Of a stretch of 64,000 nucleotides of DNA, positions 1 to 64,000 are shown piece after piece. Every line of letters starts with the position of its first letter. Within the stretch, counting starts at the first letter, position 1. Both the position numbers and the translations under genes were made by a program. Source of the DNA: a virus; IMG/VR virus record IMGVR_UViG_3300042197_000642, positions 1-64,000 of that record. The stretch is one strand, 5' to 3'. The notes under the pieces were generated by a model. It did not search any database, was not told where the DNA came from, and was given only the letters and a program-made list of their open reading frames with translations.

Positions 1-2
1 CA

Positions 3-467
3 CAAGCCGTTCATCAAAGTGATGAGTGGCAAGCCAACCTATGTATGGGCATTACTCGTGCCTATATGGAAGGGATACATAACGATAGCAACCATGAACC
101 TAATGCTGACCAACTATCAGGACTAGGACTTGCTATCTACCTATCTTGGCTCAATAGTCAGATGTATGCGGTTATCAAGTTAATGGCTCTATTAGGGGGC
201 ACTACTGAGGACACCGATACATTGAAAGGTTTGGGTTTTATCCACAGACTATTTGCCCCACCCCCAGTAGCAATAGCCTTAAAGAACGCATATCTTAACC
301 TTAATACATTGGAACTTATGGAGAAAGATGTTGATGTATTCGAGGTATTAAAGACACAGATTAACTCTATGAGTATGAACGACTTCCGTAAGGTAATGGA
401 AAAAGAAGGCGTTTCGTTTGATGTTAATGATGTTCCCAACTTCCTAAAGGAGAAGGGTAATGGATAG
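3..467 (+). CDS. Hypothetical protein, probably 5'-truncated by the window edge
   Basis: Frame of ORF 45..467 is open back to position 3; no recognisable motif. Confidence 0.6.
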   Translation, partial: QAVHQSDEWQANLCMGITRAYMEGIHNDSNHEPNADQLSGLGLAIYLSWLNSQMYAVIKLMALLGGTTEDTDTLKGLGFIHRLFAPPPVAIALKNAYLNLNTLELMEKDVDVFEVLKTQINSMSMNDFRKVMEKEGVSFDVNDVPNFLKEKGNG

Positions 468-561
468 AGATATAGAGCAGGAAATACTAGAAATCGAGTT
501 AAACGCATGGCGCGAACTCGGTGAGCAACGCAGAAAAGAAAGAGAGGCAAATGGTGAGTAA
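460..561 (+). CDS. 33-aa hypothetical protein (MDRDIEQEILEIELNAWRELGEQRRKEREANGE), not in ORF track
   Basis: Manual translation; AAGGAGAAGGG RBS; overlaps both neighbouring genes. Confidence 0.5.
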   Translation: MDRDIEQEILEIELNAWRELGEQRRKEREANGE

Positions 562-778
562 GCCAAGCCTATCAATCTCAATAGACGAATACACAAGGGG
601 AGAGCCAATCCTATTTCGTATAGACGGCAATCCAGTTGTTAATCTTACTATTGACGAAGCCACAGAGTTGCGCGACCAGTTAGAGTTCGGTATTGTCCTC
701 TACAAGCAAGAACGCCGTAAAGTATTGACCCAAAAGATAGAGGAATACACGAAGGAGTTATCAGAAACCAATGTCTAG
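551..778 (+). CDS. Hypothetical protein (likely start MVSKPS at 551)
   Basis: ORF 521..778; GAGAGG precedes ATG 551. Confidence 0.6.
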   Translation: MVSKPSLSISIDEYTRGEPILFRIDGNPVVNLTIDEATELRDQLEFGIVLYKQERRKVLTQKIEEYTKELSETNV

Positions 779-992
779 AGCCGAGCCCTCAATGGGGAAG
801 GTTGTTCCTTCCCACGCATGTCCCCGTTGTGGGCAAAGCAAAGATGTTATATATACGAGGCCTAGCATTAAGTATGGAAATGTATATTTCTGCCAGCCTT
901 GTGATGAAGGTGGCCCCACACCTGAGAGGCCTAACAGAAGCGACGGACACTTCTATGTAGGCAAAAGAGGGCTAACAACAGAGCGTTGGTAA
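771..992 (+). CDS. Small Zn-ribbon protein
   Basis: CPRC...CQPC pairs; overlaps upstream stop. Confidence 0.55.
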   Translation: MSRAEPSMGKVVPSHACPRCGQSKDVIYTRPSIKYGNVYFCQPCDEGGPTPERPNRSDGHFYVGKRGLTTERW

Positions 993-1025
993 TTAACGCT
1001 ATACAGAGAGATAGGATTACCACAC

Positions 1026-1145
1026 ATGAAATGCCAAGCAAAATGCGAGTTTGATTTAGATATGGACGGCCAAGTAACCTGTGTAATGTGTGGCGCAAGA
1101 ACCCCAGAGTGGGGCCAACAACCTCCTGTTGAGTTCGAGGAGTAA
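1026..1145 (+). CDS. 39-aa Cys-containing microprotein (MKCQAKCEFDLDMDGQVTCVMCGART...)
   Basis: Manual translation; CxxxC and CxxC. Confidence 0.45.
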   Translation: MKCQAKCEFDLDMDGQVTCVMCGARTPEWGQQPPVEFEE

Positions 1146-1259
1146 TTTGTTTGTGTTGACCCACCCACCCACTACCTGAAAAAGACAAGCAGAAGCAGCT
1201 AAAGCTGCTACCCAACACAAACTCGCGCTCAGTTTTGTCCTATCCTTGACAAAACGCCA

Positions 1260-1292
1260 AAATGAGAGTAATGGGGCGCAAATGAGAGTAAT
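1260..1292. repeat. 13-bp direct repeat AAATGAGAGTAAT x2 (20-bp period) just downstream of TTGACA
   Basis: Copies at 1260-1272 and 1280-1292; TTGACA at 1246-1251. Confidence 0.8.
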
Positions 1293-1484
1293 AAGACCCA
1301 CAGATAGAAGCTAATCGATCCGACAAGGGTCAAAGCGCATGCCAATTCGGCTACTGCCCACAAGCAGAGAGAGGTCATAGGCGCACAGCCACTCCTACAC
1401 GCTCTCCCTGCCCTACCTAGCAGATATAAGCCCCTTCCCCCTCTATATATAGGCAGAGAGAGATGAGTGCTTGCGCCCCGACCC

Positions 1485-1531
1485 GACACGCTTGCGCTCT
1501 CGTTGCTTCCAATGGTGTTATTCGATAGTAT
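1485..1531 (+). promoter_or_regulatory. Sigma-70-type promoter with upstream GACACGCTT motif
   Basis: TTGCTT(1503)-17 nt-TAGTAT(1526); GACACGCTT at 1485; same architecture at 6517-6562. Confidence 0.6.
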
Positions 1532-1570
1532 CGCCCTTACCCAAATGGGTATATACGAAAGGGAAAACAA

Positions 1571-2938
1571 ATGCTCGCAATATGTATAGAAACACAGGAA
1601 GCAGAGGCACGACTTCAAACTATCGTGTTCCCTACTTCCAATGATGTGTCCATACTCCACCGCACTTTTACAGGTGAACGAGGTCGAGGACAGACATGGC
1701 GTAAGACAGAGGTAGAAAACCTACCTACCGCACCAATAACTAAATCACCATGCGCCGTAGTAATTACAGGCAGGGATATGGAATTGGTCGCTCAAAACCA
1801 ATTCACTAATCTAGGTGTTCGTGCTACTTCCGCACTAGATACCGCCCAAGAAATATCCGTAGAAAAATCTCACAAAGAGGTGGTCGAGGAGTTTATTGGT
1901 CGTCTATTCGAGGGCGATATGAGCCTCAATGATTACCTAGTAGATAAGCGATACTCAAATGGGGTCGCTATCAAACCTATACAAAAATCCGCAGTAATGG
2001 AAATACCAACTAATCAAAGCGCACCAACTATCAGGGCTACCAATTATGAAGTTAGCAATATAAATGAAATGGTAGTAGTTCCTGATATTAAATGGAGTAA
2101 GGAATATGTAAATCGTAAAGTCGGCGGAATTAAGGAGTTCGATATTTACGATAAAGCCATGATGAACCATGAGAATATCCTTATCGAAGGTCATGCTGGA
2201 AGTGGTAAGACCATGAGTGTTATCGCCTACGCAAGTGCGAGAGGGTATCGCTACTACAATGTATCTAGCCATATTGGATTAGAAGCAAGCCAATTATTCG
2301 GCAAGTGGATACCAACCGCAGACGGACACTTTAAGTGGCAAGACGGCGCAGTTAGCGAGATAGTTCGTAATGGTGGTGTATTACTACTTAACGAAATCAA
2401 CTTCATACCTGAACGAGTATCAACAGTATTATTCTCACTATTAGACGATAGACGAGAAATACAACTAATGGATAATGGTGGCGAAGTAATTAAGGCTCAC
2501 ACCGACCTACTAATCGTGGGCGATATGAACCCTAACTATCGTGGCACTCGACCAATGAACCAAGCATGGAAAGACCGCTTCCACCATGTATTAGAGTTCC
2601 CTTATGAAGTATCTATCGAACGCAAGTTATTAAAATCAAATGCGCTAATTACAATGGCTAATCAACTACGAACTCAATTTGAGAACGAGGAAATTACAAC
2701 TCCAATATCAACTCGTTCGTTAGTATCGCTAGTAAGAAACGCAAAGCAATTCGGTATCGAATACGCACTTTACAGTTATACAAATAAGTTCGATATACAT
2801 GAACGCAACGCAGTTAAGTTAGTATGCGATACACACAAAGTAAATATCTGCCAAGACTTAGATATTGAAATAGCGATACCTCAAACTCAATTAGAGGAAA
2901 CAACTATTGAAGTAATTACAAGTGAGGCGATTAACTAA
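1571..2938 (+). CDS. MoxR-family (CobS/CbbQ/NorQ-like) AAA+ ATPase
   Basis: Walker A GHAGSGKT; Walker B variant LLLNEIN; MNPNYRGT..NQAWKDRF; ISTRSL. Confidence 0.88.
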   Translation: MLAICIETQEAEARLQTIVFPTSNDVSILHRTFTGERGRGQTWRKTEVENLPTAPITKSPCAVVITGRDMELVAQNQFTNLGVRATSALDTAQEISVEKSHKEVVEEFIGRLFEGDMSLNDYLVDKRYSNGVAIKPIQKSAVMEIPTNQSAPTIRATNYEVSNINEMVVVPDIKWSKEYVNRKVGGIKEFDIYDKAMMNHENILIEGHAGSGKTMSVIAYASARGYRYYNVSSHIGLEASQLFGKWIPTADGHFKWQDGAVSEIVRNGGVLLLNEINFIPERVSTVLFSLLDDRREIQLMDNGGEVIKAHTDLLIVGDMNPNYRGTRPMNQAWKDRFHHVLEFPYEVSIERKLLKSNALITMANQLRTQFENEEITTPISTRSLVSLVRNAKQFGIEYALYSYTNKFDIHERNAVKLVCDTHKVNICQDLDIEIAIPQTQLEETTIEVITSEAIN

Positions 2939-4857
2939 TGAAGTTCAAAAACTCTGAATTATTAGATATGGAGTTCCGTCAATTATGGAACGAAACTCCT
3001 GAGGAGTTATCAGAACGCCATGATGAGAAGCAACAACATATTGCTGAACTCAACAGTATTGCCAATGTATATACAAAGGCAGACCGCATATTGGTAGGTA
3101 ATGAAATTACTTGCCATGTAGTCGAGAACGAGGAATACAAAGAAGCCATGCCAACAGGGGCGTGGTCTGACGGCAAAAATATCTACTTCAATTCTGACTT
3201 AATAGATGAAGTAGATGAAGCCTCACTCGTATCGCTTCATGGACTTAATTACCATGAACTTGCTCATGTATTATATTCACCAAGAAGTTCAAGTGAAATA
3301 ACTCAATGGGCTAAGATTAACAATTACGGAAAGTCTTTCAATGTATTAGAGGAAGCGAGAATTGAAACTTTACTTACAACAAAGTATCCAAGCACTCGTA
3401 TATTCCTAGAAGCAACAACACTTCAATATCTATTAGACCGACCAAAAGATGAGTGGGCAGACGCTTACCCAATTATGGTGGGTAGAAAATATGTAGATAT
3501 AGAGTGGCGTGAAATCACAGGAAATCTATTCTCTCGTAAATATGGATTACCACTAGCAATAGAAATTACCGATATAGTAAATAAATATCGAACACTCGTA
3601 TTCCCCGACGATTACGCTATTGCTAAAACTCTAATCGAAAGATTAGGGCAGATAATCAACGGCAACCTTCAACTACCTGAAACCAAAACATGCGTATCAC
3701 GACCAAGTATGGACAAGGGCAGACCTGAGGGAAAGCGTGAGCAACAACGCTTACAAGATATGGCAAAAGGTAAATCTGAAACTGACCCACAACTAAATGG
3801 GGAAGGCGCAGATAAAGGTAAAGGCGAGGAATTAAATCCTAATACCGAATTAGATAGCAAAGATATTAACGCTGGACTATCTGATAACGAAAAGGAATTG
3901 CTGAAGCAGAAGTTAGAAAAGATAATTAACTCCAAAGATGTAAAGAACGAGTTAAAGAATACGCAAAAAGCAATAAGCAAAGCCTCACACAGAAACTCAT
4001 TACCAAAGGCAGGACTAACTCATAACGCAACTCCAACTACTGAAATGCGTGGCGTAGCAAAACGCTTCGCTGACGAATTGGAAAGATTACGAGTAGAAGC
4101 CGACCCTTCATGGGAACAAGAAACTCCAAGTGGTAGGCTTAACATAGGTCGAGCCATGAAGCGAGATATAAATAACCTTAATCGAGTATTCGATAGGTGG
4201 GAGTTCAATTCAGATAATACGGATATAGAAGCAGTAATCCTATTAGATAGAAGTGGCTCAATGTGGAATATGAAGTCGGTGTGTGAAAGCGCATGGGCTA
4301 TCAAGCGAGCAGTAGAAAGAATAAATGGGAAAGTAGCAATTTATTCCTTCAACCACAATAGCCGAACTCTCTATCGTGCTGACGAAAAAGCAAATCCAAA
4401 TGTAGTTAGAGCGATACAAAGTAATGGTGGCACAGACCCATATCAAGGGCTACTGGAAGCCGAACGAGTATTCAACGCAACTACCGCCCCGACCAAGTTA
4501 TTGTTTATCCTAACAGACGGCGAGTGGGCTAATGATGAAGCGTGTGATACTACTATCAAACGCCTAAACCAAAATGATGTCGAAAGTATTGTGGTGTATC
4601 TAGGAACGCTAGATGTAGCCATGACCTACGAACAATGGAGTGAACACCAATTAAGGTGGGTAGATAAAAACAATGCTGAGGCAGTAGCGGAAGCCACCAA
4701 AGATATAAATGAAACTAAATATCAAGAATACAAATCGTATTATGATATTAACAGATACAAACATAACGCTAAATACTTCCGAGCGATTACAAAACCCACA
4801 GACTTAGTTCAAGTAGCGAGGGATATAACTAAGTCAAAACTAAAGGTCGCTCGGTAA
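2938..4857 (+). CDS. CobT-like VWA protein with N-terminal HExxH domain (MoxR partner)
   Basis: HELAHV, NVLEEARIE, SGRLN, MIDAS DRSGS..GGT..ILTDG; TAATG coupling to ATPase. Confidence 0.85.
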   Translation: MKFKNSELLDMEFRQLWNETPEELSERHDEKQQHIAELNSIANVYTKADRILVGNEITCHVVENEEYKEAMPTGAWSDGKNIYFNSDLIDEVDEASLVSLHGLNYHELAHVLYSPRSSSEITQWAKINNYGKSFNVLEEARIETLLTTKYPSTRIFLEATTLQYLLDRPKDEWADAYPIMVGRKYVDIEWREITGNLFSRKYGLPLAIEITDIVNKYRTLVFPDDYAIAKTLIERLGQIINGNLQLPETKTCVSRPSMDKGRPEGKREQQRLQDMAKGKSETDPQLNGEGADKGKGEELNPNTELDSKDINAGLSDNEKELLKQKLEKIINSKDVKNELKNTQKAISKASHRNSLPKAGLTHNATPTTEMRGVAKRFADELERLRVEADPSWEQETPSGRLNIGRAMKRDINNLNRVFDRWEFNSDNTDIEAVILLDRSGSMWNMKSVCESAWAIKRAVERINGKVAIYSFNHNSRTLYRADEKANPNVVRAIQSNGGTDPYQGLLEAERVFNATTAPTKLLFILTDGEWANDEACDTTIKRLNQNDVESIVVYLGTLDVAMTYEQWSEHQLRWVDKNNAEAVAEATKDINETKYQEYKSYYDINRYKHNAKYFRAITKPTDLVQVARDITKSKLKVAR

Positions 4858-4862
4858 TGAAA

Positions 4863-4952
4863 GTGAGGCGTGGCTTATTCCCTTCGTATAGTTATCTGCC
4901 ACGCCTCACCCTATTTGATAAGCCTAATACTTCCACTCTATTAGGCTTATCA
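4863..4952 (+). repeat. Two tandem perfect hairpins (12-bp and 14-bp stems)
   Basis: GTGAGGCGTGGC 4863-74 / GCCACGCCTCAC 4898-4909; TGATAAGCCTAATA 4916-29 / TATTAGGCTTATCA 4939-52. Confidence 0.85.
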
Positions 4953-5050
4953 CTTCCCTATCTCTTAGCCTTATCACACAGAATAGGCTTGCCAACACAA
5001 ACAAACCAAACGCTCTACGGAAAGGGCATAGTAAAGGTTGAGGGTGGAAA

Positions 5051-5290
5051 GTGATAGAAACAATTACGACAATAGCAGGTTCAATTACCATAACCTTAAT
5101 TGGAGTGGGGATTTACAACAGATTTAAGCAAAGCGCAATAATTAAAAACAACGAACTTATGAAAGGCGTTAAAGGCTGGCAGAACTTTTATGAGAAAGCA
5201 GAAGCAATAAGAAGGAAAACTGAGTTAGAGAGGAGAGAAAAAGAGAGAGGCAGGTCGGAGAGGTTAGATGAACTTACGAGAGAGTTGTGA
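5051..5290 (+). CDS. Small membrane-anchored protein
   Basis: N-terminal hydrophobic helix, charged helical tail; GTG start. Confidence 0.55.
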   Translation: MIETITTIAGSITITLIGVGIYNRFKQSAIIKNNELMKGVKGWQNFYEKAEAIRRKTELERREKERGRSERLDELTREL

Positions 5291-5302
5291 GAGTATTCGC
5301 CC

Positions 5303-5491
5303 ATGCCTTTATTTCATATTAGCCGAGAGGAAAGACATATTTACTATTTAAGTATTGAAGCAGATAGTAAAGAGGAAGCACTACTTGAAGCGGATACAGA
5401 TTTTATGTATTATGAGCCAAACGAGATTATGCCCGACAACACCAATGTTAGGTATATAGCACAGGAAGTAGTCAAACTAGATGAATTGTAA
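5303..5491 (+). CDS. Small acidic hypothetical protein
   Basis: IEADSKEEAL motif common in small phage proteins. Confidence 0.6.
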   Translation: MPLFHISREERHIYYLSIEADSKEEALLEADTDFMYYEPNEIMPDNTNVRYIAQEVVKLDEL

Positions 5492-5720
5492 AAACCACGA
5501 TATTAACGAGTGCGAGGCTTGCTATTCCCCTGAAACAGAAGCCAATGAAAATGCGACTTATCTAATTACAGAGCAGAAGCAGACCGCTAGTAATCGTGAG
5601 TATTATGGCAAGTTAATGCGTAAGCACCTTGCCGACCTACAAGAAAAGTATTCTGACCATGCTGAGATAAAGCATGAGTTAGATGTAATAGCAGACTATC
5701 TATTCTATTTATACGAATAG
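5481..5720 (+). CDS. Hypothetical protein
   Basis: ORF in tightly packed run; N-terminal CxxH..CxxC. Confidence 0.55.
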   Translation: MNCKNHDINECEACYSPETEANENATYLITEQKQTASNREYYGKLMRKHLADLQEKYSDHAEIKHELDVIADYLFYLYE

Positions 5721-5744
5721 ACTACACAGAGAGAAGGAAAACAA

Positions 5745-6335
5745 ATGGGGCTAGACATGTATCTATATGCTGAAAAGTATATATCATCATCAGACGCTTT
5801 CAAAAAAGACGACCCAAAGAAATACCAAGCAATACTGGAAACCGCAGAAATGGATAATTTGCCAAAGAGCGATTATGGAAACATAATGGTTAAATCACAA
5901 GTTGGATACTGGCGCAAGGCTAATGCTATTCATGGTTGGTTCGTTCGTGAGTGTGCCAATGGTGTAGATGAGTGCCAAGAAATATATGTAAGTGCTGAGA
6001 AGTTAATTGAACTTAGAGATGAGTGCGTTAAAGCGTTAGCCAATAGGCACAATGCTACCAAGCCAATAGAAGCCGATTATGTTCATAAGTTAGACGGAGA
6101 AAACTCTGAGGACATTATGAAACTTATTGTTGATAGTATGAAACGGCAAAGTGAGAAATCAAATACAAAGTTAGAGGACACACTAGACCCACTAGCACCG
6201 ACCACAGGGTTCTTTTTCGGTAGTGCTGAGAAAGATGAATACTATTACAAAGACCTTGAATATACAGTTGAACTAGTTAATTCCTTATTAACGAATAAAG
6301 ACGACTATTCTTTTATTTACAGAGCAAGTTGGTAA
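5745..6335 (+). CDS. Conserved phage hypothetical protein
   Basis: MGLDMYL..YWRKANAIHGWF..DEC..GFFFG..YRASW signature; GAAGGAAAA RBS. Confidence 0.8.
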   Translation: MGLDMYLYAEKYISSSDAFKKDDPKKYQAILETAEMDNLPKSDYGNIMVKSQVGYWRKANAIHGWFVRECANGVDECQEIYVSAEKLIELRDECVKALANRHNATKPIEADYVHKLDGENSEDIMKLIVDSMKRQSEKSNTKLEDTLDPLAPTTGFFFGSAEKDEYYYKDLEYTVELVNSLLTNKDDYSFIYRASW

Positions 6336-6342
6336 GCCTCAA

Positions 6343-6498
6343 ATGAAACGCTACGGGGTTCAAACCAAAATCGTTATGGAAAGTGAGTGGGTTGCTGAAA
6401 CCCCTGAGGAAGCGGTAGCCTTAGCAGACGAGTGGCTTAGAGATACCTATGGAGATATAAACTACAAAGCCAATTACTTCGCAAGGGAGTTATCTTAA
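6343..6498 (+). CDS. 51-aa hypothetical protein (MKRYGVQTKIVMESEWVAETPEEAVALA...)
   Basis: Manual translation; AETPEEA motif resembles ORF 5303. Confidence 0.55.
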   Translation: MKRYGVQTKIVMESEWVAETPEEAVALADEWLRDTYGDINYKANYFARELS

Positions 6499-6516
6499 TT
6501 CAAACCCGATATTGAC

Positions 6517-6562
6517 GACACGCTTCCCTACTATTGGGCTTCCAAGCAACAAGTAGTAGGAT
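6517..6562 (+). promoter_or_regulatory. Promoter with upstream GACACGCTT motif
   Basis: GACACGCTT 6517; TTGGGC(6534)-17 nt-TAGGAT(6557); shares GCTTCCAA with the 1485 promoter. Confidence 0.55.
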
Positions 6563-6597
6563 AAGCACTAATCCGCAAGTCTAGACAAGGAGAGCAA

Positions 6598-6906
6598 ATG
6601 GCAAGAAAAGTAAATAAGCGTTTCAAGGCAGACCTGACCTTGAACAAAGAGCGCGGTGGCGCATGGCTCGCCACGATTTGTTTGTGTAGGGTCGCAGTTG
6701 ATGAAATGGGTTCTCCCAATGAAATAACTGAGATAGCCTCTGTAAGCGCATGGAAAAATGCGTCTGCTGGAAAGAAATACATTAAGGCAAAAGTTCAAGA
6801 ATTAACACCACGCAAGAGCGTGAAACTTGTTGCTGGCAACGAAACTAACGAGAAAGGTAAGCCTATCGCTTTTAGCGGTAGCCTAGACTTCAGAGTAGAG
6901 GCGTAA
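6598..6906 (+). CDS. Basic hypothetical protein
   Basis: AAGGAG RBS; own promoter. Confidence 0.7.
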   Translation: MARKVNKRFKADLTLNKERGGAWLATICLCRVAVDEMGSPNEITEIASVSAWKNASAGKKYIKAKVQELTPRKSVKLVAGNETNEKGKPIAFSGSLDFRVEA

Positions 6907-7004
6907 TGGAGAGAGATAGTTTTGACCCAAAGATAGTCCCTTCAATTCCTGATGAGGAGATTTGGGAAGAAGAAGATGATGAGGAACTATGGGAAGATGA
7001 TTAG
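6906..7004 (+). CDS. 32-aa highly acidic microprotein (MERDSFDPKIVPSIPDEEIWEEEDDEELWEDD)
   Basis: Manual translation; TAATG coupling to upstream gene. Confidence 0.55.
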   Translation: MERDSFDPKIVPSIPDEEIWEEEDDEELWEDD

Positions 7005-7012
7005 GAGAGTTA

Positions 7013-7111
7013 ATGATTAACGCCATGTGGCAATTACAAATACTAGTTCAAGAATTAGAGTTTTGGAAGTTAGTATTAGAAATCTTTACACAGTTAAATA
7101 TAACGCTATAA
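7013..7111 (+). CDS. 32-aa amphipathic microprotein
   Basis: Manual translation; AGGAGAG RBS. Confidence 0.4.
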   Translation: MINAMWQLQILVQELEFWKLVLEIFTQLNITL

Positions 7112-7135
7112 GACTTCCATAAGGAAGATAAGGGG

Positions 7136-7171
7136 AAGCCCCTGCCACTCTCTCTGTTGGCAGGGGCTTTT
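7136..7171. terminator. Terminator hairpin between converging gene blocks
   Basis: AAGCCCCTGCCA / TGGCAGGGGCTT 12-bp stem, short T-run on + side. Confidence 0.8.
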
Positions 7172-7733
7172 ACTTTCCTGGAAGCCAAAGCGTATCGCCT
7201 TGTTCTCTATTCTCATATCGGGCTAACACAAATAACAAATCGGATAGTCGGTTTAAGTATTTTGCTGTTAAAGGATTTACACCTTCACCAAAGCCGTTAA
7301 TTGCTTGCCAAGCCCTTCGCTCTGCTCTGCGAACAATGGTTCTGGCTACATGGAGATGGGAAGATGCTGCCGAGCCTGAAGGGAGTATGAAAGAGCGTAA
7401 AGATTCTAGATTTGAATTGTATATATCGATTTGATTTTCAAGATAATCTATTTGTTCTTGTGTAATTCTAAGGGGAACTATCTCTGGAGCTTCAACAACC
7501 GGAGTGGAGAGGTCAGCCCCAATATCGAACATATTGTTCTGTATTGTGAGTAGTAATTTCCTAATATCCGAATTGGTTATATGGAGAAGTGCTACCCCAA
7601 TGTAAGAGTTTGCTTCATCCACTGTGGCAAACGCTTCAAGACGAGTATCTGTTTTAGAAGTTCGACTCATGTCTCCAAGAGAGGTTGTTCCATCATCGCC
7701 TGTCTTTGTGTATATACGAGTTAGATGAACCAT
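7170..7733 (-). CDS. pduO: PduO-type ATP:cob(I)alamin adenosyltransferase
   Basis: IYTKTGDDGTT, VDEANS, FILPSG, HVARTIVRRAER, YLNRLSDLLF; start MVHLTR at 7733. Confidence 0.93.
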   Translation of the reverse strand: MVHLTRIYTKTGDDGTTSLGDMSRTSKTDTRLEAFATVDEANSYIGVALLHITNSDIRKLLLTIQNNMFDIGADLSTPVVEAPEIVPLRITQEQIDYLENQIDIYNSNLESLRSFILPSGSAASSHLHVARTIVRRAERRAWQAINGFGEGVNPLTAKYLNRLSDLLFVLARYENREQGDTLWLPGK

Positions 7734-7867
7734 TAGTGCCCAGTCAAGGAACGCCAAATGTCTATTGTTTTAGCGTTGGCTATATATAAACATAATAGGG
7801 TTAAAGAAAGTTGAACTATTACTTTGTAAGAAGACTTTTGTTCTACATGTTTATCTAATAGTTTCAT
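7733..7867 (-). CDS. 44-aa putative single-pass membrane protein (MKLLDKHVEQKSSYKVIVQLSLTLLCLYIANAKTIDIWRSLTGH)
   Basis: Manual translation; ATGA and TAATG overlaps with both neighbours. Confidence 0.6.
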   Translation of the reverse strand: MKLLDKHVEQKSSYKVIVQLSLTLLCLYIANAKTIDIWRSLTGH

Positions 7868-8319
7868 GGGAACTTTAACTCTCCTTTAGGACCAGTCCAA
7901 ACTAACCCTATTGAATCTCCAGGATTTAAGTATTGTTGGTCTATAGCAAGTTGTCCCCAACCCCATTCTTTTCTTGGAAATGGTATAACTTGTTTTTCTT
8001 TAATAATGATTGCCCAGTATGCTTCGGCTGGCGGCATGACTTCACAGGATTCAACAGTTTCATTTGGTAATCCATTTACTCGACAGATAACGCCATTACC
8101 ATACTTTTTTGTGCCTTCAATTTGAAGGTTGGCTTCTTTTAATACCTCTAAAGCATTTGTTTTAGTAGATGTATCAACACAAGTTGTTAACTTTGTATTG
8201 TTATCTAGTTGACCATAATCAACATACAAATTTACACATGAATCATTTGAGGAGTTTGTCGAAGACCAGACTCCGATCACAAGACCCGTGGCTATAACGA
8301 ATAGTAGTCCTTTTTTCAT
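7864..8319 (-). CDS. Exported or membrane-anchored protein resembling DUF4430/SCO2322-like putative cobalamin-binding domains
   Basis: Signal/TM N-terminus; VDYG..C..GT..YG..ICRVNGLP..C...PPA.AYW pattern; lies between nrdJ and pduO. Confidence 0.55.
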   Translation of the reverse strand: MKKGLLFVIATGLVIGVWSSTNSSNDSCVNLYVDYGQLDNNTKLTTCVDTSTKTNALEVLKEANLQIEGTKKYGNGVICRVNGLPNETVESCEVMPPAEAYWAIIIKEKQVIPFPRKEWGWGQLAIDQQYLNPGDSIGLVWTGPKGELKFP

Positions 8320-8321
8320 AA

Positions 8322-10367
8322 TTAAACCTTACTCTCGGATTTGATTAACTTTATCTCACATGCGTCTGTTGTGCAATAGGCTTCCCCGATAGCATCAGCC
8401 GCCAGACCTGCGTAAACTCCTGAGAAGTCAATAGGGAATAATTTAAATCGGTAATCCTCATACTCTTCGGCAGTTATTTGGGTATATGGTAATTGAGGAT
8501 AAACAAAGTTGCCCATAGGTAAGAAGGAAACAGTTTTGAGCTGTCCGTCATACATATGGAGAGCAGTTCCTACGGCATCCTTTTCTTTTTCAATATCAAA
8601 GGAAATGGTAACGGAGACAGAGTTATCACTCCAATGGCGTTGTGCCGTAGAAGCAAGAGACATCTTCTCGTATATAGAAACATCTTTCTCAGAACGTTTT
8701 GCTTTTGATTTAATAGGGAAAAACACTACGGAAGTAGTTTCAGGGCTTTCAACCGCAGGCTCTACTCGATAGTTAGCCATTTTGAATAAAGGAAGCATAG
8801 GGTCACTGTTGCCAAATCGAATAGCCCGCAGGAAGTATTCTCCACCTGGAGTCCAGTGAACGCCAGGAGACTCTCCAGCAAGAATAGATACAGTTCCACT
8901 AGGTTTAATTGTGGTTGTCTTAATTGATTCCCGAATACCTAGCCACTCTGAGTATGATTTGTCGTAGTTTTGAACTACAGCGTAACCAGCATCCATCCAC
9001 TCACGCAATACAGGGAGACCTACTCGGTCAGCAAAATTAGCTACACCAGACACAGAAGTTCCAATACGGCGGTTTCTTTGCATGATGGCATTGGTTTCTT
9101 CCCAGTGCGTAGGAAGTAATGTAACAGTCTTGGCATATAGGTAAGCAAACTTAAGAGTTCTCTTAAAGTCATCTAGGTTGTCATGTCGTCCTATATAGGT
9201 TTCGACTAGGGTGCAACACTCAAAGGATTCTAGAGTTTGCTCAGCGCATGGGTTATACCCAGAGGCTCGCCAGTCTTTATTGTTTGGTGGGTCAATCAAA
9301 CGACCATACTTACGGCTAACATCCATCCATACAACACCAGGCTCACCATTTAAAGCAATACCTTCTACGATATGGGAGAGGTCGTCACCTACTTCAACCG
9401 ATACAGAGTTGTTAGACATCCAAGCCCAACCAGGAGCGTCAGGGTCATATGAGTTACGCTCAGGAAAGACCGCAGAGTTCTTTAGGTTTAAAAAGTCTTT
9501 ATCATCTAAGCGTCCGATCAAAAGCTCAGCGGATCTACGTACGTTACCGGAGACAACGCATACGCCTATTAAATTACCAATATCGGCAATATCAATTCGG
9601 GTTAAAGCATTTCCTTCTCTTCCATTGAATATCTTACGGATATAGTTGTGCAGCTTAATCAAAGGCTCTGGCCCTGCAGCTATACCGCCAAAGGTTTTAA
9701 TGACCTCTCCTGCTGGTCTAATTTGTGAATAATCGAATTGAATTGCTTTTTGATCTGGTTTTAAATAAGAGTTAATTAGGGCCCCGACAGATTCGACCCA
9801 TCCCTCCCTAGTATCTGGGATTACAACTGGTGCGTCTTCATTGGCTTCTGGTTTATAAATTAAAAACTCTTTATCTGCACCTTTGTCGTCAAACCCTACG
9901 CCTACCCCAAGCATTGAGGCTTCCATCAGGAAAGTAAATGGTTTAGAAGGATTTAATTTAGTCATAGACTCTGTAGAAACAAACGCACAGTTTTGAAGAG
10001 CCGCCGAGTTACGTTGTTCATTTACTATGGGCGTTCCCATTACCCACAGACCTCTGCCTGGTGGTGTCCACTTTAAATTGAATAGACGGTCAAATGCCTC
10101 TTTAGCCGAAGCCTGGGCTTTGGCATCATTCCAAGGAAGTCTATTGGTTTTGGCATGTTCTTTTTGTAGGGAGTACATGCCGTTGATAACTCGTTCACAT
10201 ACATCAACCCAAGTTTCCTTTGTGCCATCTGACTTTAACCTTGAGTATGTTCGTAAAAAGGTAATTTCTCCTACGGAGTTTCCACCTGCGTCGGAGTACC
10301 CCCATGGAACTTTCTTTTCTTTGTAACCTGTTACGAAGTCATCTGCAAGCTTAAATGAAAATGGCAT
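8322..10367 (-). CDS. nrdJ: Class II (adenosylcobalamin-dependent) ribonucleotide reductase, RTPR-type
   Basis: PPGRGLW, ALQNCAF, GNVRRSA, NPCAEQ, TTIKPSGTVS, C-terminal CTTDAC; no small subunit nearby. Confidence 0.93.
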   Translation of the reverse strand: MPFSFKLADDFVTGYKEKKVPWGYSDAGGNSVGEITFLRTYSRLKSDGTKETWVDVCERVINGMYSLQKEHAKTNRLPWNDAKAQASAKEAFDRLFNLKWTPPGRGLWVMGTPIVNEQRNSAALQNCAFVSTESMTKLNPSKPFTFLMEASMLGVGVGFDDKGADKEFLIYKPEANEDAPVVIPDTREGWVESVGALINSYLKPDQKAIQFDYSQIRPAGEVIKTFGGIAAGPEPLIKLHNYIRKIFNGREGNALTRIDIADIGNLIGVCVVSGNVRRSAELLIGRLDDKDFLNLKNSAVFPERNSYDPDAPGWAWMSNNSVSVEVGDDLSHIVEGIALNGEPGVVWMDVSRKYGRLIDPPNNKDWRASGYNPCAEQTLESFECCTLVETYIGRHDNLDDFKRTLKFAYLYAKTVTLLPTHWEETNAIMQRNRRIGTSVSGVANFADRVGLPVLREWMDAGYAVVQNYDKSYSEWLGIRESIKTTTIKPSGTVSILAGESPGVHWTPGGEYFLRAIRFGNSDPMLPLFKMANYRVEPAVESPETTSVVFFPIKSKAKRSEKDVSIYEKMSLASTAQRHWSDNSVSVTISFDIEKEKDAVGTALHMYDGQLKTVSFLPMGNFVYPQLPYTQITAEEYEDYRFKLFPIDFSGVYAGLAADAIGEAYCTTDACEIKLIKSESKV

Positions 10368-10420
10368 TACTTTCCCCTGTTCTGGTATTAGATTGTTTAA
10401 GAAGACCTAATAGTACCTGT

Positions 10421-10491
10421 AGCGCACCCTACACCATCTGCCTCAACTTAAACCAAATTGAGGAGATACAAGTTCACGTAGATTGCACCCT
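10421..10491 (-). other. Long imperfect intergenic stem-loop
   Basis: Inner CCTCAATTT/AAGTTGAGG stem plus outer stem with G-U pairs on the minus strand. Confidence 0.6.
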
Positions 10492-10509
10492 TTATATCAG
10501 ATATAAAAA

Positions 10510-11982
10510 CTATTGATTTTCTTCTATTGCACCCTTAATTATCTGGGTAGTTTCTTCTTCGTTTAGGCCGTTGTTAGGTAGTTCTCGAAGCACATTTGCC
10601 TTGTCTCCAAATATCTGAGAAAGCACTCCAGCGCTACCTTGGCGCTCTACGGTCATACGAATAAACTCTCTAGAATCATCTAATTCTTTAACTGTTTTAA
10701 TTAACTTAAATAAACGGTCTATTTCTTGAGATACGTTAGGATCGGCGTATCCACCGTTCATTTCTTCACTAAAACGCATAAAAGCAACGCGTTGTCCCTG
10801 CATTTCAATGATTGCATTGATAAGGGATTTAAGTTGTTCTTTGGTCTTTACCTCTACTGGTAACTTAAAAGCACAAGCATTATTAGGTTTAAAAGCAGGG
10901 CAATTTGCTGCAACAAAGCAAGTGTTACACTGCCTTAAAGTACCCGCTTGGGATTGAATAACTTGTACTTCTTTAATGACCCCATCAGCATCAACTTCTG
11001 TTTTTGTATCGTATCCAAACACCGGTAAATTGATAATTTCATCAGGATTTCTTGGTATAAGTTTCCGCTCTTGTACCCCCTTTGTATCAGCATTGTCGAG
11101 GGTAGTTTCCGCAGTTGTAGCAGGTACATTTTCACTGCTTATATCTGATATAAACTCTTCTTCATCATATGGTCCCACGGTGTTTATCCTATCTTCTAAT
11201 CGTTCGTATGACCATACTGCTAACTTACATACCTCTTTAGGGTCATCTTCAATAATCTTATCAAAGTCTATACCAGCCTTATCGTATATATGTCTATACC
11301 TAGAACGGGCTTGGTCTTTCATTCTCTTTGGGTATCTAACTATTCTAGAACCGTCCCAAATTATGGTTTCACCGTGCATCATTGGGGAAAGCCAGGACAT
11401 AGTGCTTGCGGTCTCACACTGTATAGACCTTAGATTGTCAGGCTTAGCACACGCAATAGCGTGAAATCTAGTACCCCTACGTCGAACAAATGTACGAGTA
11501 GCTGCAGCTAGGAAGCTATAGGCTTCTATATCTTGACCTGATATTCCTACATCTAAATACGAATCTACTAATTTATTAAGGCCAGCTTGACCTGTTGGAG
11601 AGTGCCATACAGGCAAAAACTTACCGGGTGGAACCTCGGCCCAGCAAGTGCGTCTTTGGGTTTCTATAAACTCTTGGGTTAATAATGGGTGATCCAATTC
11701 GGTAAATAGGGTTATACGGTCCATATTATTGGCTATAAACTCTTCATACTCAGCTGCAAAGCTCTCAAGCTCAGCTTGATCCAGGTTTGCGTCCTTTGGT
11801 ATACCGCCATGAACATAAATACTATTATCCGATTTAAAATGGTCCGATAATAGGTAGTTCTTTCGCTTAGGAAGACCGCGTTTTGTTAATCTCCAAAAGC
11901 TTACCCCTATGCTAGTAGCTGTAGTAGTTTCCAATAAGGTCCGATTGCTCGGAACCTCTGCGCCCAAATATATGATTTTCAT
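10510..11982 (-). CDS. Putative TGT/DpdA-like TIM-barrel protein with C-terminal Cys4 and helical domain
   Basis: RFHAIA..ETASTMSW..HGET resembles the H.FG..S.DS.SW segment of TGT-like proteins; CNTC..C..C. Confidence 0.4.
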   Translation of the reverse strand: MKIIYLGAEVPSNRTLLETTTATSIGVSFWRLTKRGLPKRKNYLLSDHFKSDNSIYVHGGIPKDANLDQAELESFAAEYEEFIANNMDRITLFTELDHPLLTQEFIETQRRTCWAEVPPGKFLPVWHSPTGQAGLNKLVDSYLDVGISGQDIEAYSFLAAATRTFVRRRGTRFHAIACAKPDNLRSIQCETASTMSWLSPMMHGETIIWDGSRIVRYPKRMKDQARSRYRHIYDKAGIDFDKIIEDDPKEVCKLAVWSYERLEDRINTVGPYDEEEFISDISSENVPATTAETTLDNADTKGVQERKLIPRNPDEIINLPVFGYDTKTEVDADGVIKEVQVIQSQAGTLRQCNTCFVAANCPAFKPNNACAFKLPVEVKTKEQLKSLINAIIEMQGQRVAFMRFSEEMNGGYADPNVSQEIDRLFKLIKTVKELDDSREFIRMTVERQGSAGVLSQIFGDKANVLRELPNNGLNEEETTQIIKGAIEENQ

Positions 11983-12107
11983 GTGTCTTGTTTAGGTAAC
12001 ATCTCCTGCCACCATTTAATCCAAGCATCGTATTGTTCAAATGGTTTTTGGCTCTTTAGTTCTTCTTCAGTGAACCCACCGTCTCTTGGTGTAATCTCGT
12101 GGTTCAT
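11979..12107 (-). CDS. 42-aa hypothetical protein
   Basis: Manual translation; ATGA overlaps at both ends. Confidence 0.55.
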   Translation of the reverse strand: MNHEITPRDGGFTEEELKSQKPFEQYDAWIKWWQEMLPKQDT

Positions 12108-12559
12108 ACTCTTGAATCTTCTATAAATAAACCAAGTTGGCGGTCGTATTCTTTTTCAATTTCTGCCCAAGGCTTTACACCTTCAGGTGCATCAGGTCTA
12201 AACTCTGGACGTAGGTACAATGGATGTAAAAATAAAAGTGTGTTGTATCCGGCTTCCAATAATTGTTTTGCTAATTCCATGTTAGATGTAACTACAAATT
12301 CTATTTTACCTTTTGAACGCAAAGATTGACATTGTGCAAACTCATCTTTACCATGTGTAATACTTGAGTTTTCTAATATGTCATCAAAGTCAATTTTGTG
12401 TGAACGTAACCAATGTTCTGTTTTATCACGTTGGTCTGGGCCAACTACTACAATTGAATTCTTTTCTTTTATAGATTTGTAAAGGACTACACCTTCAAGA
12501 ATTGGTTGTTTGTTCAGCTGATTCCTCAGCACTCCGTCCATAAAGACGATAACGCTCAT
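12104..12559 (-). CDS. HAD-fold protein lacking the first catalytic Asp
   Basis: VIVFMDGVL vs DxDGxL; TEHWL..FD pattern of PNK/acid-phosphatase-like HADs. Confidence 0.55.
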   Translation of the reverse strand: MSVIVFMDGVLRNQLNKQPILEGVVLYKSIKEKNSIVVVGPDQRDKTEHWLRSHKIDFDDILENSSITHGKDEFAQCQSLRSKGKIEFVVTSNMELAKQLLEAGYNTLLFLHPLYLRPEFRPDAPEGVKPWAEIEKEYDRQLGLFIEDSRV

Positions 12560-12618
12560 CTAATACCTCATGTCCTAATACCCACGCCCAACCGTTTTGG
12601 CAAGGCTTGCAAGTGCAT

Positions 12619-13551
12619 CTATCCATTTTGGGTTAATGCCCTACGGACGAGAAGACTAGCATCTGGAAGCTCCATTCCGTAAGTATGCGACTCAAATTCT
12701 TTTCGTGTCTGCGTTGATATTTCTTTCATTCGTTTTAATGCTGGTATAACTCCTGAGGCTTTGCCGGACTGCCACCTATAATTAGCATAATCTTCGTATC
12801 CTTGACCTTCTGGGGTAAAGGCAGAACTTCGTCCTTTATGTATAGAATCAAATAAGGCGGCACCTTGATCTACCGCTAACTTTAAAGCAGCTTCGGCATT
12901 TCTTCTAGCAGCATCATTTTTAGCTGCTTCTACTCCATAGTAAGCGTTGTTATATCTTTGAAGAATCTCTAATGCCATAGTTTTATCTTTTTCTAATTTA
13001 GGTTCCCAGTCCTTACGGAACGATGCACCCTCTTCTGCGGGCTCTACAGTCCAAGAATCTGAAGTTAAGGAGTAAGCGGCATAGGGTTTAATCTTTGTTA
13101 TATCTGACACGACATTGACATAAAAAGTAAGTTCAAACACATTAAGAAACTCTTCTGTATTTGGGTGTAAGTTTTCTCTAAACCCTTCATTTAAGGTTTG
13201 AGCAATTTCTCTGTCGCTTAAAGTTGCATACCTTTGGTTAGCTTGTCTAAATTTAATGTAATCAATTCCTATTAAACAGTCTAAATCTGCTGGCTCACGC
13301 TGAGCAGCCCATTGATAGCTGACTCCTGATCCAGCTAACCATACATGTGTATAATCTTCAGGGCTGTAAAATCTATCTTTTAAGTGCCCAAATAAGATAC
13401 TAAGAATTGCGTTACGAACGCTAGGAATTAACTTTCCATTTATAAATAGTCTTGGATCTAAACCACCGGCTAATTTACTAAAATATGAAGTATCTGAAGG
13501 TTCTAAGTTAATTGGTGTAGATTGTTGCACTAATGCGTCATAGTAATTCAT
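12619..13551 (-). CDS. Pol-beta superfamily nucleotidyltransferase
   Basis: LAGSGVSYQW..DLDCLI, ELTFYV, YSL...W. Confidence 0.7.
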   Translation of the reverse strand: MNYYDALVQQSTPINLEPSDTSYFSKLAGGLDPRLFINGKLIPSVRNAILSILFGHLKDRFYSPEDYTHVWLAGSGVSYQWAAQREPADLDCLIGIDYIKFRQANQRYATLSDREIAQTLNEGFRENLHPNTEEFLNVFELTFYVNVVSDITKIKPYAAYSLTSDSWTVEPAEEGASFRKDWEPKLEKDKTMALEILQRYNNAYYGVEAAKNDAARRNAEAALKLAVDQGAALFDSIHKGRSSAFTPEGQGYEDYANYRWQSGKASGVIPALKRMKEISTQTRKEFESHTYGMELPDASLLVRRALTQNG

Positions 13552-13566
13552 GTGTACTATGATAAC

Positions 13567-13809
13567 TTATATAGATACTCCGCCGTCATCTATGTCCCCC
13601 TCATATTCTTTAAATCTATAATTTGGTTTAATTGACGGGAAATCTAAACGCTTTACTGTTTCAGGTTTATCAGAACGAGTGTTAGCCATATATCCGCACT
13701 GCTTGTGTGCATCAACAAATTGCTGTGCCCATAAAAGTGCTAAATTTGAATCGTCTTCTGCTTCAAATTGGAACGATGCCACGCATGGGCATGTCATTTC
13801 TATGAACAT
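13567..13809 (-). CDS. Hypothetical protein
   Basis: CxC..HxxC; GGAGGGG RBS and TATACT -10. Confidence 0.65.
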   Translation of the reverse strand: MFIEMTCPCVASFQFEAEDDSNLALLWAQQFVDAHKQCGYMANTRSDKPETVKRLDFPSIKPNYRFKEYEGDIDDGGVSI

Positions 13810-13857
13810 ATTTACCCCTCCGATTGGGTTCCCCTTTAGTATACTCCCAGACTGGGG

Positions 13858-14133
13858 TTAGTTACCCCCTGTTTGAATACTGCTTTTAAAGGCAGAACCC
13901 AGTTTATCTATAACTCCGTTTACTATATCAGCCTTAGTAATAGTGTATTGCAGCTCTTCGCACCCCTGACGTATGTCGTTTAAGGTGGCCACACGGGCTA
14001 TAGAAAAGACCGTAGACAGGTCTGTAATAGCCCTATAACTGCCATCAGGCATCTTTATAGTAATAAATGCGGTAATAGCGTCTGGAGCCTTTTCTTCCTC
14101 TATAGAGGGCTGTGGTGTGACTTCTTCGGTCAT
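13858..14133 (-). CDS. Hypothetical protein
   Basis: Coupled to upstream gene. Confidence 0.65.
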   Translation of the reverse strand: MTEEVTPQPSIEEEKAPDAITAFITIKMPDGSYRAITDLSTVFSIARVATLNDIRQGCEELQYTITKADIVNGVIDKLGSAFKSSIQTGGN

Positions 14134-14681
14134 TATTTGTAATATCCCTTTTCTGTATTGTGCTTCATCATATTATAAGACTTAACTGGACAAAAGTCAC
14201 ATAAGTAGGTTTTTGGCATCTTCTTGGTGTCCAGACCTGCTTCTTTTCGGTCTGCGGCGGTATCTGGCTTTAAAACCTTAGTATCGGATTTGTAGTCTGG
14301 GCACTGACCCTTTGGGCGATTGTGGACTCCGTAACAGATCATTGCATCTGAGCTAAAGTTAGCTTTTACATCATAGAAGTCGCCAAGTATATCAAGACCG
14401 ATTGAGCCCTCTAATAATTGTTTCTTTATACCTTGGATAGCTGCTTCTCTACCTTTTGGGGACATCCATAGGAAGGCATCGATATCTATAAGACGACCTT
14501 TACAACCCTTTTGGTCGTGAGGATAAGCTGCTTTTTGAAGGAATGGATTGTCTGTTTGATCCCACAGTCCTTGGTCGTTCTTTCTTACTTTTAAGAACGG
14601 AAGTTCTTCAATTGACTTACAACTGTAACAAAGTAATAAAAGTGTTTTCTCGTCGTCTTGCTTGGGAAGTGCTGTACTCAT
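14133..14681 (-). CDS. Cys/His-rich putative Zn-binding protein
   Basis: CYSC, C..H....C, YLCDFCP. Confidence 0.7.
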   Translation of the reverse strand: MSTALPKQDDEKTLLLLCYSCKSIEELPFLKVRKNDQGLWDQTDNPFLQKAAYPHDQKGCKGRLIDIDAFLWMSPKGREAAIQGIKKQLLEGSIGLDILGDFYDVKANFSSDAMICYGVHNRPKGQCPDYKSDTKVLKPDTAADRKEAGLDTKKMPKTYLCDFCPVKSYNMMKHNTEKGYYK

Positions 14682-14724
14682 ATAATGCTCCTAATTTAAT
14701 GCCGTAATCCTAACACATCTTGTG

Positions 14725-15039
14725 CTATTTAGACCGTTGTCGGCGTTTCTCCATCATTGCACTCATTTTTCTATAGATAGCGGTATCTACCATTGGCCCT
14801 TCTTCGGTTATAAATATCTTGTTGTGCAGGTCAGTCCGGGAAACCAGCTCTTGATGTATTGGATTAGATGGGTCGTAGTTTAATTTACCCATTGTAGTTC
14901 CTTTTACAGCTTTAAAGGTGGGTTTTTTAAACTGACGAGTGGGTTCTTTTACGGACTCCCCAGGAGTTTCTGATTTAGGTGCTTTAGTTTTTGCAAGCGT
15001 TTGTTCAAGAGCAACTTGCCAGTTGTATTTCTTAGCCAC
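14725..15039 (-). CDS. Basic hypothetical protein
   Basis: ORF in packed operon. Confidence 0.6.
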   Translation of the reverse strand: MAKKYNWQVALEQTLAKTKAPKSETPGESVKEPTRQFKKPTFKAVKGTTMGKLNYDPSNPIHQELVSRTDLHNKIFITEEGPMVDTAIYRKMSAMMEKRRQRSK

Positions 15040-15041
15040 AA

Positions 15042-15386
15042 CTACTCTTTACTTGGGTTTGTATTAATCTTAACTGGTTCGTCTTTTGGAAAAGCTCTTA
15101 AACCATGTGCGGCACGAAACTCTCTTGTTGAAGCGACGTAAGCCGCTGCTTTCCCTAATTTGCGCATATTAACTAAATCAGTACTTTTTTGATTATATTC
15201 TTCTTTAGGCAAAGCAGAAATAACACCATTTCCAGGTTCTAAAACTTTTACATTTTGTGAAAACTTTGTTACTTTATGGCCAGCTAAAGCAGCAGATGAA
15301 AATGAATTTACAGTTTCGGGTAGCTCAATTCCTCGATGTTGAAAACTTTTTAAGCTTTTGGGAAATTGAGATTCATTTGAGTCCAT
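15042..15386 (-). CDS. Hypothetical protein
   Basis: TAATG coupling. Confidence 0.6.
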   Translation of the reverse strand: MDSNESQFPKSLKSFQHRGIELPETVNSFSSAALAGHKVTKFSQNVKVLEPGNGVISALPKEEYNQKSTDLVNMRKLGKAAAYVASTREFRAAHGLRAFPKDEPVKINTNPSKE

Positions 15387-15589
15387 TAAGCTTCCTTTGC
15401 TTGACGGTCGTGCTCTGCTTGTGCGGCGCGATACTCGTCATAAGTGTCTGCGTACTTTCCAAACATCTTAGACTGATGCTCATCGTAATCATCTTTTGAC
15501 ATTTGATTAACAGCCCAAGTCAATGGCTCTGGTGTGTTTAACACCTGTTTCATTTGACGGTTTGAGTCGTTCTCTCTACGCTTAGCCAT
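15386..15589 (-). CDS. Hypothetical protein
   Basis: ORF with AAGGA RBS. Confidence 0.6.
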   Translation of the reverse strand: MAKRRENDSNRQMKQVLNTPEPLTWAVNQMSKDDYDEHQSKMFGKYADTYDEYRAAQAEHDRQAKEA

Positions 15590-15600
15590 TTAATTAATCC

Positions 15601-15807
15601 TTAAGCTCCTGGGTTTACTTTTGATGGTTCTTCTGAATTAATAAATCCATAATTCATATATGGGTGCAAACCTGCACGGTTTTGAACCATTTTTTCGTCG
15701 CCCACACCTGGAGCAACGGTTGTATTAGGACGACGCTTACGGTATTTACCGTCTGTTGCGCCTTCCAACATATCTGCGTTTTGTAAACGCGCCTTGCGAA
15801 CGGTCAT
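15601..15807 (-). CDS. Small basic protein
   Basis: GATDGKYRKRRP; ATGA overlap. Confidence 0.65.
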   Translation of the reverse strand: MTVRKARLQNADMLEGATDGKYRKRRPNTTVAPGVGDEKMVQNRAGLHPYMNYGFINSEEPSKVNPGA

Positions 15808-16013
15808 GCCATTCTGCCTTTCACTAGTTTAACTGCCCTTGATCTATTACATCCTGGACAATACTCTGAATTTAGCTTTTGTAAAGGGTTCAGTACGGAC
15901 TTACATCCTTTACATAATGCTGAACCATTGTACCAAGTTCCTAAAGCCACGTCAGTAGCACCCGGCATACCTTCACCAGTGTTATCTGTAAATAAACCTG
16001 GATCTTCGTTCAT
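15804..16013 (-). CDS. Small Zn-finger protein
   Basis: CKGC..CPGC; ATGA overlaps. Confidence 0.65.
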   Translation of the reverse strand: MNEDPGLFTDNTGEGMPGATDVALGTWYNGSALCKGCKSVLNPLQKLNSEYCPGCNRSRAVKLVKGRMA

Positions 16014-16384
16014 ACGCTGTTTCCTAACGTGTTTCGGCTAGAGCTTTGTTGAGTATTTGGGGTCTGACTAAAGTCAGTCTCAACTCTTTGTTGTACTCTA
16101 GATGGTAGATCAATTATGTCTTCAATTCCAAGTTCTGACGTCTCATACCCATAACGAGCTGGAAACATGTCTATTTGTGGAAGGTTAGGACGCACATATT
16201 CTTGTATTTCAGCAGCACTCATTTGCCCAACCTCTAACGCTTGGGTCAATAATCGTTCTTGATTGCTAGCAAACGGACCAATGTACGCTTGTGGAGGGTA
16301 GGCCGCTTCTGCCGGCCAAGTCATTCCAGGGTTGTCTTTGTTCCAAGGTTTACGGCTGTACACGCCATCAGGAGTATTAGGCAT
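16010..16384 (-). CDS. Hypothetical protein
   Basis: ORF in packed operon. Confidence 0.65.
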   Translation of the reverse strand: MPNTPDGVYSRKPWNKDNPGMTWPAEAAYPPQAYIGPFASNQERLLTQALEVGQMSAAEIQEYVRPNLPQIDMFPARYGYETSELGIEDIIDLPSRVQQRVETDFSQTPNTQQSSSRNTLGNSV

Positions 16385-16385
16385 C

Positions 16386-16919
16386 TTATCTCCAACTAGG
16401 AACTAATGACTTTAATTGATTAACACGTACTTGATTTATTTCACCAGGTGAAGTACTTCTTAAATTTGATTTACCATCATTTTGTAAATGTGGGGCAGGT
16501 ACCAACTTTTGGTTTTCTGCATTACGTTTAGCTAAGTATACGTTGCCGTTGTATGAAGCTTTCATTTGTCTTTTAATACCACGATCTGGTTCTAATCCCT
16601 CTGGGTAATAATAATCTTGTTGGTCAATTCGTTCGCCACGATGCACACCTCTTTGATACGCACGTTGGTTAACTCTTCCTTTTACACCTTTAAGAACTTT
16701 ATCAGAAACACTTGAAGGACGACCTCTGTCGTCTCGTCTTGTTCTGATAGTGCCTAAATACCCATCAGGATATTCAGCGGATGGTTGACGTCCTACGCCA
16801 ATTCGTAAGAAGTCAAGCTCAGAGCGAGCAACAGGTACACCACCACCACCATATGTTGTTGTGGTTCCATACATACCCCCAGCACCGAGGTTTTGTATGT
16901 TCTGATGGGTATTTGGCAT
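16386..16919 (-). CDS. Arg/Gly-rich basic protein, probably leaderless
   Basis: PSAEYPDGYLGTI; TATGAT 6 nt before ATG. Confidence 0.7.
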   Translation of the reverse strand: MPNTHQNIQNLGAGGMYGTTTTYGGGGVPVARSELDFLRIGVGRQPSAEYPDGYLGTIRTRRDDRGRPSSVSDKVLKGVKGRVNQRAYQRGVHRGERIDQQDYYYPEGLEPDRGIKRQMKASYNGNVYLAKRNAENQKLVPAPHLQNDGKSNLRSTSPGEINQVRVNQLKSLVPSWR

Positions 16920-16942
16920 AACCCCATCATATTCCTATTTAA

Positions 16943-18148
16943 TTAAGAATTGGCTCTAAACTCAGTTCCTTGGTAGATAGCAGTACCGTCAATTATATTA
17001 ACGGCTTCTATTGCAAATCTTCCACTCTCTTCGTTATACCAAACAATGCCTACGCCCTGTTGCCAATTCTCATAATGCTTTCCTGGGCGTCCATCTGAGC
17101 CAACACCAGAATTAGTTGAAGGCACAGCGCCGTCTACCCTGCACAAACATCCCGGAGTAAACGCCACGCTTCTAATTGGACCGTCAGCATCAAATGTAGT
17201 TCTGTATTGCATTTCGATTCTATGAATATGTCCAAAGATTGTAGACAAATGGGGTGTGTCATTTGTGTAAGCAACTGCAGTATTACCTGAACTTCGAACT
17301 TTATTACCGTGCATAACACGTAAGTACTTACCTAACCATATTTGAGATTCTTGAGAAGGATACTTATCATAGAACTCAACATTTAATTCTTTTAGACATA
17401 AAAGGTTTTGAACACTTAATACTGGATCTGCATCTAAACTGTCAGCTTTCTTTAATCCGTATGAAGCATTGGCGTTTCTTGTTGCATATAAATTTAATCT
17501 ATTATCGTGGTTACCCTCTAACAAAGCAACTCTTGCGTTTGGACTAATAGCACGTTGTTTAGCAAGGAACTCATATCCGTAGTTAATTGCTGCTTGAGTG
17601 GTATTTGCAAAAGACGCTTCTTGTACGTATTTACTGTGTTCTTGTAGATCTAAGAAGTCTCCTAAATTGATAACAATATCAACTCCATACTTTTCTTGAA
17701 GGTATGCTTGAATTTGTAATGCTACATCAATAGCTTGAGTATCATGGAACGGGTCCATAGTTCCATCTTCGTATCTACGATAACCAATTTGAGGATCTGG
17801 AAGAATGAAGGCGCACTTCATATCTTTTTCTGTTTTTAGATGTTCTGTAGGAGTCCACGGAATACTAACGTTTACTGGAGTAGCAGGTCTTACAATATCC
17901 CACTTTGGTCCTTCTTCCCAAACGGGAGATAAAACAACTTTAATAGACTCTAGGTCTGTAACCTCCGGTTCACCATTTTCATTCTTTATAACATTTTGGT
18001 AGCTGCTTACTCTAATCTTATTTATTCTGCCAACTAACTCTGGATCAATGTTTTGGGAACGAAGAAATTCTTCTATCTTTTGTTTGGTTACTGTCGTTTC
18101 TGCTTCTTTTAATGCTTGGTCAATTGGATCTAATTCCGACATCGACAT
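16943..18148 (-). CDS. Calcineurin-like metallophosphoesterase
   Basis: LPDPQ, GDFLD, GNHD, MHG, GHIH motifs. Confidence 0.88.
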   Translation of the reverse strand: MSMSELDPIDQALKEAETTVTKQKIEEFLRSQNIDPELVGRINKIRVSSYQNVIKNENGEPEVTDLESIKVVLSPVWEEGPKWDIVRPATPVNVSIPWTPTEHLKTEKDMKCAFILPDPQIGYRRYEDGTMDPFHDTQAIDVALQIQAYLQEKYGVDIVINLGDFLDLQEHSKYVQEASFANTTQAAINYGYEFLAKQRAISPNARVALLEGNHDNRLNLYATRNANASYGLKKADSLDADPVLSVQNLLCLKELNVEFYDKYPSQESQIWLGKYLRVMHGNKVRSSGNTAVAYTNDTPHLSTIFGHIHRIEMQYRTTFDADGPIRSVAFTPGCLCRVDGAVPSTNSGVGSDGRPGKHYENWQQGVGIVWYNEESGRFAIEAVNIIDGTAIYQGTEFRANS

Positions 18149-18411
18149 ATTCCCTGTCTGTGCTGGCGCACTATATCCTTTTTAATATCAAATACTTTTT
18201 GTATTAATAATGTAATTTGAGCGTGACTCATTTCTAAGTCAAGTAACTGTTGTACTTTGTTTCTTTTCTCTTCAGGCAATGAATCTAACCACTTACCAAG
18301 CTTGCAACGAATTGCAAGTACATTCCTTTGTAGACCTGTTTGAAGTAGGGCTTCAAGGTCATCTAGCGAAGGTTCTTGCATTAAGTCCTCCATAAGTTTC
18401 CCCTTAATCAT
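18130..18411 (-). CDS. Small helical, possibly HTH, protein
   Basis: CKLG..HRQGICRC; overlaps phosphoesterase start. Confidence 0.6.
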   Translation of the reverse strand: MIKGKLMEDLMQEPSLDDLEALLQTGLQRNVLAIRCKLGKWLDSLPEEKRNKVQQLLDLEMSHAQITLLIQKVFDIKKDIVRQHRQGICRCRN

Positions 18412-18465
18412 AGCAGTCTACGTAGTATACATAAAAGCTGTGGATATCGCTAATGACACGCCAAC

Positions 18466-18495
18466 AAAAAAACAACCCCCCAAGATGGGGGGTTG
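18466..18495 (-). terminator. Rho-independent terminator
   Basis: CAACCCCCCA/TGGGGGGTTG stem followed by T7 on minus strand. Confidence 0.85.
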
Positions 18496-18511
18496 CTTGT
18501 ATACAAGTAAC

Positions 18512-18850
18512 TTATGGATTAATATCTTTTGCGCCACTATCGAAACCTGAACGGTTTACGGAAGCCTTAAAAATACGTCCGTTTCCTTGAGTTGCTCCAG
18601 CCTCTGGTGCAATTGTCTTTTGAAACTTGACTCGAACTCCATAGCGAGCTCCGCCAGTATTTGTGACAAATGAACGAGAAGGTTTTGCCTGCTTGTAAGG
18701 ATCGGTGCCACCTTTTGCGTTTCCTGAATTCTTTACAAGTGTTCCTTTTTCTGGTTTAGCAGATGGGGTTGTAAAGTTTAAGCCTGATGCGTTTGACGGA
18801 TCAGCGGAAGTAGGCGCAATTGGTGCCGGATTCTTTTTGTTATCTTTCAT
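18512..18850 (-). CDS. Basic low-complexity protein
   Basis: AAAGGA RBS; followed by terminator. Confidence 0.7.
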   Translation of the reverse strand: MKDNKKNPAPIAPTSADPSNASGLNFTTPSAKPEKGTLVKNSGNAKGGTDPYKQAKPSRSFVTNTGGARYGVRVKFQKTIAPEAGATQGNGRIFKASVNRSGFDSGAKDINP

Positions 18851-18914
18851 TATTTAGTGTCCTTTGGCCTAAGGGTTTATATAAATGTAGTTCATTTAAG
18901 CTAAAAAGACAGGC

Positions 18915-19196
18915 TTAACTGCTAGAAACAATTGAAAACACAATAGCCGATATTTGGCCGTCATGGCTTTCAATACTTGCAAATCCTGGTATACACATTA
19001 AATCTAAACCTCTTGGGGCCGTGTACCCACGAGCAATAGCGATGGCTTTTACAGCTTGATTTACAGCTCCAGCGCCAACGGCTCGTACTTTGCATGATTG
19101 TTTTTCATAAATAGCATGGGCAATAGCAGATGCCACAGCTTGGGGGTTGCTTCCAGCACCCACACGTAATACGTCTTCTGTTGATTCGGTAGTCAT
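18915..19196 (-). CDS. spoVS: SpoVS-family (Alba-like) nucleic-acid-binding protein
   Basis: LRV..GSNP.AVASAIA..RAVGAGAVNQAVKAIAIARG..C.PGF..ISAI. Confidence 0.9.
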   Translation of the reverse strand: MTTESTEDVLRVGAGSNPQAVASAIAHAIYEKQSCKVRAVGAGAVNQAVKAIAIARGYTAPRGLDLMCIPGFASIESHDGQISAIVFSIVSSS

Positions 19197-19250
19197 TTTT
19201 CCTCGTTGTAGTCGGTTAGTCTCTCGTACGACAATTACAGCAAAATAACC

Positions 19251-19445
19251 TTAATTAGTCTCCCTATAGTCGATAGGAGTTGGAGCGGTAGCCAATGCCC
19301 CACAAAGGGCGCATTCCATGTCTAACATGTATAACGAAACTTCACCATCCTCAAACATAGCTTGAACTTTCCATAAAGTTGACCCACAAATGCACACATG
19401 CAACGGGTTGTCTTTATCCCTTAAATCTATCAATCCTTGCCCCAA
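19251..19445 (-). CDS. Zn-ribbon protein
   Basis: CICGS..CALCG..APTP. Confidence 0.7.
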   Translation of the reverse strand: MGQGLIDLRDKDNPLHVCICGSTLWKVQAMFEDGEVSLYMLDMECALCGALATAPTPIDYRETN

Positions 19446-19597
19446 CCGCTACCTTTAAAGATTAAACCTGGAGCGGAATATACTTTTTCCATAAAAGTGT
19501 TACAACGTGGGCATCGCATAGTTATTGTTTCGTGCATAGACGCCGTTACTGTACCAGTGGCAGAGCACTCACTACATTGAAACTCATAAGTTGGCAT
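19430..19597 (-). CDS. FmdB-family Zn-ribbon protein, not in ORF track
   Basis: MPTYEFQCSEC..CPRC..MEKVYSAPGLIFKGSGW. Confidence 0.85.
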   Translation of the reverse strand: MPTYEFQCSECSATGTVTASMHETITMRCPRCNTFMEKVYSAPGLIFKGSGWGKD

Positions 19598-20130
19598 TAT
19601 CGTTCCCTAAACTTTGGATCCTGAAGCTTAGTATATACCTCTTTTTCGTAACTAAGGGAATGCGTGCCCGCTACTAAACGAGCTAAAGAATAAGCATCTG
19701 CAGCGTTATCATCTGGAATTTCAACTCCCCACTTTTTATACACATATAAAAGAATATGACTTTTAGGCACTCCAGTTCCTTTTCCGCACACATACTTTTT
19801 TAAATTAGTTGGAGGAACAATTAATGGGTATATACCAAAATCTCTTAATGTAAGTTTTACCATTCCGCCAAGTTCACCTAACATATTAGCCATTTGTGAA
19901 CCAAAAGCATAACCTTCCATTGCTACATCTATAATTTCATATTTTACTAAAGCATCTATTAAATGAGATTGAAGGTCTTTAAGTCTATCTATTCCACTAC
20001 TTTCAGGTTTAAAAACAGTAATAAAATAACCTTCTTCATTTATGGCTGCTATAGCAAACCCTGTGTAAGACTGATCTATACCTAAGTAGACCCTTTTGTT
20101 TTTTAAGGGCTCACCGTACTGTTTTATCAT
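19597..20130 (-). CDS. RuvC-like Holliday junction resolvase
   Basis: YLGIDQS, VAMEGY, P..LKK, DNAADA. Confidence 0.85.
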   Translation of the reverse strand: MIKQYGEPLKNKRVYLGIDQSYTGFAIAAINEEGYFITVFKPESSGIDRLKDLQSHLIDALVKYEIIDVAMEGYAFGSQMANMLGELGGMVKLTLRDFGIYPLIVPPTNLKKYVCGKGTGVPKSHILLYVYKKWGVEIPDDNAADAYSLARLVAGTHSLSYEKEVYTKLQDPKFRER

Positions 20131-20618
20131 GGAATAAGGGTACGCGTCCGAGCGCTAAATCCTCCAGAAGATGTTCTACGTGTTAGCTCTCTACTAAGCA
20201 AAGCAGAATCTTTAGATAAACTAGAAGCAATAACTTCCATTAGTTTTCTATAAGCCATCCTAGTTAATAGGGTATCTTGAAGCTTTTCTATTTCTGGATT
20301 AGTAATAATCTTTGCTTTTCTACTGGATGCAGTTTGTTTAAGTTCTTTAGGCATACTTAGTTCAAGTTTAGCCATCTCTAATTCTAAATTCTTTTCAGCA
20401 TACTTTTCATCTATTTGAGCACAAGCCACTTGGGTTGAAACAAAGTCTGAGTAAGCACTAACCTTTGCCCAAAGCTCCATAAGCTGATCGTCATCAATAC
20501 CAGTAATGTCATGGGGTATGTGTGGCCTTTCAATAGACCCTCTTGTAGAAAAAACTAAGTTGTTATTTTGTAGTTCTGTAATAATCTTTAAACTTTCATT
20601 ACCCTGTAGGCTGGTCAT
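20127..20618 (-). CDS. Coiled-coil protein, possibly UvsY-like recombination mediator
   Basis: All-helical; LSRELTRR C-terminus; recombination cluster; start MTSLQG after GGAGGA. Confidence 0.45.
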   Translation of the reverse strand: MTSLQGNESLKIITELQNNNLVFSTRGSIERPHIPHDITGIDDDQLMELWAKVSAYSDFVSTQVACAQIDEKYAEKNLELEMAKLELSMPKELKQTASSRKAKIITNPEIEKLQDTLLTRMAYRKLMEVIASSLSKDSALLSRELTRRTSSGGFSARTRTLIP

Positions 20619-21486
20619 TGTATCCTCCACACTCTCCGCACCATTGTGCGCCTCCCATATTACACTTAGGTGGTGTTTTATTGTCAACTGCTTCTGCAAT
20701 CATCTTTGCTGCTTCTAACAAATGACTTATTGAGAAATCACTTTTAGGAACAATAAACTCTTTATACTCTTGATTTGCCTTTAACTCATAAATAAAACAA
20801 GCCTCTTGAGGTTGGATTTCTAAATCCATTAGCTCACACAACTTCATATACATCTGAGCTTGATTTATATGTTTCATAAATGGCTTGTCTAAGCCTGCCC
20901 ACATTCTAAATAAATCGTGGTCATGCATTTTTGCGTACTCTGGATCTTCCCATACAAATGTACCTTGACCTATAGATTTAATCTCCAGGAGAAGGGGAGA
21001 CTCATACCCAACTAAAATACCATCTGCATGCCCAGCTATTTTATAAGGTCCATAGTTTAATGGAACTTCTTTATAAACAATCTTATCGTTCTTACCACAA
21101 GTTGTACATTCAGTTGGCGAAAGCCCAACCATAAAAGTAGTACATCTAGTGCATATCCATCTTCCATACAAAGTTCCGCATTCATAGAACACTTCTTGCC
21201 ACTTTCTATGAATAGCATGTCCCTCTTCAAATATCAAACGTTTCTTTAAGTTTACGCCTCTATCTTTTGGAGTTGTAGGAGCCTGTCCAATTAGTTTAAA
21301 GTATTGAGCTCTATGACACCAGGTATCGCTTACCATTTCAGAAGGGTGAATGACGTCTTGTCTACGGTCATCAGCCTTAGGCTTAGCAATAAAGTGCCGC
21401 TCTACTGAGCTAAGTACTCTAGTATTTTTATCTACTTTGAGAAACTTCTTTAGAGCTCCTGATGGTTTAAACTTAATCTCTGACAA
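20599..21486 (-). CDS. Cas4-like PD-(D/E)xK exonuclease
   Basis: HPS..CHR, G..IH, GHADG..LEIKS, QAQMY, C-terminal Cys cluster. Confidence 0.82.
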   Translation of the reverse strand: MSEIKFKPSGALKKFLKVDKNTRVLSSVERHFIAKPKADDRRQDVIHPSEMVSDTWCHRAQYFKLIGQAPTTPKDRGVNLKKRLIFEEGHAIHRKWQEVFYECGTLYGRWICTRCTTFMVGLSPTECTTCGKNDKIVYKEVPLNYGPYKIAGHADGILVGYESPLLLEIKSIGQGTFVWEDPEYAKMHDHDLFRMWAGLDKPFMKHINQAQMYMKLCELMDLEIQPQEACFIYELKANQEYKEFIVPKSDFSISHLLEAAKMIAEAVDNKTPPKCNMGGAQWCGECGGYNDQPTG

Positions 21487-21807
21487 TTAGTGCTCCATAA
21501 TCCATTGCTTTAGTGTTTTTCCTTGTTTCTTTGCTTTTCTTTTTAATGCATTACGCTCTCTGTGAGACATACCGCCCCAGATCCCATGTTGCTCGTCCAT
21601 GTGATCTGCATAGAGCAAACATTCTTTACGGACTTTACATTCTGATTTACCGTCTTTACCGTAACAGACTGCTTTTGAGATATCCGCAATGATTTTATAT
21701 TTAGTTTTGTCTCTGGGCGGATACCAAAGTTCGGTATCGAGTCCTCGACATTTAGCTTCGTAGCGCCAATCATCTATGCGCCCTGCGCCTTCTTCTGACA
21801 CGTACAC
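21487..21807 (-). CDS. whiB: WhiB-family Fe-S transcription factor
   Basis: W...AKC..C..C.VR.ECL..GIWGG.S..ER. Confidence 0.92.
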   Translation of the reverse strand: MYVSEEGAGRIDDWRYEAKCRGLDTELWYPPRDKTKYKIIADISKAVCYGKDGKSECKVRKECLLYADHMDEQHGIWGGMSHRERNALKRKAKKQGKTLKQWIMEH

Positions 21808-22118
21808 TCCTGAAGGTTCTGGCGTTGTTCTAAGAAGTCATCTTCTGTCATGATGACATAGTTTTCATTATTTAAACTAATGCCAAAAACAGGAATGCGA
21901 CTGTCAAGAATTGCTTCTGTAACAATCTTTTCTAAAACTTTCGCCTTGATAGTGAAGGAGGCTTTGCCAGTCCACTTGTGTTCTATTAACAAGTCCTTAG
22001 ACCGAACATCACCTTTTCGACTCCAGAATGCACCGCTCCCAGCGTTTCGCTTTCCATCTACTTTCTTAGCGAGTCGTACCTCATGCTTCTTCGATTCTTT
22101 CTGCCCCTTACTCCGCAT
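21774..22118 (-). CDS. Hjc-like PD-(D/E)xK resolvase/endonuclease
   Basis: E..A..SGA..KGDV..LIEHK. Confidence 0.7.
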   Translation of the reverse strand: MRSKGQKESKKHEVRLAKKVDGKRNAGSGAFWSRKGDVRSKDLLIEHKWTGKASFTIKAKVLEKIVTEAILDSRIPVFGISLNNENYVIMTEDDFLEQRQNLQECTCQKKAQGA

Positions 22119-22119
22119 G

Positions 22120-23160
22120 TTAGACCCCGGCTAACTTTGAGCTAGCCTTTATAGAATCTAAAACATCGCGTTCAAAGGTCTCTCGAAGATCTACCTCTTC
22201 CCGTATAGAGCTAAGCATAGCATCTGCCCCTTGCCACTGTCGATCTGCATACCTGTAGTAAGCACCGGCTCTAGTAATAACTTTATTTAGAATACCCATA
22301 GCAACGATTTCTTTAGCAAAATCGTATTCTCCTTTAGAGACACTTCCGCCATCAGCAAAATAAAAGTCCATAAATGCCGTTTGAGAAGGAGGGGCTGACT
22401 TGTTTTTAATTGTCCTTACTTTAATTGTTTGGCCAATTCTGTGCTTTTCTTGGCCAGTTCCTACCTCAATCCACTCATCTCTTTTTACTTCTATTCTTGT
22501 AAAGTATGAGTAGTCCTTGCCCAACCCACCAGGTGTAGTACGTGGGTCTCCGTACATAACACCGATCTTAGAACGCCATTGGTTAATCATTAATCCAATA
22601 AACGGGCGTTCGGCATCTACTAAAGACCTCTTAGATGCCTTTCCAATCTTTCTAAAAAACTTGTTTGTCAACAAGGCTCCACGGCCTACGGTTGACTCAT
22701 CCATTTCTTTCTCATCCTCCGAGGTAGGAACAAGAGCGGGAAGACTATCAATAACAATACAATCAACATCTTTCGTTTCAACAACCTTGACAACCGCTTC
22801 ATAAGCCTCCTCCATTACATTTGTAGAAACAACATACACTCTTGATACATCTACGCCACACATAGCAGCGTACTCAGGAACCCATTGCTCAGCAGCCACC
22901 CAAAGGGTGGTGAACTTTGGATCTTTCTTTTGGTTTGCTGCAATAGTTTTTAAAGCAATTGCTGTCTTACCATTACTAGCTTCACCAATAATCTCATGCC
23001 ATTGGTTTACTGGCCAACCTCCGCCTAGTATCACGTCTAAAGATACTGAACCAGTTGTAAATCTTTCCATTAAGTCATCACGTATTTCACTTCCAAGTAC
23101 AATAGTGTTTTCGCCAATAGACTTGTTTATCTTTTCAATTGTCTTTGCTAGTAATGACAT
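22120..23160 (-). CDS. recA: RecA recombinase
   Basis: TGSVSLD..LGGG, GEASNGKT, VIDS, INQWR, TPGG, KNK; start MSLLAK at 23160. Confidence 0.93.
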   Translation of the reverse strand: MSLLAKTIEKINKSIGENTIVLGSEIRDDLMERFTTGSVSLDVILGGGWPVNQWHEIIGEASNGKTAIALKTIAANQKKDPKFTTLWVAAEQWVPEYAAMCGVDVSRVYVVSTNVMEEAYEAVVKVVETKDVDCIVIDSLPALVPTSEDEKEMDESTVGRGALLTNKFFRKIGKASKRSLVDAERPFIGLMINQWRSKIGVMYGDPRTTPGGLGKDYSYFTRIEVKRDEWIEVGTGQEKHRIGQTIKVRTIKNKSAPPSQTAFMDFYFADGGSVSKGEYDFAKEIVAMGILNKVITRAGAYYRYADRQWQGADAMLSSIREEVDLRETFERDVLDSIKASSKLAGV

Positions 23161-23507
23161 TAAATGTGTCCTATGATTCCTTGAGGGTTGAAGTTGTTTT
23201 CTGTAGAAACTTGTTTTGCTGCTTGAGTTGGCCCTTCTAATGGAACTGAAACACCGGCGGTGCCTGAACCAGTTTGTTGAATTGGGTAACCGCAATCATA
23301 ACACCTTGGTCTAGTGTCACCAGTTCCGCCATAGTTTTGACTAGAACAGTTAGGACATCTAGACGCAGAGGTTGCACTTGCAGGTAATTTATGGTCTCTA
23401 ACTTCTGGTGGAATGTAAGCGGGTTGTGTAGTCACTGGGGGAACCGAAGATTGAATAGGATTAGGATTGTTACTTAGTTTATTTGCCCACCAATTAGAAC
23501 TCATCAT
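23160..23507 (-). CDS. Zn-ribbon hypothetical protein
   Basis: CPNC..RCYDCGYP. Confidence 0.7.
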   Translation of the reverse strand: MMSSNWWANKLSNNPNPIQSSVPPVTTQPAYIPPEVRDHKLPASATSASRCPNCSSQNYGGTGDTRPRCYDCGYPIQQTGSGTAGVSVPLEGPTQAAKQVSTENNFNPQGIIGHI

Positions 23508-23973
23508 ATTCCTCCACTATTTTAGAAACGTCTTTACCTTCTGATAGCTGAACTATACCAAGTTCTACTGCTGTAGAAAAAGCACTGGTAATGGCAGCGT
23601 GTCCTATTACCCTATAAAACTCAGATATAATTGCTTCAGAATCAGACAGCTTAGTGCCACCATTATAGTCCTCCATATGCATTACTTGCGTAGCGGCTAC
23701 CGCTCTTGCATTAATATCGGCAATAGCGCCAATAAATGGGTATAGACTAAAAATCTTATCTATCCGTTTATCACTATCCTGCATTTCTTTTTCATGGCCT
23801 TCTTCGCTTACTAGGCTCATACCTAACTTGGGAGCAACCTTATTTGGTTCTTCTAAATCTGTGTCATAAAGGTACCACCTAGCTAGAGTAGTTAAAGGAA
23901 TTATGTTATTTCGATCTAAAGCCACATGAATTTTATTATTATGTTTCTTTTTGCGTTTTCTAAACCATTTCAT
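23494..23973 (-). CDS. Hypothetical protein
   Basis: ATGA overlap with polymerase. Confidence 0.65.
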   Translation of the reverse strand: MKWFRKRKKKHNNKIHVALDRNNIIPLTTLARWYLYDTDLEEPNKVAPKLGMSLVSEEGHEKEMQDSDKRIDKIFSLYPFIGAIADINARAVAATQVMHMEDYNGGTKLSDSEAIISEFYRVIGHAAITSAFSTAVELGIVQLSEGKDVSKIVEEYDEF

Positions 23974-25934
23974 TTGGCCTCACCCCACCTCTTAACAACC
24001 TTTACATCAGCAGTTAAAGGAACTTTAAGTAAAGATATATCTTCCATAGCACTCCTTATTGCTTCTTTTGCTTCTTCTACAATATTATCCGCAGCAATAG
24101 TTATTAATTCATCATGAACGGTAAGTAAAAGAGAAGCGCCCTCTGGCAACATAGCATGAGCCCTAACCATTGCCATTTTCATAATATCGGCAGCAGACCC
24201 TTGTATTTTAGTATTAAAAGCTTGTCTTTCGGCGCTAGAGCGAAGTTTTATATCTCTTGAAACAATATCGGGTAAAAACCTTTTTCTACCAGCTAACGTT
24301 GTTACGTATAAGTTGTTTCTAGTTGCTCCAATAACTCTATATCTATAGTGGTCGATAGCTGGAAACTCTTTTGAAAATCGATTTAAAAGAGCTTTTGCTT
24401 CTTGTAAAGAACAATCAATTTGTTTAGCAATCTTATCTGGCCCAACACCATAAGCCATTGCTAACACTAATACTTTTCCTGCTTTTCTATCTACACCCAT
24501 AGTTTCACCCACAGTTGTATATATGTCTTTTCCTTCAGCGTAATTAGATAACATAATTGGATCTTCAGAGAATGAAGCAATAACCCTAGGTTCTATTTGG
24601 CTATAGTCAGCAACAATTAATTTGTAACCATTTGGAGCACAAAATAGATTTCTAATCGCCTTTCCATGGTCTGTATGTGGGGCTGGAACATTTTGTAAGT
24701 TTGGATTACGACTAGAAAACCGTCCAGTTTCCGCACCATGCTGCAATAAGTCACAATAGATTTTATCGTTTATTAATAAACTTTCTCTATATTTAACTTT
24801 GGCAATACCGCGTACGGTAGTTGTTACGTCTCCACCCATGTATGGCACTACATAAGTTGTTAATAACTTATTTAAATCTTGATAATCTAATAAAGCTTTA
24901 ACAAATGGGTCTTTATCTCTATACGCAACAATTGCCTCTTCAGAGACTGAGTAATCTGTATATACTCTTTCGTCTTCATCTTTTTCAGCTCCTTTAAGAG
25001 TTAATATTTTACCTTTTAACCCTCTACCACCTTCAGATTTTGGTCCAAAAAGAATAGCCTTACGTTCATTATTAGAGTTAATATTAAATACACGACCAGC
25101 AATTCTGTATATGTCAGATCTTGCTACTTCAATCTCGTTATGTAACTTACTGTGTAGTTCAGTTAAGGCAACCATGTCTATTGGAGTACCAGCAAGCTTC
25201 ATATGACAAAGCACATAAAGAACTTGCATTTCAAGTTTAAATACCTTTTCTACGTCATTATCTATCAACTTTTGTTTTAAAATCTTTGATAGTAAAAAAG
25301 TGTATTTAGAATCTAAATAAGAGTATTTAGCTACATCATCAAAAGAGTTAAGTTCTACCTCTTTACCAACCCCTTTTTCCATACTGTAACCCAGCTCTCT
25401 CTGCAGGCAATCATCTAAACCTAGTTTGTTCCTATTACGGTTACTGTATATAAAACTAGCAATCATAGTGTCAAAAAACGGACCGTTAGGGATTCTGTTA
25501 TCAAAATACTTTGCTACTGATGAACAATCAAATACTAAATTGTGGCCTATTTTTAACTTATCGCTAAACATTAAAGGCTCTAACGCTTTAAATACTTCTG
25601 CTGGATATAGTTGTTTAGGTGGACTAGTAAACACTCTTTTAGACTTCTTTTTATCTTTAGAGTAATCAATATCTCTAAGAGGTAAACCCTCTGCTTTTCT
25701 CTTCTCTCCCACAGCGGTCAGAGGGTAAATGTATTCTACTAAATCACCATTTGGATGCCCTAAAGGAATTACATCACCGCGTCCGTGAGTTGCAAACGAT
25801 ATCCATAAAACTTCGTTTGCTACAGGCATACCCCTACGGTCTCCTACAGTTTCAACATCAAATGCAAATGAGTCTTGTTTAAGATAAAACGCAACCATTT
25901 CATCAAGTTGTTCAATAGTTGTAATGATGTTCAT
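23970..25934 (-). CDS. polA: Family A DNA polymerase with 3'-5' exonuclease
   Basis: Exo FDVET, GHNLVFD, YSYLD; TGRFSS..PNLQN; DYSQIEPR; RKAGKVLVLAMAYG; TVHDE. Confidence 0.95.
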   Translation of the reverse strand: MNIITTIEQLDEMVAFYLKQDSFAFDVETVGDRRGMPVANEVLWISFATHGRGDVIPLGHPNGDLVEYIYPLTAVGEKRKAEGLPLRDIDYSKDKKKSKRVFTSPPKQLYPAEVFKALEPLMFSDKLKIGHNLVFDCSSVAKYFDNRIPNGPFFDTMIASFIYSNRNRNKLGLDDCLQRELGYSMEKGVGKEVELNSFDDVAKYSYLDSKYTFLLSKILKQKLIDNDVEKVFKLEMQVLYVLCHMKLAGTPIDMVALTELHSKLHNEIEVARSDIYRIAGRVFNINSNNERKAILFGPKSEGGRGLKGKILTLKGAEKDEDERVYTDYSVSEEAIVAYRDKDPFVKALLDYQDLNKLLTTYVVPYMGGDVTTTVRGIAKVKYRESLLINDKIYCDLLQHGAETGRFSSRNPNLQNVPAPHTDHGKAIRNLFCAPNGYKLIVADYSQIEPRVIASFSEDPIMLSNYAEGKDIYTTVGETMGVDRKAGKVLVLAMAYGVGPDKIAKQIDCSLQEAKALLNRFSKEFPAIDHYRYRVIGATRNNLYVTTLAGRKRFLPDIVSRDIKLRSSAERQAFNTKIQGSAADIMKMAMVRAHAMLPEGASLLLTVHDELITIAADNIVEEAKEAIRSAMEDISLLKVPLTADVKVVKRWGEAK

Positions 25935-25937
25935 ACA

Positions 25938-25983
25938 TCCCCTTTGAGACTGACAGGGCCGATTAAGGGGGAAACCGGCCCTG
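25938..25983 (-). promoter_or_regulatory. Hairpin upstream of polA whose loop is complementary to the polA RBS
   Basis: Stem CAGGGCCG/CGGCCCTG; minus-strand loop TTTCCCCCTT; SD AAGGGGA at 25938-25944. Confidence 0.55.
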
Positions 25984-26004
25984 CAGCCGTTCTAGTGCGT
26001 GGTG

Positions 26005-26673
26005 TTAGCTTAGCTCTTGTGCTACACGAAGTAGGTCATCGTAAGATGACATATGCAAATCTGCAACAGTAAAACATTGCATTTTTGCTATTTCAGCTTC
26101 AGCTGCTACGGGATCAATTCCGTAGTCTTCCATCAAGTCACGCTGCTTGATTGGAGTTAGGTGATAAACAGTTGATTGCATCTTACCTGTTCGGCTTAAC
26201 GCCCAATACATTGGTCGCTCTTCAGTACCTTGTAAAGGACCTTGTGCGGAAAAATGTGATGCATGTAGTGTTTTAAATAAACGTACTGAAGCAATTAACA
26301 TTTGTCGCTTAGTAGGTTTTTCACTTAAATTAGCAATGGTAAATCCACGCTTGTCTTCTGCACGACTTCCAAGAAGTGTTTGCAGTGGGTCGCTTGGACC
26401 AGATCCGTCCCAGATGTAAGAACGCTTTCCTGTTTTGTTTAAGAAGTGTTGCTTGTAAACGGCAAATGGGCCGGTTTGATCAAGGAACTTAATTATTTGT
26501 GGTTCTTCTGAGCATTTAAACTCAGAAGCGTATTCACGATCTGATTTAATTAAAGCAACAGCGGCATCCCATCCGGATGACACTGCTGAAGCGCCATTTG
26601 TTGGTCTTGCAGATAAAGCGTCATCTGCTACAACAAATTCGTTTACATCTGGCATTGTTTTTTGTATTGACAT
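26005..26673 (-). CDS. Single-stranded DNA-binding protein (gp32-like)
   Basis: IIKFLD..PF..Y.QHF..SY..DPL, WALSRTG..T.Y; adjacent to polymerase. Confidence 0.6.
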   Translation of the reverse strand: MSIQKTMPDVNEFVVADDALSARPTNGASAVSSGWDAAVALIKSDREYASEFKCSEEPQIIKFLDQTGPFAVYKQHFLNKTGKRSYIWDGSGPSDPLQTLLGSRAEDKRGFTIANLSEKPTKRQMLIASVRLFKTLHASHFSAQGPLQGTEERPMYWALSRTGKMQSTVYHLTPIKQRDLMEDYGIDPVAAEAEIAKMQCFTVADLHMSSYDDLLRVAQELS

Positions 26674-26675
26674 TA

Positions 26676-27185
26676 TTAGCTGTACCTTTCATTAGTTTCA
26701 TCGATTTCATTAGTTTCGTTCATTGTTTCTTTGGCACGGATTTTATCCCATGCCTCGCTTAACTCTTGTGAGAGTTTTCGATTCACGGCCCAATTTATTC
26801 TAGATTTCTCTAGTAAACCGGACCGAGAAAACAATTCTACAGTAACCTCGACCATTTGACGCGTATACAGGCGTCTGCCGGCAATTACTGCCCCATTTTT
26901 CCCTGTTGTGTCAGGCAAACGGTATGGAGAGGTTGGCAGGTAGCCTGCGTCCATCCATTGGTAAAGAGTAACAATAGGTCTGCCCAAAGCCTTAGACAAC
27001 GCGCCGATAGTAAACATTTCTACTTCTTTACCGTTTGGCAGCGTTTTCTTATATGGCTTTGAGTCCCATGCAAGCTTTTGTTCTCGTATCTTTTCTTCCT
27101 GCACCAAAGACTTCTTTTTACGTTTGCTTCCTGGGTAAAAGTCGTCTAGTCCAACAAAAGACTTTTCTATAAAATCAGACGTCAT
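26676..27185 (-). CDS. MerR-like HTH DNA-binding protein
   Basis: FTIGALSKALGR...TL..W...G.LP..RRLYT. Confidence 0.75.
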   Translation of the reverse strand: MTSDFIEKSFVGLDDFYPGSKRKKKSLVQEEKIREQKLAWDSKPYKKTLPNGKEVEMFTIGALSKALGRPIVTLYQWMDAGYLPTSPYRLPDTTGKNGAVIAGRRLYTRQMVEVTVELFSRSGLLEKSRINWAVNRKLSQELSEAWDKIRAKETMNETNEIDETNERYS

Positions 27186-27186
27186 A

Positions 27187-27597
27187 TTATTTCTTTGCTA
27201 AAAAGGCGTACGTCACTTTAGTAGGAAACATAGAATCAATATCTTCTTCAGTTAACGCTCCATCATAAAATGCTGCCATAATTGCATCTTCGTTTAACGT
27301 AGGAACCATAGTTATACATTTATCATAAATGTTCTTTTCGTGTAGTAACTTTTCAGCGCGTTCTATATCAAAACCCTTTAAGGTTTTACGTTGTTTAATT
27401 ATTTGAGTAATACCTGTAGAATCATCACCTAAATCTATAATCCTGTGGCCTTTGCCATCAGTTTCACCGTACTCATCTAAAGCATCCATAAGTCTGGTTT
27501 TAAGTTCTGTTTGACGAGTAGTTAACATCTCTAATTGATCTTTAATAACAACGTACTGTTTTACAGCGCTTTTTACGTCTTCTATTGGAAAACTCAT
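27187..27597 (-). CDS. Conserved phage hypothetical protein with N-terminal coiled coil
   Basis: AAGGGGA RBS; TAAGAT -10. Confidence 0.7.
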   Translation of the reverse strand: MSFPIEDVKSAVKQYVVIKDQLEMLTTRQTELKTRLMDALDEYGETDGKGHRIIDLGDDSTGITQIIKQRKTLKGFDIERAEKLLHEKNIYDKCITMVPTLNEDAIMAAFYDGALTEEDIDSMFPTKVTYAFLAKK

Positions 27598-27626
27598 ATA
27601 TCCCCTTAGCCTTTACTTAGTTAATC

Positions 27627-27770
27627 TTACTCTTTACCTACGTATTTATTAAGAGCCGAGAGTATCACACTTGTCACTGTAACTTTTTCTGCAGCTGCTT
27701 TCTTTTTAACCTCAGCCCATAAAGAGTCTGAAACTCTAATAGTCTTTGTTGGTGTTTTGGCTTTTCCCAT
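27627..27770 (-). CDS. Ribbon-helix-helix DNA-binding protein, not in ORF track
   Basis: MGKAKTPTKTIRVSDSLWAEVKKKAAAEKVTVTSVILSALNKYV; TAATG coupling. Confidence 0.8.
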   Translation of the reverse strand: MGKAKTPTKTIRVSDSLWAEVKKKAAAEKVTVTSVILSALNKYVGKE

Positions 27771-29359
27771 TACACAACCGCCTTTCTTAAAAAAGAGTTT
27801 AGGCTCTCTACGGTTAGAGCAACCCCACCCCTATCATCTATGCCTTGACCATCCATAACAGCGTTAGCAACAGCGTTCTTTTGTTGTAAAGCTTCGTGTT
27901 GGCGTACTTCAATCGAACCTGCTACAAGTATATCTTGTATAACAATAGAAGGCCAGGTTGACGAGGCGCGTTTTATTCTTCCGTTTCGTTGAGTCGCTGT
28001 GCCGCTACTCCAAGGGAGGTCAAAGTTAACCAAAAGATTAGCTGCAGGTAGGTCAACCCCATAACCACCAGCGTCACTAGAAATAAGGACCCGTATATTA
28101 GGATCGGTGTTAAATTGGACTTTATTAAGTTCTTTAGTTTTTGCATCTAACTTACCAGAGTACTTTCTACACATTTCTGCGCCTAGTGCTTCTTCTATTT
28201 TGTCTAGCATATCAACATAAGTAGCAAATATAACAACTTTATTTAAATCGTTTTGATCTAAAAAGTCTTTTACATAAGAAACTAAATAATCTAATTTTGC
28301 AGAAGCGTTAACCCCTTCTAATAATCCTTCTTCCATTAACTGATGAGCGTAAGCAGAGCCCTCTCCCATTAATTGTTTAAACTTATTACTACTAGTTTTT
28401 AGTAAGTCTGAATGAGAACACAGCATTTTTAATGCTCCAATTTTAGACATAATCTTTCCACGCATTTCATCCTCAGGGCCACCAGTGGCACGTTCTAACC
28501 CATAGTGCGAAAACACATTAAAACCAGAACCAAACATTTGCTGTGCATCATCTAAGTCTTGTTGTAAATCTTTTACTATTCTTACGTAAAGCTTAGCTCC
28601 CTTTCTATCTAAAGGAATAAATACTGGTTCTTTATGTATAGTATCTGGAAGATAGGGAGCAACATCATCATCTTTTTGTGTTTTCCGAACAGATGCTTCT
28701 TTAATTCGCTCATGAAGTACTGGAAGGTTTCTGTAACGATCTACGCCACCCCATTGATTTCTAACAATAAAAGCTTTATCAAAGATATCAAATCTGCCTA
28801 GTAAGTTTGCATCAACAAACTGCATAATGCTGTAAAGCTCTTCTGGTTTACCGTTCTCTATAGGCGTGCCAGTTAAAGCAAAACGATACTTAGAGTCTGT
28901 TAGTTTTTTGACTGCTCTTGATCTTTTTGATCTAAATGATTTGATTGCAGTGGCTTCGTCAATAACAACAAATCCCCTAGGAAGGTTGGCGACGTGTTTC
29001 CAATCGTTAACAACTTGTTCATAATTGAGGATAATGTAATCGGTGTTGCTTTCTTGCCAATTTCTAGCAAGGTCGTATTGCTCTGCTCTTTTCTTTGGTG
29101 TTCCATCAATAACCAAAGCTTGTGAAGATCCATTTGTAAACTTCTCAATCTGGTTTGCCCATTGGTATTTTAAACTTGACAAACATATTATAAGCCCAGG
29201 TTCTTTAATTTTACGCTCATCCATAAGTTGCTCTATAGCTGCAATGGTTATCACCGTTTTTCCTAAACCTAGGTCGTAGGCAACAAGCATCTTTTGTCGC
29301 TCTATCATTTTAGTTACAGCCTCTGGCTGATAAGGTAAGAGAGTTCCAACAAAACTCAT
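27770..29359 (-). CDS. SNF2-family (SF2) helicase
   Basis: LLPYQ, DLGLGKT, VIDEA, LTGTPIEN, GYGVDL, QRNGRI.R. Confidence 0.92.
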   Translation of the reverse strand: MSFVGTLLPYQPEAVTKMIERQKMLVAYDLGLGKTVITIAAIEQLMDERKIKEPGLIICLSSLKYQWANQIEKFTNGSSQALVIDGTPKKRAEQYDLARNWQESNTDYIILNYEQVVNDWKHVANLPRGFVVIDEATAIKSFRSKRSRAVKKLTDSKYRFALTGTPIENGKPEELYSIMQFVDANLLGRFDIFDKAFIVRNQWGGVDRYRNLPVLHERIKEASVRKTQKDDDVAPYLPDTIHKEPVFIPLDRKGAKLYVRIVKDLQQDLDDAQQMFGSGFNVFSHYGLERATGGPEDEMRGKIMSKIGALKMLCSHSDLLKTSSNKFKQLMGEGSAYAHQLMEEGLLEGVNASAKLDYLVSYVKDFLDQNDLNKVVIFATYVDMLDKIEEALGAEMCRKYSGKLDAKTKELNKVQFNTDPNIRVLISSDAGGYGVDLPAANLLVNFDLPWSSGTATQRNGRIKRASSTWPSIVIQDILVAGSIEVRQHEALQQKNAVANAVMDGQGIDDRGGVALTVESLNSFLRKAVV

Positions 29360-29898
29360 AGTAAACCCTGCATTCGACTAATTACTAAGGTTTTTAAATC
29401 TTCTATTGACCCTTTGTTAGCAAAGATTTGGTCTACTTTATATCCGTCTAATTCAGTTTCTGAAACATGAGCATTAATAGCTTCTACGTTAGGACGCTTA
29501 ATTCTCCATATAGTTCCACCCATTGCTTTGATTTTAGAAGCCTCATTAATAAATCTAACATCTGTTATTACTACGTTTTCATTTGGAGATATATCTTTTA
29601 GAGCCGCATCTACCCAAGTGTCTAATCCAAGGTTGTTACGAATAGCCACGCCTAACTTTTGTAATAAAGCACGTACTTCTTTATTCTTCTTTGCGTCATC
29701 CCAACCTTCGTCATTTACAAGGTCTCTTACAGTTATATCTTTATAATTAACATCTATCATAACTACAGGGTCTAACTCGTATAGTATTTTTCTTATTTTA
29801 TCTGCAAAGGCAATACGTTTAAACTCATAGTCTTTAATTAGTATTTTTGCCACTTCGTCTTTACCAGAACCCGCATACCCAGATAACCCTATAATCAT
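29356..29898 (-). CDS. Deoxynucleoside monophosphate kinase
   Basis: IIGLSGYAGSGKD, AFAD, R.LLQ.LG, ITDVRF.NE, H.SE. Confidence 0.9.
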   Translation of the reverse strand: MIIGLSGYAGSGKDEVAKILIKDYEFKRIAFADKIRKILYELDPVVMIDVNYKDITVRDLVNDEGWDDAKKNKEVRALLQKLGVAIRNNLGLDTWVDAALKDISPNENVVITDVRFINEASKIKAMGGTIWRIKRPNVEAINAHVSETELDGYKVDQIFANKGSIEDLKTLVISRMQGLL

Positions 29899-30833
29899 AA
29901 GATTGCCTTTATTCCTCGTACATAATGTTTTGCAGAGTCCATGCCAATAAGTATTTCTTCTTTACTCATAGCCCCAACGTCTTTCATGTCGGTATTAGAG
30001 TAATTAAAAAACTTACCATCAATGCCCATACTTTTACATGCGTTTAAAAGATCTAATGAAGATTTACGCCCCGCATCATCGTTGTCTAGTGCAAATAAAA
30101 CCTCTTTAGCTGACCTAATAAGATTAATTTGATGTGCAGAAACTATAGCTCCGTAAGTGCTTACACCACCAAATATACCAACTGATAAAAGCCGAGCAAC
30201 ATCTAATGGAGACTCTACAACAACCATGCGGTATAAACCTTGTTCCACAAATTGTTTGTAACCAAATAAAGATTTACTCTTTTGAACACCAGTAGGCCAA
30301 TTCTTAAAATATCTAGTACCGTGACCTTTTTCCTGCCAACCTAATAAACTTTTAGTTATTGGGTCTCGTATTACTGTAATCCAAGATTTAGATTGTTCAG
30401 ACCATTTGATTTCATAGTGTTGAGCAGCTGCTAAAGAAATACCTCTATCAGATAAAGCCTCTTGAGGAGGGTCTACAAACGCAGCTAACATAGACTCTGT
30501 AATTGGTTGGTTTTGTGTTTTAACTTCTTTTTCTACTTTAAGAGCTTTTGCTAATCTTTCGTTTAAATCGTTGTAACCTTTGTTAATCCAAGTTTGTGCT
30601 TCGTCATAATTAATGCCCTGTACATGTTCAATTAAAGTACTTAGTCCACCTTTAAAACCACAGGAAAAACAAATGTGCATACCGGTTTCAGAGTTAATCC
30701 ACCAAGAAGGATTTCTATCTTCTTTTCCAGTTCTTGATAAATGAGCTGGGCAGTGGCAAAGATACTCATCATTGTTTTCACGAATAATATCTATGTTTAA
30801 ACGTGCTAATAAATCTTCAATATTAGAGCTCAT
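29895..30833 (-). CDS. DNA primase (Zn finger + TOPRIM)
   Basis: CPAH..CFSC; VVESPLD; LDNDDAG. Confidence 0.9.
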   Translation of the reverse strand: MSSNIEDLLARLNIDIIRENNDEYLCHCPAHLSRTGKEDRNPSWWINSETGMHICFSCGFKGGLSTLIEHVQGINYDEAQTWINKGYNDLNERLAKALKVEKEVKTQNQPITESMLAAFVDPPQEALSDRGISLAAAQHYEIKWSEQSKSWITVIRDPITKSLLGWQEKGHGTRYFKNWPTGVQKSKSLFGYKQFVEQGLYRMVVVESPLDVARLLSVGIFGGVSTYGAIVSAHQINLIRSAKEVLFALDNDDAGRKSSLDLLNACKSMGIDGKFFNYSNTDMKDVGAMSKEEILIGMDSAKHYVRGIKAIL

Positions 30834-32070
30834 ACGGCAACACCTGCTCTATTAAACCATCACCAACCATTTCAGCAAAAAGCCCTTGGTTCCAATCAAA
30901 GTCTAATGACACTTCTGCTCTTGGACAGTTACGGCTTTCTAATATCTTAAGAATACGAGTTGTATCTAAATCCTCTGCTTCTTTTTGTAGACCTAACACA
31001 ACATCTGCGTCCTGTACGAAAGATGAAGAGTAACCAATGGAATCGGAAGTAACTTGACCTTTCTTTGCTTTCCAAGGAAGAGTTTGTGTTGTAATGAATA
31101 TAGGTTTATTCATTCTTTGAGCTAAACGTTTTAAAGACCTAGTTATATTAGTTAAAGCCTGTGGTGTATTAGCCTCACCTGTTTGTTCATCGATCATTAA
31201 ATAAACACCATCAATAAATACAACATCGGGTTGAAGAGTTTGTATCTTGCCAGCAATGCCTGTAATCGTTGATCCAGCTGCAGAATCAACTAACCAAAAC
31301 TTATGTTGTTCTTCCATATTTCTTAATATAGTTTTATATCTAGACTCTTCTTCTTTAGTTAGCGCTCCATCTAAAAGTCTTCGATGAGACACCTTTGCTT
31401 TCATTGAATCAAATCTAGATTCTTGTTCGGTATTGCTCATTTCAAAAGATTGAAACATAGGAACTTGGCCAGCTTTGTGCATGTTTAAAGCAATTTGTAA
31501 TGCAAGAGTTGATTTACCTGTTTTAGGAGGAGCAACCAAAACAATTAATTGACCGTTTTGAATACCACCAGTTGCTTGGTCAATTCTTGAAAATCCGGTT
31601 GGTACACCGCGTAATCCTGGGTTAAATTTCCTATGTAAGTATTCATCCCAACGATTAAGAGGGGTGTTAGTAATATCTAAATCACTACTTAGAGATAAAC
31701 CAGATTCTTCAATTCGTATTAAACCGGCCTGTAAAGATAATAAAGCTGAGTCATGGTCTTGATTTTCAATTCCTTTAATTGCTTCTTGAACAATTGATAC
31801 TGTTGCAGCTTTTCTTCTTTGATCTAATAAGGTGTCTAAATAAAACTCTAATTTATCTGGAGCCTCTATTAAAGTGTAGTTAGGGTAGTTAGATCTAATT
31901 GTTTCTAAACTTGGTGTTTCTCCATACTTTTTATAGTGGTCGCACACAAAAGTAAATAACTTCTTTTCATTTGGATCTGCAAACCAATTACTATTTACGT
32001 TCTTTGTAAGAACATGCGCAAGAGACTTTTCTTGAATGATCTTACTTAAAAGTAATGATTCATTATTCAT
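30823..32070 (-). CDS. DnaB-like replicative helicase
   Basis: PTGF..ID, APPKTGKS, SFEMS, FIDGVYLM, QDAD. Confidence 0.92.
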   Translation of the reverse strand: MNNESLLLSKIIQEKSLAHVLTKNVNSNWFADPNEKKLFTFVCDHYKKYGETPSLETIRSNYPNYTLIEAPDKLEFYLDTLLDQRRKAATVSIVQEAIKGIENQDHDSALLSLQAGLIRIEESGLSLSSDLDITNTPLNRWDEYLHRKFNPGLRGVPTGFSRIDQATGGIQNGQLIVLVAPPKTGKSTLALQIALNMHKAGQVPMFQSFEMSNTEQESRFDSMKAKVSHRRLLDGALTKEEESRYKTILRNMEEQHKFWLVDSAAGSTITGIAGKIQTLQPDVVFIDGVYLMIDEQTGEANTPQALTNITRSLKRLAQRMNKPIFITTQTLPWKAKKGQVTSDSIGYSSSFVQDADVVLGLQKEAEDLDTTRILKILESRNCPRAEVSLDFDWNQGLFAEMVGDGLIEQVLPYEL

Positions 32071-32474
32071 AATTGCGAAAAGTCCATTCCCCAGTGCCCA
32101 TATCTCAATAAGCGAGTCGGTAAATCTAGCACACCTATAACCTCTGGCCTATAAGGCAACTCTTGAACTAGATGGTCAATTGCCTCATAAGCTGTAAAAT
32201 ACCTAAATGGATTAGTTCCTTTTTTATCTAATTTATTAATTAAATCTTCTAATTGTTCCTCTGTATGAGAAAAAGAAATAAGTTCTAAAGTATATCCAAC
32301 ACGCTGAGAAAAGACGTAAAGACGGCTTAAAGTAGACCTATTAAAGGTTTCTACCTTTTTTGAAACAGGAATGATTTTAAATTGTTTCTTGACCTGCACA
32401 TCAATGTCAATAAACGTGTCAACAACAACGATTACTCTTTTTGGTAATTCGTTGCTTATGTCCCCCTTAAGCAT
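32067..32474 (-). CDS. Hypothetical protein, possibly degenerate HAD fold
   Basis: GDISN..PKRVIVVVD; within replication operon. Confidence 0.5.
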   Translation of the reverse strand: MLKGDISNELPKRVIVVVDTFIDIDVQVKKQFKIIPVSKKVETFNRSTLSRLYVFSQRVGYTLELISFSHTEEQLEDLINKLDKKGTNPFRYFTAYEAIDHLVQELPYRPEVIGVLDLPTRLLRYGHWGMDFSQL

Positions 32475-32477
32475 TAT

Positions 32478-32792
32478 TTATAAAACCTCTATTTTTCCAT
32501 ACCTTATAACAAAGTCTCTAAAAGTAGAATTAGATTCTTGTGCTTTTTCTGCATCTTCTCTAGATGCTTTTGTTGAGATTTCTAAAGGGTAAGTACCGCC
32601 GTTTGTTTCTATACGAGCTTTTACAAACTTAACATGTTTACAAAAGTTACGACCACGGAAACCAGCGCATGTGCAATAAAGGTTATCTTCTTTATCAGTA
32701 CTTACTTCAAAAATGCTTGGTCCAGGAGTTTGCTGTTGAGTTAGAAAAACTTGAATAAGTCTTAACTCTTCTGACACGAAGGCCTCTTTCAT
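32478..32792 (-). CDS. SWIM Zn-finger protein
   Basis: CTCAGFRGRNFCKHV. Confidence 0.8.
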   Translation of the reverse strand: MKEAFVSEELRLIQVFLTQQQTPGPSIFEVSTDKEDNLYCTCAGFRGRNFCKHVKFVKARIETNGGTYPLEISTKASREDAEKAQESNSTFRDFVIRYGKIEVL

Positions 32793-33484
32793 AGTTTACG
32801 AAGGTCTCCTTTCTGGCTATCCCATCGTATCTCAGCAAAAGCTTCTTTTGCAAAGCTTGCTGTTGATTCACCGTATTCGGATGGCCAAGCAGAAAGACCG
32901 TAGTTAGTGGTAACTATGGTAGGCAATCCTTTTGAATGGCGTGTGCGCAACACATGATGAAACATGTTTTTCTGCCAACCCGATGCCGAAGTGTGTTCTT
33001 TTCCTAAATCATCAATTACTAAGATCCTTATGTTGTAGCCATCGTCTTTAGCCTCACCAAATATGCCGGCAAGTAATAGGTTATCTTCTGAATTTGGGTC
33101 TGATTCCATGGTTCGACCTTTTAAGTCTAACAATTCAGCAAAAGTAATAAAATGCACAGGTCGGACTAAAACTGACCCAGACTTAGAGGCAAAGTTCTCC
33201 ATTGAGAAGGTTCTAATCATGTCCTGTATCGCAGCTGCTGCTATGGTGGTTTTGCCATGTCCGGGGTGGCCTGAAATTAATAACCCTTTGCCACTAGAAG
33301 CCTTTCCAGAGGCTCGAATGATGTCTCCCTTGACCACATCCTCAATCCAGCCTCTAATGCGGTTTAAACCGGTTTTAGAGGCATCCTGGCAGTCGTCTAA
33401 AGTCCACCCTAGGTATTGATTTGGAATACCAGCGATTTGCAGCCACGTACGGCGTCTTATAGGTAAATCCGTTGGGGTGTACAC
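32789..33484 (-). CDS. DnaC/IstB-like helicase loader ATPase
   Basis: GHPGHGKT, LVIDDLGKE, R....LPTIVTTN, DLRK. Confidence 0.88.
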   Translation of the reverse strand: MYTPTDLPIRRRTWLQIAGIPNQYLGWTLDDCQDASKTGLNRIRGWIEDVVKGDIIRASGKASSGKGLLISGHPGHGKTTIAAAAIQDMIRTFSMENFASKSGSVLVRPVHFITFAELLDLKGRTMESDPNSEDNLLLAGIFGEAKDDGYNIRILVIDDLGKEHTSASGWQKNMFHHVLRTRHSKGLPTIVTTNYGLSAWPSEYGESTASFAKEAFAEIRWDSQKGDLRKL

Positions 33485-34357
33485 CTACAATCCCCTTTCG
33501 GTCCAGTATTTATCATCTTCTTCTTCAGCAGACTCTTGGATTGACCTTGAGGCTATTGATCCGAGCCTAGCATCACTTAGAAGCATTGGGAACATCTTTA
33601 AGAAAAGACGCCATAGGTGCTCTGGCTCTGAGTACTTTGATAAGTCTATGCGTAGAAAGAATCTTTCCATAACCTGCATCTCGATCTCGCCATTGGTTCC
33701 ATATTTGTTTCTAGTGTTCCCCATAGCCTTTACAAATTGGCTAGCGTTAACGTTCCAAGGCTTGATATGCATGGTCCAAATGCGATTTGAGAACTCCTGA
33801 CAGACGTGCTTAGGCTTCCATTGGCTAACTGGAATCTCGCTTCTGTATAGGTTGTTTTTTTCAACCTTTTGAGCCTTTTGCTCTTCATACTTTTCTTTGC
33901 TTTTACGTAAAGCTTTCTCAGACTCCTTAAGATACTCGTCTTTATCTATAGAGTTCTCGGAACTAAATAAGTTGTCCCAACCTCCCATACTTACCTCCAA
34001 TACTTTTGTTTCTTCTTTCTCTCGAACTTCAGTTCGAGTATTTGCAAAACTATTAATACAATTAGTAATTAAGCTATAAGGATTATTAGCTAATTGGCTA
34101 TTGGGCTTGCACTGCTGTAAAGGGAGTGCGGTTTCAGCACTCCCAGAATAGCACTCCACAACCTCAGATATTGTAATTAGGTTACTACCAAACCTTCTAG
34201 TAGTAGTCTTTATTAATCCTAAAGTTCTAAGTTCTTTTAGGGCAGCTAGCATACCCCTTCTACCATCTTTAAATACCTCAGCCAACCTATCAGCCGATAT
34301 TGGGATGTTAGTTGCAACTAAGTACATGTATATCCCAAATGCCTTACCTGAAATCAC
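33485..34357 (-). CDS. Putative replication initiator with N-terminal winged HTH
   Basis: S.KA.G.Y.YL..ALKEL...G; directly upstream of DnaC-like gene. Confidence 0.6.
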   Translation of the reverse strand: MISGKAFGIYMYLVATNIPISADRLAEVFKDGRRGMLAALKELRTLGLIKTTTRRFGSNLITISEVVECYSGSAETALPLQQCKPNSQLANNPYSLITNCINSFANTRTEVREKEETKVLEVSMGGWDNLFSSENSIDKDEYLKESEKALRKSKEKYEEQKAQKVEKNNLYRSEIPVSQWKPKHVCQEFSNRIWTMHIKPWNVNASQFVKAMGNTRNKYGTNGEIEMQVMERFFLRIDLSKYSEPEHLWRLFLKMFPMLLSDARLGSIASRSIQESAEEEDDKYWTERGL

Positions 34358-35004
34358 TTGCCCTTGTCCTTCTTCATTTCTTTGACTACTTCTCTAGCAA
34401 TAACTTTTGCAAGTAAGGTTATGGACTCTGCTATAGTGAACGTGTCATCATCTACCTCTTCAAACTCTTCATCTGAAGGCTCTTCTTCATCTTCCTCATT
34501 TTCTTCAAATAACGAAGGATGATCTGATTTAGCAGTCGTGCTTTCTACTTCTGGCATCTTTGGTGTTTCAACCTTTTGTATATCTTTAGAAGCCTCAATT
34601 TTCGTAAGGCCGTCAGTTAAATCAAACGCAGGAATACCTGCTTCAGATACATAACCAATGATGTTAGCGGTTTCCATATCTTCATCAGACCAAAGCATAA
34701 AAACGGTAGAGTCAGAGCCCTTAAAGGATGAAATAGCATCTTTTATTGGATTGTCTGAATGACTAACTGTTGCTTGTGGTAAACCTTCTGATATAAAGCC
34801 TTCATTAGCAAATACTAATAAATCTTTATTATTATCTTTTGCAAACTGAGCTGCAAAAACTTGCCCTTGACTTGCTTGTCTATTAAATGCTAATACAATT
34901 ACGTACTTATCTTTTTTATTAAAAAAGTAGTCGTCTAGTAAAGCATCTACATTTGCTCTGCTGGTTTCTCCAGATCCCAGAACTAGTATATGTTTTGTTG
35001 GCAT
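34354..35004 (-). CDS. Possible SLOG/YspA-like Rossmannoid protein with acidic tail
   Basis: ILVLGSG N-terminus; start MPTK after AAGGGAGG. Confidence 0.45.
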   Translation of the reverse strand: MPTKHILVLGSGETSRANVDALLDDYFFNKKDKYVIVLAFNRQASQGQVFAAQFAKDNNKDLLVFANEGFISEGLPQATVSHSDNPIKDAISSFKGSDSTVFMLWSDEDMETANIIGYVSEAGIPAFDLTDGLTKIEASKDIQKVETPKMPEVESTTAKSDHPSLFEENEEDEEEPSDEEFEEVDDDTFTIAESITLLAKVIAREVVKEMKKDKGK

Positions 35005-35035
35005 ATGCCCTCCCTTAGAGGGAATAGCATACACA

Positions 35036-35323
35036 TTATTCTCTATCTGGTTTAACAGCCCTAACTATGGCGGGTTGGTATGTCGAAATACGAGACCCAA
35101 TAGCTACAAGCAAGGCTGAGACAAAAGCCCCCGCCACCGTATAAATTACGAATACACGAATTGATTCAATACCTAGTAGCCATGCGCCGCCAGATGATAA
35201 GCCTAACGCTGTCAAAGCTTTAATTAGCCTAAGGTTAATATAGTTTTCTATTATTTCAAATATCTGATCTAGTACTGCAAGCCAAAATGAAGCAAAACAT
35301 GCAATAAGAATTAAGTCCAGCAT
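35036..35323 (-). CDS. Small three-TM membrane protein (holin candidate), probably leaderless
   Basis: Three hydrophobic segments; TATACT 7 nt before ATG. Confidence 0.5.
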   Translation of the reverse strand: MLDLILIACFASFWLAVLDQIFEIIENYINLRLIKALTALGLSSGGAWLLGIESIRVFVIYTVAGAFVSALLVAIGSRISTYQPAIVRAVKPDRE

Positions 35324-35336
35324 AGCTGGAAGTATA

Positions 35337-37814
35337 CTACGTTTTTGGCTGAGCTAAGTAAATAGTAAAAGTTGTGCCTGATGTCAAAAACTCGGGTAAA
35401 GCAGTTTTTAATCTAGATTCAATTGCTACTCTATTGGTGTATAGGTGGGATCTCGCACCATTAGCTATTCCGCCTTCCCAATACAGCTCTTCATCAGTTG
35501 CTGGGCCTTGGTTACCATCAAAGTACGGAAGCAAAAATGGAGTGTTTTCAAGCAATGCGTGGTCTATTGCCAACTCTGCCCCAGGTGTAGCGGGAATCCA
35601 TAAAAACTCCACTTTTGCATTAACTGCATTTTCTGGAGATATTCCAGTTACATAAACTCTAGTCCAGTCTGTAGTTATATTAGTGCTAACTCCTATAGAT
35701 TCATTAATTAAAATATCATTAGAGTCATACCAATATATAGTGCAGATACCTGTTTGGCTACCGCTGTAAGATTTTGTATATATGCTAAAAGTGTAAGAGG
35801 AACCGGGATAATATATAGGAATTAAAACAGATGTCCCTGTAGTTGATTCTACGTTTACTGGCGTAGTAGAGGGTGCTGTAAGTTTTATTACTGATCCAGA
35901 TTTAGCAACCGTTCCAGATACAGTTGTTAATGGTACATTTCCAGTTGTTAAACTAAAAGTAATAGTATTTTCAGTAACTACAGACACAGTGTGTTGTCCG
36001 TCTACTGTCACGTTAATGCCACTTACATTTATAACATCTCCAACTTTAATTTCATGACGTAAAGTAGTGTTTAACTCAACTAAATTAGTTTGTATAAAGT
36101 AAGAATTAACCTGATATGTTGGATCGTCTGGATCCGGGGTTTCAGCGTCTGTAACGTATGTAGCGTTTAAGATGTTCCAAGGCGCTAAAGATCCAGCAAA
36201 ATTTGGATTTATTAACTCATTAATTCTACTTGCTTTTAAAGTAATATGTAAGTTTCTAGCTTCATCAAACTCGGTAACTGCAGCAGATTGCTCAAACTGA
36301 GCTGCGTCAAAATAATGGTGCTCTCCGCTTGCGGCGTTTGCTACAGAAGCAATAGAAATGATAGGAACAGCATAATAAGCAGTAGCTGGAGCAGTTCCAG
36401 TTACAGTAGGTCTTACCGTAAAGATTCCAGTGTTTCCATTTGGCGTAGCGGTTCCGTTAGTTGTAGAAATAGACGTACCAAATCGGTTATACCAATGAAT
36501 ACTTAATGTAACACTTCTAGAGGTAGAGCCAACTGAATAAATGCTAAATGTGTAAGGCAGACCAGCTGTTACTGGTATGCCTGAGCCAATAGGATCTGAC
36601 TCAGCAGCAGAAATAGATACTGTTCCAGCACTGGCGCTTGAGTTAGAGATCCTTAATATTCCACTTTGTTTATTTGGATATCCATTAATAGTAGTTGGTT
36701 CATCCCAAGGAACTGGAAAAGACGATAATACACCTGTTGTTTCTGTTGTAGCAATATCATAAAACGTTTTAGCAAACGACACGGTGTTTGTAGTTACAGC
36801 CGTTAAAGTGACTGGAGAAGTTGTATTTATTAATGGTATAGGTGACCCTGAAATGTTTACTTGGTCTCCAATACTGTAACCGTGTGCGGTATCTAAAGTT
36901 ATAATTAATACGTTTGAGGCTACTTGGTAGTGGGTAACATTGCATGTAGTAAGTGCTTTTAAGACAGCATTAGACTTGCTTTCCCAAAGACCTGTAGACT
37001 CTTCAAAAGAAGAAGAATTGTAATCAAGCATTAAGTTATGGCTCACTACAATACCGTTAACCCCAGGGTTTGGTAAAGACGTATCTGGGTCAGGTACCGC
37101 GTATCCGCTAAACGCTTTTATAAATTCTCTAATACCTTGATTACTACCTTTTTCTTTGTATAACTGAACAGCGTCACGTACAAGGACTCTAGACTGTTGT
37201 AATCCAATTTCTGGTTCAAACTTTAATCCAAACTCTTCTAAAAGAGTAGGGAGTATTGCACCGTTACTAACACTTAAATCGTATCTTTTTGTTGAGTTTT
37301 CTATAAAAGTTCTATATTTATCTAACTCAAACCCAAAAATACTTAAAAACTTATACAAACTTTGATTTGTTTCGTTACTTTTAGCCGAAGACAAACTTGT
37401 ATATTTATAAGGTTCTGGAATGTATTTATATAATAAATTAGCAGTTTTAAAGTCTTTTACTGCTAAAGCTGATACGTCACCTGCTTTAACCCAAACATAT
37501 TGTGAAATATCATAAACAAATAAAGAATAATAATAGAATCTTCCAGTAATTATATCGTTGTCGTCTAATAAAGAAGCAGGATCAAATCCGTAATATCTGT
37601 CTAAAAGTTCTTTTCCTTCAAAAGCACTAGTAGGAAATCCATAAGTTCCTCTAACTAAACGAATTCTATTCCAAGAGCCGCTAGGGCTAGTCCAATTTAA
37701 CTTTATTTGCCCATGACCATACGGTACTGCTGTAAAATCAGTTACAATATAATCAACTAAAGCTGGTTGACCATAAAATGCTGAACCGTAATAATTAATA
37801 CCGTAACGGGACAT
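35337..37814 (-). CDS. Baseplate/tail protein (P2 gpI-like) with carbohydrate-binding-like modules
   Basis: FL..FGFELD..LP.L...FG..LYKEKGS..GI; NP.F CBM-like repeats; follows baseplate J. Confidence 0.75.
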   Translation of the reverse strand: MSRYGINYYGSAFYGQPALVDYIVTDFTAVPYGHGQIKLNWTSPSGSWNRIRLVRGTYGFPTSAFEGKELLDRYYGFDPASLLDDNDIITGRFYYYSLFVYDISQYVWVKAGDVSALAVKDFKTANLLYKYIPEPYKYTSLSSAKSNETNQSLYKFLSIFGFELDKYRTFIENSTKRYDLSVSNGAILPTLLEEFGLKFEPEIGLQQSRVLVRDAVQLYKEKGSNQGIREFIKAFSGYAVPDPDTSLPNPGVNGIVVSHNLMLDYNSSSFEESTGLWESKSNAVLKALTTCNVTHYQVASNVLIITLDTAHGYSIGDQVNISGSPIPLINTTSPVTLTAVTTNTVSFAKTFYDIATTETTGVLSSFPVPWDEPTTINGYPNKQSGILRISNSSASAGTVSISAAESDPIGSGIPVTAGLPYTFSIYSVGSTSRSVTLSIHWYNRFGTSISTTNGTATPNGNTGIFTVRPTVTGTAPATAYYAVPIISIASVANAASGEHHYFDAAQFEQSAAVTEFDEARNLHITLKASRINELINPNFAGSLAPWNILNATYVTDAETPDPDDPTYQVNSYFIQTNLVELNTTLRHEIKVGDVINVSGINVTVDGQHTVSVVTENTITFSLTTGNVPLTTVSGTVAKSGSVIKLTAPSTTPVNVESTTGTSVLIPIYYPGSSYTFSIYTKSYSGSQTGICTIYWYDSNDILINESIGVSTNITTDWTRVYVTGISPENAVNAKVEFLWIPATPGAELAIDHALLENTPFLLPYFDGNQGPATDEELYWEGGIANGARSHLYTNRVAIESRLKTALPEFLTSGTTFTIYLAQPKT

Positions 37815-37818
37815 TTAA

Positions 37819-38295
37819 TTACTCAAATGCTAATAAAGCGTTAACGTTGTCTACTTCTTGAGAGGTAGGGGATACTAAAGCACCACTTGCGTTAATATAA
37901 GTAGTTGGTGTATTAGATCCGCTAGGGCGCCATTCTTGCAAATTAGCAGTTTGTCCAACTTTAGCTTTAACAATTATTCCTATGTTATCGTTAGCAGCTG
38001 GAGTAATAAGATTTTGAGAGTCTGCTGACTTCTTTAAATATTGAGTGTGAGTGTCTGCAACAATGCCGGTTTCAATGTTAGCTAGTCTAGCTCCTACAGT
38101 TGAAAACGTTTGAGAAGACGCACTAAAAGAGCCAACTGAAGACGGTGTTGTTGAAACATTTGGATTAACACCAAGCACTGACTCAATTGCTAATACTTCT
38201 TCTTGTAATGTGTTAGGGTGCGAAGCATCAATAACGTCTGTAACGTTAGTTTTAGACGTAAAGACCTTAACCGAACCTGGATAACTTGCTGCCAT
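37819..38295 (-). CDS. Small structural/fibre protein
   Basis: A.H.N.LQ.EV.AIE..LG; GQTANLQEW. Confidence 0.65.
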   Translation of the reverse strand: MAASYPGSVKVFTSKTNVTDVIDASHPNTLQEEVLAIESVLGVNPNVSTTPSSVGSFSASSQTFSTVGARLANIETGIVADTHTQYLKKSADSQNLITPAANDNIGIIVKAKVGQTANLQEWRPSGSNTPTTYINASGALVSPTSQEVDNVNALLAFE

Positions 38296-38297
38296 GA

Positions 38298-39992
38298 TTA
38301 ACCTGCTATTCCGCCTGAGGCATTGATTGTAAGTACTCCTACTTCAGGTAGCTCATTAAACTCGCAGGTTACATCGGATATAACCACGCCAGTTGCTGTT
38401 CCTGAAGGAGAAACCGCTGTTGATGGTACGTTAGTAGCTGTTAAATTATATGAAAATGTATTTGAACTTGTTGCAGTAATATAGTATCTACCATTAAACA
38501 CAGTATCAACACCAGTAATGCTTACAGTTTCTCCAACTAAAAAGTTATGAGCAACACTAGTAGTAAGAGTAGCCACTCCTGTAGTTAAAACTTTATTAGT
38601 TATAGAAGAAGTTTTAACCGCTGTTTGTTTTGATAATAAAACTGGTGTTACTTGTAAAACACCGCTTATGCTTGATACCGTTTCTAAAACATCACTTAGT
38701 TTAATGGTATCGCCAAACACAACATTGTCTATATCTAATAGTAAATTTAAATCATTTTCTATTTGAGTTCTAATTGCAGAAGTCTTATACTGAGGGGCAA
38801 CCGTTACGTCTACCGTTATATCAATTTTTGCATAAGATGGTGGTTGCACTGTTACAGTAGTATTTGGAGGACATTTATCTATATAGTACTCTAATAATCT
38901 ATTAGCAATTGTATTAAATATAGCTGTCGGATTTAGTGAACCATCAATACCACGATCACCAAATAAAGAAATATATACAGTTACATTAGAATAAACATTT
39001 GCTTTAGCAACAGCTTTTGATATACCTGTTACTTGCAAGGCTAAGCTTGCGTAATCTGCTAAAGATACCGCTCTGTTTAATGCTTTTAAACTAGCAGGAG
39101 CATTAATTCTAATTGAGTCTGTAGACTCTTCGTCAGCCCCCGCTACAGCCGCAGACTGATTATTAACCGATAATCCTGCATTTGAGTTAGTAACAATATA
39201 AGTAAGGGTATTAGCAGAAACGTTTCCTGAATCTCCACCGCCAACTCTGTAAGACGCATATATTTCCGCACCAGAAGGCGGTATTCTTCCACTAACGTTG
39301 TCGCCAAAAGACACATAAGTAATACCATCAGCATCTGTGTTTATAACAAATACTGGGTCACTTCCAGCGTAATCAATTATATAAGGAACTTGATTATAGG
39401 TAATTCCGTTAACACTTATTGAGACGCTACTTTCAATAATTGAAGTTTCTGAAAGTTCAAAAGTTTGACCAGAAGCTCCGTTTGAAGTGCCAATTAATTC
39501 ATCAAATATACTTTCGCCTTGAGTGGCGACAACTGTTGCGCTTCCGTTTACTGTTCCTACTTTAGCTGGAACAGATATAGATGCAGCGGTTTCAAATATG
39601 ATTTGCGTAGACTCTCCATTAACTATAGAAGTAGTTGCTACTTGAGTAAGGGCGGGTACAGTTATTGTACCCGAACTACTATTTTGAAAAGTTAACTCAA
39701 CAAGAGCTGCTGTTTTTTGTGTTGGTACATACCCTAATAGCGATGCAATTTGCAATACGCTGTTTCTTTGACTTGCTGTAGTAATAAAAGACTCATTAGT
39801 AGATCTATCAATATTGTAATTAAGTAAGTCGCCTACGTAAGAAAACAATTCTAATAAAACAATACCAAAGTCTGCAGCATTTCGTGAGGACCACTCTGGG
39901 GCATAGAGCGGGATTAAATCAAGCAAATCTTGTCTAATAGACGTGTAGTCTCTAGATGTATAATTTACTTGAGGAATAAAATTAGTACTCAC
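38298..39992 (-). CDS. Baseplate wedge protein (gpJ/gp6-like)
   Basis: YTSRDY, DFG.VLLE, FGD...G.IPP, YRVGGG..GN, RAVS.ADY. Confidence 0.9.
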   Translation of the reverse strand: MSTNFIPQVNYTSRDYTSIRQDLLDLIPLYAPEWSSRNAADFGIVLLELFSYVGDLLNYNIDRSTNESFITTASQRNSVLQIASLLGYVPTQKTAALVELTFQNSSSGTITVPALTQVATTSIVNGESTQIIFETAASISVPAKVGTVNGSATVVATQGESIFDELIGTSNGASGQTFELSETSIIESSVSISVNGITYNQVPYIIDYAGSDPVFVINTDADGITYVSFGDNVSGRIPPSGAEIYASYRVGGGDSGNVSANTLTYIVTNSNAGLSVNNQSAAVAGADEESTDSIRINAPASLKALNRAVSLADYASLALQVTGISKAVAKANVYSNVTVYISLFGDRGIDGSLNPTAIFNTIANRLLEYYIDKCPPNTTVTVQPPSYAKIDITVDVTVAPQYKTSAIRTQIENDLNLLLDIDNVVFGDTIKLSDVLETVSSISGVLQVTPVLLSKQTAVKTSSITNKVLTTGVATLTTSVAHNFLVGETVSITGVDTVFNGRYYITATSSNTFSYNLTATNVPSTAVSPSGTATGVVISDVTCEFNELPEVGVLTINASGGIAG

Positions 39993-40389
39993 TTAGTCCC
40001 TCCAAAATAGCGTCTCCACTTCTTGTAAACAAACCATACTTTATACTTACTACATCATCTTCATTTGTTGGAAGTTTGTAAGTTACAGTAAACTCAAGTG
40101 TACCATCTTCTGGTTTTAAAACTTCTACTTTGTTTAACACTAAATCGGGAAGCCACTTAGAAAACCCGGCTCTTACCTCTGAAACAACTATAGATTCGGC
40201 TTCTGATTCAGTTTCAAAAACGGAAGTTCTGGCTGCAGTTCCAAATGTAGGTACCATAACCCTTTCGTTGTATAGGCTCATAATTACACTTATGACCCTA
40301 TCTTGGTATATCTTTTTGTAATCTGTTGTATACCCAACTTCACCTGCAGCGGTAAAAGTAAAAGGCAAAGCAATGCATCTTTGCGACAT
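39982..40389 (-). CDS. gp25/GPW-like baseplate protein
   Basis: ERVM.PTFG, W.P motif; position. Confidence 0.85.
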   Translation of the reverse strand: MSQRCIALPFTFTAAGEVGYTTDYKKIYQDRVISVIMSLYNERVMVPTFGTAARTSVFETESEAESIVVSEVRAGFSKWLPDLVLNKVEVLKPEDGTLEFTVTYKLPTNEDDVVSIKYGLFTRSGDAILEGLSEY

Positions 40390-41072
40390 TACTCAGCTCC
40401 TATCCATACGGGAAAGTTAGGGTCTCCTGCTATAAACATTACCCAAACTATGGTTCCTGGTTGTGGTTTCCATTTTCCTATTAAGTTTATAGTAGCAATA
40501 ATTCCTGGAGTTGCCGGCCCAATCCCTGCATTATCATGGCTTAAAAAGGTGTTGCTGTTACTTGCAGACGAGACAAATTGTATGTAATCCCCAGCATCTA
40601 AGTCTAAAATTAATGATACGGTCATCGTTATTTCAGCGCCGCTTCCGGCTAATGTAATTTTGGTGTTGCTATCTGGAATGTCTATTCCGTTCTTTCTGTA
40701 CCACATATTAGCAGTTCCAGTATTAGCGCTTGATTTAGTAAACATGCAAGAAAACTGAGCAAAGTAATCTCCTGTCTCTTCTACATAAATACGAGTTCCA
40801 TCTAAGTAAGTTTTACTAGTGTCAAGCTCAAACCAGTTATTAACTACTGTAGGAGTATTAACCCCAATAGCTTGGTCTGCTATTGTGTAAAAAGTTCCAT
40901 AAGGGTATTTAGACTGTCCAATACTTCCACTAGATGCCCTGACCCAATCAGTTACATTGTTGCCAAACAGTTGAGGAACTTTAATTCTTACACGCCCTTG
41001 ACTTTCGGGGTCGTTAGAGTCAACAACTAAACCTTCGTATAATCCGTAATACCTGCGATCTGCATCTATCAT
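40389..41072 (-). CDS. Baseplate spike (gp5/gpV OB-fold) with inserted beta-sandwich
   Basis: YYGLYEG.VV..NDP..QGRVRIKVP and P.PG..VWV.F..GDP.FPVW split by about 145 aa; start 41072. Confidence 0.8.
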   Translation of the reverse strand: MIDADRRYYGLYEGLVVDSNDPESQGRVRIKVPQLFGNNVTDWVRASSGSIGQSKYPYGTFYTIADQAIGVNTPTVVNNWFELDTSKTYLDGTRIYVEETGDYFAQFSCMFTKSSANTGTANMWYRKNGIDIPDSNTKITLAGSGAEITMTVSLILDLDAGDYIQFVSSASNSNTFLSHDNAGIGPATPGIIATINLIGKWKPQPGTIVWVMFIAGDPNFPVWIGAE

Positions 41073-42394
41073 TTTTTCAATAACCTTTTTATTACAACCG
41101 GTGGTTTGTAGGAACTTGTAGGTTGAACTACTCTTAAGTCTCTTAAAGTACTGCTCCATTTAGGAGACATTGTTTGAGCCTTTTTATTATTTAGTTTGTT
41201 TAAAGATGAGTTAGATGTCTTTTTATAAAAACCGCTAACTTTTAATTTAGTTTTGTTTTTAGTTTTTGTGTTTCTAACATTTGGTTTTATAATTCTTTTT
41301 TCCTCAGAACTTGGGTTTTCAATTAATCCGAATCGATCCCAGTTGTTAGACTTTCCTAGAGCGTCAATACCTAATTCTAAAACTGTTGTATATACTAAAG
41401 TGTTTATTCCTGTTCTTTCAATCTTATGTTCTAGCGATAAGATTACCCAGTACCCGCTATATTCAGAACCAACGCCAGAAAGGTATATAGGTAAATCTGG
41501 TCTAAGATCTGGACTTCCTATTACTTCCGCATAACCTCGGTATCCAAAGCGTTGTCTTTCTTCAGCAGCTTTTGTTTCCCACATAGCAACTTCAGAGTTA
41601 GAAACTACTGTATTAACAGAAAATCTATCAAACTGTTCGGGAACAACATTCTTTCTAGAAGACCTTTTACTTTTTTGTTTTACATACTGAAGTTCAATTT
41701 TAGAAAACCTATCAACTCCGGCATAAGATAACGCAGATTTAGCATCATCTTCTTCATCTCCAAATTGTAGACTTTCTCCAATAATAGGTCTAAAACTATA
41801 AGTGTCTGTTCCTCCTAAAGTTTCAACAGTGCTCATAGTAAATCTTTTTGCATAAGCTCTATTTTCAGAATAGTCTTTTGATAATGGATAGAAGTATAAA
41901 GACGTGTTTTCTGCTCTTAAGGTATATCCTATTTTTTTAGCTAACCACACAAGCAATTGCCAGTCAGTTCTTCCGGCTTGAGCTATTTGAGAAAACACTC
42001 TTTTATGAGGTTCAACAAAGTAAGAAAACTCATATTTACGAGCAATCTTTTTAAGAACTTGGTCTGCAGTTACATTTGTATAAATAGTTTGAGATGTATT
42101 TTTCATAACGTAAGACGCTCCAATAATATGTACTTCTACACTTCGCTCTCCTGGAGAATATATTGGTTTTATATGATGTACATACCCGTTAAACGTTTTA
42201 GTAGATGAACCAAGAGTATTTAAAGTAATTACTACTGGAGACATAGGTTTTACGTCGTAATAGTCTACTTCCCAATCTTTAAATAATATTATTGTGTATT
42301 CATGCTCATATCTTGCTTGTTTTAAATTAAACTCGTATACTAAACTAGGTCCTGACACACTATATGGAAAGTCTACAGTTACATATTTAAACAT
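41069..42394 (-). CDS. Baseplate hub (late control D/gp27-like)
   Basis: F.GYV, Q..RTDW.LL..LA..IG, G.P.LRP, YSG.W. Confidence 0.82.
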   Translation of the reverse strand: MFKYVTVDFPYSVSGPSLVYEFNLKQARYEHEYTIILFKDWEVDYYDVKPMSPVVITLNTLGSSTKTFNGYVHHIKPIYSPGERSVEVHIIGASYVMKNTSQTIYTNVTADQVLKKIARKYEFSYFVEPHKRVFSQIAQAGRTDWQLLVWLAKKIGYTLRAENTSLYFYPLSKDYSENRAYAKRFTMSTVETLGGTDTYSFRPIIGESLQFGDEEDDAKSALSYAGVDRFSKIELQYVKQKSKRSSRKNVVPEQFDRFSVNTVVSNSEVAMWETKAAEERQRFGYRGYAEVIGSPDLRPDLPIYLSGVGSEYSGYWVILSLEHKIERTGINTLVYTTVLELGIDALGKSNNWDRFGLIENPSSEEKRIIKPNVRNTKTKNKTKLKVSGFYKKTSNSSLNKLNNKKAQTMSPKWSSTLRDLRVVQPTSSYKPPVVIKRLLKK

Positions 42395-42671
42395 TTAACA
42401 AAATCTTTACTTTAGTACCCGCAGGTATAGTTAAAGTGTCTTTAATTTGAGGATTAAGCTCTGGTATTAACCACCATAATTTAGGGCTTTTATAAAATCT
42501 ATTAGCTATTTGGTCTAACCTTTCGTCTTCTACCACAGTATGTTCTAAGTATTGAATAATTCCAAATGTAGAAAACTCATAGAAAACTACCGGTAACGCA
42601 TCTCCATTAACCTCAGTAGTAACAAAATCTACCAATGCGTTATCGTATCTAGACCCTCTATAAATTGCCAT
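42387..42671 (-). CDS. LysM-like baseplate protein (gpX/gp53-like)
   Basis: ERLDQIA..FY..P.LWWLI...NP..IPAGT. Confidence 0.82.
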   Translation of the reverse strand: MAIYRGSRYDNALVDFVTTEVNGDALPVVFYEFSTFGIIQYLEHTVVEDERLDQIANRFYKSPKLWWLIPELNPQIKDTLTIPAGTKVKILLNV

Positions 42672-42686
42672 ATGTAACTCTCTTTT

Positions 42687-43871
42687 CTACTCTTTGTTTT
42701 CTAGACCAAAACCTGTGTAAATCCACAAATCAAAAGCAAGTTCTGTTCTTAATGGAATCATATTAGTATTAAAAGCAGTGTGTTTAATTGAAACCGATTG
42801 CAACCAACCTACATAAGATAATGGCTTTAAAGATGTTGAAGAGGGCCCAAATTCAACTGCAGTTAACGCAGGATACAAATAACCCAAATCATAAGTTTCT
42901 CTACCTAACGGATTGACTGGTTGTTTATTTTCAAGTAGAGTACCAGCGTTTATCATTCTAAAAATGTATTCAATATCATGCATTGTGCCGTATTCCATTA
43001 AGTTTTTTAACTTTTTACCAAATGGCGTTCCAGTGTCTGAGTTTAATCCTTGTTTGTAGTAACCTTTATAATTTGTTTCTAGTTGGCTTTGATCACCGTT
43101 ATTTTCAATGTAAGACCTATAAATAGCCGCAAAGTCATTTGTTCTATCTATCATTAAACTAAAGGTTAAATGCTCTTGGCTTGGAAAAATACCAGCCACA
43201 GCCCTAAATCGGTCTCCCGCGTCTGGAACAATGTCCATTTTTGTTGCAACTTGAAGTTGAATCTCCTGTGGATTCCATAAGAATTGAAAACCGGCTGGCT
43301 TATAAAACGTTATTGCATTTCTTGCCTGATCGCCTCCTCCTAAGTTTTCTGTACTTTTAAGTTGGTTTTCTCTAGTTCTTGCAGTTTGGCCACTTGGCAG
43401 ACTGCGACCACCTTCAGTGTTTGTGTTGGGTGTTTGAGTATTAGACGTTGTACTTTCTTCTACCCCAGCAATGTCAGAGTACAGCCACATTTTTCCTCTA
43501 CGTCTAGAGTGGGCTGCTGTAACATCTGAAAGGTTATCTAAATTACTTGGGTTTAAAGGTAAACTCCATTCGTGTGGAGGTAAATTAAACTCAACACCAT
43601 CTGTTGTAAGCTTTCCTTCAGATTGAGGGTATTCTTTTTTAAGACCTCTTACATATTTTCTATTTCTTACTTTTTCATCAATAGGTTTATCTGGTAACGG
43701 TAGATTAAAGTTATTAGTAAAGTTGTCAGGACGTAAAGGTTGAAACGCTGGCACTTGAACAAGAGTTGGTACACCGTTTATTAATACAGTTGTAGTTGTT
43801 GTTGGGGCTTGGAAACTTGATTTAACTGATTTACTAATATTTCTATTTGTGTTAGATGGTCCGACACCCAT
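42687..43871 (-). CDS. Tail tube initiator-like protein
   Basis: FQFLWNP, F...MIP.R; between tape measure and LysM gene. Confidence 0.6.
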   Translation of the reverse strand: MGVGPSNTNRNISKSVKSSFQAPTTTTTVLINGVPTLVQVPAFQPLRPDNFTNNFNLPLPDKPIDEKVRNRKYVRGLKKEYPQSEGKLTTDGVEFNLPPHEWSLPLNPSNLDNLSDVTAAHSRRRGKMWLYSDIAGVEESTTSNTQTPNTNTEGGRSLPSGQTARTRENQLKSTENLGGGDQARNAITFYKPAGFQFLWNPQEIQLQVATKMDIVPDAGDRFRAVAGIFPSQEHLTFSLMIDRTNDFAAIYRSYIENNGDQSQLETNYKGYYKQGLNSDTGTPFGKKLKNLMEYGTMHDIEYIFRMINAGTLLENKQPVNPLGRETYDLGYLYPALTAVEFGPSSTSLKPLSYVGWLQSVSIKHTAFNTNMIPLRTELAFDLWIYTGFGLENKE

Positions 43872-45856
43872 TATTGTGTCCTCGCTTTGCTCTGTAATGC
43901 TTTATCATTTAAAGATCTTTCAAGGTCATTAGCTAAAGACTTACCATCAAAAGAAGACCCTTTAGGTATAATGATTTCTACTTTTACTCCACCATAATTA
44001 ATTACACTACCAGAAGCTGATCCAGACATGCTTCTAAACAAATTTGGAAATATAGAGGTTAATCTAGAAAAGAAACCACCTCCGCTATCAGAATCTGAGC
44101 TTCTAACCGTATTTACAACAGAATTACCAGAAGATGTGTTTAGTCCAAGCTTTTTAGAAGTATTCCACCAAGCATCCCAATCGGTTCCTTGGTTTGACAT
44201 TTCATAACCAATCATTGCATTTTTTAATGGATCATAAAGAATATCATTACTAGAAAGACCAAACTTCTTTCTACGAGCTGGCCCTAAGTCTCCAAGCATA
44301 TTAATTTGAAATAAACCGTATGATAAATCTCCAGTACTTGCATCTGGGTTTAACTCACCAGGTTTTCTTGCAGACTCTTGTCCAATAACTCTCATAGCTG
44401 TTCCAATTTGGCTTCCTTTAAAACCAACATGGGCTAATATTTCTTTAACTTTTGCAGAATTCATTCTTCCTTCAGAATCTAAATCTTTATTAGACCATTC
44501 AGGGTGTGGGTGTTGGTGGACGTAACCGCCTTCGTGTCTAGCTCCTGCCATACGTAAATCATTATTAGAAACAACATACCCAGAAGCATTTGGAATAAAT
44601 AACTCAGGACCAGCTTCTCCTACAAGATAAGCATTTTTAGAATTAGCAGAGCCGCCTTTAGCTCTAGGCGCTATGCTATCAGTAACACCCGCAAGCACTG
44701 CTGGTAGAGTAGCAAACCCAAGCAAGGCATTTAATCTTGCTAAACTTTCAGCAAGAACTCCTGCAGCTTCATTAGCTTTTGATAATCCATATGTTTCAGC
44801 TCTAGCTGTTGATTGAACCATGCCCATATCAGCAGCAGCACGGTTTGAGGCGCTAAGCATTCCTTCTGTAGTAAATCCAAGTTTTAATAAATTTGATTTA
44901 GTGCTTACATCGTAAGCTGAAGCTCCGCCAGACATTGCTTTTGCTATTAAAATTGAAGCAATAATGTTACGAGCTAGTGAGTCGTCGCCAATAAGTTGAT
45001 TTAATAAAGAATCAAGTGATCGACCTGGAAGTAAGCCACGTTGTATATCTTCTTTAGTTATAGGACTACTACCTATTTTTTGACTATTTATTCTGTTCCA
45101 AATTTGATCTGCTATTGTTCTAGGATCTTTTGGTCTTCCAGTTTCTGGGTCTGTAACAGAAAGGCCCATCATTCTTGCTCTATTTTGGTTTGAAGGTTGC
45201 ATAATCGAATTAAATAAAGATGTTGCTGTTTTTTCAAAACCAGCTCCTGGAACTAGATTTGACATAGCTCCAGCACCTTGTAAAAAGGAACTAGCGTTTA
45301 CATCACCCATAATGCCAAAGTTACTTCTGTAAGATAACTGGCCAATACCAGCGTACACATCCATTGGGTTAGTTATTGTTGAGTTTCGTGCTATCTCTCT
45401 TGTGAATTGGCTAGCCGCGTTGTATCGTCCTGTAAGGCCAGTTCCGTCAACATCTCTAGCAGGCATAGTCATTCCAAACAAGCCAGGTTGACCTTGCGCA
45501 CCTGGTGAAAACATTCCGGCTAACCTAGTATTTGAATAATTAACAAAGTTAGCCTGAGTAGCGCCCGGCATTAAAGACATCGCTCCAGCAAGGCCTGAGA
45601 CAGCTAACCCAGTAAATGAAGGTCTTCCGTTTTGGCTACCACCATTTGCAAATGGCGGATTAACTACATTTTGCGCTCCGTATGGTGGCACGCCTGCGCC
45701 ACCATCAGTTTGAGTTAAATTAGTAAAGGTAGGCTTAGGCATAACAGTGTTAGAGCTGTTAACAATTGCTCCACCACTGCCCCCTCCACCAACGTCTTGT
45801 AGGCCAGCTTTAACTGCGTTAGCAATTAAACGTCCTAAATCATTGACGTTTGCCAT
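43871..45856 (-). CDS. Tape measure protein with lytic transglycosylase domain
   Basis: RAKGG..YLVGEAGPELF; ES..N..TGDLSYGLFQINM..LYDP..N..W.AW. Confidence 0.85.
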   Translation of the reverse strand: MANVNDLGRLIANAVKAGLQDVGGGGSGGAIVNSSNTVMPKPTFTNLTQTDGGAGVPPYGAQNVVNPPFANGGSQNGRPSFTGLAVSGLAGAMSLMPGATQANFVNYSNTRLAGMFSPGAQGQPGLFGMTMPARDVDGTGLTGRYNAASQFTREIARNSTITNPMDVYAGIGQLSYRSNFGIMGDVNASSFLQGAGAMSNLVPGAGFEKTATSLFNSIMQPSNQNRARMMGLSVTDPETGRPKDPRTIADQIWNRINSQKIGSSPITKEDIQRGLLPGRSLDSLLNQLIGDDSLARNIIASILIAKAMSGGASAYDVSTKSNLLKLGFTTEGMLSASNRAAADMGMVQSTARAETYGLSKANEAAGVLAESLARLNALLGFATLPAVLAGVTDSIAPRAKGGSANSKNAYLVGEAGPELFIPNASGYVVSNNDLRMAGARHEGGYVHQHPHPEWSNKDLDSEGRMNSAKVKEILAHVGFKGSQIGTAMRVIGQESARKPGELNPDASTGDLSYGLFQINMLGDLGPARRKKFGLSSNDILYDPLKNAMIGYEMSNQGTDWDAWWNTSKKLGLNTSSGNSVVNTVRSSDSDSGGGFFSRLTSIFPNLFRSMSGSASGSVINYGGVKVEIIIPKGSSFDGKSLANDLERSLNDKALQSKARTQ

Positions 45857-45864
45857 GTCACCTC

Positions 45865-46011
45865 CTACTTACGCTTTGCTCGGTCTAACCAATTAAATCT
45901 ATCTCTTCTAGATAGTCCTCGTATATCTGACAAAGACCATCCAGTAAATATTCTGGACAATACCTCGTATTGATCCATTAAATCTCTATAGTTGTTTTCA
46001 CTATACTCGAA
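45865..46011 (-). CDS. Tail assembly chaperone downstream frame (gpT/GpE-like), probably reached by +1 frameshift
   Basis: Open frame FEYSENNYRDLMDQYEVLSRIFTGWSLSDIRGLSRRDRFNWL begins at TTT CGA in the upstream gene. Confidence 0.7.
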   Translation of the reverse strand, partial: FEYSENNYRDLMDQYEVLSRIFTGWSLSDIRGLSRRDRFNWLDRAKRK

Positions 46012-46801
46012 ACAAGTCGGCCAGGTTCAACGGAAGACTCATCTTTTCTCCGCATGCCTCACAGACCTTTTTCACCTCCCCAAGGCGTGGACCTGGAAGG
46101 TTGTTCATTATGTTATTTAATAGAGTTTCTCTATCAATAATTCCTAGTTTAAGTACAGTAGAAGCTCCAGCAGATGGAGTACCGTTTATAGATAGTAGGC
46201 ATCCTGCAATAATAATTGTGTTTAATTCAGCAGTAGTCTTATCCAAGTTCTCCATAATCTTTCTTTGTAAAGCACCATTTGGAAGAGTGATTACGGCAAT
46301 CTTTTCATCTTTAAGCTCTACGGTCCAAGTTCTTCCATTAGACTCATCAAACTCTTTTATTGGAACGTCATCTACTAAATGAATAGACACATCTTTTGTG
46401 TCATTACAGCTTCCACAAGTTACGTTTAAATTAATTGTTTCTCCAAACGTTACTCGTCTAATACCAAGAAGAATAGCGTCTCTATCTCCAGACACTAAAG
46501 AGTCTAAATCTTCTTTAGTTACTGAGGTATCTCCTAAAGATACAAGTCCTCTTTGTAGTATGACATTTAATGCTTTTCCAGAAGATCCGGCTTTAGATAT
46601 AGCCTCTTCGTCTACACCATTTAATTCTCTAACTTCAGCTATTTTAATTACTTCTCCTGTTTTATTAAGAAACCCAGTAACTAAAGATACTTCGTTTTTG
46701 GCAGGGGCCCGCGTGTTAATAACAGAGGCGGGCTCCTCCATAGCTTTACTTGCAAATCTTGATACCAATTCTGCATCGGTTATGATCTGAGGTTGTGTCA
46801 C
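46001..46801 (-). CDS. Tail assembly chaperone (gp26-like)
   Basis: VRELNG.DEE, GDRD.ILL.IR..TFG, two CxxC; between tube and tape measure. Confidence 0.78.
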   Translation of the reverse strand: MTQPQIITDAELVSRFASKAMEEPASVINTRAPAKNEVSLVTGFLNKTGEVIKIAEVRELNGVDEEAISKAGSSGKALNVILQRGLVSLGDTSVTKEDLDSLVSGDRDAILLGIRRVTFGETINLNVTCGSCNDTKDVSIHLVDDVPIKEFDESNGRTWTVELKDEKIAVITLPNGALQRKIMENLDKTTAELNTIIIAGCLLSINGTPSAGASTVLKLGIIDRETLLNNIMNNLPGPRLGEVKKVCEACGEKMSLPLNLADLFRV

Positions 46802-46829
46802 CTTTTATACTCCTTATATATTAATTAGA

Positions 46830-47468
46830 TTACTTTATTGGGGTAAAGTCGTTCTTTACAAAGAATGCTGACAAGCCCTCATGGACTAGCGTCATATTCT
46901 CAAATAAGATTTCCCCAGCTCCTGCGTTTAAGTCAGAATAGTTTAATGAACTAATCCAAGCGTTATGTACTTTAAATCCAACACGAGGAACATCGTCTAC
47001 AGCATTTAATGCGGTTACAGAGTTTCCTGCGTTTGGGTGATCTAACACGTATAGATTTACATCTACACGGAAGCTCTTGTTAGGGCCTGTAGCTAAACCA
47101 TTTCCAGCAGCTGCTGCAAATAGACCACGTACCCAAGTCATTGCTTGATCATTTCCGTACATAACACCTCTTTGGAAACTGACTGGTGAAAATGTAGTCA
47201 TTCCAGGAATTTGATGTACGGTTGTGTTGTATCCGCCTTCACGGTATGTGAGGGCTTGAATGTTTGTAGATAAACCAGCTACAGATGTAAAACCACCAAA
47301 CCAACCGGTTGATTTACCGGATACTGGTGGCGTTTTTGAAGCTGAGGCGCTAGTGATACGACTATCAAACGCACCCCCATCAACTGCATTGAACTCCGCA
47401 TAGAAGCGAAAGCTTCTAATTGGGTCAGTAGCAATGCTGGAGAATCTATTGATTATGCTTTCAGTCAT
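46830..47468 (-). CDS. Tail tube protein (T4 gp19-like)
   Basis: DP.RSFRF, YREGG, IPG.T.F..V.FQRG, NAW..Y.DL, L.HEG. Confidence 0.9.
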   Translation of the reverse strand: MTESIINRFSSIATDPIRSFRFYAEFNAVDGGAFDSRITSASASKTPPVSGKSTGWFGGFTSVAGLSTNIQALTYREGGYNTTVHQIPGMTTFSPVSFQRGVMYGNDQAMTWVRGLFAAAAGNGLATGPNKSFRVDVNLYVLDHPNAGNSVTALNAVDDVPRVGFKVHNAWISSLNYSDLNAGAGEILFENMTLVHEGLSAFFVKNDFTPIK

Positions 47469-47482
47469 TGGTTGTTTTCTCC

Positions 47483-48973
47483 TTACGCCGTAGTGACGGT
47501 GGTTCCGCCATCATACTGACCAATTTTAATGATTACGAACTCAGCTGGTCGCTGTAATGCTACACCAATCTCTATATTAACTTCTCCGTTATCAATAGAA
47601 GTTTGTGAGTTTGTAGTTGCGTCACACTTAACAAAGAAAGCTGCATCTGGTGAAGAACCGGCTAACCCGCCTTGTCCCCAGAACTGTGTTAAGAATGAAG
47701 CACAAGTATTAGTAATTTGACGCCACAATCTAGAGTCGTTTGGCTCAAAGACTGCAAACTTAGTTAAGTCACTTAATGATTTGCTTAAGTAAATTAAAGT
47801 TCTACGAACTGGAATGTATTTGTCAACATAACCTGGCTTTAAGGTTTTAGCACCCATTACAACGATACCAGCGCCTGGTATTGCTCTAATAGCATTAACT
47901 GGTGCTGCGGCTGAGTTTAAACTATCTAATTCAGAATTAGATAATGGGTTAACTCCAGTAGACCCAGCAATACGAGCGCTTAATCCCGCTGGAGCTTTAA
48001 ATACACCTCGTGAAGCATCAGTTGAAGCGTATAAACCAGCAACTGCAGCTCCTACGTTACCTGAAGTTGACGCATTTGCAATAATTGGATCTGGTATTCC
48101 AATATTTGGATAGTAAACAGCTGCGTAAGAGCTAGATGTGTAAGATGCTGCTCTAGTTAATTGATTTGCAACTGTATCGTTTAATCCATCAATAATTAAG
48201 AAACCATCTTTTCTTTCTTCGCAATACTGGATTAAAGTATTTACAGTAGAGGCATCTACATATCCTGGAGCATTAAACAATAAAGAAGATTGAATTAAAT
48301 CAAACTCTTCAAAAGAAGCTAATACGTTAGCTCCAGTTATTGCAGATCCATTTAAACCACCAGTTAATGGTTGATTAGTAATAACAGCTGGGTTTTTAGT
48401 AGCTCCTGTACTTGAAGAAGCAGAATCAATTAAAAGAAGATAATTTGATTTGCTGTTAATAAAGTTAGGCGCGTATCTAGCATCTGGATATGACATAGTT
48501 AAATCTGTATATCTTTCAACAATATTAACAGGGTCTGTGCCACCAAAGTAAACTGTTAAATCAAAAAGCCCTGTAGTTGATGAGTTAGATACACTTATGT
48601 TTATGCTATTACCCCAAGTTCCACTGTTTTTAGCATTAACTACCATTGTGTCATCTGGAGTTGACGCTCTATCTAATAAAGTTCTAGCAGCCGGGGCAGC
48701 GCCAGATCCAATAGTTCTATTTACATAGCAAGCTCCTCCACCATTTTGGAAGAATAGATTTACTGCTATATGTAGGTTTAAATTGCTTGAATTCTCTAAA
48801 TAAGTTCCATAGAGATTTACAAACTGAGTCCAAGACGTTATTAATGTTGGAACGCCTGGACCTCTAACGGCACTTCCAACAAACGCAGCTATAGTGTTTG
48901 CGTTTGGTCCAACTACTGATTGGACTGGGTTTAGCGTTTCTTCAACGTATACACCCGGACGTAGGTATGTCAT
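47483..48973 (-). CDS. Tail sheath protein
   Basis: RPGVYVEE, A.YYP, RGVFKAPAG, YIPVRR, VFEPND, P.EFVII. Confidence 0.95.
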   Translation of the reverse strand: MTYLRPGVYVEETLNPVQSVVGPNANTIAAFVGSAVRGPGVPTLITSWTQFVNLYGTYLENSSNLNLHIAVNLFFQNGGGACYVNRTIGSGAAPAARTLLDRASTPDDTMVVNAKNSGTWGNSINISVSNSSTTGLFDLTVYFGGTDPVNIVERYTDLTMSYPDARYAPNFINSKSNYLLLIDSASSSTGATKNPAVITNQPLTGGLNGSAITGANVLASFEEFDLIQSSLLFNAPGYVDASTVNTLIQYCEERKDGFLIIDGLNDTVANQLTRAASYTSSSYAAVYYPNIGIPDPIIANASTSGNVGAAVAGLYASTDASRGVFKAPAGLSARIAGSTGVNPLSNSELDSLNSAAAPVNAIRAIPGAGIVVMGAKTLKPGYVDKYIPVRRTLIYLSKSLSDLTKFAVFEPNDSRLWRQITNTCASFLTQFWGQGGLAGSSPDAAFFVKCDATTNSQTSIDNGEVNIEIGVALQRPAEFVIIKIGQYDGGTTVTTA

Positions 48974-48988
48974 TTTGTCTCCTTTTCG

Positions 48989-49624
48989 TTATACCTGGAT
49001 AGTTGTAGTGATCGGAGTTAGGTCGGTAGGGATATGAGTCGGGTTTGTGTTGATGTTTACCTGCTCTACTCGTCTAGATATCTCCTCAGCATAGTTTGGA
49101 GGCATCTCAGACACGATGAGTAAGGTAAACACTGTTCTAAATAAACGACGACCATCTTCAATGGTGTCTTTCTTTTTAATTTCTTCTAAAAACATATGAC
49201 GCCATACACTGTCAGTTTCTGTTTCATTAGATACTAATATGTAACCAAACTTTCCTGGAAAATCTTGTAAAAACTGATGTGTTATTTCCCTTTCATGGCG
49301 TGGATGTCGAGAATATGCAGTTACTTGATATATTAAATCGTATGCAACTGGAAAATGGTATTTATAGCTTGTTATTGAGTCCCCAGTGGTTGTTCCAGCA
49401 AAATCATTATCATATAAATAACCATAAGCCTGACGTTGGTCATCAGGTTCAATTCCTATTAAATCAATAGTCATAAATGGAAAAGTCTGTTGCCTTAACT
49501 CAACGTCTGGGTAGCCAAACCATACCGGCACAGTTCGAGTTGCATTCTTTTCATCTGTTACTTCAAAACTTTGTAAGTAAGATTTTAATGCCGTGTCTTC
49601 GGCAATCATCATTTTTAAAGTCAT
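48989..49624 (-). CDS. Tail terminator/neck protein
   Basis: Immediately upstream of sheath; P.AYDL.YQV. Confidence 0.65.
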   Translation of the reverse strand: MTLKMMIAEDTALKSYLQSFEVTDEKNATRTVPVWFGYPDVELRQQTFPFMTIDLIGIEPDDQRQAYGYLYDNDFAGTTTGDSITSYKYHFPVAYDLIYQVTAYSRHPRHEREITHQFLQDFPGKFGYILVSNETETDSVWRHMFLEEIKKKDTIEDGRRLFRTVFTLLIVSEMPPNYAEEISRRVEQVNINTNPTHIPTDLTPITTTIQV

Positions 49625-49944
49625 AGCGCTAGCAGAGCTCCTAACGGATTTTCATTTATTTCTCTATGAACAATGTCTGTAGCTTTTCTTTCTAAATTCC
49701 TTTTAAAGTGTCTAATTACAGAGGAAGGAGGCTGGTTTTGATTTCCATATTCTACAAGCTCAACCTCATCAGATAGCGACTCTGGGTAGTGCACATCTAT
49801 TACTTTTCCGGTTACTCTCACAGATAAAACATCAATCAAATGCTCAGGCCAGCCTTGAGTAGAGGCTAAGGCTTTAAGCTCAATAGTTAATTCGTCTTCA
49901 ATAGACGTAGATACGGTGGAAGTAAAGTTATTTGCGTTTTCCAC
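49621..49944 (-). CDS. Neck/tail completion protein (HK97 gp10-like)
   Basis: VEYG....PP..V.R motif; position. Confidence 0.55.
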   Translation of the reverse strand: MENANNFTSTVSTSIEDELTIELKALASTQGWPEHLIDVLSVRVTGKVIDVHYPESLSDEVELVEYGNQNQPPSSVIRHFKRNLERKATDIVHREINENPLGALLAL

Positions 49945-50089
49945 GTTTTAGCGCTTTCCTAAATCCATATACCGCCACTGCAGCTGCTAAGACTCTTGCG
50001 CCCGTAGATTTACCACCTTGTTGTGCCGCTCGGATCATTGCATCCATAAAGTCATCCGATGACGGTCCATCAACCCGATTAGAGGGCAT
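49928..50089 (-). CDS. 53-aa protein with hydrophobic helix and basic tail, not in ORF track
   Basis: MPSNRVDGPSSDDFMDAMIRAAQQGGKSTGARVLAAAVAVYGFRKALKRGKRK; AAGGAG RBS. Confidence 0.65.
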   Translation of the reverse strand: MPSNRVDGPSSDDFMDAMIRAAQQGGKSTGARVLAAAVAVYGFRKALKRGKRK

Positions 50090-50174
50090 AGCAAGTCTCC
50101 TTCTGGAGTGGCAAAGTAAAGCGCATTTGTCTTACCGTAGAAACCGCATGGCTTCTACATACACAGGATAAAGC

Positions 50175-50197
50175 AAAAGGCCCCCTTGCGGGGGCCT
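50175..50197 (-). terminator. Rho-independent terminator, followed by TATCCT -10 for the tail operon
   Basis: AGGCCCCC/GGGGGCCT stem, short T-run on minus; TATCCT at 50165-50170. Confidence 0.75.
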
Positions 50198-50237
50198 AAA
50201 GACTAATCTTTCTTTGACTTCTTTTCTTTCTTTTCTT

Positions 50238-50378
50238 TTACTTTTTCTTTCTTACCATAGAAGACTTCTTCTTATTTGCAGGAGCACCCTTCTTTGCAGC
50301 AAACTTCTTGTTCGCTGCCTTCAGAGTCTTCATCCCGTGCTTGTCTTTTGGACGACCACAACCGCAAGTCGCGCACAT
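50238..50378 (-). CDS. 46-aa MCATCGC Lys-rich microprotein (copy 3)
   Basis: MCATCGCGRPKDKHGMKTLKAANKKFAAKKGAPANKKKSSMVRKKK; TAATG coupling. Confidence 0.75.
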   Translation of the reverse strand: MCATCGCGRPKDKHGMKTLKAANKKFAAKKGAPANKKKSSMVRKKK

Positions 50379-50515
50379 TACTTCTTCTTTTTCTTCTTGG
50401 CTTTACAATTTTTGCAAGTACAATTCTTACCTTTGGTGCATTTAGAAGTATTTGCTGCTGGAGCCTTTTTTGCAACCTTTTTAATGTTTCCCATACAGCC
50501 GCAAGTAGCGCACAT
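50378..50515 (-). CDS. 45-aa MCATCGC Lys/Cys-rich microprotein (copy 2)
   Basis: MCATCGCMGNIKKVAKKAPAANTSKCTKGKNCTCKNCKAKKKKKK; TAATG coupling. Confidence 0.75.
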   Translation of the reverse strand: MCATCGCMGNIKKVAKKAPAANTSKCTKGKNCTCKNCKAKKKKKK

Positions 50516-50703
50516 TATTTCTTCTTCTTTCCACGTAGGGCAGCAAAATCAGAGCCCTCTAACTTGCCGTCTTTGTCTACATCTAACTTCTTTTGCTTAG
50601 ACGACATGCCTTTTGAAGCAGACTTCTTAGCAGCTTTCTTCTTAGGTCCTTTGCCAAATCCTGGTTGACCTTTCTTTTTACCACAGCCACACATTGCGCA
50701 CAT
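50515..50703 (-). CDS. 62-aa MCAMCGC Lys-rich microprotein with EF-hand-like loop (copy 1)
   Basis: MCAMCGC..; DVDKDGKLEGSDF. Confidence 0.78.
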   Translation of the reverse strand: MCAMCGCGKKKGQPGFGKGPKKKAAKKSASKGMSSKQKKLDVDKDGKLEGSDFAALRGKKKK

Positions 50704-50705
50704 AG

Positions 50706-50876
50706 TTACTTTCCTGTTCTCTTGTATCGGATAGTTGCTTTTGGTTTTCTAACGATTCCACCTTTTTTACGGCGAACCTTTGCTCCACCTGTATCGTACT
50801 TACTTCCGGTTAGAGCAATACTGACTGCCTTAGTAGGTTGTTTACCCACTGATTGACCAATTCGTTTTTTAGCCAT
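50706..50876 (-). CDS. 56-aa basic protein, not in ORF track
   Basis: MAKKRIGQSVGKQPTKAVSIALTGSKYDTGGAKVRRKKGGIVRKPKATIRYKRTGK; GAAAGG RBS. Confidence 0.7.
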   Translation of the reverse strand: MAKKRIGQSVGKQPTKAVSIALTGSKYDTGGAKVRRKKGGIVRKPKATIRYKRTGK

Positions 50877-50886
50877 TGTAACCTTT

Positions 50887-51399
50887 CTAAACTTGTGCGT
50901 AACTTAAAAACTGAGCGTCATTAACCATTTCATCAGGCATTACCTGTTGCATATCAACTGTAACAATAGTATATCTTTCAGAAACAATACCGGCGTTCTG
51001 AACTTTAAATGGACGGTATACCTGTCCTTTCCAGATCACACGGTCTCGTGTAGTTGCGTCTGTTGATGCAATAATTCCAGGGTTCATGCGCTCTAAGTCG
51101 TCTACGTTCATTGTTAGATGTAAAGTATCAGTATTGTAGAAACCGCGATCACTTTGTAAGACTTGACCTTGTGTAATAGTAGCTCTAATTACTGGAACTT
51201 TAACTGGAGATTTCCATACACGACCAGCTCCTACAGCCTCAACATCATAAAGAGAATCTTTTGTAGAAACGTCAGGCCTGTACACCCACCAGTCTGCCAC
51301 AGTACCAGCAGGATTAGTTAAGTCTGAGGTAATACCATCACTAATTGAATCTAATTCAAAATCAGAATCAAAACGACCACCAGGGGTGTACCCACGCAT
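50887..51399 (-). CDS. Head-tail adaptor/head closure protein
   Basis: Beta-rich; GFY..D..RDRV.W.G..Y; upstream of neck genes. Confidence 0.6.
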   Translation of the reverse strand: MRGYTPGGRFDSDFELDSISDGITSDLTNPAGTVADWWVYRPDVSTKDSLYDVEAVGAGRVWKSPVKVPVIRATITQGQVLQSDRGFYNTDTLHLTMNVDDLERMNPGIIASTDATTRDRVIWKGQVYRPFKVQNAGIVSERYTIVTVDMQQVMPDEMVNDAQFLSYAQV

Positions 51400-52463
51400 T
51401 AAATCTCCTCAGCAGTATAGAACTCTAGGTTACGCTTTAATCTTTCATCTGTGGGGTTGAGCTCAATTGCTTTTTTACCGTACTCTAAAGCTTTGTTTCT
51501 ATTACCTAAATGGTATTGGCTTAGCGCAGCAAAGTCGTATGGGTTTGGCCCCCAAGCAAACTCTTCACATAAATAGTCTAAAGGTTTTTCTTTAATACTT
51601 AACGCGGCTTCAGCCATCTTAAGACAAGAACCCCAAATCTCTTCTTTGTAATAAAGTTCCGACAACTCTACTAAAGCTTCTCTTCTTGTTGGGTCTTCAT
51701 TATGCGCTTTTAGTAACCACTCTTCTTTTACCGTAAAATTATCATCCATTTTTGCTATGTACCTCATAGAAGCGGCTCGTTCAGGTTTCCATACAGCTGT
51801 TTGTAAACTTAAATGCCTTTTAAACTCTTTTGTTGATTCTTCGTATTGACCATAGAAATATAGCTCTCTTGCATAATAAAATGCATTTCTATCATTAAAT
51901 GGGTTTTCTATAGTAGACACCTTTAGTAAAGGAAGGTACTGACTTCTAGGTTTTGAGTTATCAGCTTTATGATGTATTTCTAGCTCAGTCCACTCTTGGG
52001 TTTCTACAAAACCATGTGCGGGCGCTACTACTTCATGCACTGGATGCTTCCAAATATAACCAAATCTAGTATGTATCTTTTCTCCACTAAACTGAAGTCC
52101 CGGACTTCCATCTTGATTAAAGTTCCAAGTAAACTTGTATCTTGGTCTTGTAATATTTAACTTAAATACTTTTTCTAACTCCGGTCTCCAACCATCTACC
52201 AATAGCTCATCCATGTCCAAAGCAATACAATAATCAATATCATTAGGTAAAACGGCTAAAGATACGTTTCTAGCAACATCAAATCGCCATGGGTTTATAA
52301 AAGATTTAACTACAACTATTCCTAAGGATTCTGCAATTTCAACTGTTTTGTCTGTAGAACCTGTATCTAGTATTAAATGATAATCTGCATCTTTTGAAGA
52401 CTCATACCAACGTTTAACAAATTGCTCTTCATTTAGAGCTATGGTGTATACGGCTATCTTCAC
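51399..52463 (-). CDS. Family 2 glycosyltransferase with C-terminal TPRs
   Basis: I..NEE, LDTGSTD.T, WRFD.ARN, LDMDE, W..PVHE; TPR-like helices. Confidence 0.9.
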   Translation of the reverse strand: MKIAVYTIALNEEQFVKRWYESSKDADYHLILDTGSTDKTVEIAESLGIVVVKSFINPWRFDVARNVSLAVLPNDIDYCIALDMDELLVDGWRPELEKVFKLNITRPRYKFTWNFNQDGSPGLQFSGEKIHTRFGYIWKHPVHEVVAPAHGFVETQEWTELEIHHKADNSKPRSQYLPLLKVSTIENPFNDRNAFYYARELYFYGQYEESTKEFKRHLSLQTAVWKPERAASMRYIAKMDDNFTVKEEWLLKAHNEDPTRREALVELSELYYKEEIWGSCLKMAEAALSIKEKPLDYLCEEFAWGPNPYDFAALSQYHLGNRNKALEYGKKAIELNPTDERLKRNLEFYTAEEI

Positions 52464-52481
52464 GCCGTAAAGTCTATCAGG

Positions 52482-52628
52482 CTATTCTTCTAAGGATGCT
52501 AACTCTTCGTTAGCCGCAGATGGGCTTACGTGGTCGTACCCAATGATTTCATTTGTTTCGCTATCACGAACCTCAAATACCTCGACGCCACTTGGCTCTA
52601 CTCTAATACTTGTTTTTATTACTGACAT
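52482..52628 (-). CDS. 48-aa acidic protein, possible fibre chaperone
   Basis: Manual translation; TAATG coupling to fibre gene. Confidence 0.55.
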   Translation of the reverse strand: MSVIKTSIRVEPSGVEVFEVRDSETNEIIGYDHVSPSAANEELASLEE

Positions 52629-53461
52629 TATGAGAACCTTCCCCAGAAAGCCGTTTGACCGGCGGTTGGTGTTATTGTTGTTGGTAGGTCAGATTGAGAT
52701 GATGCAAAAGAACGAAGTATTGGGTTTAAGCTAACCATAGAAACTGGGATTAAACCCGCACCAGCTAAGTAAGCGTTTCCAGGAGTACCACCTACAACAA
52801 TGATACCTAGGGCGTATCTAAGACCACGTTGAATAGTGTAAGCGGATGGAAAGCCTCCGGTAGTATTAAATGATCTAGTGTAAAGAGTATTTACTGCACT
52901 AAAAATAGTAGTGTCGTTTGCGGTACGTGCTACCAGTGTTAGCTGACCTGTTGTTTCATTTACTGTGTACAAACCAAATCTAATTAGAGATGCACCTGTC
53001 GTTACGACACCAGCTGAAGACACGCTAATATTGCTTACGTTTACTGTGTTCATATGAGTAAAGTATGTAAAATATGCAGTTCCAGATGTAATAAGAGCGT
53101 TACCAGTAGAGTATCTTGGAGTTACATCTACCGCATCGATTCCGTATCCAAGGTTATCTTCTAAGTTTTCTGTTACCACATAGTGTTCATCAAGCGTTGT
53201 TTTTAAAGCATTTACGTCTAAGGCAACTGTTTGTGTTGGGCTATCGTATGTAATTGGTGAAGTTGCTACTGCTATCCCAGCGGGTCCAGTAGGGCCAGTT
53301 GGTCCGGTTGGACCTGTATCACCTATGTCGCCTTGAGGACCTGTTGGTCCAACTGCGCTTGTACGAACAAGACGCCAAGCAGTTCCAGTCCATTGGTATG
53401 TTTGACCTAAATAAGAGTACGTCTGACCACTCGTCGGTGAACTTGGAAAATCAATAGGCAT
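52628..53461 (-). CDS. Collagen-like fibre protein with C-terminal beta domain
   Basis: MPIDFP..P N-terminus; GPT repeats. Confidence 0.8.
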   Translation of the reverse strand: MPIDFPSSPTSGQTYSYLGQTYQWTGTAWRLVRTSAVGPTGPQGDIGDTGPTGPTGPTGPAGIAVATSPITYDSPTQTVALDVNALKTTLDEHYVVTENLEDNLGYGIDAVDVTPRYSTGNALITSGTAYFTYFTHMNTVNVSNISVSSAGVVTTGASLIRFGLYTVNETTGQLTLVARTANDTTIFSAVNTLYTRSFNTTGGFPSAYTIQRGLRYALGIIVVGGTPGNAYLAGAGLIPVSMVSLNPILRSFASSQSDLPTTITPTAGQTAFWGRFS

Positions 53462-53471
53462 TTATATCTCC

Positions 53472-55138
<1,667 letters not shown>

Positions 55139-55139
<1 letters not shown>

Positions 55140-55429
55140 TAGTCGTTTACCCCTCCACAATCAACTGGGTCTAACCCACCGTATTCACTAGTTGGCGTTC
55201 CAGCATCTACGTTTTGAAACAATGGACCTTGTGCTCCAGTTGGACCAGTTACTCCTTGAGAGCCCGTAGGCCCAGTAGGTCCCTGAGTTCCTTGTGGACC
55301 GGTTGGTCCTGTAGGACCGACAACTTGTGTGGTTTTAATTAACCAAACACTGCCATCCCAATACCATGTATGGGTGCCAACAGTAAACTCTTCATTTAGT
55401 GCTGGACTATTTGGAAAGTCTATTGGCAT
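55139..55429 (-). CDS. Short collagen-like protein
   Basis: MPIDFPNSP; GPT repeats; VDAG/VDCGG ends. Confidence 0.8.
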
Positions 55430-55447
55430 CGTAATCCTTTAAACAAC

Positions 55448-55478
55448 TAAGGGGAGGAAAGTCCTCCCCTTAATTATA
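55448..55478 (-). terminator. Hairpin overlapping a TATAAT -10 element
   Basis: TAAGGGGAGGA/TCCTCCCCTTA 11-bp stem; TATAAT at 55473-55478 (minus). Confidence 0.6.
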
Positions 55479-55488
55479 AGCCCATTAT

Positions 55489-57141
55489 TTAGTTAACGTA
55501 GCCGAAGGTACGTTGCTCTTCAGGATATGGCCTTAAGTAGGTTAGAGTTGGCATGTAATGACCGTTTCTATCCTTACCACCAAATCCAAATCTTCTGTTT
55601 ATAAGAATTACTGGCGCTTGTCCAGGAATATCAAAAACTTGCCAGGCTTCAAATAAACTTTGATCTGGGTATTCTGGCTCTAAACAATAGAAGTTTGAGT
55701 AGTACCACTCATCGCTTTTACCAATAAGTGCTGAGTTCCAAACTCGGTATTGTTTCCAAGAAGAAGATCCTCCGGAAAGATCCCAGTTTGTTTCTCTCTG
55801 TATATTTCCAAACTCCGCAAGGTTGAATGCTTTACCAGTATTAGTCTTGTTGTTAGTAATACGAGCACGGATATCTGCGTTACGCCATGATCCATTCCAA
55901 CGACCTGAAAGGTTAGTTGCTTTGATGTAGAAGTTCCAGAATTGGTTCTCTTGGTCATCAGTAACAGCAGCAAACTGAATACGAGAGTCATCTTTCATAT
56001 TAGTTGGAGTTGTTTTTGCTGCATGTGCAATCTGCTCATCATCTGATAATGCAACTTCGTATAGAAGGAACTGTTCAATAGCACCTTCCCAATGGTTTCC
56101 TGGGGTTGCGTCATGCCCTAAGTGTAAGGTGGAGAAAGAGCCACCAGGAGCAGCGTTTGAGCCTGAAGCTGTTGTTACTACAGCTGCACCATTAATTGAA
56201 TAAAACAATTTAATATTAGTTTTACTCATTGTAAAGCCAACCCATAGGTAATCACCTGGGTTTAGATTTACACCGCTTGCGTTAATAGTTCCACCAGAAG
56301 CAGCTAAGCTTAAAGTAGTTGTAGACTTTGAGTAAGTAAGTGTTGCTGTACTAACTCCGGTCATTGCAAATATAGTAGTAATAGGTGCGCCAGTTTGACC
56401 ACCAGAACCTACTCTTGTCCAGAAATTACCTGAAATAGGTACTGGCAATTCAATTGAGCTACCGTGTCCTAAAGTTAAGTTATAAGTTAATTGTCCGGCA
56501 CCATAAGTATAAGTTGTGGTTGTACTGTTTTCGTCATTAAAATCAAGGGCTGTACGAGTTGAGTTAATTAACTCTGCCTGTGACCAGTAGACCTCAACAC
56601 CATTTTGAGTTACAGTACCATCACCAACAACAAGTACAACTTTTCTAAAGTTAGAGCCGGCAAATGTGCTAGTAACATTAATACGTTTTGTTACGTTTGC
56701 GTCTAACGAAATGTTACCGCTATCTGCTGTGTCAAGTACGGTAGTTCCACCGGCGTCAGTTCCTAAAATACGGATAGACACTGTTGTAGCTACGTTAGAT
56801 GTTACATAAACTGAAGCTGATGTAGAGAACGCAGAGCCTAAGTTAATAACATCAGATGTTAAAAGGCCTTGAACTGAGGTTGTTAGAAAACGTGCTGAGT
56901 AGTAACCAGATACTCCGCGCTTACCTTGAGTAACCCAGAATGAACCACCAGAGGCTGTCCAGTATGAACCGTTACGGAAAGCTCCGTTTTGCAGATAATC
57001 GGTGCGGCTAAGCATGGTAACAACACCAGCGTTAAATTTACATGGAAGCATGTTCACACGGGTTGCTGTAGTGGCTTGTGCTTGTCGGTAAAACTCTACC
57101 GGGTACACCCGCATAGTGTTATTTAGGGTACCTTGAGACAT
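55489..57141 (-). CDS. Tail-associated protein with CBM-like and LamG/ConA-like domains
   Basis: L.NG.F..W; YSING..LHLG..G.I....LY..ALS. Confidence 0.65.
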   Translation of the reverse strand: MSQGTLNNTMRVYPVEFYRQAQATTATRVNMLPCKFNAGVVTMLSRTDYLQNGAFRNGSYWTASGGSFWVTQGKRGVSGYYSARFLTTSVQGLLTSDVINLGSAFSTSASVYVTSNVATTVSIRILGTDAGGTTVLDTADSGNISLDANVTKRINVTSTFAGSNFRKVVLVVGDGTVTQNGVEVYWSQAELINSTRTALDFNDENSTTTTYTYGAGQLTYNLTLGHGSSIELPVPISGNFWTRVGSGGQTGAPITTIFAMTGVSTATLTYSKSTTTLSLAASGGTINASGVNLNPGDYLWVGFTMSKTNIKLFYSINGAAVVTTASGSNAAPGGSFSTLHLGHDATPGNHWEGAIEQFLLYEVALSDDEQIAHAAKTTPTNMKDDSRIQFAAVTDDQENQFWNFYIKATNLSGRWNGSWRNADIRARITNNKTNTGKAFNLAEFGNIQRETNWDLSGGSSSWKQYRVWNSALIGKSDEWYYSNFYCLEPEYPDQSLFEAWQVFDIPGQAPVILINRRFGFGGKDRNGHYMPTLTYLRPYPEEQRTFGYVN

Positions 57142-57551
57142 TAGTTACTCTCCTCTTCTTTAGGGTACTTCTCTTTAACTGCTTTAATTCTAGCGTCAAT
57201 TTCTTTAATTGGCTTGTCATTTCCTTGACGAGCATCATAAAGGGCTGCTAGTTGGTCTGCAGCTGACGGGTACTCCAGAATTCTATCGTTTATAATCATT
57301 TGACCTTTTATTGCTTCTTTTGCTGCTTTTTGGTCTTCAGTCTCTTCAATGTTATAAACTGTAACTGTGATCTCTGGGTCTGTTGGTTCGCCTTGGAATC
57401 CGTATTCACTAGTAACGTTTAGCTCAACGTTCTCTGGTGTTTCTACGTCTTCTGGCTTTTCGCTGTAGATTACTTCTAAAACAGGAGCCTCTACTACCTC
57501 AGGGGCTGGCACAATTGGTGCATCTAATTCATTGTTAATATCTTCTGACAT
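57141..57551 (-). CDS. Tail fibre assembly-like protein
   Basis: R..EYPS..DQL.ALY..I.AVKEKYPK. Confidence 0.7.
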   Translation of the reverse strand: MSEDINNELDAPIVPAPEVVEAPVLEVIYSEKPEDVETPENVELNVTSEYGFQGEPTDPEITVTVYNIEETEDQKAAKEAIKGQMIINDRILEYPSAADQLAALYDARQGNDKPIKEIDARIKAVKEKYPKEEESN

Positions 57552-57559
57552 ATTTCCTC

Positions 57560-58306
57560 CTATTTAATTCCGTATATAGCAACCCAAGATTGCGGGTGCA
57601 AATACCCAGATTCAGCTTGAATCCAAATTCTATGAATAGGCCTTGAATTTCTGTTTGAGTCACCTTCGTTAGCTTGGTTCCAACCATAACCATAAGATTG
57701 GTAGCCTATCTCTTCTTGGGTTCTCCAACCTATCCAGTGATGTACGTTTTGTTCTCTACTATAGCCAGGTATATGAATTTCGGTATAGCCTGAGTTGTAG
57801 TTATCAGGGCTATAATATCTACCTATGTAATACCTATCAGCGTTATCTACGTTTTGAGTAGACGTACCCGTGTAAGCCCAACGACTATAATGTCCAGTGT
57901 TACCGCTTCCACTATAGTTATTAAAGCGCATAGAAACCCAGTTAGGGTAAGTACCGCGTTCTCCATAAAACTCACCTTTAATTACTAATGTTCTATAAGT
58001 TTGTGGAATAAAGTTAAACTCCAACTGATGCATGTTATGGCCATCATTAGTTCCGTTTGCTAATCTGTAACCAGCACGGTTGTCAGTATCTAACTTCATA
58101 CTATTTTTTGGATCCCACATAGCTAACAATACGTAATCTTTAGCCTGCCAAGCAAATTGTTTTTCATACGCTTGTTGTTGAGTTTCAGGATACTTTGGGT
58201 CAAGACTTTGCCATGAGTAGTCACCATCTTGGCTTGAGTTCTTTACCAATACATCCCAACGTTTACCGCCGTGCTTTATTGGATCTGGATTAAACGTATT
58301 AGCCAT
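57560..58306 (-). CDS. Tail fibre-associated beta protein
   Basis: IPQTY..L.I..MRFN..Y..IPGYS..YGIK; start MANTF at 58306. Confidence 0.65.
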   Translation of the reverse strand: MANTFNPDPIKHGGKRWDVLVKNSSQDGDYSWQSLDPKYPETQQQAYEKQFAWQAKDYVLLAMWDPKNSMKLDTDNRAGYRLANGTNDGHNMHQLEFNFIPQTYRTLVIKGEFYGERGTYPNWVSMRFNNYSGSGNTGHYSRWAYTGTSTQNVDNADRYYIGRYYSPDNYNSGYTEIHIPGYSREQNVHHWIGWRTQEEIGYQSYGYGWNQANEGDSNRNSRPIHRIWIQAESGYLHPQSWVAIYGIK

Positions 58307-58307
58307 G

Positions 58308-59369
58308 TTATGCGACCTCCGCGCCAAATAGATTAAAGTTAATTTCACCAGAGTCTGCCGCTACATACAATTTATCTCCAGCTGACAAGGTGATTCCTTG
58401 TCCAAGTGTACGGCTTTGACGAGGGGATACCTGCTCATCAAATGCAATAAAGTGGTCTAGTGATAGGTTTTCAAATGATGTTCCAGATGGAAGAATTGCA
58501 ATTCTGTATGGAGAGTTAATTTTTCCTGCATTTGTTACAACAATAGAAGAAACCATTGTTGAAGTCGAGGCTGGAACTGTGTATAGAAGTGTTTGAGGGC
58601 CAGCAAATGAACGGCCTGTATATGACTTATTTACATCTCCCAAGAAGCCATTACGACGCTTATCAAATGGAGCAAGATATGTCATGTCCGGAACATCTGG
58701 GTTAAATGGAGCCTCAGCATACTCTCTGTAACGGCCAAAATATAAATCATCAAACATATGATAGATATTATCTGCTGATGTTTTATAGAAAGCAAAACTT
58801 ACATATGAAGTACGACCATCTGTAGTCATTGTAGTAAATATTCTTTGCCATTTATTAGTACCACCAGTATTAGCGTAATCTGCAGAGAAATCAAGATCAT
58901 TGCCAGTAACATATCTGTAATCTTCATCCCATTGATGAATACGGAAACGGTAGGTAGATGCTGTGTTAGAACTCCAACGCATTAAACTAAATCCATAGTT
59001 GTATTGCTGCTGAGCAGATACTGGAACTAGATCCTCTGGATATGGGCAAAGCGTAGTTTGGTTTACGCCTCTAAATGGATCCCATCCGGTATACAAAGCA
59101 ACAGCACGAGAGTCATCAGCTGAAAATTGTGCACATATATCACTTCCCCAAGTATTTGGGTAAATAGCAGGCTCACTAGTTGAGCTGTTTAGTAACGCCT
59201 CACTTAAATAATATCTAATGTATGGAGTTGAGTTTCTTGAGTCAGTCGTCATTTTCCAACCTTCAATTGAACGTTGTTCAAAAGACGGGTTCTTAACGTA
59301 GTTAATGATTTCAGGAGGACGAGCTGCAGAAGGTCTTACCTGTGCTAATGATTTATAATTAAATGCCAT
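58308..59369 (-). CDS. Virion protein with CBM-like insert (paralog A)
   Basis: YK.L..VRP N-terminus; N..KNPSF CBM-like region; LYTVP..FGAE C-terminus. Confidence 0.7.
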   Translation of the reverse strand: MAFNYKSLAQVRPSAARPPEIINYVKNPSFEQRSIEGWKMTTDSRNSTPYIRYYLSEALLNSSTSEPAIYPNTWGSDICAQFSADDSRAVALYTGWDPFRGVNQTTLCPYPEDLVPVSAQQQYNYGFSLMRWSSNTASTYRFRIHQWDEDYRYVTGNDLDFSADYANTGGTNKWQRIFTTMTTDGRTSYVSFAFYKTSADNIYHMFDDLYFGRYREYAEAPFNPDVPDMTYLAPFDKRRNGFLGDVNKSYTGRSFAGPQTLLYTVPASTSTMVSSIVVTNAGKINSPYRIAILPSGTSFENLSLDHFIAFDEQVSPRQSRTLGQGITLSAGDKLYVAADSGEINFNLFGAEVA

Positions 59370-59370
59370 G

Positions 59371-60438
59371 TTAGCTTATCTCCGCTCCAAATAGTTTGAA
59401 GTTTACTTCTCCGCTATCTGCGGCTACATACAACTTATCTCCAGCAGAAAGAGTCATTCCTTGAATCAAAGTTTGACTATTTTGAGGCTTTAACATCTCA
59501 TCAAATCTTAAAAAGTGCTTTAAGGAAAGGTCATTAAGAGTTTCTCCAGATTTAATTAACGCGACTCTTTGTGGAGTTACTATTTTTCCAACATTAGTAG
59601 AAATCAAACTTGAAACAGTAGTTTGAGTTGCGTTAGGAGTTGTATATAACAAAGATAATGGACCAGCATAAGAACGGCCTGTATATGAATTTCCAGGATC
59701 TCCTAAATATCCGTTGCGACGCTTATCAAATGGATAAAGATATGTACAATCAATTGACCCATCTAAGCTAAATGGAGCTTCTGCGTACTCTTTGTACTCA
59801 CCAAAGTAAATATCAGTAATGTAAGGAGATGCGCCGTTTCCGTTAGTAGTTTGAATACTTATGCTAACCCACATACAATCTTGCTGCAGTTCAATAGTAG
59901 AAAAGTATCTTTCAAACTTTGATGCGCCACCGTTCCACGCACCGTTGTTACCAGGGTTGTGGTTCCAATCGTTCCAAGTAATCCAACGCTTATCTCCATC
60001 ATACTGGTACAAACGATACTGTATGTTGTTTGTACTTGAAGTTACCGGCATTTGACTCCAAGCAATATTATATTGTTTATAAGGATTTACTGGAATTAAA
60101 TTATGAGGTTGGTTTGCTGTATTGCTAGTTCGATGGGACATATCATATGGCTCTGACATGTAAATTCCCATTGAAATATCAGCTTCTGAAGTCCAACGAA
60201 GAACGTTTTTGCTACCCCAAGTTGCTGGGTAAGACTGTGGCTCACCACTAACAGTGTCTAGAAGTTGCTCTACCGGATAAATGTTTTGATACCAATGGTA
60301 TCGTCGGTCAGATGCCCATGTATACCAATTATCAAGACCACGCTCAGTAAATGATGGATTTTTAATCCAGTTAAACACTTCAGTCTTTTTAGCCGCAGTT
60401 GGACGGACTGAGCCTAACATCTTATATACTTGAGGCAT
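59371..60438 (-). CDS. Virion protein with CBM-like insert (paralog B)
   Basis: Colinear with 58308..59369 (PFDKRRNG, SYTGRS, LSAGDKLYVAADSGE). Confidence 0.7.
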   Translation of the reverse strand: MPQVYKMLGSVRPTAAKKTEVFNWIKNPSFTERGLDNWYTWASDRRYHWYQNIYPVEQLLDTVSGEPQSYPATWGSKNVLRWTSEADISMGIYMSEPYDMSHRTSNTANQPHNLIPVNPYKQYNIAWSQMPVTSSTNNIQYRLYQYDGDKRWITWNDWNHNPGNNGAWNGGASKFERYFSTIELQQDCMWVSISIQTTNGNGASPYITDIYFGEYKEYAEAPFSLDGSIDCTYLYPFDKRRNGYLGDPGNSYTGRSYAGPLSLLYTTPNATQTTVSSLISTNVGKIVTPQRVALIKSGETLNDLSLKHFLRFDEMLKPQNSQTLIQGMTLSAGDKLYVAADSGEVNFKLFGAEIS

Positions 60439-60491
60439 TATTTACCCTTTTCTTCCGAAGTAACTATATCACACAGATTCTTGTTCATGGG

Positions 60492-63400
60492 TTATAACGC
60501 CGCCATCATGAATGGGTGAGCAAATGTTACGTTATCTACATAATCTTTTCTAGTAGCGTGTGAGGCTGCGGTTGGAAGCGCATTTGTAATTGAAACAAAT
60601 GGAGCGCTTGCACTAGTTGAAGCTGCAAGGGTTGTAACCTCTGTAGCTCCAGCTTTAAAGGCATCAAAAGTAACACCAGCAAAGTTAATTGTTCCACCAG
60701 TTGGGCGTGTATCTAACTCTGAGAATAGTTTCCACTTACCATCAGTATTATCTTTAGCAAGGCCTGCGTACTTTGGACGATATACGTTTGTAGCGTTTGC
60801 AGCACCTGATAAACCGGTTAAAGTAGTATCAGCAGTTGTTAAGTTAACTGTAATAGATGATGTTCCAACAGCTGCTACGGCATACGTACCATTAAAGGTT
60901 CCGTTTACGCCAGTAATAACTACAGAGTCGTTTACACGGAACTTCTCTTCAGGGAGAACTCCACCTGGGTAAGTAAGTGCAAATGTTGCTAAGTTACTCG
61001 ATACAGAAACTGCTGTAACTGTCGCAGTTGGGTCAATTGTTGTTACAAGTGCATATTCTGCAACTAAACCAAGCTCAAAGTTATTCTGTGGATTATCGGC
61101 ACCTACGAAGATAAGCGGGTCAGTAACAGACAAGTTAGCGGTGCTAACAGTTGTACCAGAACCACCGAATGAAATGGTACCTTGGATGTAGACGTCACCT
61201 TGAATACCTACACCACCAACAACGGTTAATGCACCAGTAGTTGGGCTAATAGAAGCGGTTGGAATCTCAATGTGTATGTTTAAGTCTGGCGTAATAACCA
61301 TTTGAGTGTTATCAGAAGACAGACCGCCAGCAGCAAATACAATTTTGTTTTCAGTTCCGCGACCACCAGTTGCGAATACTAAATTACCGCTACCTGTAGT
61401 TCCTTGTGGTGCATCCATAAAGATGTAACCATCGTTACCACCTGTAATTGTAAACTCTGGATCAGCAAAGTTCTCTGAAGTAATACCCATATCAATATAA
61501 CCAGAGAAGTCATCACCATTGTTTGCATATGCAATAAAGTCAGATGAAGAGTTAGGATCTGTACCAATGTTTTGTACTACTAATTGAGCATAGTCATCTG
61601 CGTCAGCGACAAACACAGCCATTGGATTAGTAAATCCAGGAACTTGAGAAGCAGTTCCTGAAGCAACTACTGTGTTAGCTACTAGAGATCCAGTGCTTGA
61701 ATACGTAAATGTTGTAGCAGTAGGTACATCTATAACTTCAATTTCACCATCAAATGTTGCATCACCAATTGCTACAGTAACTAGCATAAATGGAGCAAAG
61801 TTGTGCGCTGCTGTTGTAGTTAAGGTAGCAACGTTAGATGCATCTCTTGATTTAAAGCTAACAGTCTTTACGTTTGTACCAACGTTTTCTGCTTGCTCTG
61901 GTGCGTCAGCTCCTACAAATAGGGCGTCACGAGCAATAATTCCACCAGACTCAACGCTTAGGTCACCCGCCATAAACATATCACCTTGTACACCAACGCC
62001 TCCAACAATTGTTAGGGCACCGGTAGATGGTGAAGTGGATGGAGTAGCAATCTCAATATGTACATTTTGATCTGGCATAATAGTTACTTGTTCATTACCA
62101 GAAGAAAAACCACCAGCAGCAAATACGATAGCATTTCGTTCTCCGCCATCACCAGTTGCTAGAACTAAATCACCATTTCCATATCCTTGCACCGCTTGAC
62201 CAGATAAGCCTGAGGCTGCAGCAATGTTTGCATTTGTTTTTGCATAGGTAAATGTTGTTGTTGTTGGGGTTCCAGTAATAGTGTAGGTTCCGTTATAAGC
62301 AGACGCTAAACCAGTAATAACAACTGGTAACCCAGATTTAAATCCATGAGCTGCGCTTGTAGTAAGGGTTACTACGTTTGAATTAAGTACTGAGTTTGTT
62401 ACTGTTCTAGTTTTAGATGGGACACCCTGTACAAAGATATAACCATCGTTTGGACCAGTAATTCCAAAAGTCTCGGAATCAAACATGCTGTTGGCGATAC
62501 CTACATCAATAAAGCCTTCGTCATTGTTTCCTTGGTCACTGTAAACAATTATGTCAGCTGAAGACTCAGTTCCTTGTCCTTCATTTTTATAAGCAATTTG
62601 AGTATAGTTAGTTGAAGTGTCAACAAATACCGCAGTTGCATCGGTTAAACCAGCATCTGTTTCAAACTCTTCTGCTGAATCGGCAACAGTAGCTGAGTCG
62701 CTTACATAAAGTTTGTTTACCTCATAGCCCCAGAATGGATCTGTACCATCAGTTCCAAGAATCTTTCCAGCATTACCAACTTGACCAGGTAAGTAATCTG
62801 CTCCTTGAGCAAATAAATCCCACTTAGTAGAATCAGCGGCAATACTTGCGCCTGAAGTAAAGTCCTGGTTTGCAATGTAAGTGTCAACACCGTCAAATGC
62901 TAAATCTCCAGTTAAATAAGGAGTGCTAGCTGTAAAGTCTCCAGTAACACGTATACCACCATTAAAAGCTTGCCACTTTGCTTCAGCAAGATCTGCAGAA
63001 AACGTTCCAGATGATATGTGCGCTAGTAAAGCTATATAAGTTTTACCGCCACGATTTACAACGTCATTTGGGTAGTACTGAGTTGTGCCAGCCCATTCAC
63101 TTCTATAAGATATACCACCACTAAATGCTTGCCAATAGGTTGTATTTGTAGGTACGTTTCCTGTTGTTTCTAAAATACATGTAAAAGTGTTTGCGCCGTA
63201 AGCTACAACATCTCCAGGAACATAATTAGTTCCGTTATTGTAAACACCAGATGCAGCAATACCATCAACAAACTTATCCCAATAAGTTGTATTAGTTGGT
63301 AAGTTACCCGCACCATCAACTTTAGCAATATAAGCTTTTCCGCCGTATTTTACAACGTCATTCTTTTGATAAGTTGTAGAACCGTTGTAAGAACCTTCGT

Positions 63401-63740
63401 ATTGAATACCATCAACAAACTGTGACCAGTATGTAGCATTTGGTGGAGTAATGTTTACGCTGTTTGCAATAGCAATATAAACTTTACCACCATGCGCAAC
63501 ACCATCACCAACTTGATAGCTAGTTCCTGAAACATATGGTCCTTCAAAGTTAATGCCTCTTAGCATTAATGACCAGTAAGCTACATCAGTTGGTAGGTTA
63601 CCAGCAGCTGAAATTACGGAAATGTAAACGTATACGTTACCGCCATACTTTACAACATCGTTAACTTCATATGTAGTTGAGTTGTTATACTCACCGGCAA
63701 AAAAGAAACGCAGTTTGCCTAAATCAATAAGTTGCGGCAT
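60492..63740 (-). CDS. Large tail fibre/adhesin with N-terminal CBM5/12-like repeats and an internal duplication
   Basis: Repeated G.Y...T.Y..NDVV.YGG..Y..P.N..YW; duplicated ITG.NDGYIF..IVFAAGG..TGALT.VGGVG. Confidence 0.8.
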   Translation of the reverse strand: MPQLIDLGKLRFFFAGEYNNSTTYEVNDVVKYGGNVYVYISVISAAGNLPTDVAYWSLMLRGINFEGPYVSGTSYQVGDGVAHGGKVYIAIANSVNITPPNATYWSQFVDGIQYEGSYNGSTTYQKNDVVKYGGKAYIAKVDGAGNLPTNTTYWDKFVDGIAASGVYNNGTNYVPGDVVAYGANTFTCILETTGNVPTNTTYWQAFSGGISYRSEWAGTTQYYPNDVVNRGGKTYIALLAHISSGTFSADLAEAKWQAFNGGIRVTGDFTASTPYLTGDLAFDGVDTYIANQDFTSGASIAADSTKWDLFAQGADYLPGQVGNAGKILGTDGTDPFWGYEVNKLYVSDSATVADSAEEFETDAGLTDATAVFVDTSTNYTQIAYKNEGQGTESSADIIVYSDQGNNDEGFIDVGIANSMFDSETFGITGPNDGYIFVQGVPSKTRTVTNSVLNSNVVTLTTSAAHGFKSGLPVVITGLASAYNGTYTITGTPTTTTFTYAKTNANIAAASGLSGQAVQGYGNGDLVLATGDGGERNAIVFAAGGFSSGNEQVTIMPDQNVHIEIATPSTSPSTGALTIVGGVGVQGDMFMAGDLSVESGGIIARDALFVGADAPEQAENVGTNVKTVSFKSRDASNVATLTTTAAHNFAPFMLVTVAIGDATFDGEIEVIDVPTATTFTYSSTGSLVANTVVASGTASQVPGFTNPMAVFVADADDYAQLVVQNIGTDPNSSSDFIAYANNGDDFSGYIDMGITSENFADPEFTITGGNDGYIFMDAPQGTTGSGNLVFATGGRGTENKIVFAAGGLSSDNTQMVITPDLNIHIEIPTASISPTTGALTVVGGVGIQGDVYIQGTISFGGSGTTVSTANLSVTDPLIFVGADNPQNNFELGLVAEYALVTTIDPTATVTAVSVSSNLATFALTYPGGVLPEEKFRVNDSVVITGVNGTFNGTYAVAAVGTSSITVNLTTADTTLTGLSGAANATNVYRPKYAGLAKDNTDGKWKLFSELDTRPTGGTINFAGVTFDAFKAGATEVTTLAASTSASAPFVSITNALPTAASHATRKDYVDNVTFAHPFMMAAL

Positions 63741-63982
63741 TACCTAACCTCCGTAAGCAGGTGAGACTTGTTGGAACTATTCCACTGAAAAGATAAATCA
63801 CGTTTTGTCCAAACCCACTGTTTATAATCATTTGAACTAACAGATGTTTCAGTAGGTAGAGTCACAGGTGATCCGTCATTTATCTCTTCTACTGTAAGTT
63901 TAGCAGTAATAGGGTTATATTTGAACCCGTAAAAGGTCTGATCGCTAACATCATTTATATTAAAAGTATCGACATTTCCCAC
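63740..63982 (-). CDS. Small virion-associated hypothetical protein
   Basis: FYGF..YKQW motif; start may lie beyond the window. Confidence 0.55.
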   Translation of the reverse strand: MGNVDTFNINDVSDQTFYGFKYNPITAKLTVEEINDGSPVTLPTETSVSSNDYKQWVWTKRDLSFQWNSSNKSHLLTEVR

Positions 63983-64000
63983 TAAATCATTGGCACCTGG

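Follow-up and report, generated by a model that had tools for sequence, protein, structure and literature searches.

Why does a block of about 6 kb near the start of this viral contig contain none of the short palindromes that occur throughout the rest of the genome? The contig is the genome of an uncultured lake phage, which is 95,795 bp long (~96 kb) and encodes a myovirus virion. The window is the first 64,000 nt of this genome. The contig is a circular assembly with a 142-bp overlap of its ends and with one ORF spanning the join, and its position 1 is therefore arbitrary. The seven words GATC, AGCT, TGCA, GTAC, ACGT, CCGG and GGCC were counted, and the counts were compared with those expected from order-0, order-1 and maximal-order Markov models, from the bulk rate, and from synonymous shuffling of the nine ORFs of the block.

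The genome contains 1708 copies of these words (17.8 per kb). The first-pass annotation reported none of them in about 1321-7480 or in 1-850, where many copies were expected by chance. The exact count is zero in 1318-7487 and in 1-858, which is a stronger depletion than reported, and 113-131 copies are expected in 1318-7487 by the Markov models or the bulk rate. The block is bounded by a GATC at 1317 and an AGCT at 7488, which leaves a site-free gap of 6171 bp, as compared with 776 bp for the second-largest gap of the genome. Synonymous shuffling predicts 89.3±7.8 sites (minimum 70) in the block ORFs, against none observed. Thus, the depletion stands against both types of null, Markov and codon-shuffled, that the annotation had proposed. 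The tolerated words CATG, CTAG, TCGA and GCGC are found in the block ORFs 69 times, as compared with 65.6 times after shuffling. In control bulk genes, the seven 4-mers are modestly low (86 observed against 110.5±7.9); the remaining word sets agree with the shuffled values. The annotation also described the words as abundant from about 7490, which is not the case: only 9 sites are present in 7488-9500, where about 35-40 are expected at the genome rate, and the normal density is reached from about 9.5 kb.

The words absent from the block are restricted in type. Seven of the 136 strand-merged 4-mers are absent, and these are exactly the seven palindromes examined. CGCG is nearly absent as well (1 against 10.9 expected), with its single copy at 6652. 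A scan of the block identifies no missing non-palindromic 4-mer, dinucleotide or trinucleotide, and the lowest O/E of a non-palindromic 4-mer is 0.34. Five-letter patterns are also depleted (observed/expected: GANTC 1/19.7, GTNAC 0/17.5, GGNCC 0/10.5, GCNGC 1/14.6 and CCNGG 1/10.5), and the three remaining sites of the GANTC, GCNGC and CCNGG types are all located within 7170-7487. Type IIS-like 5-mers, such as GGATG, GAGTC and GTCTC, are purged in the same way. The asymmetric words are gone in both orientations, and the non-coding parts are purged as well, as in the intergenic region 6907-7169 (0 observed against 12.7 expected). Absent or nearly so from the block are 30 of the 63 testable restriction-type patterns. 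When a 45-word set consisting of sets A, B and C is used, the operon at 1321-6906 contains 1 site against 270 expected at bulk rates, a contrast that is somewhat overstated because set C (20 words, ~83 of the 270) was chosen for absence from the block; without set C, the contrast is 1 against 187. The remaining ~84 kb contains the purged words at chance density, with at most mild avoidance in the bulk (maximal-order O/E of 0.55-1.08 for twelve G/C-containing palindromes).

The bulk of the genome is encoded on the minus strand, and the purged block is one plus-strand operon that ends at a convergent junction. The features of this region are listed below in window coordinates.

1-858, plus strand: segment A, purged, comprising the distal part of the early unit that comes before; this segment begins at genome position 95,446 and wraps over the join
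Genome 95,518 to window 467, plus strand: 200-aa acidic ORF, crossing the 142-bp end overlap
521-778, plus strand: 85-aa ORF in segment A
859-1145, plus strand: site-bearing island, with two small zinc-ribbon ORFs (771-992 and 1026-1145) and 5 GGCC
1146-1320: regulatory spacer, with normal site density
1152-1222: inverted pair GTTTGTGTTG/CAACACAAAC in the regulatory spacer
1246: TTGACA in the regulatory spacer
1260 and 1280: 13-bp direct repeat in the regulatory spacer
1321-7487: purged block, with 0 of the seven 4-bp palindromes and one CGCG
1571-2938, plus strand: MoxR-class AAA+ ATPase (AAA_5), first gene of the operon (Pfam AAA_5, 1.5e-20)
2938-4857, plus strand: VWA-domain partner of 639 aa, weakly CobT-like (Pfam VWA, 2.5e-7)
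5051-6498, plus strand: small ORFs of 79, 62, 79, 196 and 51 aa
6598-6906, plus strand: conserved basic 102-aa protein, found in 30 relatives
6906-7166, plus strand: operon end, with 32-aa ORFs at 6906-7004 (16 acidic residues) and 7013-7111
About 7130-7166, both strands: terminator hairpins
7170-8319, minus strand: convergent module, with a PduO-type adenosyltransferase (7170-7757) and a 151-aa protein (7864-8319)
8322-11982, minus strand: first core genes of the unpurged bulk, a class II ribonucleotide reductase (8322-10367) and a TGT-like protein (10510-11982)

Segment A contains 7 sites against 51.5 expected at bulk rates, and the 460-bp island at 859-1320 contains 9 sites of the seven words. 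No homologue of the zinc-ribbon ORFs is present in the relatives. The inverted pair is also located ahead of other early units and is conserved in relatives. Four of the five small ORFs at 5051-6498 are acidic (pI 4.3-4.8), and the 102-aa protein gives a confident structure model that matches no known fold. The convergent module is depleted in 4-bp palindromes only, and pduO is missing from all relatives.

The same operon is purged, with its flank spared, in all 48 related phage loci compared (AAA identity 46-56%). AGCT, GGCC, CCWGG, GCNGC, GGNCC, GGATG and GCATC are avoided by all of these loci. When 42 loci are pooled, GGCC is observed 10 times against 372 expected, AGCT 33 against 562, CCWGG 3 against 384, GCATC 8 against 335 and GGATG 19 against 435. 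The other purged words are lineage-specific, and their sets differ even among close relatives, which would be expected if the hosts had different enzymes. A purge that is common to the clade with word sets that follow the lineage rules out a chimera, composition and recent transfer, and indicates that selection is ongoing. Thus, continuing selection strips short words cut by Type II and Type IIS enzymes from both strands of the AAA+/VWA operon, in its coding and non-coding parts.

The purge is not symmetrical. Of the 18 strongly purged loci inspected, 15 have their first dense sites no more than about 130 bp from the stop codon of the last plus-strand gene. On the opposite side, the purge decays gradually over about 7 kb, from an O/E of 0.04-0.08 at the AAA-VWA genes to about 1 at −13.5 kb. 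A fixed edge with gradual decay, together with the conserved TIGR03299 gene 4 kb upstream that is unpurged in most relatives, suggests that exposure falls with distance from the junction. The last 1.5 kb beside the junction is less purged (O/E 0.1-0.3) than the AAA-VWA genes, which counts against a staged entry of the genome and which we attribute, as an assumption, to turnover of variable small genes. Also counting against it, spacers and two neighbouring early units of the same arm have a normal site density.

The depletion agrees with an exposure of this DNA at a time when the phage is still unprotected, and the reading of the block as terminal or early-injected DNA, as proposed in the annotation, is plausible. 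We favour, at about even chances, the explanation that the block is a restriction-proofed early operon, most likely because the genome enters in a polar or staged manner, as in the first-step transfer of T5. Transcription of the operon would have to take place on incoming DNA that is still naked and unprotected, and the operon would have to escape cleavage at this stage, when the rest of the genome would not be exposed. The convergent junction, at about 7.1-7.5 kb of the window, would be the leading end, such that the operon enters first, its products or the elapsed time establish protection, and the bulk then follows. Speculative candidates for the effectors are the AAA+/VWA pair together with the small acidic proteins. 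Staged entry needs fixed genome ends, and these are plausible because the large terminase is related (55% identical) to those of Streptomyces phages such as Alone3, a cultured phage with an exact 197-bp terminal repeat. The circularity of the assembly speaks against staged entry, as do the contigs of all relatives, which continue unbroken through the junction, where some spacers are only 54-90 bp long. The contig-end hot spots of the relatives lie at boundaries between conserved and variable DNA, and not at termini. Most relatives avoid GATC and CCGG genome-wide; this is a further point against staged entry, and it means that some restriction also reaches the bulk.

In T5-like phages and Autographiviridae, restriction depends exclusively on sites of the DNA that enters first (PMC10644984, PMC12455610). 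In T5 and BF23 (Tequintavirus), a segment of ~6-8% of the genome sets restriction sensitivity and the other sites are harmless (PMC10644984). This segment resembles the purged operon in that it carries early genes, in that its essential genes A1 and A2 point towards the leading end, as the operon would, and in that its flanks are regulatory spacers rich in repeats and hairpins (10.1101/866236). The T5/T7 premise of the annotation therefore holds for the role of the first-step DNA of T5 (PMC10644984), but not for its composition: this DNA contains 406 4-bp palindromes against 400 expected, as compared with 0 against about 120 here. The segment is site-depleted relative to the rest of the genome here, whereas in T5 this is so only for particular enzymes. 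The lack of the signature in T5 itself weighs against staged entry. The phage also differs from T5 in its myovirus virion, in its core content of a MoxR AAA+/VWA pair and in having no A1/A2/dmp homologues.

Autographiviridae, such as T7 with Ocr and Murciavirus facing the Mme2I Type I system (PMC12455610), are similar in that selection acts on the first-entering DNA and that anti-defence genes are located there. In contrast, they are transcribed inward from the leading end, with the polymerase pulling the DNA in, whereas the operon faces the proposed end; and a single Type I motif is avoided, as compared with about 30 Type II/IIS-type words here. An inward orientation of the T7 type is unlikely here, because it would need an end upstream of the arm, where an early gene is unpurged. 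Phages are known to avoid restriction sites (palindromes) genome-wide (PMC6286503). Similar words are lost in that case, the selective agent is inferred alike, and most relatives treat GATC and CCGG in this manner, but here the purge covers no more than about 6-13 kb and stops sharply at the convergent junction, and the bulk is unselected. In conjugative plasmids, the leading regions contain few R-M targets and many anti-defence genes (cited in PMC12455610; PMC10359461). There too, the first-entering and first-expressed DNA is purged, and TIGR03299, a 'phage/plasmid-like protein', is encoded in the same early arm; the difference is that the DNA of a phage enters double-stranded and has no transfer origin.

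Known protection genes were searched for in the genome. T5 dmp, A1, A2, ORF002 and ORF003 give no tblastn match better than E 0.27, Pfam ocr gives none at E 1, and no ArdA is found; the lack of A1/A2/dmp, Ocr and ArdA homologues is another observation against staged entry. The genome has no match to three DNA methyltransferase families. Because the bulk is rich in sites and no such match exists, something generic must protect it, and the question raised is what shields 84 kb of site-rich DNA.

One answer, which we consider unlikely, is that the whole genome enters together and that its bulk is shielded by a base modification carried in the virion or by a co-injected DNA-coating protein. The operon would be exempt, for example because host RNA polymerase must read it or because it is in a terminal repeat copy made at packaging, and would therefore have to rely on the absence of sites. 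The modification could come from the cluster of the TGT-like, HAD-like and nucleotidyltransferase genes, which lies beside the junction and belongs to the core genes of the clade (61, 57 and 46 loci). A 7-deazaguanine modification of DNA of the DpdA type would take a TGT-fold transglycosylase and the genes for preQ0 synthesis. That all purged words are at chance frequency in the bulk with no methyltransferase found, and that the purge tracks transcription-unit boundaries, would also be accounted for. The TGT-like protein matches PHROG 887 at 2e-56, but it matches tRNA-guanine transglycosylases in Foldseek only weakly (E about 1e-4, TM 0.36-0.5) and Pfam TGT not even at E 1, and the neighbouring genes scanned give no match to queuosine-precursor synthesis families. 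The block lacks no non-palindromic 4-mer, di- or trinucleotide that could be the modification target, and the conserved early gene for TIGR03299, which is located 4 kb upstream and shares the promoter architecture, is unpurged in most relatives. We know of no mechanism for exempting one operon from modification. It is considerably less probable that the operon outlives restriction of its own genome and disarms the cell for later sibling phages, which would resemble the cooperation among anti-CRISPR phages. The purge is indeed deepest over one self-contained unit that runs from promoter to terminator, whereas sites are retained in the spacers and units nearby. However, multiple infection of one cell should be rare in planktonic lake hosts, no anti-defence function is identified, and this reading does not explain why a successful infection should not require avoidance in the bulk as well.

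The two other explanations are highly improbable. Selection at the RNA level, against cleavage motifs in early mRNAs, would account for the coincidence of the purged domain with transcription units, and mutational decay of methylated sites would suit the many universally purged words that are typical targets of 5-methylcytosine methylases. However, the lost words are palindromes, the asymmetric ones are lost in both orientations and not strand-specifically, and the spacers at both unit ends are purged. Decay would hit the whole genome, and GATC and GANTC, typical targets of adenine methylases, are lost together with GTAC and TGCA. A chimera, a recent acquisition from a donor with genome-wide site avoidance, or a codon or composition bias would agree with the separate coding strand of the block and with its CG-rich words (CGA/TCG usage is 2.5 times the bulk value). 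The chimeric assembly and the bias, either of which the annotation had named as fatal to its reading, do not account for the depletion: 48+ independent assemblies show the AAA-VWA operon next to the same nrdJ and TGT-like genes, 89 sites would be present after codon shuffling, and the GC content is nearly equal (40.8% in the block against 39.6% in the bulk). The purge is also kept across about 50% protein divergence with lineage-specific words. Codon shuffling and the purge shared by the relatives effectively refute this explanation.

The purge is a sign, readable from sequence only, of the part of a phage genome on which host restriction acts. The signal far exceeds that of T5, the textbook case, and it is kept in dozens of uncultured lake phages with words that track the lineage. 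A signature of this strength and conservation predicts the first-exposed DNA in unculturable phages and reads out the restriction repertoire of their hosts; if staged entry is true, it would mark their leading DNA. The MoxR AAA+/VWA pair and the handful of small proteins thereby become candidates, either for protecting the DNA generically or for its entry. More tentatively, and with considerable doubt, we propose that the freshwater myoviruses of this clade have a staged delivery independent of that of T5, in which an AAA+/VWA machine encoded by the leading operon, with its acidic partners, may import the genome or generically disable restriction.

The AAA+ ATPase matches midasin, NorQ and CbbQ among PDB sequences. 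Its identity as CobS is rejected, because it scores 22.1 bits against TIGR01650, for which the cut-off is 558.55. The VWA protein matches CobT in the PDB weakly but collinearly (E 0.004). The pair is thus similar to CobS-CobT, NorQ-NorD and CbbQ-CbbO in its gene-pair architecture, its AAA_5 domain and its C-terminal VWA domain, and differs from CobS-CobT in that the ATPase fails the CobS equivalog model and that no CobN partner is known here. In cultured distant relatives, the pair is located mid-genome and is unpurged, an observation that does not favour staged entry. The ATPase has >500 homologues, and the VWA gene adjoins the AAA gene in 70 loci.

The first-pass annotation described a stretch of about 1321-7480 from which the words GATC, AGCT, TGCA, GTAC, ACGT, CCGG and GGCC are missing, and this claim is borne out. 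These seven 4-bp palindromes occur 1708 times in the whole genome, but not once between 1318 and 7487, where 113-131 copies are expected either from three Markov orders or from the rate in the bulk, the site-bearing remainder of the genome. The site-free gap is 6171 bp long, whereas the second-largest gap in the genome is 776 bp. When the codons of the nine ORFs of the block (window 1321-7487) are shuffled synonymously, 89.3±7.8 sites are predicted (minimum 70), while none is observed; the deficit therefore stands under both nulls, Markov and codon-shuffled, that the annotation had proposed. Its statement that these words are abundant from about 7490 onward does not hold, because 4-bp palindromes stay low until ~9.5 kb.

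The purge is specific for restriction-type words. The codon shuffle of the block ORFs predicts 28.7 interrupted palindromes (GANTC, GTNAC, GGNCC, GCNGC and CCNGG) and 26.5 Type IIS-type words, and none of either is observed; the tolerated words CATG, CTAG, TCGA and GCGC are present 69 times versus 65.6. Control bulk genes shuffled in the same way are near expectation, with the seven 4-mers modestly low (86 versus 110.5) and the other sets matching. Out of 136 strand-merged 4-mers, the block lacks just the seven palindromes, CGCG is found once versus 10.9, and the lowest observed/expected ratio (O/E) of a non-palindromic 4-mer is 0.34. Asymmetric words are lost in either orientation, and the purge reaches the non-coding DNA of the block (0 versus 12.7 sites in 6907-7169). 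Thirty of the 63 testable restriction-type patterns, namely those with at least 4 expected copies in the block, are absent or nearly absent. A search for depleted di- or trinucleotides in the block finds none. Purge of a modification target is rejected, because non-palindromic 4-mers, dinucleotides and trinucleotides are all present in the block. CTNNAG occurs 4 times in the block versus 41 expected, and loss of CTGCAG alone explains less than this. Relative to the bulk, the frequency of CG in the block is 1.4-fold and that of CGA/TCG 2.5-fold, and CATG and TCGA are enriched in the block and low in the bulk; these excesses probably arose secondarily, as the purge constrained which codons could be used.

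The window covers the initial 64 kb of one viral contig, which is 95,795 bp long. Because the contig ends overlap by 142 bp and an intact 200-aa ORF crosses their join, the assembly is circular, and where window position 1 falls is arbitrary. The 142-bp end repeat matches exactly over 126 bases and then shows 2 mismatches; for this reason, together with the intact ORF, it is rejected as a true terminal repeat and regarded as an assembly overlap. The phage is a myovirus, whose genome encodes tail sheath, baseplate, portal, major head protein and large terminase. The minus strand carries almost all genes, between 91.1 and 7.17 kb, and a plus-strand early arm extends from ~91.5 kb over the contig join to ~7.1 kb. 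No tRNA gene is found in the window, and megablast of 1-9000 against cultured phages gives no match. The block is one transcription unit.

Features of the early arm and its convergent junction (window coordinates unless marked as genome)
Genome 92,861-93,858 (6861-7859 in the related phage locus L075): TIGR03299 'phage/plasmid-like protein', 9.9e-60
Genome 93,916-94,004 and 95,322-95,396, and window 1152-1222: inverted pair GTTTGTGTTG/CAACACAAAC, between terminator and promoter
1571-2938, plus: MoxR-class AAA+ ATPase
2938-4857, plus: VWA protein, weakly similar to CobT
Between the VWA gene and the 102-aa gene, plus: five small ORFs, mostly acidic (the acidic ones, pI 4.3-4.8, at 5303-6498)
6598-6906, plus: basic 102-aa protein, conserved in 30 relatives
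6906-7004, plus: 32-aa ORF rich in Asp/Glu (16 residues), with TAATG coupling to the gene before it, at the far end of the purged operon
Distal end of the operon, plus: second 32-aa ORF
~7130-7166: terminators
Convergent on the AAA operon, minus: pduO, 151-aa gene, class II nrdJ and TGT-like gene

Searches of PHROGs, Pfam and NCBIfam give no usable match for the small block ORFs, and a 196-aa protein matches only unnamed viral clusters in the ESM Atlas. The 102-aa protein is modelled confidently (pLDDT 88.8) as three long strands, a helix and a strand, without a clear fold in the PDB (Foldseek best E 0.04, SSB-like, TM 0.3; VIA-align best Z 5.6). Across the junction, none of the 70 related loci has a counterpart of pduO, and only 6 have one of the 151-aa gene. 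In this inserted module (7170-8319), 4-bp palindromes are scarce (3 versus 17 in 7488-8319) while 5-bp words are not, suggesting a different history. Relatives whose AAA ATPases share only ~50% identity have class II ribonucleotide reductases (window 8322-10367) that are 75-83% identical; this gene is either exceptionally well conserved or was exchanged recently.

The early arm consists of successive units, with a terminator, the inverted pair and a promoter before each, and the purge is unevenly distributed among them.

Sites in the early arm, observed/expected at bulk rates
AAA operon, 1321-6906: 1/270
Preceding unit, first 1.07 kb: 7/51.5
First unit of the early arm: 20/53.6
TIGR03299 unit: 42/50
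Next unit of the early arm: 46/69
Spacers: near normal

Of the 270 sites expected in the AAA operon, ~83 come from 20 words picked for their absence from the block; with the independently defined word sets A and B only, the count is 1/187. In relatives such as L031, L033, L046 and L043, the inverted pair lies ~500 bp before the AAA gene and forms a hairpin with a stem of roughly 28 bp. The hairpin loop holds nearly the sole restriction-type sites of the purged zone, for example GCCGGCCGG, and after the hairpin come the operator-like elements TATAACGATTTGATAACG and AGAGAGAG, in repeated copies. The TIGR03299 gene, ~4.2 kb upstream of the AAA gene, is conserved in 31 loci and is unpurged in most relatives.

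More than 500 homologues of the ATPase are found in metagenomes, and many of their contigs measure 88-99 kb. When viral contigs are searched with a profile from an alignment of AAA homologues, the result is 70 loci at 46-56% identity, a set that leaves out the closest relatives (AAA 85-98% identical); the VWA protein alone as query against viral contigs does not find the relatives. With DNA 7.5-11 kb downstream as reference, the operon is purged in all 48 loci with enough flank. In 42 pooled loci, the operon contains GGCC 10 times versus 372, AGCT 33 versus 562, CCGG 6 versus 98, CCWGG 3 versus 384, GCATC 8 versus 335, GGATG 19 versus 435 and CCATC 9 versus 396, and GCNGC, GGNCC and CAGTG are lost similarly. 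The purge of TGCA, GTAC, ACGT, CGCG, GCGC, TCGA, CATG, GANTC, GTNAC and CGNCG is limited to particular lineages, and CTAG, AGNCT and TGNCA are purged in no lineage among the loci compared. On the ATPase tree, the purged word sets diverge even among very close relatives, and broad sets originated on at least two occasions. Alignment of 48 non-redundant loci at the convergent junction gives a universal-word O/E of 0.04-0.08 across AAA-VWA, 0.1-0.3 in the variable last 1.5 kb and 0.8-1.3 starting 0.5 kb past the junction; upstream it rises only gradually, to ~1 at -13.5 kb. In 15 of 18 strongly purged loci examined, dense sites start no more than ~130 bp from the final stop codon on the plus strand, at this junction. 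This pattern across relatives excludes a chimera, composition and recent transfer as causes of the purge; codon or composition bias and chimerism, which the annotation had named as possible refutations, fail on the shuffle and on the 48 purged loci. The same pattern shows that selection is ongoing, host-dependent and focused on the AAA operon.

The purge is best explained, with high confidence, by selection that removes restriction sites from DNA which has to work while unprotected. The principle of restriction-site avoidance is already known, and the present case is a new and extreme variant, in that the purge is scaled to one operon, ~30 words are lost, the purge is conserved clade-wide while the word sets turn over, and a MoxR AAA+/VWA core takes the place of known anti-restriction genes. 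The annotation had started from the premise that first-entering DNA of T5/T7-type phages is depleted of sites. Restriction does act there, since it hits T5-like phages and Autographiviridae only via sites in first-entering DNA (PMC10644984, PMC12455610). However, the first-step-transfer region of T5 (1-9600) shows no deficit of short palindromes (406 versus 400), so that the signature of the present block is much stronger than this paradigm. The T5 genes A1 and A2 are transcribed towards the leading end, like the present operon relative to the putative junction end. The AAA-VWA pair also occurs mid-genome in Gordonia phage Chidiebere, a cultured distant relative, and no purge is seen there.

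We infer that the purge may be limited to the AAA operon because genome entry is polar or staged, with the convergent junction as the putative leading end. Such entry would fit the fixed sharp edge at the junction, the gradual upstream decay of the purge and the membership of the terminase in a clade with fixed ends (the terminal repeat of Alone3 is exact and 197 bp long). Against it, the contigs of relatives run through the junction, and sites are kept in the spacers and in two early-arm units. In 22 of 70 relatives, the contig stops 100-1200 bp before the AAA gene; these ends are rejected as physical termini and regarded as assembly breaks at boundaries of conserved and variable DNA, because they are scattered, a 99%-complete relative record has a stop codon joined to a terminator, and another hot spot of contig ends falls within the conserved TIGR03299 gene. 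The main rival to staged entry is that the whole genome enters and the bulk is shielded by modification or a coat from which the operon is exempt.

The bulk contains the purged words at about chance frequency. The genome has no match to N6/N4, C5 or Dam methyltransferase families, or to ArdA, Ocr and T5 A1/A2/dmp. A TGT-like/HAD-like/nucleotidyltransferase cluster (window 10510-13551) adjoins the junction and belongs to the clade core (61, 57 and 46 loci). The TGT-like protein matches PHROG 887, and its N-terminal domain gives a good model, with which Foldseek finds tRNA-guanine transglycosylases weakly (E about 1e-4, TM 0.36-0.5). Pfam TGT matches neither this protein nor any other part of the genome, queuosine-precursor synthesis families have no match among the neighbouring genes scanned, and the ESM Atlas returns only unnamed viral clusters for the TGT-like protein. 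DNA modification by this cluster is possible. GATC and CCGG are missing from block and flank alike in most relatives (loci L002-L068), which indicates that most relatives avoid these two words genome-wide; protection of the bulk is thus not absolute. In the bulk of the present genome, GATC (171 versus 176-212) and CCGG (102 versus 94-107) are at or mildly below expectation.

Follow-up and report, generated by a model that had tools for sequence, protein, structure and literature searches.

Why would a phage begin three consecutive, very small proteins with the same seven residues and then let the remainder of each diverge? The locus that raises this question lies in a window of 64,000 nucleotides, the whole stretch of DNA that was analysed, which corresponds to bases 1-64000 of a source record of 95,795 bp rated complete by CheckV (G+C content 40.1%). 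Three ORFs of 62, 45 and 46 aa, here called microproteins 1 to 3, start with MCA(M/T)CGC and continue into Lys-rich tails; the ORF coordinates confirm that they are consecutive and coupled through TAATG junctions, as the original prediction had described, and that a basic 56-aa ORF (50876..50706) precedes them. From upstream to downstream, the features of the locus are as follows.

50887..51399, minus strand: neck stopper/head-completion-like protein, 170 aa, immediately upstream of the small-ORF block
50706..50876, minus strand: basic 56-aa ORF without the heptad, ending 2 nt before microprotein 1
50515..50703, minus strand: microprotein 1, 62 aa, heptad MCAMCGC (codons 50683-50703)
50378..50515, minus strand: microprotein 2, 45 aa, heptad MCATCGC (codons 50495-50515)
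50238..50378, minus strand: microprotein 3, 46 aa, heptad MCATCGC (codons 50358-50378)
50168..50197, minus strand: intrinsic terminator (stem 50197..50178), 8-bp stem with 7 G-C pairs, 4-nt loop, T-rich tail
49928..50089, minus strand: 53-aa ORF, the first gene past the terminator
49621..49944, minus strand: conserved 107-aa protein between the array and the tail terminator, syntenic in 72 loci
48989..49624, minus strand: gp15-like tail sheath stabiliser/tail terminator, 211 aa (Pfam T4-gp15_tss, sub-threshold)
47483..48973, minus strand: tail sheath (phrog_23 at 1.9e-49, phrog_4542), followed by the tube gene at 46830-47468

Three coupled microproteins in a probable head/neck transcription unit

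Neighbouring microprotein genes share a single base, at 50515 and again at 50378, where the last A of the upstream stop codon TAA is the first base of the next ATG. Each of the three peptides has a net charge of +15, and their tails differ in the way that had been proposed, with a DxDxDG loop in the 62-aa ORF and four extra Cys in the 45-aa ORF. Microprotein 1 passes from its MCAMCGC heptad into a Gly/Lys/Pro module, then an EF-hand/dockerin-like loop of DxDxDG type (12 residues, 41-52, at about 50548-50583) and finally a poly-Lys end, and its orthologues in the subfamily alignment are 92-97% identical. Microprotein 2 holds seven Cys in 45 residues, three in the heptad and four in a second cluster (residues 26-37, about 50405-50440) inside the Lys-rich tail, and microprotein 3 belongs to the commonest tail subfamily. 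The degenerate 21-nt pattern that encodes the heptad occurs three times in the window and not once in 100 shuffles, and the whole 95.8-kb genome holds only these three copies. Searched against Pfam and PHROGs, the four small ORFs gave nothing above threshold, and in the ESM Atlas they matched only unnamed clusters with scores below 0.9; the 56-aa ORF, without a Pfam or PHROG match, nevertheless represents a family kept in 19 related loci.

What kind of phage carries this array? Because it encodes two WhiB-family proteins (21544-21768 in the window and 77214-77396 of the full record) together with a sheath and a tube, we read it as an actinophage with a contractile tail. Among cultured phages, those of Streptomyces have the closest relatives of the flanking genes, with 26-34% identity; in LuckySocke, whose region was the one scanned, no such tagged ORFs occur. 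The 170-aa protein upstream of the array was modelled by AF2 with a mean pLDDT of 74, and its best Foldseek matches are the Pam3 neck, the SPP1 gp6/gp15/gp16 connector complex and the T4 portal-neck complex (E about 4e-4); in Streptomyces phages its homologues belong to the head-to-tail region, and it is syntenic in 59 loci. Downstream, the 211-aa protein has more than 510 relatives among viral contigs, and a homologue in Streptomyces phage GiJojo, a distant cultured relative, is annotated as a tail terminator. The 107-aa protein has no family match in Pfam or PHROG, and relatives of the window hold small ORFs similar to the 53-aa ORF, with a hydrophobic stretch and a basic end.

The placement of the array among head-tail joining genes, as originally claimed, is thus upheld by a neck stopper-like fold on one side and a gp15-like tail terminator on the other. 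In 59-72 loci the same order recurs: the 170-aa protein, small basic ORFs with the array, the 107-aa protein, the gp15-like protein, sheath and tube. The terminator lies about 40 nt past the stop codon of the last microprotein, and terminator-like hairpins are found within 700 nt downstream in 128 of 153 arrays, compared with 7 of 80 random segments. Given this synteny and the terminator behind the array, we conclude from the gene order that the neck gene's transcription unit finishes with the array.

Two further features of the surroundings deserve mention. Upstream (51399-52463 and 52628-55429), a gene for a GT2 glycosyltransferase joined to a TPR region adjoins several collagen-like fibre genes; the TPR region resembles the peptide-binding domain of prolyl 4-hydroxylase, and in some relatives a 2OG-Fe(II) oxygenase is present as well, a hint at a collagen-style modification of fibres. 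The neck-tail interval of relatives (our loci L004-L123) is, moreover, a hot spot where other families of small basic ORFs gather, many of them TAATG-coupled; examples are DUF6496, the 56-aa family that includes the ORF at 50706-50876, and one in which two conserved Cys flank a Trp-Asp-Gly-Tyr motif.

Evidence that the microprotein ORFs are genes

Could such ORFs simply be chance products of a purine-rich spacer, or the shadow of genes on the other strand? The sequence is of low complexity, and long antisense ORFs do exist on the plus strand (50214..50600 and 50276..50668, 128 and 130 aa). Against this, dN/dS in the 46-aa subfamily has a median of 0.05 at a dS of about 1.2 in the sense frame, compared with 0.15-2.8 in the other five frames (17 same-length members, selected by the heptad motif); the start and stop architecture is kept in well over 100 loci, and the heptad pattern is absent from shuffles. 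The three ORFs are real genes, and we leave the contrary reading, already refuted by dN/dS and by the marker-defined relatives described below, next to no probability. The antisense ORFs were rejected as genes, since dN/dS favours the sense frame, and are best seen as by-products of Lys codons.

Selection acts on the protein. Across the heptad codons of the 46-aa subfamily there are 281 synonymous and 0 nonsynonymous differences, and the Cys and Gly codons are free to vary at their third positions. A role of the conserved 21 nt at the level of RNA or DNA was considered and rejected, because synonymous sites vary.

As the dN/dS set had itself been selected by the motif, independent relatives were fetched through the neighbouring gp15-like gene and not through the heptad; and because the invariance of Cys and Gly within any pattern-derived set is circular by construction, we rely on these marker-derived loci and on whole-sequence homologues. 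Conservation in related phages, which the original prediction had made its own touchstone, proved strong, both in the dN/dS of 0.05 and in the marker set, where 58 of the 61 loci with enough upstream DNA hold one to three MCxxCGC ORFs, at most 3 kb upstream. Two of the three exceptions (L293:4086-4175 and L305:4082-4174) have at the same position an acidic ORF of 29-30 aa with an internal CxCxxCxC.

The heptad is also fixed in place. Reading the marker-defined loci (608 kb) in six frames, we find the word C..CGC 133 times, and 108 of these directly follow an ATG; where the ATG is missing, GTG, ATT or ATC stands at its exact position (L265, L268, L272, L273, L278 and L323). This pattern suggests that rare start codons are used and tolerated provided that Cys stays residue 2.

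A modular family in several phage lineages

A search for small phage ORFs headed by MC..CGC, the check that had been proposed for this locus, returned many. The exact heptad pattern occurs in at least 120 viral contigs, where nearly every match is the start of an ORF of 19-80 aa, and the relaxed form MCxxCGC heads at least 176 ORFs in the pattern-matched viral loci, counts that, coming from a pattern scan, are lower bounds. Tandem arrangement is common: 47 of the 121 tag-bearing locus-strands hold two such ORFs and 4 hold three, mostly TAATG-coupled. A whole-sequence search with the 46-aa ORF against 5.8 billion proteins yielded 160 clusters, all 'hypothetical' and none with a Pfam domain, and 135 of the 144 homologues fetched start with MC[AST]TCGC; most of the others look like mis-called starts. 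All known members come from uncultivated phages: megablast of the region found no match in cultured phages, and tblastn with four family members found none among 50,697 cultured-phage records. Full-text literature searches (for the heptad, the motif name, and metallothionein or HypB with phage) found no description of such peptides. The motif is already known; its use as a free-standing element at the start of tandem phage microproteins appears to be undescribed.

Whereas the heptad is constant, the tails are interchangeable modules, of which we recognize a Gly/Lys/Pro stretch, a second Cys cluster right after the heptad, a CxC/CxxC cluster, an EF-hand-like module, the commonest Lys-rich tail with its conserved C-terminus, and a longer Lys/Asp-rich form. 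Headless versions of the same tails also occur. Net charge is +8 or more in 82% of members and zero or negative in 9%; extra CxC/CxxC clusters bring 34 of 158 members to 4-10 Cys, and the other 124 have three Cys only. In the closest relatives of the window there are two tagged ORFs, L245-L249 being without the 45-aa ORF, and in L247 and L248 the Cys module of that ORF sits inside the first ORF. Because the module is internal there, we interpret the 45-aa ORF as a Cys module that was split off and given its own heptad.

Beyond the 73 tag-bearing loci with window-type synteny, 36 lack it, and three other groups stand out among these. In a second lineage the tails are non-basic and the genes are found some 1 kb past the gene for the major head protein and ahead of tail-fibre genes; another has acidic tails; and in the third lineage outside the window type, Lys/Pro peptides of 19-21 aa are encoded upstream of the endolysin. 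Representative records of the three other groups measure 39.8 kb (99% complete), 56 kb (partial) and 131.5 kb (complete, with terminal repeats). Each of these encodes WhiB, and the sheath family of the window phage has no match in any of them. Judged by these genomes, the heptad is common to at least four distinct actinophage lineages, in which it belongs mostly to late structural modules.

The heptad is the N-terminus of HypB

Where else do these seven residues occur? When the same codon pattern was sought in 185,579 species genomes, 68 of the 120 matches listed were the starts of HypB, complete with His-rich linker and GTPase, many of them from Actinomycetota. The CxxCGC motif of E. coli HypB holds Ni(II) at picomolar affinity, with square-planar coordination by Cys2, Cys5, Cys7 and the N-terminal amine (PMC12284835). 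Ni and Zn are also bound by short peptides that reproduce the motif (maquettes), and SlyD, a partner of HypB, binds residues beyond the heptad (PMC12284835). The proposed identity of the phage heptad with the HypB nickel-site motif therefore stands, on the cellular matches and on this published work alike. The strict placement of Cys2 after the start codon is what coordination by the amine requires.

The likeness is confined to residues 1-7, which are identical and directly follow the start codon. The phage carriers are peptides of 19-80 aa in tandem arrays within structural modules, and they lack a GTPase domain, a His-rich linker and a hyp operon. Because no match to a HypB-type GTPase (cobW/HypB/UreG, PF02492) was found anywhere in the phage genome, we judge from sequence that the phage peptides are not members of the HypB family, but carry its metal-site motif. 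No peptide deformylase was found encoded by the phage.

Cellular counterparts

The heptad also heads small ORFs in cells. Three genomes from the pattern scan encode ORFs of 13-20 aa in which the heptad is followed by a Lys/Pro tail and preceded by a proper Shine-Dalgarno site, and in one phylum (which contains an Omnitrophota MAG) 7 of 201 sampled genomes have versions of 13-19 aa, with none for a reversed-pattern control. These micro-ORFs (L332-L337; also L328, L329 and L330) are chromosomal and lie among housekeeping genes, two of them (L332 and L333) right after argB. Their MCxxCGC heptad and short Lys/Pro tail recall the peptides of 19-21 aa in one phage lineage; the micro-ORFs are, however, single, of 13-20 aa, equipped with their own Shine-Dalgarno site and placed by housekeeping genes, whereas the phage forms are longer, modular, tandem and embedded in late operons. 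Since chromosomal micro-ORFs carry the same heptad, the design of heptad plus basic tail would appear to work outside any virion as well. In archaea, Methanothrix/Methanosaeta encodes a 52-aa ORF that joins the heptad to a zinc ribbon (L140:5630-5788; also L174, L224 and L231); hyp genes do not adjoin it, its neighbours being DUF2099 and an ABC-transporter binding protein.

A proposed portable metal-binding heptad on a polycation

What might such peptides do? We propose that the three ORFs are late genes which stand last in the head/neck transcription unit and share its transcript, with translation coupled from one to the next, and that each would give a largely disordered, polycationic microprotein. 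The (M)CxxCGC heptad would serve as a portable metal-binding module of HypB type: we infer that Met1 is removed, and that the free amine of Cys2, with the thiolates of Cys2, Cys5 and Cys7, holds one soft metal ion, either the Ni(II) of HypB or perhaps Zn(II) or Cu(I). Fused to interchangeable tails (Lys-rich stretches, an EF-hand-like Ca loop, metallothionein-like Cys clusters), it would most likely make a metal-loaded polycation that binds a polyanion, and the position of the genes makes phage DNA in or near the head the most plausible partner. The parts of this proposal do not stand equally firm. That the heptad binds metal is probable, while an association of the peptides with the virion or with DNA is tentative and on balance doubtful; the combined reading, a HypB-type metal heptad on mostly polycationic, disordered tails that are made together with head/neck proteins, we regard as evenly poised between right and wrong.

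Several observations favour this combined reading. The heptad shows no nonsynonymous difference in the 46-aa subfamily, coincides with HypB starts and keeps Cys directly behind the start codon, even where GTG, ATT or ATC replaces ATG; the metal theme returns in the tails, as extra Cys clusters or as the EF-hand/dockerin-like loop; the same tails occur with and without the heptad, and in the window a Cys module has acquired a heptad of its own; the context is late in two lineages (neck and tail terminator in one, the major head protein gene in the other); a terminator stands behind the array; and most members are strongly basic. Other observations weigh against it. The comparative data on members all come from uncultivated phages, one lineage places the gene beside the endolysin and not beside head genes, the neck-tail region collects unrelated small ORFs as accessory ('moron') islands do, the phage has no Ni-handling gene (a cobW/HypB GTPase was not found), and seven residues can converge. 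With about 9% of members ending in a neutral or acidic tail, polyanion binding cannot be universal, and the protamine-like core protein that had originally been suggested is excluded as a general role.

Known systems offer partial parallels. The internal proteins of phage T4 carry an N-terminal capsid-targeting sequence, and sperm protamine P2 has an N-terminal Ni/Cu-binding motif; in both, a basic protein associated with DNA begins with a brief conserved tag or a metal site, a design that the phage peptides would match, although their sequences are unrelated and a cleavage motif is absent. Metallothioneins are likewise small proteins with CxC/CxxC clusters among Lys, as in the 45-aa ORF and the other Cys-rich members, but most phage members have only the three Cys of the heptad, and a Pfam scan of five Cys-rich members matched no metallothionein family at E up to 5.

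Might the peptides instead be aimed at the host? By soaking up metal, or by mimicking the HypB N-terminus as decoys, they could divert Ni or Zn, or the partners of HypB's extension, and so alter metal homeostasis or hydrogenase maturation. The heptad is after all the N-terminus of actinobacterial HypB, and the hosts would be actinobacteria, since all four phage lineages encode WhiB; the array region looks like a hot spot of accessory genes, and the chromosomal micro-ORFs indicate that the design works in cells without a virion. Yet the genes are coupled translationally to late structural genes and do not lie in an early region, and the residues bound by SlyD lie past the heptad (PMC12284835), where the phage tails share nothing with HypB, so that we consider a host-directed effector rather unlikely. 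The same chromosomal micro-ORFs, together with HypB itself, count against a metal-independent assembly tag that would dock varied small peptides to the procapsid or neck in the manner of the T4 capsid-targeting sequence, for in these cells no capsid exists. An invariant N-terminal tag on divergent cargo, with a separate copy for each separate module and genes beside head/neck genes in two lineages, is what a docking signal might look like; but no protease-type cleavage motif follows the heptad, and a single tag would have to be common to four lineages with different head genes. The targeting tag that had been among the earlier suggestions is, if read as purely capsid-targeting, weakened accordingly, and we hold it to be very unlikely.

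Two further alternatives were considered. Three invariant Cys, often joined by further Cys clusters, in a late structural context might form a redox cross-linker, with thiols that are free in the cell and turn into disulfides once in oxic water, so that links among the peptides, or from them to structural proteins, stabilise the particle; the strict Cys at residue 2 is, however, explained by amine coordination and not by disulfide chemistry, and the cellular counterparts are cytoplasmic, which makes this idea even harder to credit. Lastly, the peptides may be precursors for modification by the neighbouring glycosyltransferase-TPR protein or by the 2OG-Fe(II) oxygenase of relatives. The GT2-TPR protein lies two genes upstream and its TPR region resembles a peptide-binding domain, an oxygenase cluster occurs in 11 loci, and one tail module is rich in Gly, Pro and Lys; but these enzymes adjoin collagen-like fibre genes, which are their obvious substrates, and they are missing from most peptide-bearing loci (GT-TPR is present in 22, the oxygenase in 11). 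No RiPP-type modifying enzyme is consistently adjacent, the identifiable clusters common to most loci being structural (neck stopper-like, tail terminator, sheath and tube), and to our knowledge a leader of seven residues falls far below the length of known precursor leaders. Such a role seems hardly credible.

The metal-loaded polycation can also be taken further. The arrays of Ni/Zn-headed micropeptides, made together with actinophage head proteins and bearing Lys tails, metallothionein-like clusters and a Ca loop, might form a modular system that is packaged or injected with the DNA, as metal-carrying counter-ions or as effectors. We think this unlikely; if true, Cys-head/Lys-tail micropeptides would be a hitherto undescribed class that bacteria and archaea have in common, with the phage peptides as its viral branch.

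A seven-residue nickel site that has so far been known from one cellular chaperone turns up as a free-standing, portable module, at the start of hundreds of phage microproteins that annotation pipelines mostly call hypothetical or miss. Should the heptad bind metal, phages would be seen for the first time to encode a family of metal-binding micropeptides with links to virion genes, and this would bear on how phages of abundant uncultivated actinobacteria handle DNA charge, metals or oxidative stress, on the purpose of the many small basic ORFs in phage structural modules, and on the role of the parallel cellular micro-ORFs. The peptides are short enough for synthesis.

An EF-hand-like tail

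In the loop of microprotein 1, positions 1, 3 and 5 are Asp or Asn, position 6 is Gly, position 8 is hydrophobic and position 12 acidic, as in the sequence pattern of the EF-hand. EF-hand/dockerin families in Pfam score the 62-aa ORF at 12-15 bits against cut-offs of 25-30, and a profile of its subfamily, compared with the PDB, matched only EF-hand/dockerin Ca loops, weakly (E 0.004-1). The AF2 model places helices at residues 35-44 and 50-61, a helix-loop-helix at moderate confidence, and gives residues 1-30 a pLDDT below 50, which is consistent with disorder in that part of the peptide. As in EF-hand and dockerin loops, a 12-residue loop of DxDxDG type is followed by a helix, but the 62-aa ORF has a single loop and stays below the Pfam thresholds.

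This Lys-flanked tail is widespread by itself: it has 341 representatives, and the heptad stands on only 8 of 51 short matches. Many small proteins that lack the heptad contain it, some of them twice, and so do certain long proteins.
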